From Mytilus trossulus (lineage: Eukaryota): DNA of 64,000 bases. Below the pieces are notes generated by a model, which worked only from the letters and a program-made list of their open reading frames with translations, was not told the origin of the DNA and made no database searches. Location of the stretch: the NCBI RefSeq assembly GCF_036588685.1, contig NC_086380.1, positions 15,686,001 through 15,750,000 on the forward strand. Direction: 5' to 3'. Both the position numbers and the translations under genes were made by a program. Below, piece after piece: positions 1 through 64,000 of this stretch; the stretch's first letter is position 1, and each line of letters starts with the position of its first letter.

Positions 1-339
1 TGTATAATTTACAGTGGGAGGAGATATGAAGATATGCAATGTCCACTGAGATATGTTTGTATAAGCTTGCATACTTATCATGTAGCAATTATCAAATTTA
101 TTATTTATATTTGTGTTCTTCTTACAGAAATACCAAACAACATTTTGCAGGGATTTAGAGGTCATTGGTGAAAAAGGAAGAAAGGACATGGGTACATCTA
201 ATTTTAAATGAAATAACAAGAATAGTTAAATAATTTACAACCAAGCAGCACTCAGCAATAGTGATGGTAAAGTATTTTTATAAAATTATACTCAAAAAAA
301 GATATATACAGTGTGGTGGTTTATATATTCCTACATTGC

Positions 340-1200
340 TACAGTCGCTGCATTCATCACCACACTCTGCATATATATCCCAACAGTCTCAATAGGTACC
401 CCAATACTATGCTTATCTATCACTACGGTCTCAATAGCTACCCCCATACTATGCTTATCTATCACTACAGTCTCAATAGCTACCCCCATACTATGATTAT
501 CTATCACTACAGTCTCAATAGCTACCCCCATACTATGATTATCTGTCACTACAGTCTCGATAGCTATCCCCATACTATGATTATCTATCACTACAGTCTC
601 AATAGCTATTCCCATACTATGATTATATATCACTACAGTCTCAAAATCTATCCCCATACCATGATTATCTATCACTACAGTCTCAAAAGCTATCCCCATA
701 CTATGATTATCTATCACTACACTCTCCATTCCGATGCCAACAGTCATTATGTATATATCATAATAGTCTCTATGTATATATCAGGATAATACAAAAGCTT
801 CCCCTTTACTTTATTTATCAATCACCTCACTTTATATATCAATCACCACACTCTCTATATATTTCCCCATACTCTCTATATCTACCCCAAAAGTCTCTCT
901 GTATATCTCCACATAATAAACACCTTAGATTACCTTACTTTATTTATCAATCACCTCACTTTATGTATCAATCACCACATTCTCTATATATATCCCCATA
1001 CTTTCGATATCTATCCCCACAGTTTCTATGTTTATGACCACATTATTAACACCTATCACCTTATTTTATTTATCAATCACCTCACTACATATATCAATCA
1101 CCACATACTCTCTATATATATCTCCATTCTCTCTATATTTACCCCAAATTCTCTATGTATATTTCCACACAATATACCATATCACCTTACTGGAAATACC
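340..1200. repeat. Minisatellites: 33-bp unit (ATCACTACAGTCTCAATAGCTACCCCCATACT-like, ~370-720) followed by a longer ATCAC-core unit
   Basis: Direct tandem periodicity; explains the repetitive ORFs 313..789 and 331..747. Confidence 0.9.
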
Positions 1201-1979
1201 AATAACCTCACTTTGTAAATCAATTGCTCATTTCATATGTATCACCTCACTCAGAATATCTATCAGTTCACTGTTAATATTTTCACCTCAATTTATACAT
1301 TATGTCTTTCACACCACTGGGTATATCTCTCAAAGCCCTATTTATTCCAACTTGAAAGTGGATATGAGTATGATAATAATCCATGTTTCTGACCAGAAAT
1401 CTGTTTATGCTAATTTAGATTTTAAACTTAAAATGACTCAATGTGACACCTATCATTGTTATTATTTTTTTTCTTCAGAAAAGTGAAACAAGATTTTTGA
1501 TAGATAGAAAAAAGGAGAAAAGGAAAAGGTAATCTTCATTGAAATTTAAAGTATTATAAATATGTATGTTAAGAGTTAATTAGCAAAGTATTATACATAT
1601 GTATGTAAAGAGTTAAGTAGCAAAGTATTATACATATGTATGTAAAGAGTCAATAAGCAATAAACAATCCTGGTTGAAATGAAATAGTTTAAAAGAAATG
1701 TTTTTTAAAGTATAACCGCTCCAACATGTCATGCAATATTTTATGTAAATATCATGTCAGGTATCTTTTCAATAAAAGTAGCAAATATGATATACTAACT
1801 GTGGGTCAATGATTGTGACATTCAAAATGAGTAAACCTTATAAATATATTGTTTCAGTGTTATTGCACTTGTAGCATTGTCTACAGTATACATCTGCTGG
1901 CACACACATAATGTATATACCACCACATATTATGTATCTACTGCCACACATTACATAATTATGGCCACATATAATATAT

Positions 1980-2600
1980 CTACCGCCACACATAATCAAT
2001 CAACACACAGTGTACATCTATCACCACATTATGTTTGTCTATCACCACACTATTGTTTATCACCACACTATTGTCTATCACCACACTATTGTCTATCACC
2101 ACACTTTCTTTGTCTATCACTACACTATGTTTGTCTATCACCACACTATGTTTGTCTATCACCACACTATGTTTATCTACCGCCACACATAATCAATCAA
2201 CACACTGTGTACATCTATCACCACATTATGTTTGTCTATCACCACACTATTGTTTATCACCACACTATTGTCTATCACCACACTTTCTTTGTCTATCACC
2301 ACACTATGTTTGTCTATCACCACACTATGTTTGTCTATCACCACACTATGTTTATCTACCGCCACACATAATCAATCAACACACTGTGTACATCTATCAC
2401 CACATTATGTTTGTCTATCACCACACTATTGTTTATCACCACACTATTGTCTATCACCACACTTTCTTTGTCTATCACCACACTATGTTTGTCTATCACC
2501 ACACTATGTTTGTCTATCATCACATTATGTTTGTCTATCACCACACTATCTTTGTCTCTCACCACTGTATGGTTGTCTATCACCACACTTTATATTTTAA
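1980..2600. repeat. 18/21-bp CTATCACCACACTAT minisatellite with a ~180-bp higher-order repeat
   Basis: The block starting TACCGCCACACATAATCAATCAACACAC recurs at ~1981, ~2178 and ~2357. Confidence 0.9.
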
Positions 2601-4957
2601 TCATCAAATTTGTAAAGCAAAGAAAAGTAATTAACCAAGAAAAAAATGATTTGAACTTTTCATTTAAATAATTGGTCTCACAAATGAATTGTATTTCTAT
2701 AAGTTTTACATTTTGATATTGTCTTGGGATTCTGCCATTGCAAGGATAGAACACTCCTATTTGTCCTTAGATGGAAAACAAATAACAACTGTTTAGGGCT
2801 TTTAAATTTTGTATTGTTTTGAATAATTATTTATTCAACTGAACCATATTGTTATGTTTTAGGTTAAACAAGATTTAGTGCCTGCCACACAATTAAGAAA
2901 GAATGAGAGGCACGAATGTTTACAGAACAGAGGAGATTATTTGTACTGCACTTAGATTTGTGTTTTAGTTATATTCAATTAGTATTAAAGAGTTATGTAC
3001 AATAAATCATGTTATATTATGTTCTTTTAAAATACTTTATGTCAATTCTCCTTCTCATGCTTGGGGTTCTTTGGTAACATGGGATACTCTTAGTAAAGTG
3101 ACAAATGCATATCTTTTTTAACCTTTTTCTAACATGTGTATCTGTAACAACTAGTAAATTCAGAAGCAGTTTTAATATACCTTTATACTTGATAACCCTT
3201 AAACGTAATGTAGCTCCTAGGAAAGTTAGTGTTTAGAATTCATTTTATAGGGGAGTCATATTCAGTGCCAAACAATTATTATTGAAGGAGCTATTCCCCT
3301 TGGAAATATAAATTATACGAAAAATTGCATGGAAAGCCTTTTCAAATCTACATCATTCATAGGATTGCTACGAAATTTATATTGAAGGTTTATCTTAGCA
3401 AGTATTAGGGTTAGATTGAAATTCATTTCAAATCCACTATTTCACCATGAGTAATGTCCCTTGGAAATATTTTTTTTATAGGAAATTGCCTTATACATGT
3501 TTTATATCAAATGCACTTTTGGCAATTACAGAATGATTTTACATCAGACTAAACTGGATTGATTTTAACCTACTCACTTTCTGAATGTGTTGTCTACACT
3601 AATGACATGGTTGGTTTTCTCCTTTTGAACTACATTATACAATATGGTATGTGTTTTGCCATTGTTGAAAGTCTCCATTGGATAGTTATCTTCTTGATAA
3701 TCATACCACATTTCAAGTTTTTAAGTCTTAAGCATGTGTGAAACAATGTTTAATTGAAAGATTACTTCAAGATTTTCTTCATGTATTAGAATAACACATG
3801 ATATGGGTATTCTTCCATGACACAAAATAAGAACATGCAGAGCAAAAAGAATATGCTTGATTTGTATGAAGTAAAATAAAAAATTACAGAGCTCCTAGGA
3901 AAAGCAGAAATGGAACGTCCCTGATCAAAGGCAAAATCAAAAGCTCAAACACATCAAACAGAATGCATAAAAGGTGAAATAAATAAATACTGAACTCCGA
4001 AGAAAATTCAAAAAGGAAAGCAATCAAATGGCAAAATCAAATGATGAAATACATCAAATGAAAAAACAACAACGGTTATATTCCTGATTTCGTACCTGCA
4101 TTCTCAAATGCAGAAAATGGTGGATTTAACCTGGTTTTAAAGCGCTGCATGTATTCTTAAGTATTGTCTAATTGTTAGGTACGTGAATGTATTGTCTTTG
4201 GTTCTTTAAAAATATCTGAATGTAAATAGTCTGTGGTTTTTAAAACAGTCTTTGTATTTCTGTGGTTGTAAGATACATCTAGTCTTTTCATTGTCTGTGA
4301 ATCCCATATACAGTCTGTATATGTTTTGTTTATGGTTATGAGATATAGGCAGTTGGTATTGTTCCGAATTCTAGGAACCAGTTTGTATCAGCCGTGGTTC
4401 TCAGTATTTTTTTTGTTTATTTGTATGTACTGAAACCATTGAAGAATTTACACAGTTGATTAGTTAAAACTTGTTTGTTACTCAAAAGACGTTATTTCAT
4501 GACTTAGGTAATACTTGGAAATTTATTATAAGGTGAAATATCTAATCCCGAAAGACATTAGTCGAAAGAGTTGATATCTTCATACTAGCATTGAGAAAAT
4601 CAAGTCTTAATTATTCAAAGCAAAAATATCATAAAGGTACCGGTAGATATTTTAAACTTGTTTGTAGTGAATGGAATCTACACGGTCTTTACTGTCTTTT
4701 GATAATACACGTTTGTTCAAAACACATGTGCACGAACAAATCTAAGGGTAATTGGGGAAAAAAATACAAAAAACTACAGTCAGGCGTTTTTAACTTTATT
4801 TGCCGAACATTGATATACAGTTTTCATGAAGAAAATGTCTTTTGATAATACACTTTTGTTCACAACACACGAACAAATCTATGGACAATGGCGAAAAATA
4901 CGAAAAACTACAGTCATGCATTTTAACTTATTTGCCGAACATTAATATGATGACTGA

Positions 4958-5238
4958 TGTACCCATATTTTGACTATTTTATTAATTGTGACTGTTTATT
5001 TAACGCATCATGTAAATGTAGCGGAATTCGATGAGACTGTTATTAAAGTGAGAAGGTTAGCGCTATAGAACCAGGTTTAATCCACCATTTTCTACATTTG
5101 AAAATGCCTGTACCAAGTCAGGAATATGACAGTTCTTGTCCATTCGTTTTTGATCCCTTTTGTTTTTGATTTTGCCATGTGACTATGGAATTTCCAAATT
5201 GATTTTCTTCTGAGTTCAGTATTTTGTGATTTTACTTT
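4958..5238 (+). mobile_element. Interspersed repeat family A (non-autonomous, SINE-like)
   Basis: Near-identical copy at ~10680-10960. Partial or diverged copies at ~3880-4145 (-), 6719-6860 (-), 47525-47700 and 60530-60790. Confidence 0.8.
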
Positions 5239-6113
5239 ATACAGTTTTATGGAGAAAATATATAACTAAGATGATTTCGTCATAGTTCTTTACACGTATA
5301 TATGCCGTATTCATCATTTTCCTGACCGAAGAGGACATGCTATTATTAGTTGCTGATAATAAATGGCTATTTATAAAAAAAACTTATACCATTTGATTGA
5401 AAAAGTAGTATAGCGATTCAAAAAGTCACAACTATCAATCGATTTGAAGGGAACATACAGCAGATGCAGTTATTCAAAACCTCGCAGAAGTTAAGCTTAA
5501 GAGAGGCGATCGATACCAAAGGGACTTACAAACTGAGAAGTAGAAAATAAAGGGAGAACGCCAGAGATAAAAAAAAAAAAAAAAAGACCAAATCACAAAC
5601 ACAAACAACAGTTTAAAAAAAAACATAAAAAACCTAAAAACTTAGCAACACAAACCACACCAAAAATTTTCACTAAACATATCTTTTTCCGTGGGTGGTT
5701 TAGAATTATTGAAAAAGACTGATATTTGTTAATAATAGAGATAAAGATAAAAAGATAAAAAAAATATATATATTTTGTGGAGTACCAACCAGAAGCCGCA
5801 AATATCTAGAGGATTTGGTTTTTAACTGAAGATCGTCATTTTATTTAAGCAAATTGTCGACTCTCTCATATACACGGATCGTTGAATGTTCAAGGCATGA
5901 TTTAAGCTCAGATCTGGTTGTGATATAAAATTACTTGACAGAGATAACTTGCTATTGAATGAAGATAATTTCACTCTTATGGAATTTAATTAAGTATTAC
6001 CTCTTACGACTACCACATTTGTTTGTTACTAAATCATTCGCTGAAACAACTTTTCTACGTTTTCTGAGTACTTGATTTTTTTTATGGTATATTTTTGATT
6101 AATTCCTGTTGCA

Positions 6114-6718
6114 TAAAATTGAGAATGGAAATGGGGAATGTGTCAAAGAGACAACAACCCGACCAAATAAAAAACAACAGCAGAAGGTCACCAACAGGTC
6201 TTCAATGTAGCGAGAAATTCCTGCACCCGGAGGCGTCCTTCAGCTGGCCCCTAAACAAATATATACTAGGCCAGTGATAATGAACGCCATACTAATTTCA
6301 AAATCGTACACAAGAAACTAAAATTAAAATAATACAAGACTAACAAAGGCCAGAGGCTCCTGACTTGGGACAGGCGCAAAAATGCGGCGGGGTTAAACAT
6401 GTTTATGAGATCTCAACCCTCCCCTATTCCTGTAACCAATGTAGAAAAGTAAACGCATAACAATACGCACATTAAAATTCAGTTCAAGAGAAGTCCGAGT
6501 CTGATGTCAGAAGATGTAACCAGAGAAAATAAACAAAATGACAATAAATTAATACATAAATAACCACAGACTACTAGCAGTTAACTGACATCCCAGTTCC
6601 AGACTTCGATTAAACTGACTGAATGATTATGATTTCACCATATGAACATCAGGCACAATCCTTCCCGTAAGGGGTTTAGTATCATATACCATCATAACAT
6701 ATATGAGAAGAACATAAA
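6114..6718 (+). mobile_element. Interspersed repeat family B (TAAAATTGAGAATGGAAATGGGGAATGTGTCAAAG...)
   Basis: Other copies at ~31450-31587 (-), 33630-33895 (-), 36180-36300 (+) and 54547-54765 (+). A family A fragment is nested near 6719-6860. Confidence 0.8.
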
Positions 6719-9700
6719 AGTAAAACCACAAAAATACTGGACTCAGAGGAAAATCAATTAGGAAAGTCCATAATCACATGGCAAAATCAAATAACAAAAC
6801 GCATCAAAAACGAATGGACAAGAACTGTCATATTCCTGACTTGGTACAGGCATTTTCAACCCGTGTCATGCCAACAACTGTTTTTAGAATAAATGGTCAA
6901 CGCCCAGCGACGAATATTTCACGCACAGAAGTCAGTAGTAAAATTAGTTAGAAGTTGAACTTGATACGTGTACATTTGTCATGATACATATGAATAAACT
7001 TTAAAAAAATATATGACTAAACTTTGTTATTTGTTAAAACATACAAGATACAAGATTTGAAGAAGTTTTCAATATATTTTTCTGTTTGTTTGCATTCAGT
7101 TATTCTATCAGTAATCATAGAAATGGAGGTAGCATTAACACATTTGTTTGACTAAAAATTAATTTAGCGTCTGTCCGATGTTCAGATTTATAACATATTT
7201 TACAATGGAATGAAGAAAATATCTTAATTGCTTACAACACTCTGTTAAATGTTTCGATGAATAATGATACTTTAAAAACTATAACCTGTCGATCTTAAAT
7301 GATCTTGAAGTTTAATGTGCGAACACCAGCTAACATATGATTTACACCTATAATGTTGGACTTTTTCAATACCATGTTGAATAAGGGTTAAGTGCTATAT
7401 GGACAACTGATATAACTGTCGCATAATTGATTAAAACTTACTCCCCAACTTGGAACAAGTGTACCTGCTATTCAAAAAAGGAACACAGTCTGAAACGGCG
7501 TATTAAATTGAAGCAATATCGGTTATTCTGAAGACAAATCCGTTCTTGATTTAAATCAATACGCCTTTCGTGTAACTGTATATTAACTACTTAAGATTTA
7601 ACCTAATTTATATAATAATTGAGATATAAGTCATGCCAAAACGAATTTATCTTAAAGATAACTACAATTATATTTTGAGCTTGCGTATCTGTTAATTTCA
7701 GGCTTTTCATGGGAATATAAGTGTATCTCCAAGTGTATAAAGTATACGCTATAAAAAATCTGATAAAATAATGAGATGCTTAAAGATTATATGGTTAAGA
7801 TGGATAAGATTATGAGAAGGTATAAATTATTGTAATAAAGGGTTTTCAGAATTTATGGATAAATATTGGAAAGAATTTGTATAAACTGCAAAATCCTTCT
7901 CACTATACAAATCCTTAACACTGTATCTCTCTCAAATAAACCGAAATTGTAAAATACGTTCATGCTTCGGTAATGAAACCCACATACAATGCTGACCCAA
8001 AAATCTACTACAATATAAATTGCACTACAACATTAGAAAGTTAACATTATGCCAAAAGATTATTTCATTTCGGTTAGGAGTTTTAGAGTAGATGGTGATA
8101 ATAACAACGAGTAATATAATGAGCAGATACATGTCCTACAAAAGTAAACACAAAGACAACTTGAAGATAAAATTACAGATAAAGAACTAACGATTTACGT
8201 TTTGTGGGTGGTGCCAACATAAACGATACGATAGTTTGTGCAGATTTACAAATTCTGACCATAATCCTGCAATTTGTATTATATCAAATGTACACAAGGG
8301 ATTATAGGTGTTGTTTCTCGAATTCAAGCTCATACTGCCTACTGTACAAATTCTGACCATTATCCTGCAATTTGTATTATATCAAATGTACACAAAGGAT
8401 TGTATGTGTTGTTTTTCGAATTCAAGCACATACTGCCTACTGTATAAATGTACATTGATAGATTTCAGTTATACCCAAGTATCTATATAGCTCCTGTAGT
8501 CGGTAAACTCCCAACCGTGATCCTTTACAATAAAGGTTATGGTTATCCATGTGAAATTGTTTAACATATAATCCCTTATTATAATGATTTTGTATTATCA
8601 TTGTGGCATATATCAAACTCATTCGTTCAGTGTATACATTCAAGTTTGTGGTTATATGTCTTTTGATTAAGTTAACCCATTTTAATTCATATTTCATAGT
8701 GAGTCTTTCTATGTTGTGATGTCACACTGTTAAGTTAAGGGTTAAGCTTGGTACCTATCAAAAAAATTAATTCCGCTGCATTTGTTATTCGCCTGTCCTC
8801 ATTAGGTACCTGATGTTCAGTGGTTGTTGTTTGTTAACGTGGTTCATAAGTGTTTCTCGTTTTTTCATTTAGATAAATTCGTTTGTGTTCCCGTTTGAAT
8901 GGTTCACACTAATGAGTTTGGGCCCTATATAGCTTGCCGTTCGGTGTGAGCCAAAACTCTGTGTTGAAGACCGAACTTTGACTTAAACATGTTATAATTG
9001 GTTACTCTTCAACTTGGGACTTGAATTGAGATTTGTCTCATATCACATCTTGTTATATATATATATATATATATAAATATGAAGGATTGTAGATGTTCCT
9101 TCTCAAATATCAACACTTACATCCTCCTAATTATAAAAAAAGAAGATATGGTATGATTGCCAATGAGACAACTCTCCACAAGAGACCAAATCGACACAGA
9201 AAATAACAACTTATGTCTTAAGGTCACCATACGGCCTTCAACTATGAGCATAAACCACAGCTTTATAATTTTCCTGGAAATATTTCATATTTGTTTTTGT
9301 ATATGTCTTGTAGTCAGTAAAATACAAAATGTGTATGAAGGATTGTAGATGATCTATCTCAAATATGAACGCTTGCAGCCTACTGCATAAAGGTTTATGG
9401 AAAGATTTGATCCTTACTAATGTACTTCAGATTTTCTATTTATGAGTTTGACTGTTCCTCTTGTATATTTCGTTCCTCTTTTATATATCTCTTGCAGTTG
9501 GGAAAATACCAAAAATGTATGAAGAATTGTAAATTTTCCCTCTCAAATATCATCACTTGCAGCCTACTGTATAAATGTTTGTGAAAAGATTTCATCCTAA
9601 CCCATGTACCTATATACATGTATCCCTTGCAGTTAGTAAAATATCAAATGTGTATGAAGCATTGTAGATGTCCTCAAAGGTTGACACTTGCAGCCTACTG

Positions 9701-12120
9701 AATAAATTTTCATGGAGAATTTCAACACATGCAGCCTACTCTATAAGTGTCTTTTGGATATATTTCACCCTGACTAAAGTACCTATGCATGTCTAACAGT
9801 CGATAACATATAAAATGTGCATATAAAAGATTGTAGATGTTCCCTCTGGAATAATCTGAATATTTTCGGAAACCAATGACTCTATTTTATGAGCTTTATT
9901 TACAATTATTTCATGATTTTCCAAGTCTCCATATCATAAGACTATTTACATTTTCTTATCATCATCATAGACACAATATTTATTTCTTGTCAATAAAGAG
10001 ATGAGGAATTTCATTATATATACAGAAAAGCAATCATATATGACTGTTGCTGGAAAATTGTCACATTGATACAAAGTAAAAGTATTGATTAAATTTTAGA
10101 ACTTTTATTTTATGAAAATAAAACCTAAATAACATAGAACGAAAGATCCACTAAACTCAATACATTGTACAATTCTAGATATTCCAATACATAAATGCAT
10201 GAACAACGTATATACATTCTTAACTACACAATAAAACTGTTTTCATTTGATTTTAAACAGCCAGGAATCTGTTTACTTTCACCTTTTAGATATAACATTT
10301 TATACATAGAATATAAAATGTATTCATGTAAATGAATTCTATGTTTGTTACTTTAATGATAACCATTTTCCGAGTAGTAAAAAGTTCATCTTAATGCATT
10401 TTAAATCATTGCACGTCTTCAAAATATAAGAACACAGTTCAGTTGTCCTCCACATGGCAGATATTTTATCCAAGAACAAATTACAATATTAATTAATTAT
10501 AACAAAAACACAGATCTAAGCACAGTAAAATAGTCTCCCCTGTTCTGTAAAGATTCTTGTTCGTATTCTTTCTTAATTGTGTGGCCGGCACTAAATCTTT
10601 AACCTACAAAATAATATATGGTTCAATTGAATAAATAATTAGTCCAATACAATACAGAATTTCAATGCCTCAAACAGTTGTACCCATATTTTGACTATTT
10701 TATTAATTGTGACTGTTTATTTAACGCATCATGTAAATGTAGCGGAATTTGATGAGACTGTTATTAAAGTGAGAGGGTTAGCGCTACAGAACCAGGTTTA
10801 ATCCACCATTTTCTACATTTGAAAATGCCTGTACCAAGTCAGGAATATGACAGTTCTTGTCTATTCGTTTTTGATGCGTTTTGTTTTTTGATATTGCCAT
10901 GTGATTATGGACTTTCCAAATTGATTTTCCTCTGAGTTCAGTATTTTTGTGATTTTACTTTTTGTTATTTATTTTCCATCAAAGAATAAAGAGGAGTGTT
11001 TCATCAGTGCAAAAACAGAACATAATCCCAAGATTGTATCAAATTGTAAACTTTGTAATGCAGAAATACAATTCTTTTGTGAGACCAATCATTTAAATGA
11101 AAAGTTAAAATTATTTTTTTCTTTAGTAATGACTTTACACAGAACCATGACTCAGATGATTTACCTTTTTGTTTTATGAAATGACAATGTGAGAGAAAAC
11201 AAGGCTTAATCATAACTATTTCTTTTTATCAAGTATCAATAATAAGAATGTGTTGGTGAATATGTAAACTGTGATGATTAAAATATATAGTGTTGTGATA
11301 GACAAACATACTGAAGTGATAGACATACATAGTGTGGTGATAGGTAAACAAAGCATGGTGATAGACAATAGTGTGGTGATAGACAAACATACTCAAGTGA
11401 TAGATAAACATAGTGTGGCGATATACAAACATAGCATGGTTACAGACAAACATAGTGTGGTGATAGACAGACTTAGTGTCGTGATAGACATACATAGTGT
11501 AGTGATAGACAAACATAGTGTAGTGAAAGACAATAGTGTGGTAATGGACAAGTGTGGTGATAGACAAACATAGTGTGGTGAAAGACAATAGTGTGGTGAT
11601 AGACCACAGTGTGGTGATAGACAAAAATATTGTGGTGATAAATACACAGACTGTGGTGAATGATTTATGTAGTGTGGTGATTAATTATGTGTGGCGGTAG
11701 ATATTTTATATGTGGCAATAATTATACTAGATATATAATATGTGGTGGTATATACATTATGTGTGTGCCAGCAGAAGTATTATGTAGACCTAGTTACAAG
11801 TACAATAACACTGAAACAATATATTTCTAAGGTTTACTCATCTTGAATGTTAGAATCTTTGACTGACAGTTAGTATACCATATTTGCTACTTTTATTGAA
11901 AAGATATCTGACATGATATTTACATGAAATATTGCACGATATGTTGGAGCAGCTATTCTTTAAAAATAATTTCTTTTAAATTATTTCATTTCAACCAGGA
12001 TTGTTTAATTGCTTATTAACTCTTTACATACATATGTATAATACTTTGCTAATTAACTCTTTACATACATATGTATAATACTTTGCTAATTAACTCTTTA
12101 CATACATATGTAAAGAGTAA

Positions 12121-12404
12121 AGTGTTGGTGTTGGTATGAATATCAATTATTTGGTCATTTTTTATAAATTTCCTGTTTACAAAGCTTTGGTTTTTTCAAA
12201 AAACTAAGGATTTCCTTATCCCAGGCATAAATTACCTTTGTCTTATTTGGCACAACTTTTTGGAATTTTGGATCCTTAATACTCTTCAACTTTGTATTTG
12301 TTTGGTTTTTAACTATTTTGATATGAGCGTCACTGATGAGTCTTATGTAGACGTAACTTGCGTCTGGCGTACTAAGTTATAATCCTGGTACCTTTGATAA
12401 CTAT
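12121..12404 (+). mobile_element. Retrozyme-like insertion carrying a type I hammerhead ribozyme with a mutated core
   Basis: Flanked by GAGTAA repeats (12115-20, 12405-10) and absent from the paralogous site in arm A. Hammerhead at 12327-12370: GCGTCA-CTGATGA-GTCT tatgt AGAC-GTAA-cttgc-GTC-TGGCGT. Confidence 0.8.
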
Positions 12405-12699
12405 GAGTAATACTTTTAATTTCAATGAAGATTACCTTTTCCTTTTCTTCTATGTTCTATCTTTCAAAAATTTAGTTTCATTTTTCTGAAGAAAAAAAAT
12501 AATAACAGTGAGGTGTCACATTGAGTAATTTTAAGTTTAAATCTAAATAAACATAAACAGATTTCTGCACAAAACGGTGGATTATTATCATGCTCATATC
12601 TACTTTTAAAATGATATAAATAGGGCTTTAAAAGATATACCCAGTGGTGTGATAGAAATAATATATAAATTGAGGTGAAAATATACAGTGAAGTGATTG

Positions 12700-14520
12700 A
12701 TCAATAAAGTAAAGGTGTTTAATATGTAGAAATATACATAGAGACTGTTGGGGGTAGATATAGAGAGTGGGTAATAGATATAGAGAGTGATTGATGATTG
12801 ATGTATAAAGTGAGGTGATTGATAAATAAAATGAAGTGATAGGTGTTTATGATGTGGTCATTAATATAAAGACTGTGGAGATACATATCGAGAGTATGGG
12901 GATATATATATATAAAGTGTGTGGTGATTGATATATAAAGTGAAGTGATGGATAAATAAAGGAAAGTGATTGGTGTTTGTTATTTGGTCATAAACATAGA
13001 GACTATGGGGTAGATATAGAGAGTTTGGGGATAGATATAGAGAGTGTGTGGTGATTGATGTATAAAGTGAGGTGATTGATTAAAAAAAGTAAGGTGGTAG
13101 GTGTTTATGATGTGGTCATAAACATAGAGACTGTGGGTATAGATATTGACAGTGTGGTGAGTGACACAGAGATTATGAGGATATATATAGAGAGTGTGTT
13201 GATTGCTATATAAAGTGAGGTTATTGATAATAAAGTGTGGTGATAGGTGTTTATTATGTGAAGATATACAGAGAGACTTTTGGGGTAGACAAAAAGAGTG
13301 GGGGATAGATATAGAGAGTGTGTGAGTGGTGATTGATATATAAAGTGAGGTGATTGATAAATAAAGTAGGATGATAGGTGTTTATTTTGTGGGGATAGAT
13401 ATAAAAAGTGTGTGGTGATTTATATATAAAGTGAGGTGATGGATATATAAAGTAAAGTGATTGGTGTTTGTTATTTGGTCATAAACATGGAGACTGTGGG
13501 ATAGATACCCAAAGTATGGGGATAGATATAAAAAGTGTGTGGTGATTGATATATAAAGTGAGGTGATTGATAAATAAAGTGAGGTGATAGGTGTTTATGA
13601 TGTGGTCATAAACATAGAGACTGTTGGGATATATATTGAAAGTTTGGTGATTGATATATAAAGTGAGGTGATTGATAAATGAAGTGAGGTGATAGGTGTT
13701 TATTATGTGAAGATATACAGATAGAATTTTGGGGTAGATACAGAGAGTGGGGGATAGATATATAGAGAGTGTGTGTGGTGATTGATACATAAAGTGAGGT
13801 GATTGATAAATAAAGTAAGATGACAGGTGTTTTTTGTGTGGAGATATACTGAGAGATTTTTGGGGCAGATATAGGGAATTGGGGATATATATATAGAGAG
13901 TGTGGTGATTGATATATACAGTAAGGTTAGTGATAAATAAAGTGAGGTGATAGGTGTTTATAATGAGAAGATATACAGATAGACTTTGGGGTAGATAAAG
14001 AGAGTTTGGGATATATATATAGAGAGTGTGTGTGTGGTGATTGATATATAAAGTGAGGTGATTGAGAAATAAAGTAAGATGATAGGGGTTTATTGTGTGG
14101 AGATATGTAGAGAGACTATTGGAGCAGATATAGAGACTTGGGGATATATATAGAGAGAGTGTGGTGATTGATACATAAAATGAGGTGATTGATAAATAAA
14201 GTGAGGTGATAGGTGTTTATTATGTGGAGATATACAGAGAGACTTTTGGGGAAGATATACAGAGTATGGGGATATATATAGAGAGTATGGGGATATATAT
14301 AGAGAGTGTGGTGATTGATATATAAAGTGAGGTGATTGGTAAATAAAGTAAGGGGATAGCCTTTGTATTACCCTGAGATATACATAGAGACTATTATGAT
14401 ACTACTATGATATATACATAATGACTGTTGGAGAGTGTAGTGACAGATAATCATAGTATGGGGATAGCTATTGAGACTGTAGTGATAGATAATCATAGTA
14501 TGGGGGTAGCTATTGAGACT
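12700..14520. repeat. GTGAT-core minisatellite array (paralog of the 340-1200 arrays, more expanded)
   Basis: Recurrent GTGATTGATATATAAAGTGAGGTGATTGATAAATAAAG units. Confidence 0.9.
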
Positions 14521-15739
14521 GCACTAAGTCTTACAATAGGCAGAGATTATGAATAACTATTGAAAAATACTTCTTTCTCAATTGATCAATGCATATTTTA
14601 GTTTTGCAACTAAAAGTACGAAAATGTGTCAAATCTAATATTTTCCACATGAACTTGAACGTGAGATATAACCACCTTTCAAATGTCCTACAGTTTTAAC
14701 CACCACATACGGTAGACTTATTGATGATGAACATTATGTGTGGTGATGAATATAGCGACTGTAGCAATGGAGGAATATATGAACCACCACACTATATATA
14801 TCTTTTTTCAAGTTATTATTTTTTAAGTATCATTTTCTAAAAATACTTTACCATCACTATAACTGAGTGCTGCTTGGTTGTAAATCATTTAACTATTCTT
14901 GTTATTTCATTTAAAATTAGATGTATCCATGTTCTTTCTTCCATTTTCAGCAATGACCTCTAAATCCCTGCAAAATGTCGTTTGGTATTTCTGTAAGAAG
15001 AACAAAAATATAAATAATGAATTTGAGAATTGCTACATGATAAGTATACAAGCTAGTACAAACATATCTCAGTGGACATTGCATATCTGCATATCTCCTT
15101 TCACAGTAAATTATACATTGACCAGTATATTTCTCTCACTTATAGAATATACAAGTTATAGTATACAGTCTGGTGAAAAATAGATACAGAATGATGATAG
15201 ATATAATCATTGTGTTACTATAAATATGATAAGATGGTGATAAATAGATATAGATAGGTGATAAGTGTGAACTTAGTTATAGTGGGGTTATGTGTATATA
15301 CAGTGAGGTAAAGAATACACAGAATAGTATTAAGATATATACAGTGTGATGATATATAAACAAAAGGATGATATATATATATATTTCTCTAACTCTATGG
15401 AAATTTATCCCTTTCCGAACCCATTGTATAAAAAAATTTAATCAACGTGTGGTTGCTGGTGATCTCAAAAGATCATTGGATGATTTTGAGGGTCATGACC
15501 TTTTTAGCTACATGTAACTGAATGAATCAAAATACGATAACAGGTGTTAATGAAATTGACAACTTCGTGCAATGTGAAAGGCACTCGAAGGGGATTTTCG
15601 GTTAACAAAAAAAGAAAATGTCTTTTTTATCATTAGAGAAACAGATTCTTACATAGTTACTCGTGGATTATCGGATTTATCCAATCTCGATAGTTAAATT
15701 ATAAATTTTAAAGTCCTCGCCGAGGCGGCTCGGACTTAA

Positions 15740-18700
15740 ACAGATACACAGTGTGGTGATATATGTATAAAGTGAGGTGATAGAGATATAAAATGTAGTG
15801 AAAGATGTACATTGTATTGATAGATATATTGAATAAGGTGATAGATATATAAACAGAGGTGGTATATTAATAAAATGAGGTCTTACTTATATAGAATGAA
15901 GTGATAGATATACAAAGTGTGGTGACATATATACAGCGTGTTGATAGATATATGAAGTGTTGTGACATATGATCAGTTAGGTGATAGATGTATAAAGTGT
16001 GATGATAGATATATAAAGTGTGATGATAGATTTATAAAGTGTGGTGATAGATACATAATGTGTTGTGGCATATGATGTGTTAGATGATAGATGTATATAG
16101 TGTGGTGATAGATATATACAGTGTGATGATAGATATATAAAGTAAGGTGATTAATGATAGAGTGATAATATACACAGTGTGGTGATTAATGATAGAGTGG
16201 TAATAAATATATACAGTGTGGTGAAAGATGATACACAGTGGTGATACATATAAAGAGTAGGGTGATTGATGATACAGAGTGGTGAAAGATATATACACTA
16301 TGAGGATTGATGAAACAGAGTAGTGATAGCTATATACAGTGTGGTAATTGGTGATACAGAGTGGGGATAGATATCTAGTGTGGTGATAGATATATACATG
16401 TAGGTGATTGATGATACAGAGTGCTGATAGATATTTACAATAGGGTGACTGATGATACAGAGTGGTGATAAATATATAGTTTGGTGATTGATGATACAGA
16501 GTGGTGATAGATATTAACAGCAAGGTGATTAATGATACAGAGTGGTGATAGATATGTAGAGTGTGGTCATAAATATATATTCCGCAAGTTGGTGTCCTAC
16601 AGATACAGTCCTACATATATCCCTAGGCTGTATTTATATTCTATACAGATATCAGTCATGTGGTATGCTTTTATATGTTCTGTTTGTTTTTCAAATATCT
16701 CTTTATAGCAATAAAAATCCCACCAATTTTCTGAAAAGATACACACATAAACTATAGTCTTTTCTACCATGGCAATAATAGTTTTCAAAATTAAAATGTG
16801 TATGATTGTGCAAAAGTAAGATTATAGATATGTAAAGTGTAGAAACAGATGTATAAAGTGAGGTGATTGATATATTAGGTGTGGTGATAGTCATAGAAAG
16901 TGTGGTGATAGATACATACAGTGAGGTGATAAGATATATAAAGTGTACTTACAAATGTCTAAAGTGTGGTGACAGATATATATGTAAAGTTAGGTGATTG
17001 ATATATGAAGGGTGGTGATAGATATATATAAAAAGTGTGGGGACAGATTTATAAAATGTGGTGGCAGATATATAGAGTGAGGTGATAGATATATTTAGTT
17101 TGGTGATAAATATATAAAGTGTAGTTACTGTGATAAATATATAAAGTGAGGTGATAGATATATGTAGTGAGTGATGGATATATAAAGTGTGATCATGGAT
17201 ATGTTAAGTGTAGTGATAGATATATAAAGTATGGTGACAGATATATAAGGTGTGGTGATAGATATATAAAGTCTGGTGACAGATATATAATGTGTAGTGA
17301 CAGATGAACAGTGTAGTGATAAATGAACAGTGTGGTGATAGATGTATAAAGTTTAGTGATAGATAAATATAAAGTGAGGTGATGGGTTTATGAAGTATGG
17401 TGATAGATATATAAAGTGAGGTGATAGATATATATATAAGATGTGGTGATGTGTATAAGGTGTGGTGATGTGTATAAGGTGTGGTGATGTGTATAAGGTG
17501 TAGTGATGTATATATAATGTGTGGTGACAGATATTAAAAGTGTGGTGAAAGATTTATGAAGTATGGTGACAGATATATATGGTGTGGTGACAAATATATA
17601 CAGTATGGTGACACATTTATAAAGTGTGGTGATAGATATGTAAAGTGTGGTAACAGATAAATAAAGTGTAGTGACAGATACATAAATTGTGGTAAAAGAT
17701 ATATAAAAAGTGGTGACAGATATGTAAAGTGTGGGGATAGATATATAAAGTCTGGTGACATATATATAGAGTGTAGTTAGAGATATATAAAGTGAGGTGA
17801 TAGATATATATAGTGGGGTGATTGATATATATAGTGTGGTGCTGGATATGTTAAGTGTGGTGATAGATATATAAAGTGTGGTGATAGATATATAAAGTCT
17901 AGAGATAGATATATAGTGTTGTGACAGATATATAAAGTGTGGTGACAGATATATAAAGTGTGGCGATCGATATATAAAGTGTGTTGATTGATATATAAAG
18001 TGTAATTATAGATACATAAAGAGAGGTGATAGATATATTTAGTGAGGTGATTGATATATAAAGTGTGGTGATGGATATGTTAAGTGTGGTGACAGATATA
18101 TAAGGTGTGGTGACAGATATATAAAGTGTGGTGATAGATATATAGTGACATGATGGATATATAAAGTGTGGAGATGGATAATTTAAGTATAATGACAGAT
18201 ATATAAAGTGTGGTGAAAGTTATATAAAGTATGGTGATAGATATATAAAGTGTGGTGACAGATATATAAAGTGTGCTGATTGATATAAAAAGTGTGGAGA
18301 CAGATATATAAAGTGTGCTGATTGATAAATAAAGTGTGGTGACAGATATATAAAGTGTGGTGATAGATATATAAAGTGTGTTGATTGATATATAAAGTGT
18401 AATCATAGATATATAAAGAGAGGTGATAGATATATTTAGTGAGGTGATTGATATATAAAGTGTGGTGATGGATATGTTAAGTGTGGTGACAGATATATAA
18501 GGTGTGGTGACAGATATATAAAGTGGGGGATAGATATATAGTGACATGATGGATATATAAAGTGTGGTTATTGATAGGTTAAGTATAATGACAGATATAT
18601 AAAGTGTGGTGAAAGTTATATAAAGTATGGTGATAGATATATCAAGTGTGGTGACAGATATATAAAGTGTGCTGATTGATATAAAAAGTGTGGTGACAGA

Positions 18701-19930
18701 TATATAAAGTGTGCTGATTGATAAATAAAGTGTGGTGACAGATATATAAAGTGTGGTGATAGATATATAAAGTGTGTTGATTGATATATAAAGTGTAATT
18801 ATAGATATATAAAGAGAGATGATAGATATATTTAGTGAGGTGATTGATATATAAAGTGTGGTGATGGATATGTTAAGTGTGGTGACAGATATATAAGGTG
18901 TGGTGACAGATATATAAAATGGGGGGATAGATATATAGTGACATGATGGATATATAAAGTGTGGTGATTGATAGGTTAAGTATAATGACAGATATATAAA
19001 ATGTGGTGATGGATATGTTAAGTGTGGTGTAAGTTATATAAAGTATGGTGATAGATATATAAAGTGTGGTGACAGATATATAAAGTGTGCTGATTGATAT
19101 AAAAAGTGTGGTGACAGATATTTAAAGTGTGCTGATTGATAAATAAAGTGTGGTGACAGATATATAAAGTATGGTGATAGATATATAAAGTGTGGTGATA
19201 TAGATATATAAAGTCTTGTGACAGATATATACAGTGGTGATAGATATATAAATTGTGGTGATGGATATGTCAAGTGTAATGACAGATATATAAAGTGTGG
19301 TGATAGATATACAAAGAGTGGTGACAGATATATAAAATGTGGTGACAGATATATAAAGTATGGTGACAGATATATAAAGTGTGGTGACTGATATATAAAG
19401 TTTGGTGACAGATATATGAAGTGTGGTGACAGATATAGAAAGTTCAGTGACAGATATATAAAGTGTGGTGGCAGAATATAAAGTGTGGTGACAGATATAT
19501 AAAGTAGTGATAGATATATAAAGTGTGGTTATGGATATGTCAAGTTTAATGACAGATATACAAAGTGTGGTGACAGATATATAAAGTGTGGTGACAGATA
19601 TATAATGTCTGGTGATAGATACATGTATATAAAGTGTGGTGACAGAACATAAAGTGTGGTGACAGAACATAAAGTGTGGTGACATTTATATATAAAATGT
19701 GGTGACAGATATATAAAGTGTGGTGACAGATATTATGGTGACAAATATATAAAGTCTGGAGACAGATATATAAAGTGTGGTGACGGATATATAAAATGTG
19801 GTGACAGATATAAAAAGTGTGGTGACAGATATATCAATTGTGGTGACAGATATATAAAGTCTGGTGACATATATATATAAAGTGTGGTGACAGATATATA
19901 AAGTATGGTGACATATATATAAAGTCTGGT
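15740..19930. repeat. ~21-bp minisatellite (AAAGTGTGGTGACAGATATAT) array with internal block duplications
   Basis: Direct periodicity giving the 7-aa ISVTTLY pseudo-ORFs. ~400-bp blocks are repeated around 18060-19000. A unique island lies at ~16570-16810. Confidence 0.9.
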
Positions 19931-20236
19931 GAAATATATGATAAAGCGTTTATAACATGGCAAAATCTGTATCACATATCGCATCACCCTCGACCAATAT
20001 CATAAAGTGACAGAAGAGATAAATCAACTGAGGTCCTAGATATATAGCAATTATCTATCATATTGAATACACCTTAATTATTGGTAATCCTGGCTGATCC
20101 GACTGCATAGAACTTATGACAAATACAACAATCATGAAAATCATTTTTCCTTTGTGGATCCATTTTTTTTTTTAATTCAAAATTTTACTACAACCTGTGT
20201 GATATCCAGTAATGGCGGACAAATAGTGATAAGGTG

Positions 20237-20361
20237 CAGTGGCGGATCTAGGGGAGGGTTCAGGGGGGTTGGAACCCCCCTTTTTTTAACGATCAATGCA
20301 TTGGAATGGTGACTTATAGTTGGACCCCCCCCTCTTTTTTAAATGGCTGGATTCGCCCCTG
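20237..20361. mobile_element. Short MITE, hAT-like
   Basis: Termini CAGTGGCGGATC / GATTCGCCCCTG; 8-bp TSD ATAAGGTG (20229-36, 20362-69). Partial copy at ~33896-33984. Confidence 0.8.
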
Positions 20362-20524
20362 ATAAGGTGTATGAAAAATTACCATCAACATCAAACCACT
20401 CTCGTTTTACAAGATTTGTTACATTTTTCACCACCTCTATAATACTCAGTCTATAGTTTCAAGTTTCAAGTCCTAACACAAATCTATCTCCACATAGAAG
20501 ATTTTTTTTCAAAAAGTGAAAGTA

Positions 20525-20590
20525 GAAACTACCGGATCCGCCCAGTTCCGGTTGCGCATGCGCACAAATACGAGGTTACAGTCCGGGTTA
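20525..20590. promoter_or_regulatory. Candidate promoter: NRF1 palindrome plus ETS and GC-box-like motifs
   Basis: TGCGCATGCGCA at 20553-20564, with TTCCGG and CCGCCC immediately upstream, in a local CpG-rich patch within AT-rich DNA. Confidence 0.4.
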
Positions 20591-22020
20591 CAATATCTAT
20601 AACCTTGTGGGTGCTATAAACAGTTTCGTATAAAAAACTAGGGGTTATTCCCTGACTAAAAATAACCATGGAGGGAAACCCCTGTTTATTAACTCAATTG
20701 GTGCAAAAGTATCATGTTTTTTGTGTTTGATTGTAAAATATAGTTAATTAGCTTTCAATTAAAACAGGTTGAATGATTGAAATATTTTAAAAAATTAAAT
20801 TAACTTTACATGTTTTGAGGGGAGACAATTTTGTAAACATCCTGTTTTTTTGGCAGTGAAAATTGAAAACTTATTTGCAGCCACTGTAGCTCTTTTCGGA
20901 GCAGGAAACCGTACCCTGAAACAAGATTTTTTTGAAAGGCCAGGTAAAAACCTACAAATTTCATACAGTTTTGATTATGAAAAATGTGCATGGATCATGT
21001 CTTCATGTCTGTGCACATGACCTGGTTTCAAGTTTTTTCTGTCAAAATTAGAGCTTTTTTCCCCCATGTTCATTGGATGGAATGTTTTTAATATATTAAA
21101 AGTACACATTATTTTTATTTCATTATAAACTAGAGAACATTCTGATTCTAGTGATATCAAGTTTTATACAAGTATCTTTATTAATCAGTCCACCACTAAG
21201 GGTCACTTATGCATGGTCCCTAAAAATGTGACGTCATAGAAAAAAACTGTTGATTGCACCCTGTATATTATATACCTCAACAAGCAGGAAGTAAAGTGAT
21301 GATTCAAAAATTAGAGTCAAAAATGGTAACCACAATTCCGGATTTGGATCCAGAACATAAGCAATTATAAAAAAAGAAGATGTAGTATGATTGCCAATGA
21401 GACAACTATCCACAAAAGACCAAAATGACACAGACATTAACAACTAAAGGTCACCGTACGGCCTTTTAACAATGAGCAAAGCCCATACCGTATAGGTCCC
21501 TATAAGATAATGTAAAACAATTCAAACGAGAAAACACTGCGTTTTAAGGCGATACCAAAGAGAATTCTTATGTCATCTGATTTTCAATTATTGTTGATGA
21601 CCCATGAAATAAATCGATGACTTAATTATTTACTACAGTAATAGATTGAATTTGAATTCCCAGCGACGAAACGTTGGTATATTTATTTAACATTGTGGGT
21701 CCGTCCGTCCATCCATCCGTCACTATCTTTGTATACCTATAATCATGTTGGACATATTTTTGTTGTTGTTGAATTTCACATAATTCGGTATCAGTTTTTG
21801 AACTTTTGTAATTTGGAGTATTTTTTACTATAAATGGATTACATGCAGGTTGGTATCTGTAACTTTTATTACAGTTCATTAGACATGACCTTTTTGACTA
21901 ATTTCTGTATCAATGTTATGTAGGGGTAGATTTTACCTTCAGTCTAAATAACTTACATAATCGCCAAAAGCGACTGTGTAATAACCAATACCGTAAATTA
22001 ATAATAGTCATTTTTTGCAG

Positions 22021-22686
22021 GTTTTACGGAGAATCGACAAATCAATGCATTTTGAAGATGCCCATTTAGAATTGTCCTCAGATGAACTCACAAACAGTCT
22101 TATCTTGTTTTTGAAAGAAAATTTTTGGCCAGATGAACCTTTATGGAAATCTTTAGGACTACAAATTGACGATGAAGTGACTAGAAGGTTTGCATCCCGT
22201 TTGAAAGATAACTTGTCAATTTTGTTGGTTTCGAACACCTCGGGAGAAATCATTGGGTGTAGGACAATGTTTCTAGAAACATTAAACGAAGTAGACGACA
22301 TGAGAATACTGCAGATCAAAAATGAAAAATTGAGAAAAGTGCGAACATTTCTTGGTCATAAATGGATTGAAAGGAACGTATTTCAGCATTTTGGTGTGGA
22401 TAAAGCAATGCATTTTCTAGCTTTGGCAACTCATAAAAATCACAGAGGGCGGGGAATAGCTTCGAAATTAATGAAGGCTTCACTTGAATTTTGTACAGAA
22501 CTAGGATTTACTCCAGTTTGTATTGTTGGTGAATGTACTTCCAACATTTCACAAAAAATATTTGAGAAATTTGAGTTTGAAAACTTATACACAGTTAGAT
22601 ATGATGATTATAAAGTGAACGACGAAATTGTTTTCACGGACACAGGCGACAGCAAAACAGCCAAGTTCTATGTAAAACAGTTGTGA
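22021..22686 (+). CDS. Insect-type arylalkylamine N-acetyltransferase-like GNAT, copy 1 (main coding exon)
   Basis: Acceptor ttttttgcag at 22020. FWPDEPL motif, acetyl-CoA motif A HRGRGIA, and CTSNISQKIFEKFEF. First in-exon ATG at 22045; the true start may lie in an upstream exon. Confidence 0.88.
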   Translation, partial: VLRRIDKSMHFEDAHLELSSDELTNSLILFLKENFWPDEPLWKSLGLQIDDEVTRRFASRLKDNLSILLVSNTSGEIIGCRTMFLETLNEVDDMRILQIKNEKLRKVRTFLGHKWIERNVFQHFGVDKAMHFLALATHKNHRGRGIASKLMKASLEFCTELGFTPVCIVGECTSNISQKIFEKFEFENLYTVRYDDYKVNDEIVFTDTGDSKTAKFYVKQL

Positions 22687-23280
22687 AAAATATGTTTTCG
22701 CTTTTAAATTTTATAACCTCATTGTACTTCGTGCATCACATTATTCAGATTGCCTTTTTATCAAAAGTTATATGATCTAACATTCGGTCACAGGGGTTTG
22801 TTACAATTGCCGGGTTTACTATCCATACGAACCCTGTGTATTTTAGGGGTTCGTATGAATAGTGAACCCGGCAATTGTAACATACCCCTGTGATTCGGTC
22901 TTTATCAAGAACAATATGTTGCCGTGGTATAGGTTTTTTCAGTATATGGATAGTAAACTGCACATTGCCAGAAAACAAAGAAATAGTGATGGCAACGTTA
23001 AATACGTTAATATAGTCATGCAAATAGACAGGAGATAACAAAAAATAAATTTAAAACATTAATTTACAAAATTTTAATCCGCTAACCGAGTCCCTGTGGA
23101 TTATCATTGTCTTACCAATAAGTCGACAAATACCACGATGATTTTGTTTGGGTGTCACTAGTCAAGTTGATGGGAACTCGGCTTAACCTACCGGCGATCC
23201 TGACACCATCCACAGTATTTAGTTTACTGCATGTTCACGAATATAGTATACTAACTGCGACGATTAAAGTTGTAAAAACC

Positions 23281-24016
23281 GGTCCTACTAAAATGCGCCC
23301 GGGAGCGCCCGGGTGAAGAAAAAGCGCCCGGGGAAAAGAAAAAGCGCCCGGAGAAGAAAATATAGCGGCCGGGGAACAGAAAAAGCGCCCGGGAGAAGAA
23401 AATAATAATATTTCATAACAATATTTTTTTTCCTTAAAAAATAACTAATCATTGCTTGTTTTGTCCTAAGTAATAGAAATGGGGATATGTACGATGCTAC
23501 ATCTAAAGTGTTGTTGTACTTTTACATTTTACATTTTAAATTGTATATAAGTAAGTAAATAAATATAAATAAGAGTATAAAGAAGAATCATGATTGCCGG
23601 TTATTAAAAATAATCGGTGCTTGAGGTCTATTATTTTCGAAACTGCATGTTGAAACATGGCTTTTGATGTCTTACATGTTATAAATCTGCCGCATAAACT
23701 GTGATCCATTAATATTATTATCAGTCTTTCGAAATAGTATTCATATAATATTGTTAAAATTGAAATATTCATACTTGTTTTTGTGCTTTATTACAAATGT
23801 CTATTATCTGAATTTGCAAATTACTTGTCTAAAATTTAAAAAAAAATCAATGTCCATAACTTAACAAAGTTGTCTCATGCCAATAAAATATCTAAATATT
23901 TTCCCCGGGCGCTTTTTTGTTCCCCGGGCGCTATATTTTCTTCTCCGGGCGCTTTTTATTTTCCCCGGGCGCTTTTTCTTCACCCGGGCGCTCCCGGGCG
24001 CATTTTAGTAGGACCC
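23281..24016. mobile_element. Young MITE with long, internally repetitive TIRs (Mutator- or hAT-like)
   Basis: ~120-bp TIRs GGTCCTACTAAAATGCGCCCGGGAGCGCCCGGG...; direct repeat GTAAAAAC(C) on both sides (23272-80, 24017-25). Confidence 0.9.
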
Positions 24017-24355
24017 GTAAAAACCAAGGAAACTGACAACAATTTACTGCACGAGAACAAGAATTAATTGTCGTGTTTTTTTTGGTTGGATGTTGTTTTC
24101 GAATCTTCTAGCAGTTACTTCGCCGCTAAAAGTTTGTCCCGCCGACAAGAAAAGGGGTGTGGTATTTTGATATATAATTAAGTCTTGGTAAGATTAGGAT
24201 CTGACTACAAATCGCTGTTTTGCTTATATCACGGATATTGGCTAGCCTTATTAATCTTAAGTGACCCAAGTTTCAGCTCCAAACAGACATTCATCCTTTG
24301 AAGAAGGGAAGGTTGTGCTCAAAAGAATTTCGGCTAAAATTGGATAATCTACCCC

Positions 24356-24387
<32 letters not shown>

Positions 24388-24859
24388 ACAACCAAAAAAA
24401 CCCAAAATATAGCGCCTAATTGAAAAAGTGTCCGCTTCCTTTGTTTAGATGATTGCGCGCGGTAAACCAGAAAAAACATTTTTTTTTAGTTTTGAATGAA
24501 AAGCATTACTAGCAGTTCTCAACTGAAAGCTAAAATTAATAATAAGAATTTGAAATGACGAATTTAAATATGTGCACTTAAATTATTTCGATATCAGTAC
24601 ATTAAGTTCATTGAATTTATTCATATGCACAAAGCTGCAGATAAAAAATAACGGAAGCAGATGTAATATATGCATGAAAACATTGTAATTTACTAAACAA
24701 CTTAAATATGACTGAACACAATATACGACCAAGAGATGAATTAGAAAATGTGAGTAAAATCCGAGATAATAGAAATGGGAACACAACATATGAACTTTCA
24801 ATTTTCGCTATTGTGTGCAAATTTGACCAATTTTAAAAGATCTTAGAATAATAATCAGA

Positions 24860-26320
24860 ATGACACCAACGGTCAGTATAACTCTTGACATCGAAAAATT
24901 CTACAGCTAATGAAACAGACGATCATTGTAACCTTTGACATCGACATACACTGCAACCAATTACACCGACAGACATTATAACTTATGACTTCGACGTACT
25001 CTATAATTTATGACACCGACAAATAGTATAACTTATGACATCGACATACACTACAAAATATGACACTGACGGACATAATAACTTATGACATTGACATACA
25101 TTTCAACCAATTATACCGACGGACATTATAACTGATGACATCGACATACCCTACAACCAATGATACTGACGGACATTATAACTTATGACATTGACATTCA
25201 CCACTACCAATGACACCGACAGATATAATAACTTATGACATCGACATACACTACAACCAATGACATCGACGGACATGATAACTTATGACATCGACATACA
25301 CTTCAACCAATTTTACTGACGGACATAATAACTTATGACATTGACATACACTACAACGAATGACACCGACATATATTATAACTTATGACATCGACATACA
25401 CTACAACGAATGACACCGACAGACAGTATAACTTATGACATCGACATACACTACAACGAATGACACCGACAGATATTATAACTTATGACATTGACATACA
25501 CTACAACGAATGACACCGACAGATATTATAACTTATGACATCGACATACACTACAACGAATGACACCGACAGATATTATAACTTATGACATCGACATACA
25601 CTACAACGAATGACACTGACAGACAGTATAACTTATAACATCTACATACACTACAGCCGATTACGCCGACATACAGGATAAATTATGACATTGACAAACA
25701 CAACAACCAATTACACCGACGGACAGTATAACTTATGACATCGATAACACTACAACCAATGACACCGACGGACAGTATAACTTATGACATCGATAACAAT
25801 ACAACCAATGACACCGATGGACAGTATAACTTATGACATCGACAAACACTACAACCAATGACACCGACGGACAGTATAACTTATGACATCGATAACACTA
25901 CAACCAATGACACCGACGGACAGTATAACTTATGACATCGACAAACACTACAACCAATGACACCGACGGACAGTATAACTTATGACATCGACATACACTT
26001 CAACCAATGACACCGACGGACAGTATAACTTATGACATCGACATACACTACAACCAATGACACCGACGGACAGTATAACTTATGACATCGACATACGCTA
26101 CAACCAATGACACCGGCGGATATAATAACTTATGACATAAACATACACTTCAGCCAATGACACCGACGGACAGTATAACTTATGACATTAACATATACTA
26201 CAACCAATGACACCGACGAACAGTATAACTGAAAACATTAACATTCACTACAAACTATGACACCGACGGACATTCTTATTTATGACATAGACATACACTT
26301 CAACCAATATCAATGATACC
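24860..26320. repeat. 49-50-bp tandem repeat (ACTTATGACATCGACATACACTACAACCAATGACACCGACGGACAGTATA)
   Basis: Direct periodicity, about 29 units. Confidence 0.92.
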
Positions 26321-26379
26321 GACGGCGATTACAACTAAAAACACTTACGAAAATTATAACTTAATACACGAATGAGCAT

Positions 26380-27810
26380 TTCAACTAATGACACTCACGG
26401 TCACGACAAAATAACGACACTCAGGACCCTTATAACTTACGGCACTCAAGTCATTATAACTTACGACACTCAATACCATGTTTAAGTAACGGCACTCACG
26501 ACCAAAATAACTAACGATACGCACTCCATTATAACCAACGGCACTCACAGGCATTAAAACTACGGCCAAACGGCCTTCAAACTAACGACACTCACAACAA
26601 ACGGTACACACGGTCATTATAACTAACGACACCCACTGCAATTACACCCAACAGCACTCAAGACCATTTAAAACTAACGGCACTCACGACAAATATAAAT
26701 AACGGTATTCACGCCATTATAACTACTGACACTTAAGGCCATTATAGCTAACAACAATCACGGTCATTAAAATTAACGGCACTCACGGTCATTATAACTA
26801 ACTAATCGGATCTTCCATTTTATAGCACTCACGGGAATTATAATTCATGGTATAACCAGTGACGACATCTACACCCATTATAACGAACGGCACTCGGAAT
26901 CGTTATACCTCACAACACTCACGTCATTATAACTCACGACCCCGCGTGTTTTAACAAACTGCACTTACGTCATTATAATTCCCAGCATTCACGTCATTAT
27001 AACTCACGGCACTCACGTCATTATAACTCACGGCACTCACGTCATTATAACTAACGACTCTCGCGTCATTATAACTAATGACACTCACTTCATTATAACT
27101 CACGGCACTCACGTCACTATAACTAACGGTACTCTCGTCATTATAACTAATGGCACTCATGGACATTATAACTAACGACACTCACGGCCATTATAACTAA
27201 CGGCACTCACGGACATTATATTTAACGACACTCACTGCCTTTAAAACTAATGACAATCACGGTTATTTTAACGAACAGAACTCGCGTCCATGATAACTAG
27301 CGACACTCACATCATTATAACTAAGGACAGTCACGTCATTATAACTAACGGAACTCGGTGCAATTATAATAAACTAAACCTTCGGCAAATATAAAAAACG
27401 ACACTCACGGCCATTAAAACTAACGACACTCATGAACATTATAACTTACGGCACACATGGCCTTATAACAAACGACACTCATGGCCATTACAACTAACGA
27501 CTAAATGGTCCTACAACTAATGACACTCATGGCCATTATAACTGACAGTACCCACGGCCATTATAACTGACAGTACCCACGGCCAGTATAACTAACGACA
27601 CTAACGGCCATTCAAGTAACGGTACTCACTGCTAATTATAGCAACGGCACTCATAGACATTCTTACTAACAAAACTCGCGGCCACTATAACAAACGTCAC
27701 TCACGGACAATATTACTAACGACACTCACTGACATTTCATTTTATATTACTCACGGTCATTATAAATCATGGCACTCACGAGCATAACTACTGACACTCA
27801 CTGACATTAT
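26380..27810. repeat. 24-25-bp tandem repeat (ACTAACGACACTCACGGCCATTATA-like)
   Basis: Direct periodicity, degenerate at the edges. Confidence 0.9.
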
Positions 27811-28241
27811 AAATAATACATACTGTGTAACAAATATAACATCTTTGACATATCAATTTCAGCAAGATAAACATTCTCGATGGAGGGTCCCAATTCTGCA
27901 TTATAATTTTTCCTTCAGTTTTCTACGAATGCTTCATTTACACTGAAGATGTGCACACCACTTTGTTAATACATTTTAAAAAGGGAAAACATAATCTTTC
28001 TCAAGGATTTGTAACTGTACAATCCAGGCTTTCCTTTAAAACATCTATTTGAATGCTAATTTATGTCAATTTAAATAACTGATCTTAAAAGTAGACGATG
28101 GTGTCATTTTACAATATAGTTCTTATATATATATATAACATCATAAACCCCTTAACCACTTTCTGATATATACCTTAGAATAAACTGCAAACATTTCCAA
28201 ATATGAAGCATAGGAATTACTAAATACTTTCTTTTTCATAG

Positions 28242-28898
28242 GTTTTGAAAGGAATTAGCGATTCATTACATCTCTCTGATATGCATTTAGAAATATCCTC
28301 AGAAGAACGCATGGATAGTCTCATCTCATTTTTGAAAGAAACTTTTTGGATCGATGAACCTTTATGCAAATCCTACAAGTTGGTAGACACGACTAGAAGG
28401 ACTGCATACCGTTTAAAAGACAATCTGTCTATCTTGATGGTGTCTAACTCAACAGGCAGCATCATTGGATGTTTGACAATGTGTATAGAAACAATACATG
28501 AAGCAGACGACACAGCAATATTGCAGATTCAAAATGAAAATTTGAAAAAAATCAGAACTTTCCTGGCTCACAAACTGGAGGAAAAGAATGTATTTAAACA
28601 TTTTGGTGTTGAAAAAGCAGTACATTTTCTTCATTTGTCGACGAAGAAGAATTACCAGGGACGTGGAATAGCCTCTAAATTAACAAAGGCTTCACTGACA
28701 TTTTGTAAAAAGTTAGGATTTATCCCAGTGTGTATTGCTGCAGACTGTACTTCCAACATATCACAGAAAATCTTTGAGAAATTTGAATTTGAAAATTTGT
28801 TCACTGTAAGATATGACGAATATAAAGTTAATGATGAAATCGTTTTCACAAACATGGGCGACAATAAAGTAGCAAAGTTTTTTGTTAAACAGTTATAA
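28242..28898 (+). CDS. Insect-type arylalkylamine N-acetyltransferase-like GNAT, copy 2 (main coding exon)
   Basis: Acceptor ctttttcatag at 28241. FWIDEPL, YQGRGIA and CTSNISQKIFEKFEF motifs. Aligns end to end with copy 1. First in-exon ATG at 28281. Confidence 0.88.
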   Translation, partial: VLKGISDSLHLSDMHLEISSEERMDSLISFLKETFWIDEPLCKSYKLVDTTRRTAYRLKDNLSILMVSNSTGSIIGCLTMCIETIHEADDTAILQIQNENLKKIRTFLAHKLEEKNVFKHFGVEKAVHFLHLSTKKNYQGRGIASKLTKASLTFCKKLGFIPVCIAADCTSNISQKIFEKFEFENLFTVRYDEYKVNDEIVFTNMGDNKVAKFFVKQL

Positions 28899-30329
28899 AT
28901 TATGAAATTTTATGAGCAACTTTTTGTTATTAATTGTATTCCAATTTTTATCCCGTCAACTCTAATTTCTCTGACTATTGATAAAAAAAAAACTATAAGC
29001 AGAGGAATAGCTCAAGTATTCATCTTATACATTGAACCAAATGTATCATTATAATCCATGTGTATAATTATCGTGTATCAAATTTAATAATTACCTATAT
29101 TCAATTCATTTTATTTTTTTCAATTTCAACTTGTGAGGATTGAGGAAAAAGCAAAATTATGATACTTCAATTCTTGGTATTTGACATACATGTATTAACG
29201 AAATCCAAGAAAATAAGTGCTGTACAAATTAGAATAAATAACACATTCTTCATTTTAATTTTATTTTTGTACAATATCAATAAATAAATAAATAACAATA
29301 TACTATAAAAACAACAGTGACAAAAGTTTTGCATGGTCAATATTGGTTTAGGTGGGTTATTGCAGATAATATGTATAACAGGCTCATGTCAGAAGGATGT
29401 ACCATGATATATACAATGTTTAACTATTGAGATGGTTGAAGTTTGTTTTATGACAATGTGGTAATAAGCCATAATTTTTTTTTATTTCCAGCATCAATCA
29501 AAATTATTGATAAAGCAATACTGCCAATAATGTAAATGGTTCATTCACTAAAATACTATAATGTGTGTAATGTACCCTTTTTGGATTTCTACAGATATAG
29601 AAGAACACTGTTTAATGCTAATGTGGCAGTGGTGACAAATTATAAAAAATATTATTCTTTTATCAAATGCAGACATCATAATTGACATATAACCGTAAAT
29701 GTGACATAACATCAGCTAGTACATGATAAAAAAATAAGTATATATATATCAAGCTAAATTCTCTTATTTTTAAGTAAAACTCCTTAATGTAAAAGTTGTT
29801 TATTTTTAGTGTTTTTTCCTTCAATCAAATCTTTTAAAAAAATGATTGAATCAATGAAAGGAAATACTTTTGCTTTTAAACCTAAATAAGGAATTTGACC
29901 AAAAAAAAAAACAGCAAAAAAAATCCAATTTCTTATCATTCAACATCTAATTTTTGATAATTTGGTTTTGAATGGCCAAATGGTTTAAGGTTATATCGGG
30001 CAGCCATGAACAAACACACTGCAGGGGCTTGAAATTATATAATAACCCTTTGGTCGAGGAGAAGAAAAATAAATATTTTGTAATTTGGCCCCATACAAAG
30101 TTAACCACAAAGAAAATTTTTATCATTGCTTAATTTTGATATCATAATTGTGGTAAACCTTGTTTGATTGGCTTAATGTTTTTATGTAAATTATTAAAAA
30201 AATTATTTCAGGGTTATAATGGGAAAAACACCTTGATGAATTATCAGATGGCAATAGCTATTCCTTGCCCTTTGGTCAAGGAGAGCATAAAAGGATGTTT
30301 TTAAATTTGATACAAAAATAACATAAAAC

Positions 30330-31150
30330 AGATAAAAAAAAATGGTTCAATATAAATATTGGTCAGTACAACAAAGAATTTAATGATGAAGCATACTATG
30401 GTTTTCTGCAACAAACAAGTCTTGGTGTTTGGTAATACAGAGAAATTGGGTTCAAACAAAATAATAATTGGTACAACATAGAAGATTTATATTATATATG
30501 CTACAAAAAAGTTGATAAAAGAAAAAAAATGTTTGGCACAACAGAGAAATTTAGGTTCAAGTATAATATTGTTTGGTATAATAAGTGGTAATTCCTCAAA
30601 CACAATATAGAGGGGAGAAAGGACCGTTATCGGGACTCTGGGAGTGAGTGTTTTTAAGTTCGAAATTTCAGGATTGGCCCTTTCCAGATCCGGGAATACT
30701 TTATTCGAATTTAGGGACCTCTGGATTTCATGTTTTTATGTCCGAGATTTAGGGATTTCATGTTTTTAAGCCTGGGATTTCGGGATCAGGACCCCTCCTA
30801 TCCCCCTCAATATACGTTGGTACAACATGTTGTATTGTTTAAAGCAAATTTTTTTTTGCACAAGGAGGTTTTGGTACAAGAAAAATGTTGTTTGGTACAA
30901 CAAAGAAGTTTAAGTTCTAGCCAAACATTGTAAGCAACAACAAAGAAGTTTAAGTTCAAGCCAAATATTGTTTGCAACAACAATGATTTTTAGGTTCAAG
31001 CCAAATATTGTTCAGAATGTCAAAGACATTTCGTTTCAAGCAAAATACAGTTTGGTTCCACAAATGTTCTATTGGTTCAAGCAAAATATGTGTTACTACA
31101 CCAAATTAAAAGAGTTTTAGGGTCAAGCAAATATCATTTGATATAAACAA
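30330..31150. repeat. Degenerate ~40-bp tandem repeat in the probable GDPD 3' UTR, interrupted by a short element at ~30610-30808
   Basis: Recurrent GGTTCAAGCCAAATATTGTTTG...ACAAAGAAG. The inserted element resembles ~39488-39670. Confidence 0.65.
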
Positions 31151-31177
31151 AGTATTTGATTCTAATAAAGCCCTATG

Positions 31178-34100
31178 TTATACATCTGATTTCTGAGTTT
31201 TATATTCAGGGTGATTGTCTAAATATTGTTTAAGTTTTGTTGGAAAGTCTGTCATCACACCATCAGCTCCCAGTCTGAAGGCCCTTGTATATTCTTCCTC
31301 ATCATTTAAAACCCATAAGTATGTCTGTAAAACAAATAACAAGGCTTAAAATGTTAAAATTCCTTGCTAGTTATCAGACTAGCTTCATCAGAGTTTGGCA
31401 ACAATAATGTATACATGTTATGACATATACAACTAGAATATATTTGTTTAGGGGCCACCTGAAGGACGCCTCCTAGTGCAGGAATTTCTCGCTACATTGA
31501 AGACCTGTTGGTGACCTTCTGCTGCTGTTTTTCTATGGTCCGGTTGTTGTCTCTTTGACACATTCCCCATGTCCATTCTCAATTTTATGGTCTAAAATAA
31601 CTTTTTTATCAACTGAAGAAATCAGAAAAGGAAACTGTATATTACTGCAGTATGTTTAGTAGTATGAAATACCTAGTTAAACGTGACCCAATGACAGAAA
31701 TGGCTAACAGAACATTTCATTAGGCCTTGCACCATTTGAGGTCAAGTGATTCTTTAATTATTTTTATCTTGATTTATATGTTTCAAGTGGTTTTGCAACT
31801 TGTTCCTGTGTTTTTATCATCTTTGCATATGGTCTTGAGTAGAATCAATAAACAGATGACATGATTTTAGATTGGGACATCTTTAAGGTAAAAATGTTTT
31901 TTTAATTTTTATTGAGTTAAGCCTTCCAATTGATATTTTATTGTGTGGTTTTCTATGTTGTAATGTTATGCTATTGTTTCAGAAAAAGGGAGAAGGTTTG
32001 GTACCATTACAAAGTTTAATCCCACTGCAAATGTTTGCACCTGTCTTAAGTCAGGAATCTGGTGTACAGTTGTTGTCGTTTGTATATGTAATTTATACAT
32101 ATGTCTCGTTTTTTATATAGATGAGACCGTTGGTTTTCCCGTTTAAATGGTATTGAACTAGTAATTTTGGGGCCCTTTATAGCTTTTTGTACAGTGTGAG
32201 TCAGGACTCTGTGTTGAAGGCCATACATTGACCTATAATGGTTTACTTTTGTAGATTGTTATTTGGATGGAGAGTTGTCTCATTGGCACTCACACCACAT
32301 CTTCCTATATCTATATAGTTTTGGATTTCCCTAATTATTAATCTTTACTGGCTAGTGTTGAATTGGAAATAAGCAGTTGTCTTTAACGCTTCATTAATTT
32401 ACAGCAGAATTACTTGAGTGTGTAGGTAAAGTTGCTGGATTGTTTTGCAAGCAAGCTAACCAAAGATATTACCTTTATTGACAAACTCAAGTCATTTTGC
32501 TGTAATGAGTTTTTATTCTCTTCATGTCCTACAAGTGTTTATTCCTATTATCTTCTTATCTACACTTGGACTAATTGGTGACATCAAAAGATATGATGTA
32601 CTTTTTATGACGAAGGCAATAACATGAAAGTACAAAATTGTTTCAAAACTTAAAATTATTACACTTACCTGCATCCCTCTTCTTCTTAAATGATTAAATA
32701 ATACTGGACTCATTAGTAACCTGTAATCAATTAATATACGTTATCTATATGCTTGAAAATCTTGGGAAGGCAGAAAAAAACCAGCCTCATTCTCACCATA
32801 AAATCATTGATTTTTTGTGAAAATAAGAATATCAAAATAGTAAAGCTCTTTGGCTATGAATATTTTTCTCTTCTAGTCTGTAAATTAGGATGTCTAATTC
32901 ATTAATAAAATTGAACGATTTGCATAAGATAGTATTTGTCATTTTATATTCTTTGACCTTAAAAACACTTTTTGATTATACATGATATTATTTTCAAGCT
33001 TACCAACTATGATTTTATTTTGTTAAGTAGTTACTGAGAAAAGTGTTGGTAAAAAGTACCAATAAACAGACAAACAGACATGCAAGGTGATTGTAATAAA
33101 GCCTCCATTCCTAGAGTGAGGAGTATATAGTTAATCGCTTTTTAAATTCCGCCTGATATACCATTTACAATAAACTTAATACTTAAGTAATGCAACTTAC
33201 ACATCAACTGTCCTTAATAAACATCTCATAGCTCTACTGAATTTTACAGGAATCTTCCTGTCACTGAAATCAGAAAAATGATAGCTAGAAACTTAGTATA
33301 CTGTAAAACTTTTATATTGTATTAATTTTGTATGAAGTATTTACATGATTTTACAACTTTTCAACAATTAACAAAATTTAGTATGTATGATTTCATAAAA
33401 TACAAATTTTGCTTTGATATACCGGTATATGGGAATTTGCAACAAAGAACATTGCTATTCCAGAAATATCGGGATGAATATCTCAGCAAAAATGCATGTA
33501 AAAAACTATCAATAGGGTGCAAGAAGAAAATCTATAAGAGACTTTATATTAACTAGTTCAGTATAGAAATATTAACAATTCTTAAGACTTTTGGCATCAA
33601 GACTTTATACTTCTTCAAATATAAAATGCTGCCTTTTTTGTGCTTGTCCCAAGTCAGGAGCCTCTAGCCTTTGTAAAACTCATACTTTAAAAAAATTATA
33701 TGTTTTGGTGTTTAGTATGACGTTCATTTTCACTGAACTAGTACACATTTATCAATAAGGGACCAGTTGAGGCCCCCTCCGGGTGGGGATTTTCTCTGTG
33801 CTTTGAATACCCATTGGTTGTCTTTCAGCTATTTTCTTCCATTTGGTCAGGTTCTTGTGTCTTTTACATATTCTCTATTTCCATTCTCAATTTTAGGAAC
33901 CCCCCCTTTTTTTGGGCCAATCAATGCATTTGAATGGGAGCATATAGTTGGTACCCCCTTTTAAAATGGCTGGATCCGCATCTGTTGTCAGTCCATACTC
34001 ACTCAAACACTATACTTGGCATGACGACCTCTAGTAATGATTCTTTGATTGGAACAAAGGGCAGCAACCCAGTGTAAAATAATACAAGCAGCATTATTAC

Positions 34101-37100
34101 TCTCTGCATGGAGAAAATTAAGGGAATATCTGGATTCTGAAAAAAAAGAAAGAAATTATGAGATATTGTGTTTCAACAAAAACATTCCAAAAACTAGATG
34201 TTGATTGTGGCCATTCTGTGAAACATGCCCGTAAATAAGATCATAAATAACATTGAATTGTAAAATATCATACAATCTTTTTCTCTCCATTATTGTCAGT
34301 TCTCAATTTCTGCCTTTCATGAAGTTGAGTACATGTATAAATCCATTTCTGGTATTAGTGGACTCAAAAAGAAGAAACATCAAGTTAGCCCTATATGTAC
34401 TTACAATTTTGTATAATTTTTCTGTCACTTTACTACTCCTGTTTCCCCAGGCTATTAAATGTTCTCTTTTATATTCTTTTATCAAATTATTAACCTGAAA
34501 TATATATGATATTACACTACAAATTGGTTAGTTCAATTTTTTTATTTATTAAAAGAGAAAATTCTGTAGGGTTGAAACTCTTGCACTTGTATGAAAAAAT
34601 AACATTGTATTATGTGTATTATTTTAACATAGTCATCTGCACTGACAAAGTATGACATTGTTGTATATGTCAAACAATTCAAATTATGATTTTAGAAATT
34701 ACAATGTCATAGCTTATTTACAAGGAAGGTTGAAATTTTCTATTGAACAACACAGGCACTTGTCCCTGGAAAGCAAAGCCACCTTCCTTAATGTTACTCA
34801 TAGACAATTTTTTTCAGTGGCAAATGTGCTTAATGACATCTTAATGGAAACTAAAATGTATATTGTTAACATTTACTCTTCATACTATAATAAACACACA
34901 AAACATATACAATCATCATATAAAGTGGGTCTCATTGGGGTCTAAGTGTGACGCGGGATTGCCGATTTTTTGTAAGCGTGACACGTGAAAGTCAAATCAT
35001 TGTGTCGTGAAAACGGGAAAGAGGTCTAGCAGGACTCGGGAAATGACAAAAAACATGAGATTTGTTTACATATATAGTGTAAGGGGATACGAAAATCTGA
35101 CAAAACAGTAAGCAGGATCTGGGATCGGAACCCCCCAATGAGACCCCCTATAAACATAAAATTCTCTCATACCCATCAACTATGTAGTGACTCTTTAAAA
35201 TATGGTGTTAGTTTTACCTTTTCTATAAGTTCGTCATCGTCTATTTTGATATCTACATTGATAGGCATGTCAGGAAACGCCTCAAACACTTCCCGTAATA
35301 ATGGTATTCTCCTATCTTCTCCACCCTTCAGTGTAAATGCTGGAAAAGTAAAGTGTCATCAATATATCTGGTTAATGCATGATAGACAAGTATTTTACTG
35401 TCAGACCGCATACTTATAGACCTTTATAGTAACAAATATGAAGGAGTAAATGGGACTGTTTTCATTAGAACCATTAACATAGGATCTGGCCTATACAATC
35501 AATGCCCCTTTTTAAAATAAGTTGTTAAACAATTAAAAAAGAAATCCTGCCATTTGGTTAGTGTGCTTATCAGGACTGCAGTCTTTTACAATAAATTTCA
35601 TACTTATTTGTAGACAAATAACTAACAAATCTGGCTAATTTCTACTTTTGTACTTTCTACTTATGAACCTTCATGTCAAGTATCTAGGAATCAGGGAAAG
35701 ACAATCTTGGACTGCATCACTAAATGTGACCTGTTCCTAAATGACTTTTTAATAAGACATTATAATGCCCATATAACTGTAAAATTTTATTCATTACATT
35801 TGTAACTTCATAAAACTTTGTAAGGATAAATTAAACTCATGTATACTTACTTTGATAGAAATCTAATCTGTGCTCTTGACTCAGGAGTGGCAGTTCCTTA
35901 AAAAATATTAAACCAGACATTATAAATAAAACATTGATAAAACTTATCTATCTCTAGAGTTCAGAAATTTGCAATTGATTTTTACAGCCTATTCTTATGT
36001 GCTCTATTACTGCATTAACAAATATGTTTACACCCACAAATGCTTTGTGTGTCTATCCAAAGTTAGGAGCAACTGAAGAAATTGTAAACAGGTTTTTTTT
36101 TTAATAAACAAGTATTTATTTAAAACAAAAAAAAATAGATTGTAGTAAAAGATATGAAAACATAAAAAAAAAATTAGGATAAAATTGAGAATGGAAATTG
36201 GGAATGTGTCAAAGTTCAATGTAGCAAGAAATTCCTGCACCCGTCCTTCAGCTGGCCCCTAAACCAATATATACTAGTTCAGTGATAATGAACACCATAC
36301 TAAGCCTGTATTTCAGTGGATGAATTGCTTCATGACTGTCATATCTGTTTTTCATAAATTGTATTGTTCTAAATAAGATCATTAGTTTTCTCATTTAAAT
36401 TATTACACATTCATGACAAGTGTTTGTTTTGGTGCCTTTCATAGCTGACTATACAATATGGATCTTTATATCATTATTGAAGGCTATAAGGTGACCTATA
36501 ATTACTTTGACATACCTTAAATGTCTCAGTCATTTGAACTCTGGTGGATAGTTGTATGATTTACAATCTTACCACACCTCCTTATTTTACAAAACTAAGA
36601 ATTTCCATAGGCTAAAAAATATAACTTACCTCATACTTAAAATCTGACACTTGACCCTCTGTCTCACATGTTCTTTTTAGACTACTGTCATGTGATACAA
36701 CCACCTGACCATCTTTGGTAATATGACAATCAATTTCTAACATATCTGTTCCAATGGAAGCAGCACTGAAAATATGGTAAAAAGGACAACCATTTAAGTG
36801 TCAAATATAATATAACAATTCTTTGAACCAAGAAGGAATTTTAATGTTTCCTAATTTACTTTGTTTTAACCATTACGAGAATTTTAACCTACCCCCAAAT
36901 AAGACTTATGTTTTTGTCTAGGTAAGAAGAAAATAACAGTCGTAGAAAGGAAAAGATATATAATACACTTTATACTTATCAGACTATACTCAATTGAGTA
37001 CTTTTCAAATTTGTTTGACTAATATGTAAACTTGCAAAGAGGTGACACTTTTTTCTTCTTCTTTTGTTGAAAGCCACACTGTGACTTTGAGATGAAGAAC

Positions 37101-39669
37101 AGTGATAAAAGCACTGCTCTTTTTCTTTTTAAGTGTTTTTAGCTGTGCATGTACTGATATTATGTCATAGATCCTTACTTTTTCTATGACATCTCTAATT
37201 GTGGATAAAGAGATACATGTTTTACACATCAATGAGACAGCAACCTTACAACACAAATAAAAAGAATTGACATATAGCTGTCAAACAAATAGGCGATTGT
37301 CATTAAGAGTTATATTATACAACAGTTTTCTACAAACTTACTGTTTAAATGCTGTCATTGTATTCTCTATGTGTTCTCCAGCTCCTGTAATACAAATGTC
37401 AAATGTCAAATAGTACATAGTAAACTATAAATGCTTTGAATGAGTTAAGCCGTTTTTCAACTGATTTTTATAGTTCGTTCTTATGTTGTACTGTTATACC
37501 ACAGTCCCAGTTTAGGGGAGGGTTGGGATCCCGCTAACATGTTTAACCTCGCTACATTATTTATGTATGTGCCTGTCCCAAGTCAGGAGCCTGTTATTCA
37601 GTGGTTGTCATTTATGTTTATGTGTTACATATTTGTTTTTCATTCATTTTTTTTAATAAATGGACCGTTACTGGCGTTAGTTTTCTCGTTTGAATTGTTT
37701 TACATTGTCTTATCGGGGCCTTTTATAGCTGACTATGCGGTATGGGCTTTGTTCATTGTTGAAGGCCGTACGGTGACCTATAGTTGTTTATGTTTGTGTC
37801 ATTTTGGTCTTTTGTGGATAGTTGTCTCATTGGCAATCATACATGTACAATGTACCACATCTTCTTTTTTATATTTATCTATAGTATCTAATTCTGGATA
37901 AAACAAAACGTTTTATGGGTGAAAAAGATTAAATCATGAAAATATAAAATTTAAATACATATTGAAAAATAACTTTTCATCATTTTTAGACCTTTATACA
38001 ATTTTAAAAAAAATATTTGTAAAATATATTTTACATTTATACTTCCTTTAACTGTATTACTATATTTTATTACAGTCTAATTTCCTCATAATGTAATTGT
38101 TGATATTTTTTAAGGCTGCAGAGCCAGTGTCTCAAACATTTAAATATCACCTCTTAAAAGTAAATTCTAAGTATACAAATCCTTGCTAATTATAACAATA
38201 AGTAAAGAATGTAAGACTGTGATACACAAATTTATAAAATTCTTTGAAAGTGCAATGAAATAATAATTAATAGGATTTGAAATGAATTAACCAAGTGAAC
38301 ATGCATTAATGTTTTGGTATCTTTGATATACATTTTTATATATATAACACATAGCTGAAAGGGTGATAGAGCAGATTGGTACCCCGAGAAAAAATTGTCA
38401 ACCGCGGCGAAGCCAAGGTTGACAATGCTTTTTCAAGGGGTACCAATCTGCTCTATCACCCTCTCAGCTATGTGTTATTTAATTTATTATACTGAACGTC
38501 CTACCATTTTTGTCTTTTACAGATTAATTTTATTTCAAAAGAATTTTCTATGACGTCACTTACATAGCAACGTTGCGAGTTTTAGAAATAAAAACAACAA
38601 AATTAAGCCAGATGTTTTTTTTTTTATTTTGACAGTTAAAAAATAAAATTTGAGCCAAAACGTAAAACTTTAGCATTGTATTCAACTACTTGATGTAAAT
38701 TCAATCCATTGTCCTTTAAATTGTCGATTTTTGATTGGTTTAGACGAGAGGGTATCATTCAAAAAAATTGTCACCCTCTCAGCCATGTGATAGAGTAAAT
38801 TGACACCCTCGTATTAGCCAATCAAAATATAGCATTTTAACGTGAAGTACAATAAAAGAAAATGTACCATAAATACTGAAATTTAGCTCGAAAAAGTTCG
38901 TACGTGTTATGACCTGAGATTTGATGCTTCAATGCAGGTCATGACCTGCATTTTCATCGTCACAGGTTGACAGGTATGCAAAAGACACTTATACATGTCT
39001 ATTATTATTAATATAATACATGTACAATGTACATCTAGATTTGGTGACTACAGTTATTGATGATTTTACAGCTTTGCTAAATGTACATGTACATGTATAT
39101 CCACATTAACTGATATTAAACAAATAACAAATAAGGGAAAACTCTAGCAAAGAAATATATTTCCTTTATTATTACTTTCTAACATGTCTAAAAGAGAAAA
39201 AGTCATATAAATTCTTAATATTTGTTCCTTCCATCATCTCAATATTTATCTTTGAACACAATGCATGAAATTAATCTCAAATGTAATAGTGTTATTTTTC
39301 TTTCAGATTACCACATATCGATTATTGGAATACCTTTTTATGTTCCAATTCGAACCAATGTGAGTGTAGAATGTATATAATTTACACACTGAGCACAACC
39401 AAACAGATTCAGCATGTGAACAGTTAAACATTGGGATGGACTACATAGTCACTTTAGTTATGAAAATCAGGGTCACTGGTCACCTGTGAGGGGGAATAGG
39501 ACTTTTATCGGGACTCCAGAATCTGGTGTTTTTAAGATTGGGATTTTGGGATTGGCCCTATCTGGATCTGGGAATTCTTTTTTGAATTTCGGGATTTAAA
39601 TTTATTTAAAGTCAGGACCTCAGGATTTTGTGTTTTACACCCCAGAATTTTAGGATCAGACCCCCTCCT

Positions 39670-39708
<39 letters not shown>

Positions 39709-40416
39709 CCCTGTGGTCAGCAACTCTAGTTTAGACCATACAATGACGACCTATATGGATAGTTTTGAACAACCAAATAATTTGTACACTGTTCGATGGA
39801 TGTCTTATTTACATTCATACCACACGTTTTTATTTTTGTTGCCGCAATTCTGCCTTCTTGTAGGGGGTCTCATTGGGGGGTTCTGATCCGGGATCCTGCT
39901 TGTTGTTTTGTTAGATACCCGTATCCGGCTTGCACTATGTCTGTAAGCAATTTTCATTTTTTTGTCATTTCCCAGGTCCCGCAAGACCTCATTTCCCATT
40001 TTCACAACACAATAATTTGACTTTCACATTTCACGCTTATGAAAAAATCAGCAATCCCGCATCACGCTTAGATCCCAATAAGACCCACCTTGAAGTGCTG
40101 ATGCTTCAAAAATCAATCTTATTTTTTTTTTTATAATTTTTAACAAGGATTTGTATAGTGAATCCTTGTTTTTAAGTAAGAAGAAATATGATTGTTTAAC
40201 AATAACATTGTTTGTACAGATACAGAACAAAAAGTGTAAATTTATGACAACAAATAAAATATGCATACCCCCTCGATGGCTTATATGCACAGGTTTGAAT
40301 TTTATGTTTTTCTTCCTGTGTAAAATGTGAGGAAATTTCAGTAACAACACTGAGGTTACTATGTAGCCTCCAATCACTGCTAACACCGACATGGTTATGA
40401 TAATTTCTATCAACAT
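31178..40416 (-). CDS. GDPD1: Lysophospholipase D / glycerophosphodiester phosphodiesterase GDPD1(GDE4)/GDPD3-like, 326 aa, 10 coding exons
   Basis: Exons 40416-40269, 37384-37342, 36765-36630, 35896-35851, 35339-35218, 34494-34405, 34136-34003, 33263-33201, 32720-32669 and 31324-31178. All introns GT-AG and phase-compatible (981 nt). N-terminal TM helix and motifs ISHRGGAGEHIENTMTAF, MLEIDCHITKDGQVVVSHD, INVDIK, YLWVLND and GVMTDFP. An acceptor before 40517 implies an upstream UTR exon. Confidence 0.93.
34926..35148. mobile_element. Short MITE-like element (TIR GGTCTCATTGGGG)
   Basis: Inverted termini GGGTCTCATTGGGG / CCCCAATGAGACCC. A second copy lies in opposite orientation at ~39863-40086. 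Confidence 0.75.
37437..37872 (-). mobile_element. Interspersed repeat family C (AAAAAGAAGATGTGGTATGATTGCCAATGAGACAACT...)
   Basis: Related copies at ~8695-9050, 9134-9250, 21368-21530, 31912-32315, 36380-36585, 49785-50070 and 55388-55573. Confidence 0.8.
38344..38856. mobile_element. Structured non-autonomous element: 135-bp palindrome followed by a segment with inverted termini
   Basis: Arms 38344-38385 and 38437-38478 are near-perfectly complementary, with GCGAAGC at the apex. TTTATTATACTGAACGT (~38483) and ACGTGAAGTACAATAAA (~38840) are inverted. Confidence 0.7.
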
Positions 40417-42139
40417 CGGTTATCAGAAAATTATTTTTGAGATAAATCAACTGTCACTCTTCTTCTTGGACTTTGTAATGACATCGTTTGTTCTAAATTT
40501 TGACTACAGAGAGGCTCCTACAGAAGGAAAACAAATCATATGTTAAAAATAGAAATGTAATTTCTGTACTCCACAAGAAAGAGTTCATGATAAAGTAAAA
40601 TTCAAAATGATTACGGTTATGTGATTTTTACGGAACTTAAAAGGAAAAAATAATCAATCTCCGTTGGTGGAGCACCGCGAAAATTACATTTAACGGAACA
40701 AACGGAAAGATCTGATTTTGATCTTATTGATACAGAGCATACATCACCATTAATCTAAATATTCTAAGTAAACAGAAAACAAATGTATTTGGATGGAGAG
40801 TGGTCTCATTGGCACTCACACCTCATCTTCCTATATCTATGTTAGTTAATTTGAGAAATTTGAAAAATAAATAGGGGCGAATGGGGTAAGTGGACACATT
40901 AAGCTTATACACACGTTTCAGCTCGCTTGGACATGGATATTTTCCCTTCCGTTCCAATAAATTATGTGTAGACCTTTCTTCATATTTTTAGGCATTTTTT
41001 TTCTATAAAATCCCATGTCAATGGCGGCTGGCCATATAGAGCCTGAATATAGCAACAATTCAACTTCAAATGGGAGGAGAAGACAGGAGAGGGTTATGTT
41101 TTTTTTGACGAAAATAATAATCTGGCCAAGCAGATAACAAATGACAAAAAAATACTGACTCCAGATTTCCCCCATACCGTGGGCTTTATATAGTATTCAT
41201 TATTGAAAAGCAAATTTTGATTGATATGGTTAAAACAGGATGAAAATGAATATTCCGAAACATTAAATGCAGGAATCAATTGTGTAAAGAAGAAAGAAGA
41301 AAAATTAAACAAATAGCGAACTCCAAGGCAAATTCAAAAAGGAAAAGCCTCTATAAAATTGAACATTATCAACAATGCAATGGAATGTATGGGACACAAC
41401 TGTTACATTCTTGAGTTACCTCGGAAGAAAATTGTGGGTTAACTTGGTTTTATTAATTAAACAATGTTAAACTTACAAAGATAATTATATTAGGTCATTA
41501 AGAATTGTTGACCTAATATGTCTTAGTCATGTTCGTATGGGAGATAGAGTCAAGTGGTTGATTCAAACTGCCTACTACTGCTGCTGTAGTACTCTTTTGA
41601 ATCATGACAATTTATAAATCAACTTTATAACGACCAAGCGAACCTCAAATAAAAAAAAAATGTTTACAAGGCCATACCTGTCGCAGTCATTTTTTTCCTT
41701 TTCATCAATTCAGATTTTCCATACCATTTATACAAATTAAATATTTCAACCACCTAAACTCACTCTTATTAGACCAACAGTAATTGTGACAAATTTTCTT
41801 TCTTAACCCGAAATACAAATACAGCATTCGGTAATATTTTTACCAAACAATATTATTAATTGGGAAATTTTCCTTTCCTATTGTTAATTTCCCATCTTTT
41901 TGTGTGTGTGTTTTTTACTGGCACATTCTTACTTACTTTTTAAAATTTGGTATAGGTTCCTCTTCATCAGACTTAATTATATTAGTTCTAACAATACTGA
42001 TAGCTTGTCTTCCGTTTATATAAGACTTTGTAGTCGACATACACAAGATATTCATGTTTTCTGTACTTTTCTAATGTATTTACTTATGTACATGTATAAT
42101 ATGACTTGACCTTGTCTCCCCTTATCCTCAATCAACTGA

Positions 42140-42472
42140 TTCACAAATGATATCTGAAATTTTCCTTACGTCGCAACTACAATCCCCTTCCCTTTGTGAC
42201 CTATCGAATTAAGACTATTTACCGGATTTGTTATCACTTAAGCAACACGACGGGTGCCACATGTGGAGCAGGGTCTGCTTACCCTTCCGGAGCACCTGAG
42301 ATCACCCCTAGTTTTAATGGGGTACGTGTTGCTTATTCTTTAGTTTTTTTTATGTTGTGTCATTTGTAATGTTGTAATATTGTTTGTCTTTTTCATTTTT
42401 AGACATGGCGTTGTCAGTTTATTTTCGATTTATGAGTTTGACTGTCCCTCTGGTATCTTTCGTTCCTCTTTT
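42140..42472 (+). mobile_element. 3' end fragment of a Penelope-like retroelement (same family as 62190-62930)
   Basis: Shares CACGACGGGTGCCACAT...GGAGCACCTGAGATCACC... with the copy at 62190-62500 (-), which is attached to RT C-terminal coding relics. Confidence 0.7.
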
Positions 42473-42519
42473 AGGCTGATGCTGATGGATAATTTTATAG
42501 TTCATAGTAGAATTATTTC

Positions 42520-42975
42520 AGCTTTATTTCCGTCTTTTTTATATTAAGAAATTTATAAATATTTTGTATTTGAACGTATAAGCTGGTTGAGTCACTTATG
42601 TTTCATATATGACAGGAAATTTTCAGCTGTTAACTATATAACGACTCTTCTAAAGGCTGCTGGTACTGAGTATTTCCAGAAGTCCATTAATATAAATAGA
42701 ATTCTGGTATTTTTTATTTTCTCTTTAACGTATGAAGTTTTCGAATGACACCTCTGTAGGAATTGCTACTCCTATATTATTTTCTTCTTAAATTTTAATA
42801 AAACTGTTACCCAATAGTTATTAGTGTCTATTGCTCTTCGCTTTAGATCCTAAACCAACTTTAATATGTTTGTATCGTCGGCAAATAAAAAGGTTTTTAA
42901 ACTAACCACTTCTGATAAAACGTTTATATACAAAACACACGGTATGGACCTAGTTCAGAGACTTGAGGCATTCCA
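42520..42975 (-). mobile_element. Decayed CR1/L2-type LINE reverse transcriptase relic
   Basis: The minus strand reads GMPQVSELGP..(frameshift)..YINVLSEVVSFKTFLFADDTNI, matching the GVPQGSVLGP...YINDL...LFADDT pattern of LINE RT domains 4-5. The distal boundary is approximate. Confidence 0.65.
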
Positions 42976-43206
42976 GGAAGGAAATTAATAGAAATGAGTA
43001 AATTCACTTTGCATCATGATACAACGCAATTTATTCTGTTTTGTCGTGTTTCGTTTAGTATAAAGTCTAACTGCACAAGTGTGTCGGTACTATTGGAAAT
43101 TTTCTATAAAAAAAAAAAAAATAGCTGCCACATATATCATTTATAAATTAACTAATAAATTTTGAAAATGATAAACGCAACAAAATACTAAAATTTAGCA
43201 TGTGAT

Positions 43207-43277
43207 GACAAAAAGTTCGATCCAGCTACAGCCAACATTCTTTGTTTTCAGCTATAACTATCATACACTTTCATGTC
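43207..43277 (-). promoter_or_regulatory. Eukaryotic SECIS element (type II) in the SelL 3' UTR
   Basis: Minus strand: helix I GACATGAAAGT/ACTTTTTGTC; core ATGA-T (43264-60) opposite G-GA-T (43223-20); helix II AGTTATAGCT/GGCTGTAGCT; unpaired (G)AA; mini-stem AACA/TGTT. Begins ~40 nt after the TAA stop. Confidence 0.9.
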
Positions 43278-43317
43278 GAAAATCAAATACTATGTGTAGT
43301 TCCAGTTTTTGTCACAT

Positions 43318-44223
43318 TTATTTCTCACAACCTTTAATAGCTTCAAGTACGGTTGGAATCGATGGTCTATCGCTCGAAGTTTGGCTGCAATACAAAAAGG
43401 TGACATCTCCATTTTTATTAATAATGAAATCGCCTCCCATCTGAATTGCATCGTCATGGATGTTTTCGTAAGGTTTTGGTAGTGGTATACCCTGTGTCAT
43501 CTTCTCTGCATAATATACCATACTGCCAACTCCCCAAACTTTTGCAACTGACCTTGGAAGACCAAACGCTAAATAAATTCGTCTTTCAGTATCCAAAAGC
43601 ATCGGGAAACTCGACTTTGTTTCTTCTAACCACTTTTCCGCACCTTCTATTAGTCCAAATGAAATCAGAATTACTGACCCGTTTGCTTTTGTAATGTCAT
43701 CCATGGCTCTTTCGAGTTGTGCAACGTGATTTCGTCACGGTAATCACGCGAAATGTCTTAGTAGAACAAGAACAATGTGCTTTCCGCCTGCTAAGAACTG
43801 TTCTATGGATGTAGATTGTCCAGAGCGTGCATCCACCAGCTCAGTATCAACTGGTGCTTTATCTCCTATACTCAATACTTTTCCATCAGACAAAGCCCCC
43901 ATTCTTTGATCAAGGTCTTTTAGTATAGAATCCCATTCCACCTCTGTGTCAACTAATTCATCGTGCAAGTCTCTAACATCTGAATGTCTAAAATATTTTC
44001 TGATCAATCGTTCAAATTCCTCCTTGGTTTTGACATCGTGCTTTTGGAATATATTTTTGTAAACAAACGCAAGACTAAACAATTTCTTTATTTTGTCATC
44101 TACGAATACTGAGAAACCATTCTCCTCTCTCAAAATTTTCCTACTATATTTAATCAACTGCTCTTCTTCATCAAGTAGTTCTTTAAGAGAAGACACTATT
44201 CCCGCAACGACTTCGTCTGCCAT
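43318..44223 (-). CDS. SELENOL: Selenoprotein L (thioredoxin-like AhpC/TSA fold, UxxU motif), 301 aa, CDS without introns
   Basis: ORFs 43744..44310 and 43318..43704 are in the same frame and are joined by TGA-TTA-CCG-TGA-CGA-AAT-CAC..., giving VLVLLRHFA-U-L-P-U-RNHVAQL. Downstream PMLLDTERRIYLAFGL and QMGGDFII are typical of this fold. SECIS downstream. ATG at 44223 preferred; an in-frame ATG also exists at 44310. Confidence 0.93.
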
Positions 44224-44903
44224 TACTTTGTTTACATGATTGCCACGCCCCCTTCTGAAACGGAAGATAGAAAATATACAAAGTAAAGGTTGAAAACTGT
44301 TTCCGGACATTTTTAAGTTTCATAGCTGCCAACTTATTTTATACTAGTTAACATCTTATTTTTAAACATTATATGAAATTGATATACTTTAATAGTGTTA
44401 ATTTACTGAATACTTATACATGTAGGAAAATTTTAATATAATTATATTACAATCTGGCCAAGGATTCATATAAATTCTTCATCTGACCCCTTAGAAGAGG
44501 AGACCATGTCCTTGTTCGTCATAGCAGAGATAAAAGTATACTCCTCTTTGCATACATATTTGAGTCACATTTGAATTCCACAGTCTATAAACTTACTCGT
44601 GTAAGCTTTTATTCCGAAAATTAAGTTATGCAATAGAAAAAAAGCTTTTATCAAAGCATTTGTATACAAACTATTACATCATTTGTAACTTCTGTTCTAT
44701 TATCGATTCATAATTGTATTGTTGTAAACACATTAATGATTAATTATGTTTTACCTGACTATTACATTTATAGATTGTTTTCCCCTACTGCTAGTTACCG
44801 GGCCACACAGGTATGACAGTTTAAGGTCAGATTACCTGTACAATTTTATATATCAACATTGTGGTATTTCACGTAAACAAAATGGATGTTATGAACACAT
44901 GAA
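44224..44903. promoter_or_regulatory. Divergent intergenic region between SelL and the hillarin-like gene
   Basis: 680 bp between start codons. GC-box GCCACGCCCCC (~44242-52) and ETS-like CGGAAG and TTCCGG (~44261, ~44301). Confidence 0.45.
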
Positions 44904-47900
44904 ATGTCTGGGGATATGGATGTTCCAGTGAAAATAGACGTTCAGGAAGGCCGAGGAGAGGATGGATCGTACAAATATTCCTTTACGTATGAAAGAGCGA
45001 CATTGTATGAATTCAGATTTGAACGAAAACCAAATCCCGACCCAAAGGACCCTTGCTTTCGGTGCTACCGCAGGGTTCGAACATCAGATCAAGTCAATGT
45101 TGGTGTTTTATTCCATAAACAATGTTTTCGGTGTCGGATATGTGGACTTCCGTTGACAATGCAGACATTCCACAGAAACGATGCGAATGGGACTTCAGAC
45201 AAAGAAGTTTATTGCAAATCTCATGTGGGTAAACTTTTGGACCAGGTCCGATATGAGAGACAACCATTAGACATAGAGAATGCTTTGCCGTCCACGGGAT
45301 ATGTTATACAGGTATACATGACAATCTTTTAATGTACGACTTTCTTTTTATGTATGTTGTGGTTATAATAAATCACAGAAAACGCTAAGTTTGACGAAAA
45401 ACAAACCAGGTACGAATTGTCTGGTCTGTGTTGACTATATAACACAGAATAGAAGAGGAGTTGGATATAGAACTAATACATAGTACATGTATCTATCAGT
45501 CCCAGGTTGGCTGAAAAATAACAGAGCATATGATAGATCATATGTGGTTGTATAATTTTCTTGTGGTTTAAGGTTTTTGTAAATTCAGGCATTTTAAATT
45601 ATAATTATAAGATTGTACAAATGTATTGAAGCCATCTTGAGTTCATATGAAACTAGAACGGGACTACGTATGATCATCCTGGCCTACCCCAGCTGACGCA
45701 TAATATATATCCGTGTTCATTCATGACTCAAGTCTTTGATACTCATATAAAACACACCTAATGCAAACTAATCAATAAAAGGTATTTACTATTCATGACT
45801 TAATGTTGATATAAATAAATTGTGTTGAAATATGCTTCACTGCTTAAAATAGAGATAAGGCTCCTAAAACGTCGCCATAATTTTCTTCTAAAATCAGCGC
45901 GTTGCAGTTTACATTTAAACCATCTGTGAAATCGATTTAAACTGCTATATCTATATTTTAGTTATTTAAATTAAAAGTAGTCAGTCACTTTAATATTTAT
46001 TACATATAATATATAACAATAATCTCTAACGGATTTCAATTTCACAAGATAACACATGTATCAGTGTTTTGCCTTACAGGTAGATTTAATTTGACTGATG
46101 AAAACCTTTGCATTTTATTGTTTTTAATTTGAATAAATGTAAGTTTATATGATCTGGTTTTGAGTACACCCTATTACCGACTGTCACTGCAGTAGAGTAC
46201 ATCCTATTTCCGACTATCACTGCAATAGAGTACACCTTATTACCAACTATCACTGAAATAGAGTACACCTTATTACCGACTATCACTGCAATAGAGTACA
46301 CCCTATTACCGACTATCACTGCAATAGAGTACATACTACTACCGACTATCTCTGCAATAGAGTACACCCTATTACCGACTATCACTGCAATAGAGTACAC
46401 CTTATTACCGACTATCTCTACAATAGAGTACACCCTATTACCGACTATTACTGCAATAGAGTACATCCTATCTCTGACTATCACTGCAATAGAGTACATC
46501 CTATCTCTGACTATCACTGCAATAGAGTACATTCTATTACCGACTATCACTGCAATAGAGTACACTCTATTACCGACTATCACTGCAATAGAGTACATTC
46601 TTTTACCGACTATCACTGCAATAGAGTACATTCTATTACCAACTATCACTGCAATAGAGTACATCCTATTACCGACTATCACTGCAATAGAATACATTCT
46701 ATTACCGACTATCACTGCAATAGAGTACATTCTATTACCGACTATCACTGCAATAGAGTACACCCTATTACCGACTATCACTGTAATAGAGTACATTCTA
46801 TTACCAACTATCACTGCAATAGAGTATATCCTATTACCGACTATCACTGCAATAGAATACATTCTATTACCGACTATCACTGCAATAGAGTGCATTCTAT
46901 TACCGACTATCACTGCAATAGAGTACACCCTATTACCGACTATCACTGCAATAGAGTACACCCTATTACCGACTATCACTGCAATAGAGTACATTCTATT
47001 ACCGACTGTCACTGCAATAGAGTACATTCTATTACCGACTATCACTGCAATAGAGTACATCCTATTACCGACTATCACTGCAATAGAGTACACCTTATTA
47101 CCGACTATCACTGCAATAGAGTGCAGTAGGATCTTTGTACCCTACTGCACCTGTAGTACCGACAATTATTAATAGTGCGTTTTGAAGAGAAAAACCTCAA
47201 TTAACAATAAAATAATGGATTTAAAGACATAAACTAGTGAAGAAACTTATATTTCCTGTAATTTCCTCAAATTCTTTAAGACTGGATAATACTGAAAAAG
47301 TTACAAGTTGCTGGAAATACAAGATATGATACGGCTTGTACATTATAGTTTAACGTTTGTTCGGAATTCCCGATATATAGGTGGATAGGTGGTTACGTTT
47401 CCTTGATTTTAAATGTTTTGACAAGTACAAATAAAATAAACTGCAACAACAAATTCGATATAGCAAAGGGTTAATGTTTTAAATGTGTGTAATACCATTA
47501 TGAAAAAGAGAAAAGTTTAAATATGAACCAGGTTTCATCCACGATTTTCGACAAAAGGAAATGTCTGTACCAATTCAGTAATATGAAAGTTGTTTTCTAT
47601 TCGTTTGATGTGTTTGAGCTTTTGATTTTGCCATTTGATAAGGTACTTTTCAATTTGAAATTCCCTGGAGTTTGATATTTTTGTTATTTTAATTTTTGCC
47701 AAGAACGCACTGTCTTAAAGACGCCAACTCGGTTCTGACCCACGTACAAAGCCAGTGTTTCATTTTTGGTGTTTTGAGTAAAAAAAAGTAACATAATGTT
47801 CAAATCATATTGAAATGTATGTTAAATATTTATTGAAAATACATATATTAGCCATTCACAAATGTATGAAAAGGAAGTTGTTATTAATATGAAATATATT

Positions 47901-50900
47901 AAATTATTTGAATCGCTCGTTCATTAATGTCTAAACAATTTGACATGAGTGTCAAATAAAATGTATCGTTTACTCTTTGCTTTCATCTATCAGCTTCCAG
48001 ATATATGATCAAGTCACGTGTTTGACACATGGTCAACTGCTCGGAGTCCTTTGTCTTTATTCACCAGGTACCACCGGATACATTGTCGCTTGACAGTACT
48101 GAAAGTCTATCCAGAAGATTCGTCATTCTGACAGACAATATTAACGTTTATATCCGTAGACTTGTCAACTATAAACAATTTATTTCGTATACAAAATGAA
48201 TACGATTCATCGGAATTGTCATTAAATTGAAACATTTCTCCAATATTACATCTTGATCCACAAAACTCAATTTGACAGTGAGGTATTAACGGGATTGATG
48301 CCTTTTATCGACTCATTTCCCATGACATGGGAGATTTGTTGATGTAGAACGCAACAGGTCCTCGCTCTATAAATCACTGAAATTAAGTTTAAATCTCAAA
48401 ACAGATTTCCTTACCACATTGAACAAATTGGATTTTGAATCTACAAACGAAACTATTCATTAATATCATGCTGGAAGTACTACTATATCAATTCCAGAAA
48501 CACAATTTCAGGTTCTTAATTTTAAAGAGTACGTTTTGTCATAGGATTTTGCAATAGCTATTCAGGTCCACCAAGAACTCATGTATTATTATTCTACTGT
48601 TCAAATCATATTTATATTTATTTTATTTTATTGGTGACTGCTACTTCTCTGTTTGGTTGTCATTTGATTGGTTCTTGTCATACAAGAACACTGACAGGAC
48701 TGGGGACACTCTATATGTCTTTCGTTTATTTATGTTTTTGGGGAAAAACTGTCTCGTTGACATATAGTCGACTTTTCCCTCATATACATATACAAAGTAT
48801 TTGTGTTCGTTATATACCTTGTACCTTCTCAAATATAACTGATAAAAATGGTCATTTTGAAAAGTTTAAATGCAATTAAAATGTATGTTGACGGCATCAT
48901 AAAATCGTCACCTTAAAGTGTTTCTATTTTAAGGATTTTCCGCTGTCTACGACATGCAGTATTAAAAACAAAAAAAACAAAGAATACACAGTGAAACTTA
49001 CATGTTACACCACATTCTTTAATTTTGAAAGAATTCCATTTATTTAAAGTTAAAAAAAATACGCATAGCACAGTACATGCAGAAAGCTAGAACTAAGGGG
49101 AATTGTAAAAGGATTTTAAAATCTATTGTTCTTTTACGATTTAAAAATTTGAAAAGATTTTTTTTAAAAATATTTTTGATTTACAAAATAACAAAAAAAA
49201 GAACGCATACATACACGGATGGAAATGAATATATAATTTATTGTTTTTGTTAACAATTTACACATTTTAATGTGTTTTAACATTTATGGTTTAAAATATA
49301 CGAAGTTTTAACATACCATAAGTACGAATGACTTGGAAAAGAAAATTTGGTGGTGATAGTTTGATTGTTGCTTTTTTTAACGTCCAGTTTCAACTTCTTC
49401 ATGCATGTCTACGACGAGAAGAGGATAAATTAGAAATGATAACTTAGATTCAGCAGAGGGAACTGTTGGGATAATCGACGGGTAACGTTTGCTTCTGATA
49501 TAGATAGGGGATAAGAGCATTTAAGATAGGGGTAACATTGTGTTTTAAAATGGTCTCCTTCATGTGAAGGGAGAGCATGTTTTAATATTTTCCCTCCACA
49601 TTCTGACCGAACGTGGCTGCGAATTAATAACTTGGAACAGCCAAAACGAACTCCTAACTTTGGCTCAAGTTATACTGTGGGAAAGTGGAAGACCAGAGAT
49701 AAACAATGTTATACCCCAGTCAAGAAGCAAAGTAAATTATGCAGCGATTTATTAATTCGCTATAAGAAAACAGACCCTTTTATAGTTTGCACCTGTCCTA
49801 AGTCAGGAATATGATGTTCATAAGTTGTCGTTTGTTGATGTGGTTCATAAGTGGTTCTTGTTTCTAGTTTTTTTCCATATAGATTAGAACGTTGTTTTTC
49901 CCGTTTGAATGTTTTTACACTAATATTCTTTTGGGGCAATTCATATAGCTTGCTGTTCGATGTGAGCCAAGGTCCCGTGTTAAAATCCGTACCTTTCACC
50001 TATAATGGTTTAATTTATAAATTGTGACTTGGATGAAGAGTTGTCTCATTGGCTCTCATACCACATCTTCCATTGTCCTCTTAAATCAACCAGTCTTAAT
50101 CTTAACTGTCCTCATGTCGAGATGTACATTGTAAAACCGTAATAAAAGCATTTCGGTTCATTATACATTATTATTTTGCTGTAAATACTTTCGTGACATC
50201 TCCTATAAACTACCCTCAACTTGTTTGAGATCAGTTGTTCGAGTAACTACTATACATAGAATAACTAGTAAAATAAAACTTATTGTGTTCGAGTAACTAC
50301 TATACATAGGATAACTAGTAAAATAAAACTTATTGTGTTCGAGTAACTACTATACATAGGATAACTAGTCAAATAAAACTTATTGTGTTCGAGTAACTAA
50401 TATACATAGGATAACTAGTAAAATAAAACTTATTGTGTTCGAGTTACTACTATACATAGGATAACTAGTAAAATAAAACTTATTGTGTTCGAGTAACTAC
50501 TATACATAGGATAACTAGAAAAATAAAACTTATTGTGTTCGAGTAACTACTATACATAGGATAACTAGTCAAATAAAACTTATTGTGTTCGAGTAACTAC
50601 TATACATAGGATAACTAGTAAAATAAAACTTATTGTGTTCGAGTAACTACTATACATAGGATAACTAGTAAAATAAAACTTATTGTGTTGTATTTACTAC
50701 TATACATAGGATAACTAGTAAAATAAAACTTATTGTGTTCGAGTTACTACTATACATAGGATAACTAGTCAAATAAAACTTATTGTGTTCGAGTAACTAC
50801 TATACATAGGATAACTAGTAAAATAAAACTTATTGTGTTCGAGTAACTTCTATACATAGGATAACTAGTAAAATAAAACTTATTGTGTTCGAGTAACTAC

Positions 50901-53900
50901 TATACATAGGATAACTAGTAAAATAAAACTTATTGTGTTCGAGTAACTACTATACATAGGATAACTAGTAAAATAAAACTTATTGTGTTCGAGTAACTAC
51001 TATACATAGGATAACTAGTAAAATAAAACTTATTGTGTTCGAGTAACTACTATACATAGGATAACTAGTAAAATAAAACTTATTGTGTTCGAGTAACTAC
51101 TATACATAGGATAACTAGTAAAATAAAACTTATTGTGTTCGAGTAACTACTATACATAGGATAACTAGTAAAATAAAACTTATTGTGTTCGAGTAACTAC
51201 TATACATAGGATAACTAGTAAAATAAAACTTATTGTGTTCGAGTAACTACTATACATAGGATAACTAGTAAAATAAAACTTATTGATGGAGACAAGCCCA
51301 CAATCTCTAAACCTCCGAGCAAAAGGTGATTTGTAGATGTACTTTATATTAAAACTATCAGATGTTTGTGTTATGTCACAGTTTATGCATTGAACCCTTT
51401 TCCCCATAAAAATAACAAATAAAAGTAAGCACGTCCAATTTGTTTGAAATTTAAAAGGAGCTCTTTATGATATCTATAAATCAAGTCGCTGCTTTGCAGT
51501 GTTTGCCCTGAAACTCAGTGTTGGATGTCCTGTGTTCGACTAAGTCAAGTACGCGAGTAAACGAAAACAAAGTTAAGCTTTCAGTCAGAGTAGTGTCACT
51601 GTGTTTGGTTAGGGCAACATGTTTGATTGCTGCAGTATGAGCAAGCATATTATCGTTCATTATATATGTTGTGTACAAGTTGTAATGTTGTACACATTAT
51701 AATTTGTGCAGATATTTTGTACAAGTTATCAGTGTTTTATGAACTGCTTAACTCAAATGGATGATTCAAGCACACAGTCTTTTGTTTCGCATATTTCTGA
51801 CATATTTTCACAACTACATGATACAATCTAATACTGAACATTGATACAAAAAAAACATCATATGACAACAGAAAACCTTTTGACAAATTGTGGATATGAA
51901 TATGGTATCAGGAGAAAAATAATAATAGTTGAATTAAAACCATTCAGGTAACCTCATTTCCAGTTGGATGACAAGTAGAATAGCACTGAATGTTAGTTTG
52001 AAGTATATAAATTTGAATTTAAAACATTTTAGAAGATAAAACTGTATCACCTGGTGCAAGAAAGTATGTGTCAAAAAACTTATGACTTGTGCAAAAACTT
52101 TATAATTTGTAAATACAATTTTGATAATTTGTACTAAAAATTTGTACGTACACATTTTTATAATTTGTACATACAATTGTTATAATTTTTTTTTTTTTAA
52201 TTTGTACATTCATTTTTTACTTTGTACATATGTACTTACATATTGTACACACCATTATAAATAACATACATTATTTGTAATATTTGCCACTGAACGTGAA
52301 GCCGTCACAGATCAACCAGCGGCTGTGGTAGACTCCCATAATCACATAAATGCATTGTATTTCTTAATGTAATACGAGTAGCAATAGACCATATCATCTG
52401 ATTACTCTACTGTTACCTTTTTACAGGTAACACACAGGTAAGATCGGCCATGTTTTATTATTGTTTACTAACTTATGATCTATAAATCTATAATTGTACA
52501 CGCAGTCAATATATAATAAATTATCGTTTGTATTACTCAAGAGAATTAATAATCTGGATATCTAAACACGAATGCAAACAATTAACGAAAACTCGAAATC
52601 CATTGAACCAACGCGTCTATTTTGTCACTTTGACACACTTTTATAGTTATTTCTGATATTAATCATACACAAAAATGTGTTGGTTTTGAATGTACGACAA
52701 TTTAATCGGATTATTTCATACAATACATCGAAGGTGTAACATTCCTTAAGTCGTTTTCAGAATACTAAGGGCCCATAAACGGACTAGCACAAATTTGTCT
52801 TCAATTTGCAAAAAAATATATTTCTTCCTTTTCCAAGTTCAAATGAGGCTCTTACATTTTTTAGTATTTCCCACAATTTGTTACAGTCTGGTCGTCTCTA
52901 TCAACTTGTCAACTAACAATTAATTGTGTAAATTGCATGTTATAAATGTTGATGGTACCCCTTAAGGCAAATAGTTACAAGTAAGCTATGTAAATTGTTG
53001 AAAAGAAAATGATATAGCAAAAGTATGTAATTTAGATATTTAAATTATGTGAGAAAATTCAGTGAATTACTTGATAATTTTTATTTCCAAATGGTTCACT
53101 TCACGGAGATGATCGAAACTAGAAAAGCTGGCAAGGTTTGAATACCATAGTTTGTTATGTAGGAGAGTTTCTGTATATACATTGTCATAAACTCATTATT
53201 CTGTAAATTTCTTATTTTTCTGTCTTAACATTTCCAAATACTTATTTTCACAGCTACCAGGAGAAAATAACAAGAATCTTTCGAGAAGTTCTAGTCCCAA
53301 GCCAGTTCCGAGCCCTCGAAATAGCCCAAGGGTTAGTCCGAAGATAACAAGAGCTTCAACACCTAGAGGAAACCTCACAACAGACTCAAGCCTGGTCAGC
53401 GTTACACCTAGGAGTACCATGAATGATATATCAAGTTTCATGCAGACGCCTCATAGCTTGGACTATAGTACCATGTCAGCAACCAGCTATCTAAGACCAA
53501 AACCACCACTGCAAAGCTTTAGTGTAAGATTGATTTTTATATGTTTTCTTCTTTTATCGCCTTTGTCTTTAGAAATATATCAAATGTTCTTTGCAAGGCT
53601 TCTGTTACATCTTATAATACTTTCAAAAACGGTTTCATCGCTAGTTTTGCTGTTGGGTTTGTTTCTTGTATACGTTTCAGATAACTTCAATATTTTCTTA
53701 CCACTGCAAAGTCGTGCTGTTCTAGTAGCAAGCTTTCAGTGACAATGTGTCCTTTTCTAAAAAAAACATATAGTATTTTCATTTATTTGGGACCACAATG
53801 ATGTTTATAAAGACGATATGATGAAAAAGTGAAATATGTGTACATTAAGAACAAACGGAGAGATACCTTTTTGTTTCATTTTAGGACTACTAAATGTCCA

Positions 53901-56900
53901 TAAATTATATTGCATTTGGTTATCGTGCAGGAATTAAGCTACGATAATACTGATGAGTTAACAAAATACTGTTTACATAGTTGAGAGTTTTGAAACGACC
54001 AATTATACCGACTTTCCTTTTCGTTGTTTTCTTTTTTTGTTGTTTATTTCATTTTTTCGTGAACTGTAGGATTTTGAAACCAGTGGTGTTTTCCAAGGCC
54101 AATTCATTTTGGAACAGAGACACAAAGAAGAGGAAGAAAGATTACAACGATTTTTATTGGAGGAGAGAGAAAAAGAAATGAGAAGATTGGATGAAACCAT
54201 TGGTTACGAAAAAGAACGAGCAGCATCCGAGCTTCTGTCAAGTTTTGAGCAGATGTCTCTTTCCGGAAGTACTCCAAATTTAATGGCTGAGAGGGAAAGG
54301 ATAGAGGATCACTTCAGACGTATGAGAGAAGAAAAACTGAAAACAATGATGGACAAAATATCAACAGAGGAGAAAACTAGAACAGCAAAGATGCTGGATC
54401 GTCATGGATTTGAAATGATGCTGTTGATTTCGGAGAAGGTACGTACATACTTGTATTTAAATTTATAAGACGGGATATATAATGAATGCAACCCTAACAC
54501 AGCCAATTAACATGCTGCATAAAGTATAAAATAATAAATATATTAATAAAATTGAGAATGGAAATGGGGAATGTGTCAAAGAGACAACAACCCGACCACA
54601 GAAAAAAACAACAAAACAACAGCAGAAGGTCGCCAACAGGTCTTTAATGTAGTGAGAAATTCCCGCATCCGGAGGCGTCATTCAGCTGGCCCCCAAACAA
54701 ATATATACTAGTTCAGTGATAATGAACGCCATACTAGTTTCCGAATTGTACACAAGAAACTAAAAGAAGTAAAACTATATGGTGAATATCTTACGTGTGT
54801 ATTACATAGATTTAAATATAAGAGACAAAAAATTCAGATATACTAAGAAATATGTCAAAGGACATGTGCTGGTATTATCTGAATTGTTGACGAGAACCGT
54901 TGATTGATATTTTACAGTACCAACGTTATGTAGTGGACACATTTTATTCTGTCAAAGTATGAACATATTTTTATTGATTATCTATTATAGTTTACATTAT
55001 TCAGTGTATACTACTACTCTTTTCTCTGCCAGAGTAATTCTAAGTAATTTTCATTTGATATTTGTTTAATAGGACAAGGAATTTGACAGAACAGCCATCT
55101 ATGACCATTCAATGAAACCTGCAACAATGGCCCCAGAAACAAAGAAAGGAGAACTATATAAGTCACCAGAAGTTTTTGAACATTTTGATAAACGTGCTAT
55201 AGAGGTAAAGCTCTTGAAACGATATTTAAATTCAACTAAAGTCAATTAAATTAATAACACTATAGAAAGATAAAGAAGATGCTGCTACCTTTAAGGTGGT
55301 ATCCAACTAAAATTAATTTGGCTCGTTTAATTTTCATAAAATTTTGACAATCTATTTACTTTAACCCTTTCACAAAAAATAAACATTCCGTTGGTTTTCC
55401 CGTTTGAATAGTTTTACACTAGTAATTTTGGGGCCCTTTATAGCTTGTTGTTCAGTGTGAGCAAAGGCTCCGTGTTGAAGGCCGTACTTTAACCTATAAT
55501 GGTTTACTTTTTAAATTGTTATTAGGATGGAGATTTGTCTCATTGGCACTCACACCACATCTTCCTATATCTATTTCAAAAATTTTGAACCAATCGTTTT
55601 GTCAGAAAAAATACACTGTTTATATAGCAGTTTGACAAACACCAATTTTGATAATTGAGAAGCTTAATATTCCCTTTAGAACACAACGTAATTAAAACGT
55701 TTAGCTGACTTTACAGAGTTATCTTCCTGTAGTGTTAGGTACCACCTTAAATAAATATTCTGATATTTGTGGTTGTTTCGCCAGATAGTATCGCGATCAT
55801 AGTAATCAATACTCGTGTTGATTTGACATATCATTGATAAACTGATTGTTTATAAACTATTATTATAATGAATATTTTTCTACCATTGATTTCCATAGCC
55901 GTTTTGGCACAACTTTTCTGAAGTTTTGGCTGTTAATAATCTTGAACTTCGGATTTGAGTTGAACAGTTTCGGTTCGTTTGCATGTCACTGATGAGTCTT
56001 ATTTAAACGAAATGCACGTTTGGTGTATATAATTATTAGCCTGACATCTTTGATGATTCTTTTCTTCGTTTGCAGTGTGCCAATCAGGACTACGGTTCCT
56101 TTACAGATCTGATCAAGGATTTAACACGTGAATGTGAAACTGAACTTGAAAAGGCTAGGTTGGTATATGAAATGATTTTTTAGAGCCCTGTGTTCAAAAA
56201 GAAAAACAACAGAGAATTTTTTTTATAACAAATAAACCAACGTGTTAACTTAACTCCAGAATTTATTAACCTAACTGAATGTTTTCACTAAACGAAGTAT
56301 ACACTTAGATACTATGGCTTCATTTATTTTCGTGGGTACCAATTTTTGTGAATAAAGGTTAACATACATGTTTGAGGATATTGAATTTCGGGGTTTTGAC
56401 GAATTTTGCACACAAGCATTTGAAAACTTTGTTATTCGCTGAACGTTTAATTTCGTGGTTCATCGATGACAACGAATTATAATGAATCCCCATTATATAA
56501 TGAAATACTGTGGTTTAATGATTTGTCGCATAACCAATTTGAGAATTCTGAAAATAGCAATACATATTAAACACGAATACTAGTATATAGTGAATGTTAT
56601 GAGCGATAAACATAAATGAATTATTGCCGCAACCATCATTTAATAAATTATCAAAATGTACTTAATATATCAGCTAAACAAAAATCGTATATTTCTTCAG
56701 AACTGACTGTATTAAAACTGTATGGTTTTTTTCTCAGAGTTATATTTCGGTGGGTGATAGCCAAAGATCTGAGTAAACACAATGTAAATGAAATAATCAG
56801 ACCAAATATGCAAGCCATGACATTACTAAAGGGAGTACGGAGTGGTAAAGAGACATACCATCAACTCTTTAAAAAACTGTGCAAGTAAGTTTAACAAGAT

Positions 56901-59511
56901 TACTTTGAAATCAGATAAAATGAATCAAATGAGCAAAATAGTCCATAAGAGTTGTAGCATTGCAATATAATTTACATTGAGCTTTTGTACTGCTATAAAC
57001 TTTTATCAAAAAAATGATCAGTAGAAAGGAGGAATTCTATACATATCAATCATACAACATGTAAAAAGGATATTTACATAAAAAATATAAACACAAGCAC
57101 ATATTAATAGTTTTAGAACATTTAAAGAAAACGCCAACACATATAAATCATGCAATTTACATTTCAAATTCATAGCTCATATTTTATAAAGCATTGAAAA
57201 ATAAATGCATAAAATATCGGAAAAGTAGCCCTCCTGATGCACATAGAAAAATGAAGCATGTAAGAATTAGCAGTCAAAGGCCCAAATGTGACTTTGAGAT
57301 GAAGAACTGCAATAAAAGTGCTGTTCCTTTGCCCTAGTGTGTCTTTGCTGTCCTTGTTCTGATATTGTTTCATAGATGGATACGCCATATCCTTTGTTTT
57401 TATATTAAAACCTAGCACATTACAACGATTATAAAGCTGTAAAACCCATCATTTTTTTAAGTGGACATTGTCAATATAAATAAATGCAACAGTAGCATAC
57501 CGCTTTTCAATAGTCATAGATCGATAAAGCGAAAACAAATACAGGTCATGCACCAAACCGAGGTGAAAAATATCAGTGTTAAAAAGAAAACAACGGCATA
57601 ACAGAAACAATTAGCTGCTACAAAACAAACATAGGAACAGACTATTTGGTAACAACTCCCATTCATATGAGCGAATGGGTTTTAATTTGAATAGTGAAAA
57701 ATTGAATGGTTGCTGTTGAAACTTTATCTTAAAATCCTAAAGAGAGGGAATATATGAAAAATGTTACCAGGTAATTTGGTCAAGTCATATATTGGAGCAA
57801 AACGCATATTGAATCAAGAAAAATTATACAAAATTATTTCTGATTAATGTGCCAAACAGTGCATTGTTGTTCATCTTCTTTCTAGACTAAAGGGAAGGCT
57901 TTAAACAAAAAAAAACTTTCAGTAAGATCAAGGCGAGCAATAACAATATTTTGACAATCTATGTTGTCTGCATGCTATTTTAGCACAACATCTTATTCCC
58001 AAAGGTGACACTTCAAACGTTACTGAAATGCATAGGATGTTTAAGTGTTTCTCATGGGATGTTTAAGTGTTTTTAATCTTCGTGGTGTATCCTCCCAACA
58101 GTTTATACTTGTTTGAAAGTAATACATATTCTGTTACTTATTTTAGCCATTTATCAGTTTTGCAGGTCTGCATTGTGAAATTATTTTGGGATATTCCAAA
58201 GGTGCTGGTTACAAACCAGGAATGAAAATGGAAAGCGGGGCATTCAGGAATTCATGGACAGCGGTAGCAATCGATGGTAACTGGCGTTTTGTTAACTGCA
58301 CGTGGGCGGCACGTCATGTGTCAGGACATAAAGATGACTTGCCCGAAATGTTCCACAAATATGACGAATTCTATTTTTTGACTGATCCAGAGGATTATAT
58401 TTATCAACATTATCCAGATGATGCGTCATGGCAACTGTTAGACATACCACTTCCGTTTTCGGAATTTATTAATTTACCGGTTGTTAAATCTCCATTTTTT
58501 AATTACGGGTTAAAATTTTATTCAAACTATGGAGGAACGTTGACAACTGACACAGGAATGGTAGAAGTAAGAGTTGTGGCTCCGAAAATATTGGGTTTTG
58601 GATCTTTATTAGAGTCTTATGACAAATCTGTTGAATCGAGGTTACTTGAAGGTCGAATACTACTTCGTCATGTGAAAAACGAGGTAATATTTACTATCAA
58701 CTTGCCAAGACGTGGACTATATTATTTTTCTATTTACACTGGTGATTATTGGCATTCAGAATGCCTAGAAAGTGCTTGTTCTTTTCTTGTAAACTGTACT
58801 CGTATCATAGGCGAACCTGCGCCTGCGTATCCTCCGGTTCCGTTTTATGGACCAACTCCAGTTATGGAGAATCTTAATATATCTTGTGAAAACCAAGTGG
58901 ATCCACTGATTGTATCAAATGGACAGAATTTGGAGATAATATTTAAACTTGACAAGGAAAACAAAATAACCCACACTTTTCAGTTTTACGATACAAGTGA
59001 TGAATCAGTAACCGACATTGATCGCTACGTGTTTCTTAGGTCAAGAACGGACACACATGCAACTTATATGATTCGATGTCCAAGGGATGGTTACTACATA
59101 TTTTCACTCTATGCATCAAGTTCTGACAAGGAAGGTCAGACTTTAGATTGTGCATATCGTTATCTAATAATAAATCAGGAGGCTAACCCTACGGTGACTG
59201 TGTTCCCTAAAACCTACCATCGATGGCAGAGGTGCACACTCCACGAGCCAGTGTCAGGTGACTTGATGACGAACAAACGCTACATGTTTAGATTGGACGT
59301 TCCACAAGCAGTGGAAGTGTTCCTTGTAATAGGAGAACTTTGGTATCATTTAAAACGGAAGTTAGGATTTACTTGGGAAGGTAATATTAATACAGGGAAA
59401 ACACGTGGAACAGCAAAAATATATGCTAGATTTACAGCCGAAAGAGATGCATCAATATTTGCTCATTTGTTGGACTTTGAACTTGTAGATGATGGTGAAA
59501 CGGAAATATGA
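44904..59511 (+). CDS. Hil: Hillarin / LTD-1 / kyphoscoliosis peptidase-like protein (LIM + coiled coil + transglutaminase-like domain), 920 aa, 7 exons
   Basis: Exons 44904-45311, 53254-53523, 54070-54438, 55073-55204, 56076-56158, 56738-56884 and 58158-59511. All GT-AG and phase-compatible (2763 nt). LIM domain CX2CX16HX2CX2CX2CX23CX2H. Motifs ELEKARVIFRW, GYSKGAGY, NSWTAV and YDEFYFLTDPEDYIYQHYP. Extra exons in the 8-kb first intron cannot be excluded. Confidence 0.88.
46162..47121. repeat. 33-bp tandem repeat (CCGACTATCACTGCAATAGAGTACACCCTATTA), ~29 copies, intronic
   Basis: Direct periodicity; explains the 341-aa repeat ORF. Confidence 0.95.
50237..51285. repeat. 50-bp tandem repeat (TATTGTGTTCGAGTAACTACTATACATAGGATAACTAGTAAAATAAAACT), ~21 near-identical copies, intronic
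   Basis: Direct periodicity with very few substitutions. Confidence 0.97.
55295..55746. mobile_element. TTAA-flanked MITE (Kolobok-like) with a nested family C fragment
   Basis: TTAA|GGTGGTATCCAAC ... GTTAGGTACCACC|TTAA. Purine-purine termini with a TTAA TSD fit Kolobok better than piggyBac. Confidence 0.7.
55895..56060 (+). mobile_element. Diverged retrozyme copy with a type I hammerhead motif (55983-56026) in hillarin-like intron 4
   Basis: ATGTCA-CTGATGA-GTCT tattt AAAC-GAAA-tgcac-GTT-TGGTGT. The flanks align with the 12121-12404 element (TTTGGCACAACTTTT upstream, CCTG...CTTTGAT downstream). Confidence 0.75.
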
Positions 59512-60229
59512 TCTACTGTGGTTTTGCTTCTTGTTAATTAATTTCAACACGAATGTGCAATTTATTGATAGTTTTAATTGAGTTAATCAAATAAATTTAA
59601 AATGCCAAAAAAATGAAACTACTGATGTGTAGATTAAATGCTCATGAAAATTGTAACAAGAAGAACAAATTCAAACGAAGAGTTGAATAATTCATGCCAG
59701 TTTCCATACCCTTACAGAATTTGCAATGACGTTTTCGGTGAACTCGTTCAAAAATTTGGAAATATATGCATATTTATTTTGCATATAATTTTATAAATTA
59801 CGCAATAAGTATAAGTATAATACTCCCAGATATTTATCTTTATAAAATCTTAATAATTGTTACAAGCCCACGCATGAACATTAAGAAATTTGAGTTTAAT
59901 AATTTTTAAGCATTGCTAGCATGAATCAAATTATAACCTTCTGTTTAATAGAGACAAATAGTGCTATTTATAATCTTACAAAATATATACACCAAAATGC
60001 AATCATTTAATGCAGGATGTTGTCTAATATTGTTATTAAAATAACTGTGCTTAATTTATTAAATGGCAGCTTTGTTAATGTTGGTTATAATATTATGGAA
60101 TTAAATTTATATGTAATATTTTTTGTTTGTATTTGATCAGCACAGACACCTGGCGTAATATGTATCGTTAACTGAAATAAAAGTAATAAAATGAAAGAAT
60201 AAAACAATGAAACAATGAAAACTAGAGAT

Positions 60230-62930
60230 ATAGAAAAGTTTACATTTGGAAAGATGAAATCATCATATTTGTCATAGTAACTACTTTGGCGTCGTCCTTT
60301 TGTGTCAATAACAAGAAACAAATACATGAAGCAGACCTTTTTCTTCTGGTAAATGCTTTTATCCTAAGATCACTGGAATACATGGAGTGTAAAAATTTAT
60401 TGAACTATCATTTATCTACGTATTGAGTGACAACATTATCACTTTATCTGAAAGTTAATAAGACGCCATTTTTCGAGAAGGTTTTGTAAGATTTTTTTTC
60501 ATTACCATAATCCAGCCATTTGGGATGCACACTTATTTTTTACATTTTTTACCTATTATGTCTGTTTGTTTTGTTCACTTATCGTTGTCAGTATTATTTG
60601 ACTGTCATACAAGTTAAAAGTTTAGCTAGCAATAACACTAGGTTTATTCCACCATTTTCTACACAAGAAAATGTCTGTTACAAGTCAAGATATGACCGTC
60701 GTTATCCATTCATTTGATGTGTTTGAGCTTTATGATTATTTTAATTAGGTATCGTTCATTTTGATTTTTCCTCGAACTCCGGTATTATTGTTTTTGTCTT
60801 CCCTTTTAAGCATACATTGGAATACCGACTATCAGTTAATAAAACTCAACAAAAGTGTCGTCAACCCTACTGGCTGACCTGTTCTTGTGCTAACATGGAA
60901 TATAATTTCTTACAACCGATTCAAATACAAAACATCTTGCAAAGCTAATATATTTGTTGATGATTTTCTTCACTCGATAACCCATATTTCAGAGAGCGCT
61001 TGAATCTCATATTTTTGTAAACTCCAGTTAAGGAATATTATCGAGCAGCATATCTTGATATTTTCTTCGCTGTTGACACATATGAACGACTTCACGCAAC
61101 TAGAGTCAATGACAAACGTGATGCTTTCAACTTTCCACTAGTAACTTCTCATGTCGCAACAGTGACATACTACCTACTCCATCATAATGCGGTCAATATC
61201 TAAATTGAAATATTACGCTCGTGTTATTTTCACATGATATGGACTTCATTTTAAGTTTGAATCCTTACACAAATACTCTACGTCTATCATCACTAAGGAG
61301 GGTTTTAAGATACTAGAGGTACAGTAACACTAATAGATCAAAATTAAACTGATAACGCCATGACTAAAAATGAAGAAGACAAACAAAAATAATAGTACAC
61401 ATGCCACAACATAGAAAACTAAATACTTAAGTGTCCAGATTAGTGAATGCTAAATAATACATTATATAATAGACTAAAAACAATTTAACTTTCAGGGTTA
61501 TTTGCAATTTTAAAAGCGAAATATAATGGCTCTTGTTGTATTCCTTCAGTGTAAACTTTGCTGACTCCTTCATCATATCAGTAGCTTAAAAAATGAAGTT
61601 ATAGGACCAAATATCGCCACACTTTTCCTCACATCAAGACCATTATTTTTTTTAATCTTCATTATTTAAGTTTCTAAGTATTTTATCTCGCTTCGTGTGT
61701 CTACGTTAATGCCATACACTCTTATATTGTACTTCTTAAAATATGAAGTAAACTAATGGATAAAATGTTGAAATCATGGTCAAACTACAGATTTGAAATA
61801 ATCATAACATGATCACCAAAGACCAAACGCTTTCGTTTCTAAATCCCTGTAAATTTTTCACATATGTTCGTCGTCGTCACAGATAGCAAACTTTTAACAA
61901 AACAAGTTAAGGATAGATGAAGCGTTGAACTCGTATTTGCCGCATGAAATAGCCAACGAACATTTCTACTTATCATCTTTTTTTAAAACTTTCAAAATCA
62001 AATTATCTTATCATTATATCCTTGATAGACTGTAGCTGCTCACAAGGAAGTTATTAACCAAGAGTTTCTAGTGGTTAAGTTAAAATCATTCTTCGTTAAA
62101 TATATGCAAACAATCACGAGCTGATTAACCGCCATATAATCTCTCGTTTATAGATATGGCAACGGATATATTCCAATTTGTACTTCCATAAGAGAAGGAC
62201 GACAGATACCAGAGGGACAGTCAATCTCATAGATCGAAATTAAACTTACTATGCCATGGCTACGAAAGAAAAAGACAAACAGACAAACAATAGTACACAC
62301 GACACAGCATAGAAAACTAAAAACTGAGCAACACAATCCGACCAAAAAATACGGTGATCTCATGTGCTCCGGGATGGTTAATACATCCTGCTCCATATGT
62401 GGCACCCGTCGTGTTGCTCATGTTGTAACAAACAACCCGGTAAAAAGTCTAATTCGGTAGGCCACATTCGTGAAAAGAGAACGGGATTGTAGTTACGACA
62501 TAAGAAACATAGCCGATATTATCTGTGTAACGGATATTCCATAACGGTCAACCAACTCGTGATGGCGTCCGTAAAATTTACGAAGGGATGATTTCAACTT
62601 CACCATTTGGAACTCTTGATTTTATAGCTTCTTTGTAAGCAGCAACCCTCTATCAAGGAAATGGGGAAATACAGACCCGGGAATATCGTATCAATTAGGA
62701 GATATATAAGCAGGCCGATGGGTGCCCATGAAGAGCAGAATCTGCTTACTTTTCTGGAGCACCTTAGATTACCTAGAGTTTTTGATTGGGTTCGTGCTGC
62801 TCAGTCATTGTTTTTCTATGTTGTTTTGTGTATATTGTCGTGTGTCTTTTTGTCTTTTATTTTAGCCAAGGCGTTGTCAGTTTATTTTCGACTTTGAATG
62901 TTCCTATGATATCCTCCAGGTCTTGTTTTC
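60230..62930. mobile_element. Cluster of decayed Penelope-like (probably Naiad-type) retroelement fragments in both orientations
   Basis: Relic RT C-terminal peptides: YDKYDDFIFPNVNF (~60240-60280, -), AYLDI...DKRDAFNFPLV (~61050-61145, +), and LIRYSRVC/FLDRGLLLTKKL*NQEFQMVKLKSSLRKFYGRHHELVDRYGISV (62690-62530, -). The latter is followed by a 3' non-coding tail that is repeated in inverted orientation at 62710-62930. Confidence 0.7.
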
Positions 62931-64000
62931 GTTTTACTCTAGTTGACCAATGTAGTATAGTTTAATTCTGATTACTTAATCAAGGATATTGTAATTTTAA
63001 TGTCACCGTGACATAACAAACTACAATCCTGGTACTTTTGATAACTATATACTCATATCTCTTCATCAATAAAAAAAGATCGCCTAATTTGGAAAATTTG
63101 GTGGTTTGAATGACTTTTTCTTAAATGTTAGAAATTGTAGGGTCTTGTGCAGATAAGTATAATAAATAAAATGAAAATACAAAATCATTGAAATAGGATA
63201 GAACAATGGTTTTCTAAACAATAAGTTATAAGTAGTAACATAACGCCGTTATATCGAGAAGATTTAGTACAATGATTTTATCATGATTTGGTCATTGCTC
63301 CCTGAACGATTTCATTGGTTTTACTCAAATGATAAAAAAGTAAAATAAGATGCTTGATTTACTATTTCACGTCAATCTTTTAACATTAAAACTGTAGTTT
63401 ATCCAAAAAAGCATACTATCGACAATTTACATGATGTTGTTAAGTAATTGACATGGTTCAGATAAGTGCTTCAAAAGTTTTCCTGCTTTAGAACAAAAAT
63501 AAAGTTTATAAGTTTCACGTTAATATTGATAGACAATTTAAAGTTTTCTGAAATACACAATGTCATTTATACCAAAATGTTATCCCCAGTGTTAAATGCG
63601 AAACATTTCCATGTTCTATTGAATAGGCTTGTTTGTCTTTCCTCGTCTTTCGTTTTTTTGTACAATTTATCTTTTCAGTTTCTCTCTGATCGGTGAGTTT
63701 TGAATTTCCCCTTGGGTAAACGTTCTGCTTTGTCTTTTACAAAATATTTAACGGAACCATTGTACGACTAGACGTACTATGTTCTTAGATACGCTATAAT
63801 CAGCCGTCGCCTAAGGCATGTGCAGTGGCTGTGTATCTGTGTCCGGTTTTTTTATCCTGTTTGTTTGTTGACAACTTTAGCCAGTATAAAAGTCGTCATT
63901 TACTTGCAATATTCCGCATAACTGATCACATTCTATTTAGAATTAGGCATATATACATGTTTGAAAACAGAACTCAAGTATCTTTTCACTTCTTACCTAT

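What the first reader, a model, noticed from the sequence alone, without database searches (positions are those of the whole stretch)
43207..44223. Hidden double-selenocysteine gene: selenoprotein L with a U-L-P-U motif, split in two by the ORF caller
Seen: two same-frame minus-strand ORFs are separated only by TGA(43746-44)-Leu-Pro-TGA(43737-35) and ten sense codons. Read-through gives a 301-aa protein with the TGAs (codons 160 and 163) exactly at the CxxC position of a thioredoxin-like fold (RHFA-U-LP-U-RNH). A complete SECIS lies just downstream of the stop. Established: SelL is the selenoprotein family with a UxxU motif that forms a diselenide bond, and it occurs patchily in aquatic organisms. 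Inference: this is a functional mollusc SelL that standard pipelines would truncate, split, or bridge with a false intron.
Basis: partly seen in the sequence, partly recalled or inferred. Interest (0 to 1): 0.92.

Follow-up and report, generated by a model that had tools for sequence, protein, structure and literature searches.

The report
Selenoprotein L gene with two selenocysteines
This is a real, expressed gene for selenoprotein L, a known redox protein of aquatic animals with two neighbouring selenocysteines; ordinary gene callers cut it in two, so the result is a corrected annotation and not new biology.

Summary
A minus-strand frame runs from ATG 44223 to TAA 43318, 301 codons, with TGA at codons 160 and 163 (U-L-P-U).

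- **Fold:** the part after the TGAs is an AhpC/TSA_2 thioredoxin-fold domain. Both TGAs fall on the CxxC columns of Cys-form relatives and of human prostamide/prostaglandin F synthase.
- **Orthologues:** full-length orthologues of about 300 aa in metagenomic DNA carry TGA-x-x-TGA at the same two codons.
- **SECIS:** one type II SECIS-like hairpin lies 46 nt after the stop (43211-43272). It scores below Rfam's curated cut-off, but its core and helix are canonical, and the closest orthologue has one at the same place.
- **Expression:** RNA reads and a spliced transcript contig cross both TGAs without a gap, include the SECIS and splice only a 5'UTR intron. A 1.8%-diverged allele keeps both TGAs.
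- **Machinery:** the genome has two tRNA-Sec genes and SepSecS.
- **Annotation:** public protein sets hold this gene's two halves as separate proteins. A snail record named selenoprotein L skips the motif.

SelL has been known since 2007, also in invertebrates, so this is a correct call of a new member of a known family, of modest interest. This scan's earlier notes on this genome concern SECIS-bearing Naiad retrotransposons, not this gene.

The parts
43318..44223 (-). Complete SelL coding sequence in one exon: 301 codons plus the TAA stop, with two in-frame TGA (Sec) codons
   Evidence: the N-terminus (MA-DE-V...) aligns with the starts of orthologues
43744..43746 (-). First Sec codon (TGA, codon 160)
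   Evidence: TGA or TGC/TGT at this column in 37 metagenomic loci; aligns to C44 of human PGFS
43735..43737 (-). Second Sec codon (TGA, codon 163)
   Evidence: TGA or TGC/TGT at this column; aligns to C47 of human PGFS
43879..44223 (-). N-terminal helical domain of about 115 residues, conserved in SelL-like proteins and of unknown function
   Evidence: N piece aligns with full-length homologues; four long helices in the AlphaFold model of homologue P0034
43321..43866 (-). Peroxiredoxin-like thioredoxin-fold domain that holds the U-L-P-U motif
   Evidence: Pfam AhpC-TSA_2 5e-14 and AhpC-TSA 2.9e-6 on the piece after the TGAs; fold matches to PGFS/PRXL2B and BCP/PrxQ
43211..43272 (-). Type II SECIS-like element: AUGA core, 12-bp helix II, unpaired AAA, 3-bp mini-stem, GA on the 3' side
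   Evidence: lies inside transcript contig X1 record 2; orthologue L016 has a SECIS_1 match of 30.3 bits 21 nt after its stop
44224..44254 (-). 5'UTR part of exon 2; contains a minimal ATG-TAA upstream ORF at 44237-44232
44255..44754 (-). The only intron (500 nt, GT..AG on the minus strand), inside the 5'UTR
   Evidence: joints 44259/44760 (X22, 4 reads) and 44257/44762 (X1 contig); canonical CAG|GTAA and TTTCAG|AAGG read. The aligner's offset of 3-5 nt fits allele differences at the end of exon 1.
44755..44802 (-). 5'UTR exon 1 (minimum extent seen; true start not mapped)
   Evidence: X1 contig record 2 covers 44762-44802; X22 has reads in bin 44667-44863
43030..43035 (-). AATAAA poly(A) signal; the transcript contig ends near 43005
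   Evidence: sequence; X1 record 1 covers 43005-43116

Best explanation
The stretch is the single-copy gene for a selenoprotein L (SELENOL) orthologue.

**Gene structure.** A short non-coding first exon is spliced to one large exon. That exon holds the whole 301-codon frame, a 3'UTR of about 310 nt with one type II SECIS-like element, and a poly(A) signal.

**Decoding (inferred).** During translation the SECIS recruits the selenocysteine machinery. This is established for eukaryotes: SBP2, eEFSec and Sec-tRNA. The tRNA and SepSecS are present in this genome. Both UGA codons, about 480 nt upstream of the SECIS, would then be read as selenocysteine.

**Protein.** The product would be about 34 kDa. 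It has an N-terminal helical domain of unknown role and a peroxiredoxin-like thioredoxin fold. The U-L-P-U motif sits where thiol oxidoreductases have CxxC, at the start of the first helix.

**Function (by analogy).** By analogy with published SelL, the two Sec residues cycle between a diselenide and two selenols, so the protein acts as a very low-potential oxidoreductase. Its substrate is unknown.

**Shown here:** gene structure, transcription, conservation of both TGAs, the SECIS-like element, and the Sec machinery genes.

**Inferred:** actual Sec insertion at both codons, the diselenide, and the redox activity.
For: - **Frame and TGAs:**
- **Domain:** AhpC-TSA_2 5e-14.
- **Homologues:** 710 at E<=0.001. 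Full-length ones show W-LP-W (TGA called as Trp) or CxxC at the motif.
- **Codons in DNA:** 15 metagenomic loci have TGA-x-x-TGA, 17 have TGA-x-x-TGY and 5 have TGC-x-x-TGC.
- **Orthologues:** L016, L017 and L025 are 303-309 aa with exactly two TGAs at the same columns, 48/35/32% identical over the full length.
- **Catalytic columns:** they align with C44/C47 of human PGFS, profile E 2.7e-10.
- **Model:** homologue P0034 folds with pLDDT 89.7. Its helix starts at residue 173, between the motif positions 172 and 175. Best folds are PGFS and BCP/PrxQ.
- **SECIS:**. L016 has one at the same relative place.
- **RNA:** stranded reads cover the CDS and cross both TGAs. A 1129-nt contig spans 43181-44257, is joined to the upstream exon, and reports no difference at 43735-43746 or inside the SECIS.
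- **Selection:** 12 synonymous to 8 non-synonymous listed variants, a per-site ratio of about 0.18.
- **Machinery:** two tRNA-Sec genes (79.6 and 77 bits, anticodon TCA) and a multi-exon SepSecS gene.
- **Copy number:** single copy in the genome.
Against: - The SECIS match is below Rfam's gathering score (24 against 35 bits), and SECISearch3 was not available.
- RNA depth is low: 2-5 reads per position from about 6% of each run. The raw reads gave no depth in bin 43091-43287. The SECIS is therefore placed in the mRNA only by contig X1, whose RNA nature rests on its spliced joint.
- The variant list was truncated by the tool (18 rows not shown), so the synonymous/non-synonymous ratio is partial.
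- No protein-level evidence exists for Sec insertion, for either codon.
- No experimentally characterised SelL sequence (zebrafish) was at hand. Family assignment rests on a submitter-named snail record and on the defining motif.
Confidence: 0.92

Rival explanations
1. Decaying pseudogene: a former CxxC peroxiredoxin-like gene that picked up two nonsense mutations and is on its way out.
For: Two in-frame stops three codons apart would normally mark a dead gene. The coding sequence has no intron, as a processed copy would.
Against: - The same two codons are TGA in orthologues 32-48% identical, and in many more distant relatives.
- The gene is the only copy in the genome.
- It is transcribed and spliced in its 5'UTR.
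- Listed variants are biased to synonymous sites and spare both TGAs.
- A SECIS-like element follows the stop.
Confidence: 0.02
2. Two products instead of one: translation mostly ends at the first UGA, giving a 159-aa helical protein. The 128-aa C-terminal ORF is made separately or not at all, so Sec insertion is marginal.
For: UGA recoding is generally inefficient, and two UGAs multiply the loss (general knowledge). Gene callers produce exactly these two pieces.
Against: - Either piece alone would split the thioredoxin fold at its active site.
- Both halves are conserved together at full length in orthologues.
- The literature reports that one SECIS serves both Sec codons of SelL (PMC3316567).
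Confidence: 0.04
3. The UGAs are read through as another amino acid (Trp, Cys or Arg by near-cognate tRNAs) and not as selenocysteine.
For: Database proteins show W at these positions. This most likely reflects gene calling with a TGA=Trp code.
Against: - Relatives have Cys, never Trp codons (TGG), at these columns in the DNA loci.
- A SECIS-like element, tRNA-Sec and SepSecS are present.
- The columns are the catalytic CxxC of PGFS.
Confidence: 0.02

Closest known systems
Selenoprotein L (SelL / SELENOL) of fish and aquatic invertebrates (Shchedrina et al. 2007, as cited in PMC2397514, PMC3316567, PMC13134290)
   Same: Peroxiredoxin-like thioredoxin fold, two Sec residues two positions apart (UxxU) at the redox motif, one SECIS for both, and occurrence in aquatic organisms. 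Size is about 300 aa. The N-terminal domain is shared with a fish relative (Megalops LOC118787347).
   Different: Nothing of substance was found. Here the whole coding sequence lies in one exon, and I could not compare that with fish genes. The 2012 invertebrate survey did not find SelL in the mollusc Lottia (PMC3473315), so molluscan SelL is thinly documented in papers. An NCBI record of Biomphalaria glabrata carries the name.
PRXL2 family: PRXL2B / prostamide-prostaglandin F synthase (PDB 9us9, 9usa), and PRXL2C/AAED1, whose name automatic pipelines give to SelL relatives
   Same: The same Pfam domain (AhpC-TSA_2) and the closest solved fold (Foldseek E 4.4e-10, TM to target 0.82-0.84). The CxxC columns coincide with the two Sec codons.
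   Different: Only 17-21% identity. PRXL2 proteins are about 200 aa, lack the N-terminal helical domain and have Cys at both aligned columns.
Bacterial UxxU / UxxC AhpC-TSA_2 proteins of marine and sediment metagenomes
   Same: The same domain and motif context (LRHxx-U-x-x-U/C-R-x-H), found in many metagenomic loci.
   Different: They are about 130-200 aa without the N-terminal domain and 25-42% identical. I assume they are bacterial from their length and their contigs; this was not tested.

Membership tests
Selenoprotein L (SELENOL) | Peroxiredoxin-like / thioredoxin fold | tested here: met
   Pfam AhpC-TSA_2 5e-14 and AhpC-TSA 2.9e-6. The model of homologue P0034 matches PGFS and BCP/PrxQ structures.
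Selenoprotein L (SELENOL) | Two selenocysteine codons separated by two residues (UxxU) at the CxxC redox position | tested here: met
   TGA-TTA-CCG-TGA at 43746-43735. The columns hold TGA or Cys codons in relatives and align to C44/C47 of PGFS.
Selenoprotein L (SELENOL) | A single eukaryotic SECIS in the 3'UTR that serves both UGAs | tested here: met
   One SECIS_1 match in 42000-45500 (24 bits, below the gathering score of 35). It has a canonical AUGA / AAA / GA core, a 12-bp helix II and a mini-stem. It lies inside the spliced transcript contig. Caveat: no SECISearch3 run and no functional test.
Selenoprotein L (SELENOL) | Sequence kinship with recognised SelL proteins over the full length, N-terminal domain included | tested here: met
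   The C piece hits the cluster that holds 'selenoprotein L [Biomphalaria glabrata]' KAK6997796.1 at E 6.6e-35, 50% identity. The N piece hits that record at 2.1e-20 in a small local database. Full-length UxxU orthologues are listed. Caveat: the name was given by the submitter, and zebrafish SelL was not available here.
Selenoprotein L (SELENOL) | Actual Sec incorporation and a reversible diselenide bond | not testable with these tools
   Needs 75Se labelling or mass spectrometry, and redox biochemistry.
Selenoprotein L (SELENOL) | Host with selenocysteine machinery | tested here: met
   Two tRNA-Sec genes (79.6 and 77 bits; ARAGORN anticodon TCA) and a multi-exon SepSecS gene in the same genome.
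PRXL2 / SelU (PRXL2A, B, C) | About 200-230 aa, no N-terminal helical domain, close sequence kinship | tested here: not met
   There is an extra conserved N-terminal domain of about 115 aa. Kinship to PRXL2B is only remote: profile E 2.7e-10, 17-21% identity.
Typical peroxiredoxins (BCP/PrxQ, AhpC) | PxxxT/SxxC peroxidatic motif (Pro at -7 and Thr/Ser at -3 from the peroxidatic residue; established knowledge of the family) | tested here: not met
   The residues before the first Sec read V-L-L-R-H-F-A: Val at -7 and His at -3. Fold similarity only.

The most novel reading that the evidence does not exclude
The 8-bp hairpin in the coding sequence (about 43749-43724) puts the first UGA in its stem and the second in its loop. 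It could be a lineage-specific selenocysteine redefinition element that helps two closely spaced UGAs to be decoded in one pass. My tests do not favour this. The surrounding 71 nt fold no better than shuffles (z 0.2). Orthologues with the same U-x-x-U codons fold differently there.
Probability: 0.05. Interest if true: 0.5.

Novelty: new member of a known kind. Interest (0 to 1): 0.25.

Why it matters
The value is mainly annotation.

- The gene is present in public protein sets only as two fragments or as models that skip the active site. Counts of selenoproteins in this animal group, and comparisons of aquatic with terrestrial selenoproteomes, will therefore miss or miscount it. A recent preprint (10.1101/2025.10.02.680026) singles out SelL as one of the orthogroups that best separate aquatic from land animals, and says its function is still unknown.
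- A correct full-length model, with expression evidence, gives a clean sequence for biochemical work on the diselenide motif.
- It does not open a new question.

Tried and rejected
DNA of the closest database relatives (P0172-P0183, up to 93% identical) could not be fetched. Orthologue DNA came from one metagenome scan instead.
- **phmmer of the C piece against PDB** gave only chance hits to sigma factors. The Pfam hits Astro_VPg and RdRP_2 are below their cut-offs and were ignored.
- **The protein atlas** returned only bacterial AhpC/TSA clusters and no taxon.
- **SECIS in other orthologues:** Rfam found no SECIS in L017, L018 or L025. My strict scanner missed the L016 SECIS that Rfam found, so it is specific but not sensitive. 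Loose candidates in L025 and L018 were not convincing.
- **The coding hairpin** was tested and not supported.
- **Papers:** the original SelL paper (PMC1955791) and the mollusc SelenoP paper (PMC6885538) are not held. Family features are cited from secondary papers.
- **Organism:** not established by me. The N-piece search gave one named hit, a sea cucumber hypothetical protein cut at the first TGA.
- **Handling of the read-through:** no tool was given the read-through protein. The two pieces were searched apart. The read-through, with U or X at the TGAs, was built only inside scripts for alignment. The two 5'UTR exons were joined only inside a script to look for an upstream in-frame stop.

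Full report
**1. What is in the sequence**

On the minus strand an ATG at 44223-44221 opens a frame that runs to a TAA at 43320-43318. It is interrupted only by TGA at 43746-43744 (codon 160) and TGA at 43737-43735 (codon 163), with Leu (TTA) and Pro (CCG) between them. Ten sense codons follow, up to the ATG at 43704 that the ORF lister takes as the start of a separate 128-aa ORF. Read through, the frame has 301 codons.

**2. The protein**

- The 138-aa piece after the second TGA matches Pfam AhpC-TSA_2 (E 5e-14, profile positions 2-110 of 114) and AhpC-TSA (E 2.9e-6, from profile position 43). The active-site position therefore falls just before it.
- A full HMMER scan of 1.84 billion representatives gave 710 relatives at E<=0.001.
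- Many are fragments of about 130 aa that start just after the motif. This is the signature of a selenoprotein cut by gene callers.
- The full-length ones of about 300 aa show, directly before the aligned part, either W-LP-W or C-x-x-C. W at both places is what a caller using a TGA=Trp code would write.

One metagenome scan gave direct codon evidence.

| Motif codons | Loci |
|---|---|
| TGA-x-x-TGA | 15 |
| TGA-x-x-TGY | 17 |
| TGC-x-x-TGC | 5 |

- No locus has another residue at either column.
- Three loci (L016, L017, L025) encode full-length proteins of 303-309 aa with exactly two TGAs at the same columns. They are 48%, 35% and 32% identical to the window protein over the whole length.
- A profile of full-length relatives aligns the two columns to C44 and C47 of human prostamide/prostaglandin F synthase (PRXL2B). 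These are the residues mutated in PDB entry 9usa.
- An AlphaFold model of homologue P0034 (pLDDT 89.7, pTM 0.83) shows four long N-terminal helices and then a thioredoxin fold. The motif sits at the start of the first helix of that fold.
- Foldseek's best solved matches are PGFS and BCP/PrxQ peroxiredoxins, and they cover the C-terminal domain only.
- The residues before the first Sec lack the PxxxT/S motif of true peroxiredoxins. This is read from the sequence.
- The N-terminal domain is conserved in relatives from fish, a sea cucumber, a snail and unnamed eukaryotic transcripts.

**3. The SECIS**

- Rfam's SECIS_1 model finds one match in 42000-45500, at 43272-43211 on the minus strand, 46 nt after the stop.
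- The score is 24 bits, below the curated 35. The E-value of 0.18 is already multiplied by 4227 families, so for the one family predicted in advance it is roughly 4e-5. That division is my arithmetic from the tool's description.
- The fold shows a 6-bp lower helix, an internal loop with AUGA on the 5' side and GA on the 3' side, and an upper helix of 11-12 bp. Unpaired AAA and a 3-bp mini-stem follow. This is a type II SECIS.
- The fold's z-score is -3.9, and none of 200 shuffles folds as well.
- A crude scanner of my own found it as the only site in the window, on either strand, with a fully paired 12-bp helix II. Shuffled windows gave 0.33 hits per 128 kb.
- The closest orthologue, L016, has an independent SECIS_1 match (30.3 bits) 21 nt after its stop, with a different sequence in the same layout.
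- No second SECIS was seen. This agrees with the published statement that one SECIS serves both Sec codons of SelL (PMC3316567).

**4. Expression and gene structure**

One read-laying run over 42500-48400 used three stranded RNA-seq runs and one contig set.

- Reads cover 43288-44272 with the first mate on the + strand. In the usual stranded libraries this means a minus-strand RNA.
- The neighbouring + strand gene shows the opposite orientation.
- The only joint in the gene skips about 500 nt between roughly 44255 and 44754. The sequence there reads CAG|GTAA ... TTTCAG|AAGG, a canonical intron inside the 5'UTR.
- The aligner's offset of 3-5 nt is explained by allele differences in the last bases of exon 1, seen in the loose ends and the between-letters.
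- A 1129-nt contig of run X1 spans 43181-44257 and is joined to 44762-44802. It therefore comes from spliced RNA and contains both TGAs and the whole SECIS.
- That contig differs from the window at 19 positions, none of them listed in 43735-43746 or 43211-43272.
- Of the 20 listed variants inside the coding sequence, 12 are synonymous and 8 are not, on 193 and 710 sites. The per-site ratio is about 0.18. The tool hid 18 further rows, so this is partial.
- In the spliced mRNA an in-frame stop lies 111 nt upstream of the ATG. That joining was done only in a script.
- AATAAA lies at 43035-43030 and a contig ends at 43005, which suggests a 3'UTR of about 310 nt.
- The gene is single-copy in the 1.3-Gb genome.

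**5. The decoding machinery**

The same genome holds two strong tRNA-Sec genes (79.6 and 77 bits, ARAGORN anticodon TCA) and a multi-exon SepSecS gene.

**6. How pipelines treat it**

- Public protein collections hold 159- and 189-aa proteins, 92-93% identical to the N piece, that end at the first TGA. They also hold proteins of 94-132 aa, 53-93% identical to the C piece, that start after the second TGA.
- A sea cucumber 'hypothetical protein' ends exactly at ...LLRHFA.
- The Biomphalaria glabrata models are variously named 'peroxiredoxin-like 2C', 'peroxiredoxin 2C' and 'selenoprotein L'. They jump from ...MTAVN straight to ARSKED..., skipping the motif with a false intron.

**7. Comparison with what is known**

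- SelL was described in 2007 as a peroxiredoxin-like family with a UxxU motif that forms a diselenide. It is restricted to aquatic organisms: fish, invertebrates and marine bacteria (as cited in PMC2397514, PMC2398784, PMC3316567, PMC13134290).
- An invertebrate survey found it in a sponge, a placozoan, a cnidarian, an annelid and amphioxus, but not in the mollusc Lottia (PMC3473315).
- A recent preprint notes that its function is still unknown (10.1101/2025.10.02.680026).
- All testable defining features are met here. Sec insertion and the diselenide cannot be tested in silico.
- The gene is therefore a new, correctly modelled member of a known family.

**8. Limits**

- I did not establish the organism.
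- The SECIS is below Rfam's threshold, and SECISearch3 was not available.
- RNA depth was low.
- The original SelL paper was not held.

**9. The coding hairpin**

The hairpin flagged in another note on this window is an 8-bp stem around the two UGAs. It exists, but it is neither significant against shuffles nor conserved in orthologues.

Noticed in passing
window 43724-43749 (minus strand): An 8-bp hairpin (GCGUGAUU / AAUCACGU) encloses both UGA codons. The 71-nt context folds no better than shuffles (z 0.2), and orthologues with U-x-x-U fold differently there. It is probably a by-product of codon choice.
   Followed up: yes
window 44904-45311 (+ strand): First coding exon of a divergently transcribed gene with a LIM domain (Pfam E 7.4e-8). 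It is expressed from the + strand, and its transcript starts within about 80-130 nt of SelL exon 1, so the two genes probably share a bidirectional promoter.
   Followed up: partly
window 46162-47122: Tandem array of 29 copies of a 33-bp unit (92% matches). It gives long artificial ORFs on both strands, and a few RNA reads lie on it.
   Followed up: partly
window 47593-47649: A very highly represented transcribed repeat of about 50 nt (summed contig depth above 1000 in run X1). Many different flanks are joined to it, so it looks like the conserved core of an abundant SINE-like element.
   Followed up: no
window 44232-44237 (minus strand): A minimal upstream ORF (ATG directly followed by TAA) lies 9 nt before the SelL start codon, in the 5'UTR.
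   Followed up: no
window 12849-12879 and 13107-13143 (+ strand): Two near-identical SECIS-pattern hits of my crude scanner (ATGA, 9 of 10 pairs with many G-U, very short apical part) inside a repeated sequence. They are probably chance, but this genome is noted to hold SECIS-bearing Naiad retrotransposons.
   Followed up: no
locus L016 1531-1606: A long perfect-looking inverted repeat in the 3'UTR of the closest SelL orthologue matches miRNA-precursor models (mir-548, 44 bits, below cut-off) on both strands. It is likely a MITE-like insertion.
   Followed up: no
genome G000:C10:63843916-64492367: Dozens of evenly spaced (about 891-900 bp) weak tRNA-Sec-model hits at 45.9 bits. This looks like a tandem array of some other tRNA-like gene, not tRNA-Sec.
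   Followed up: no
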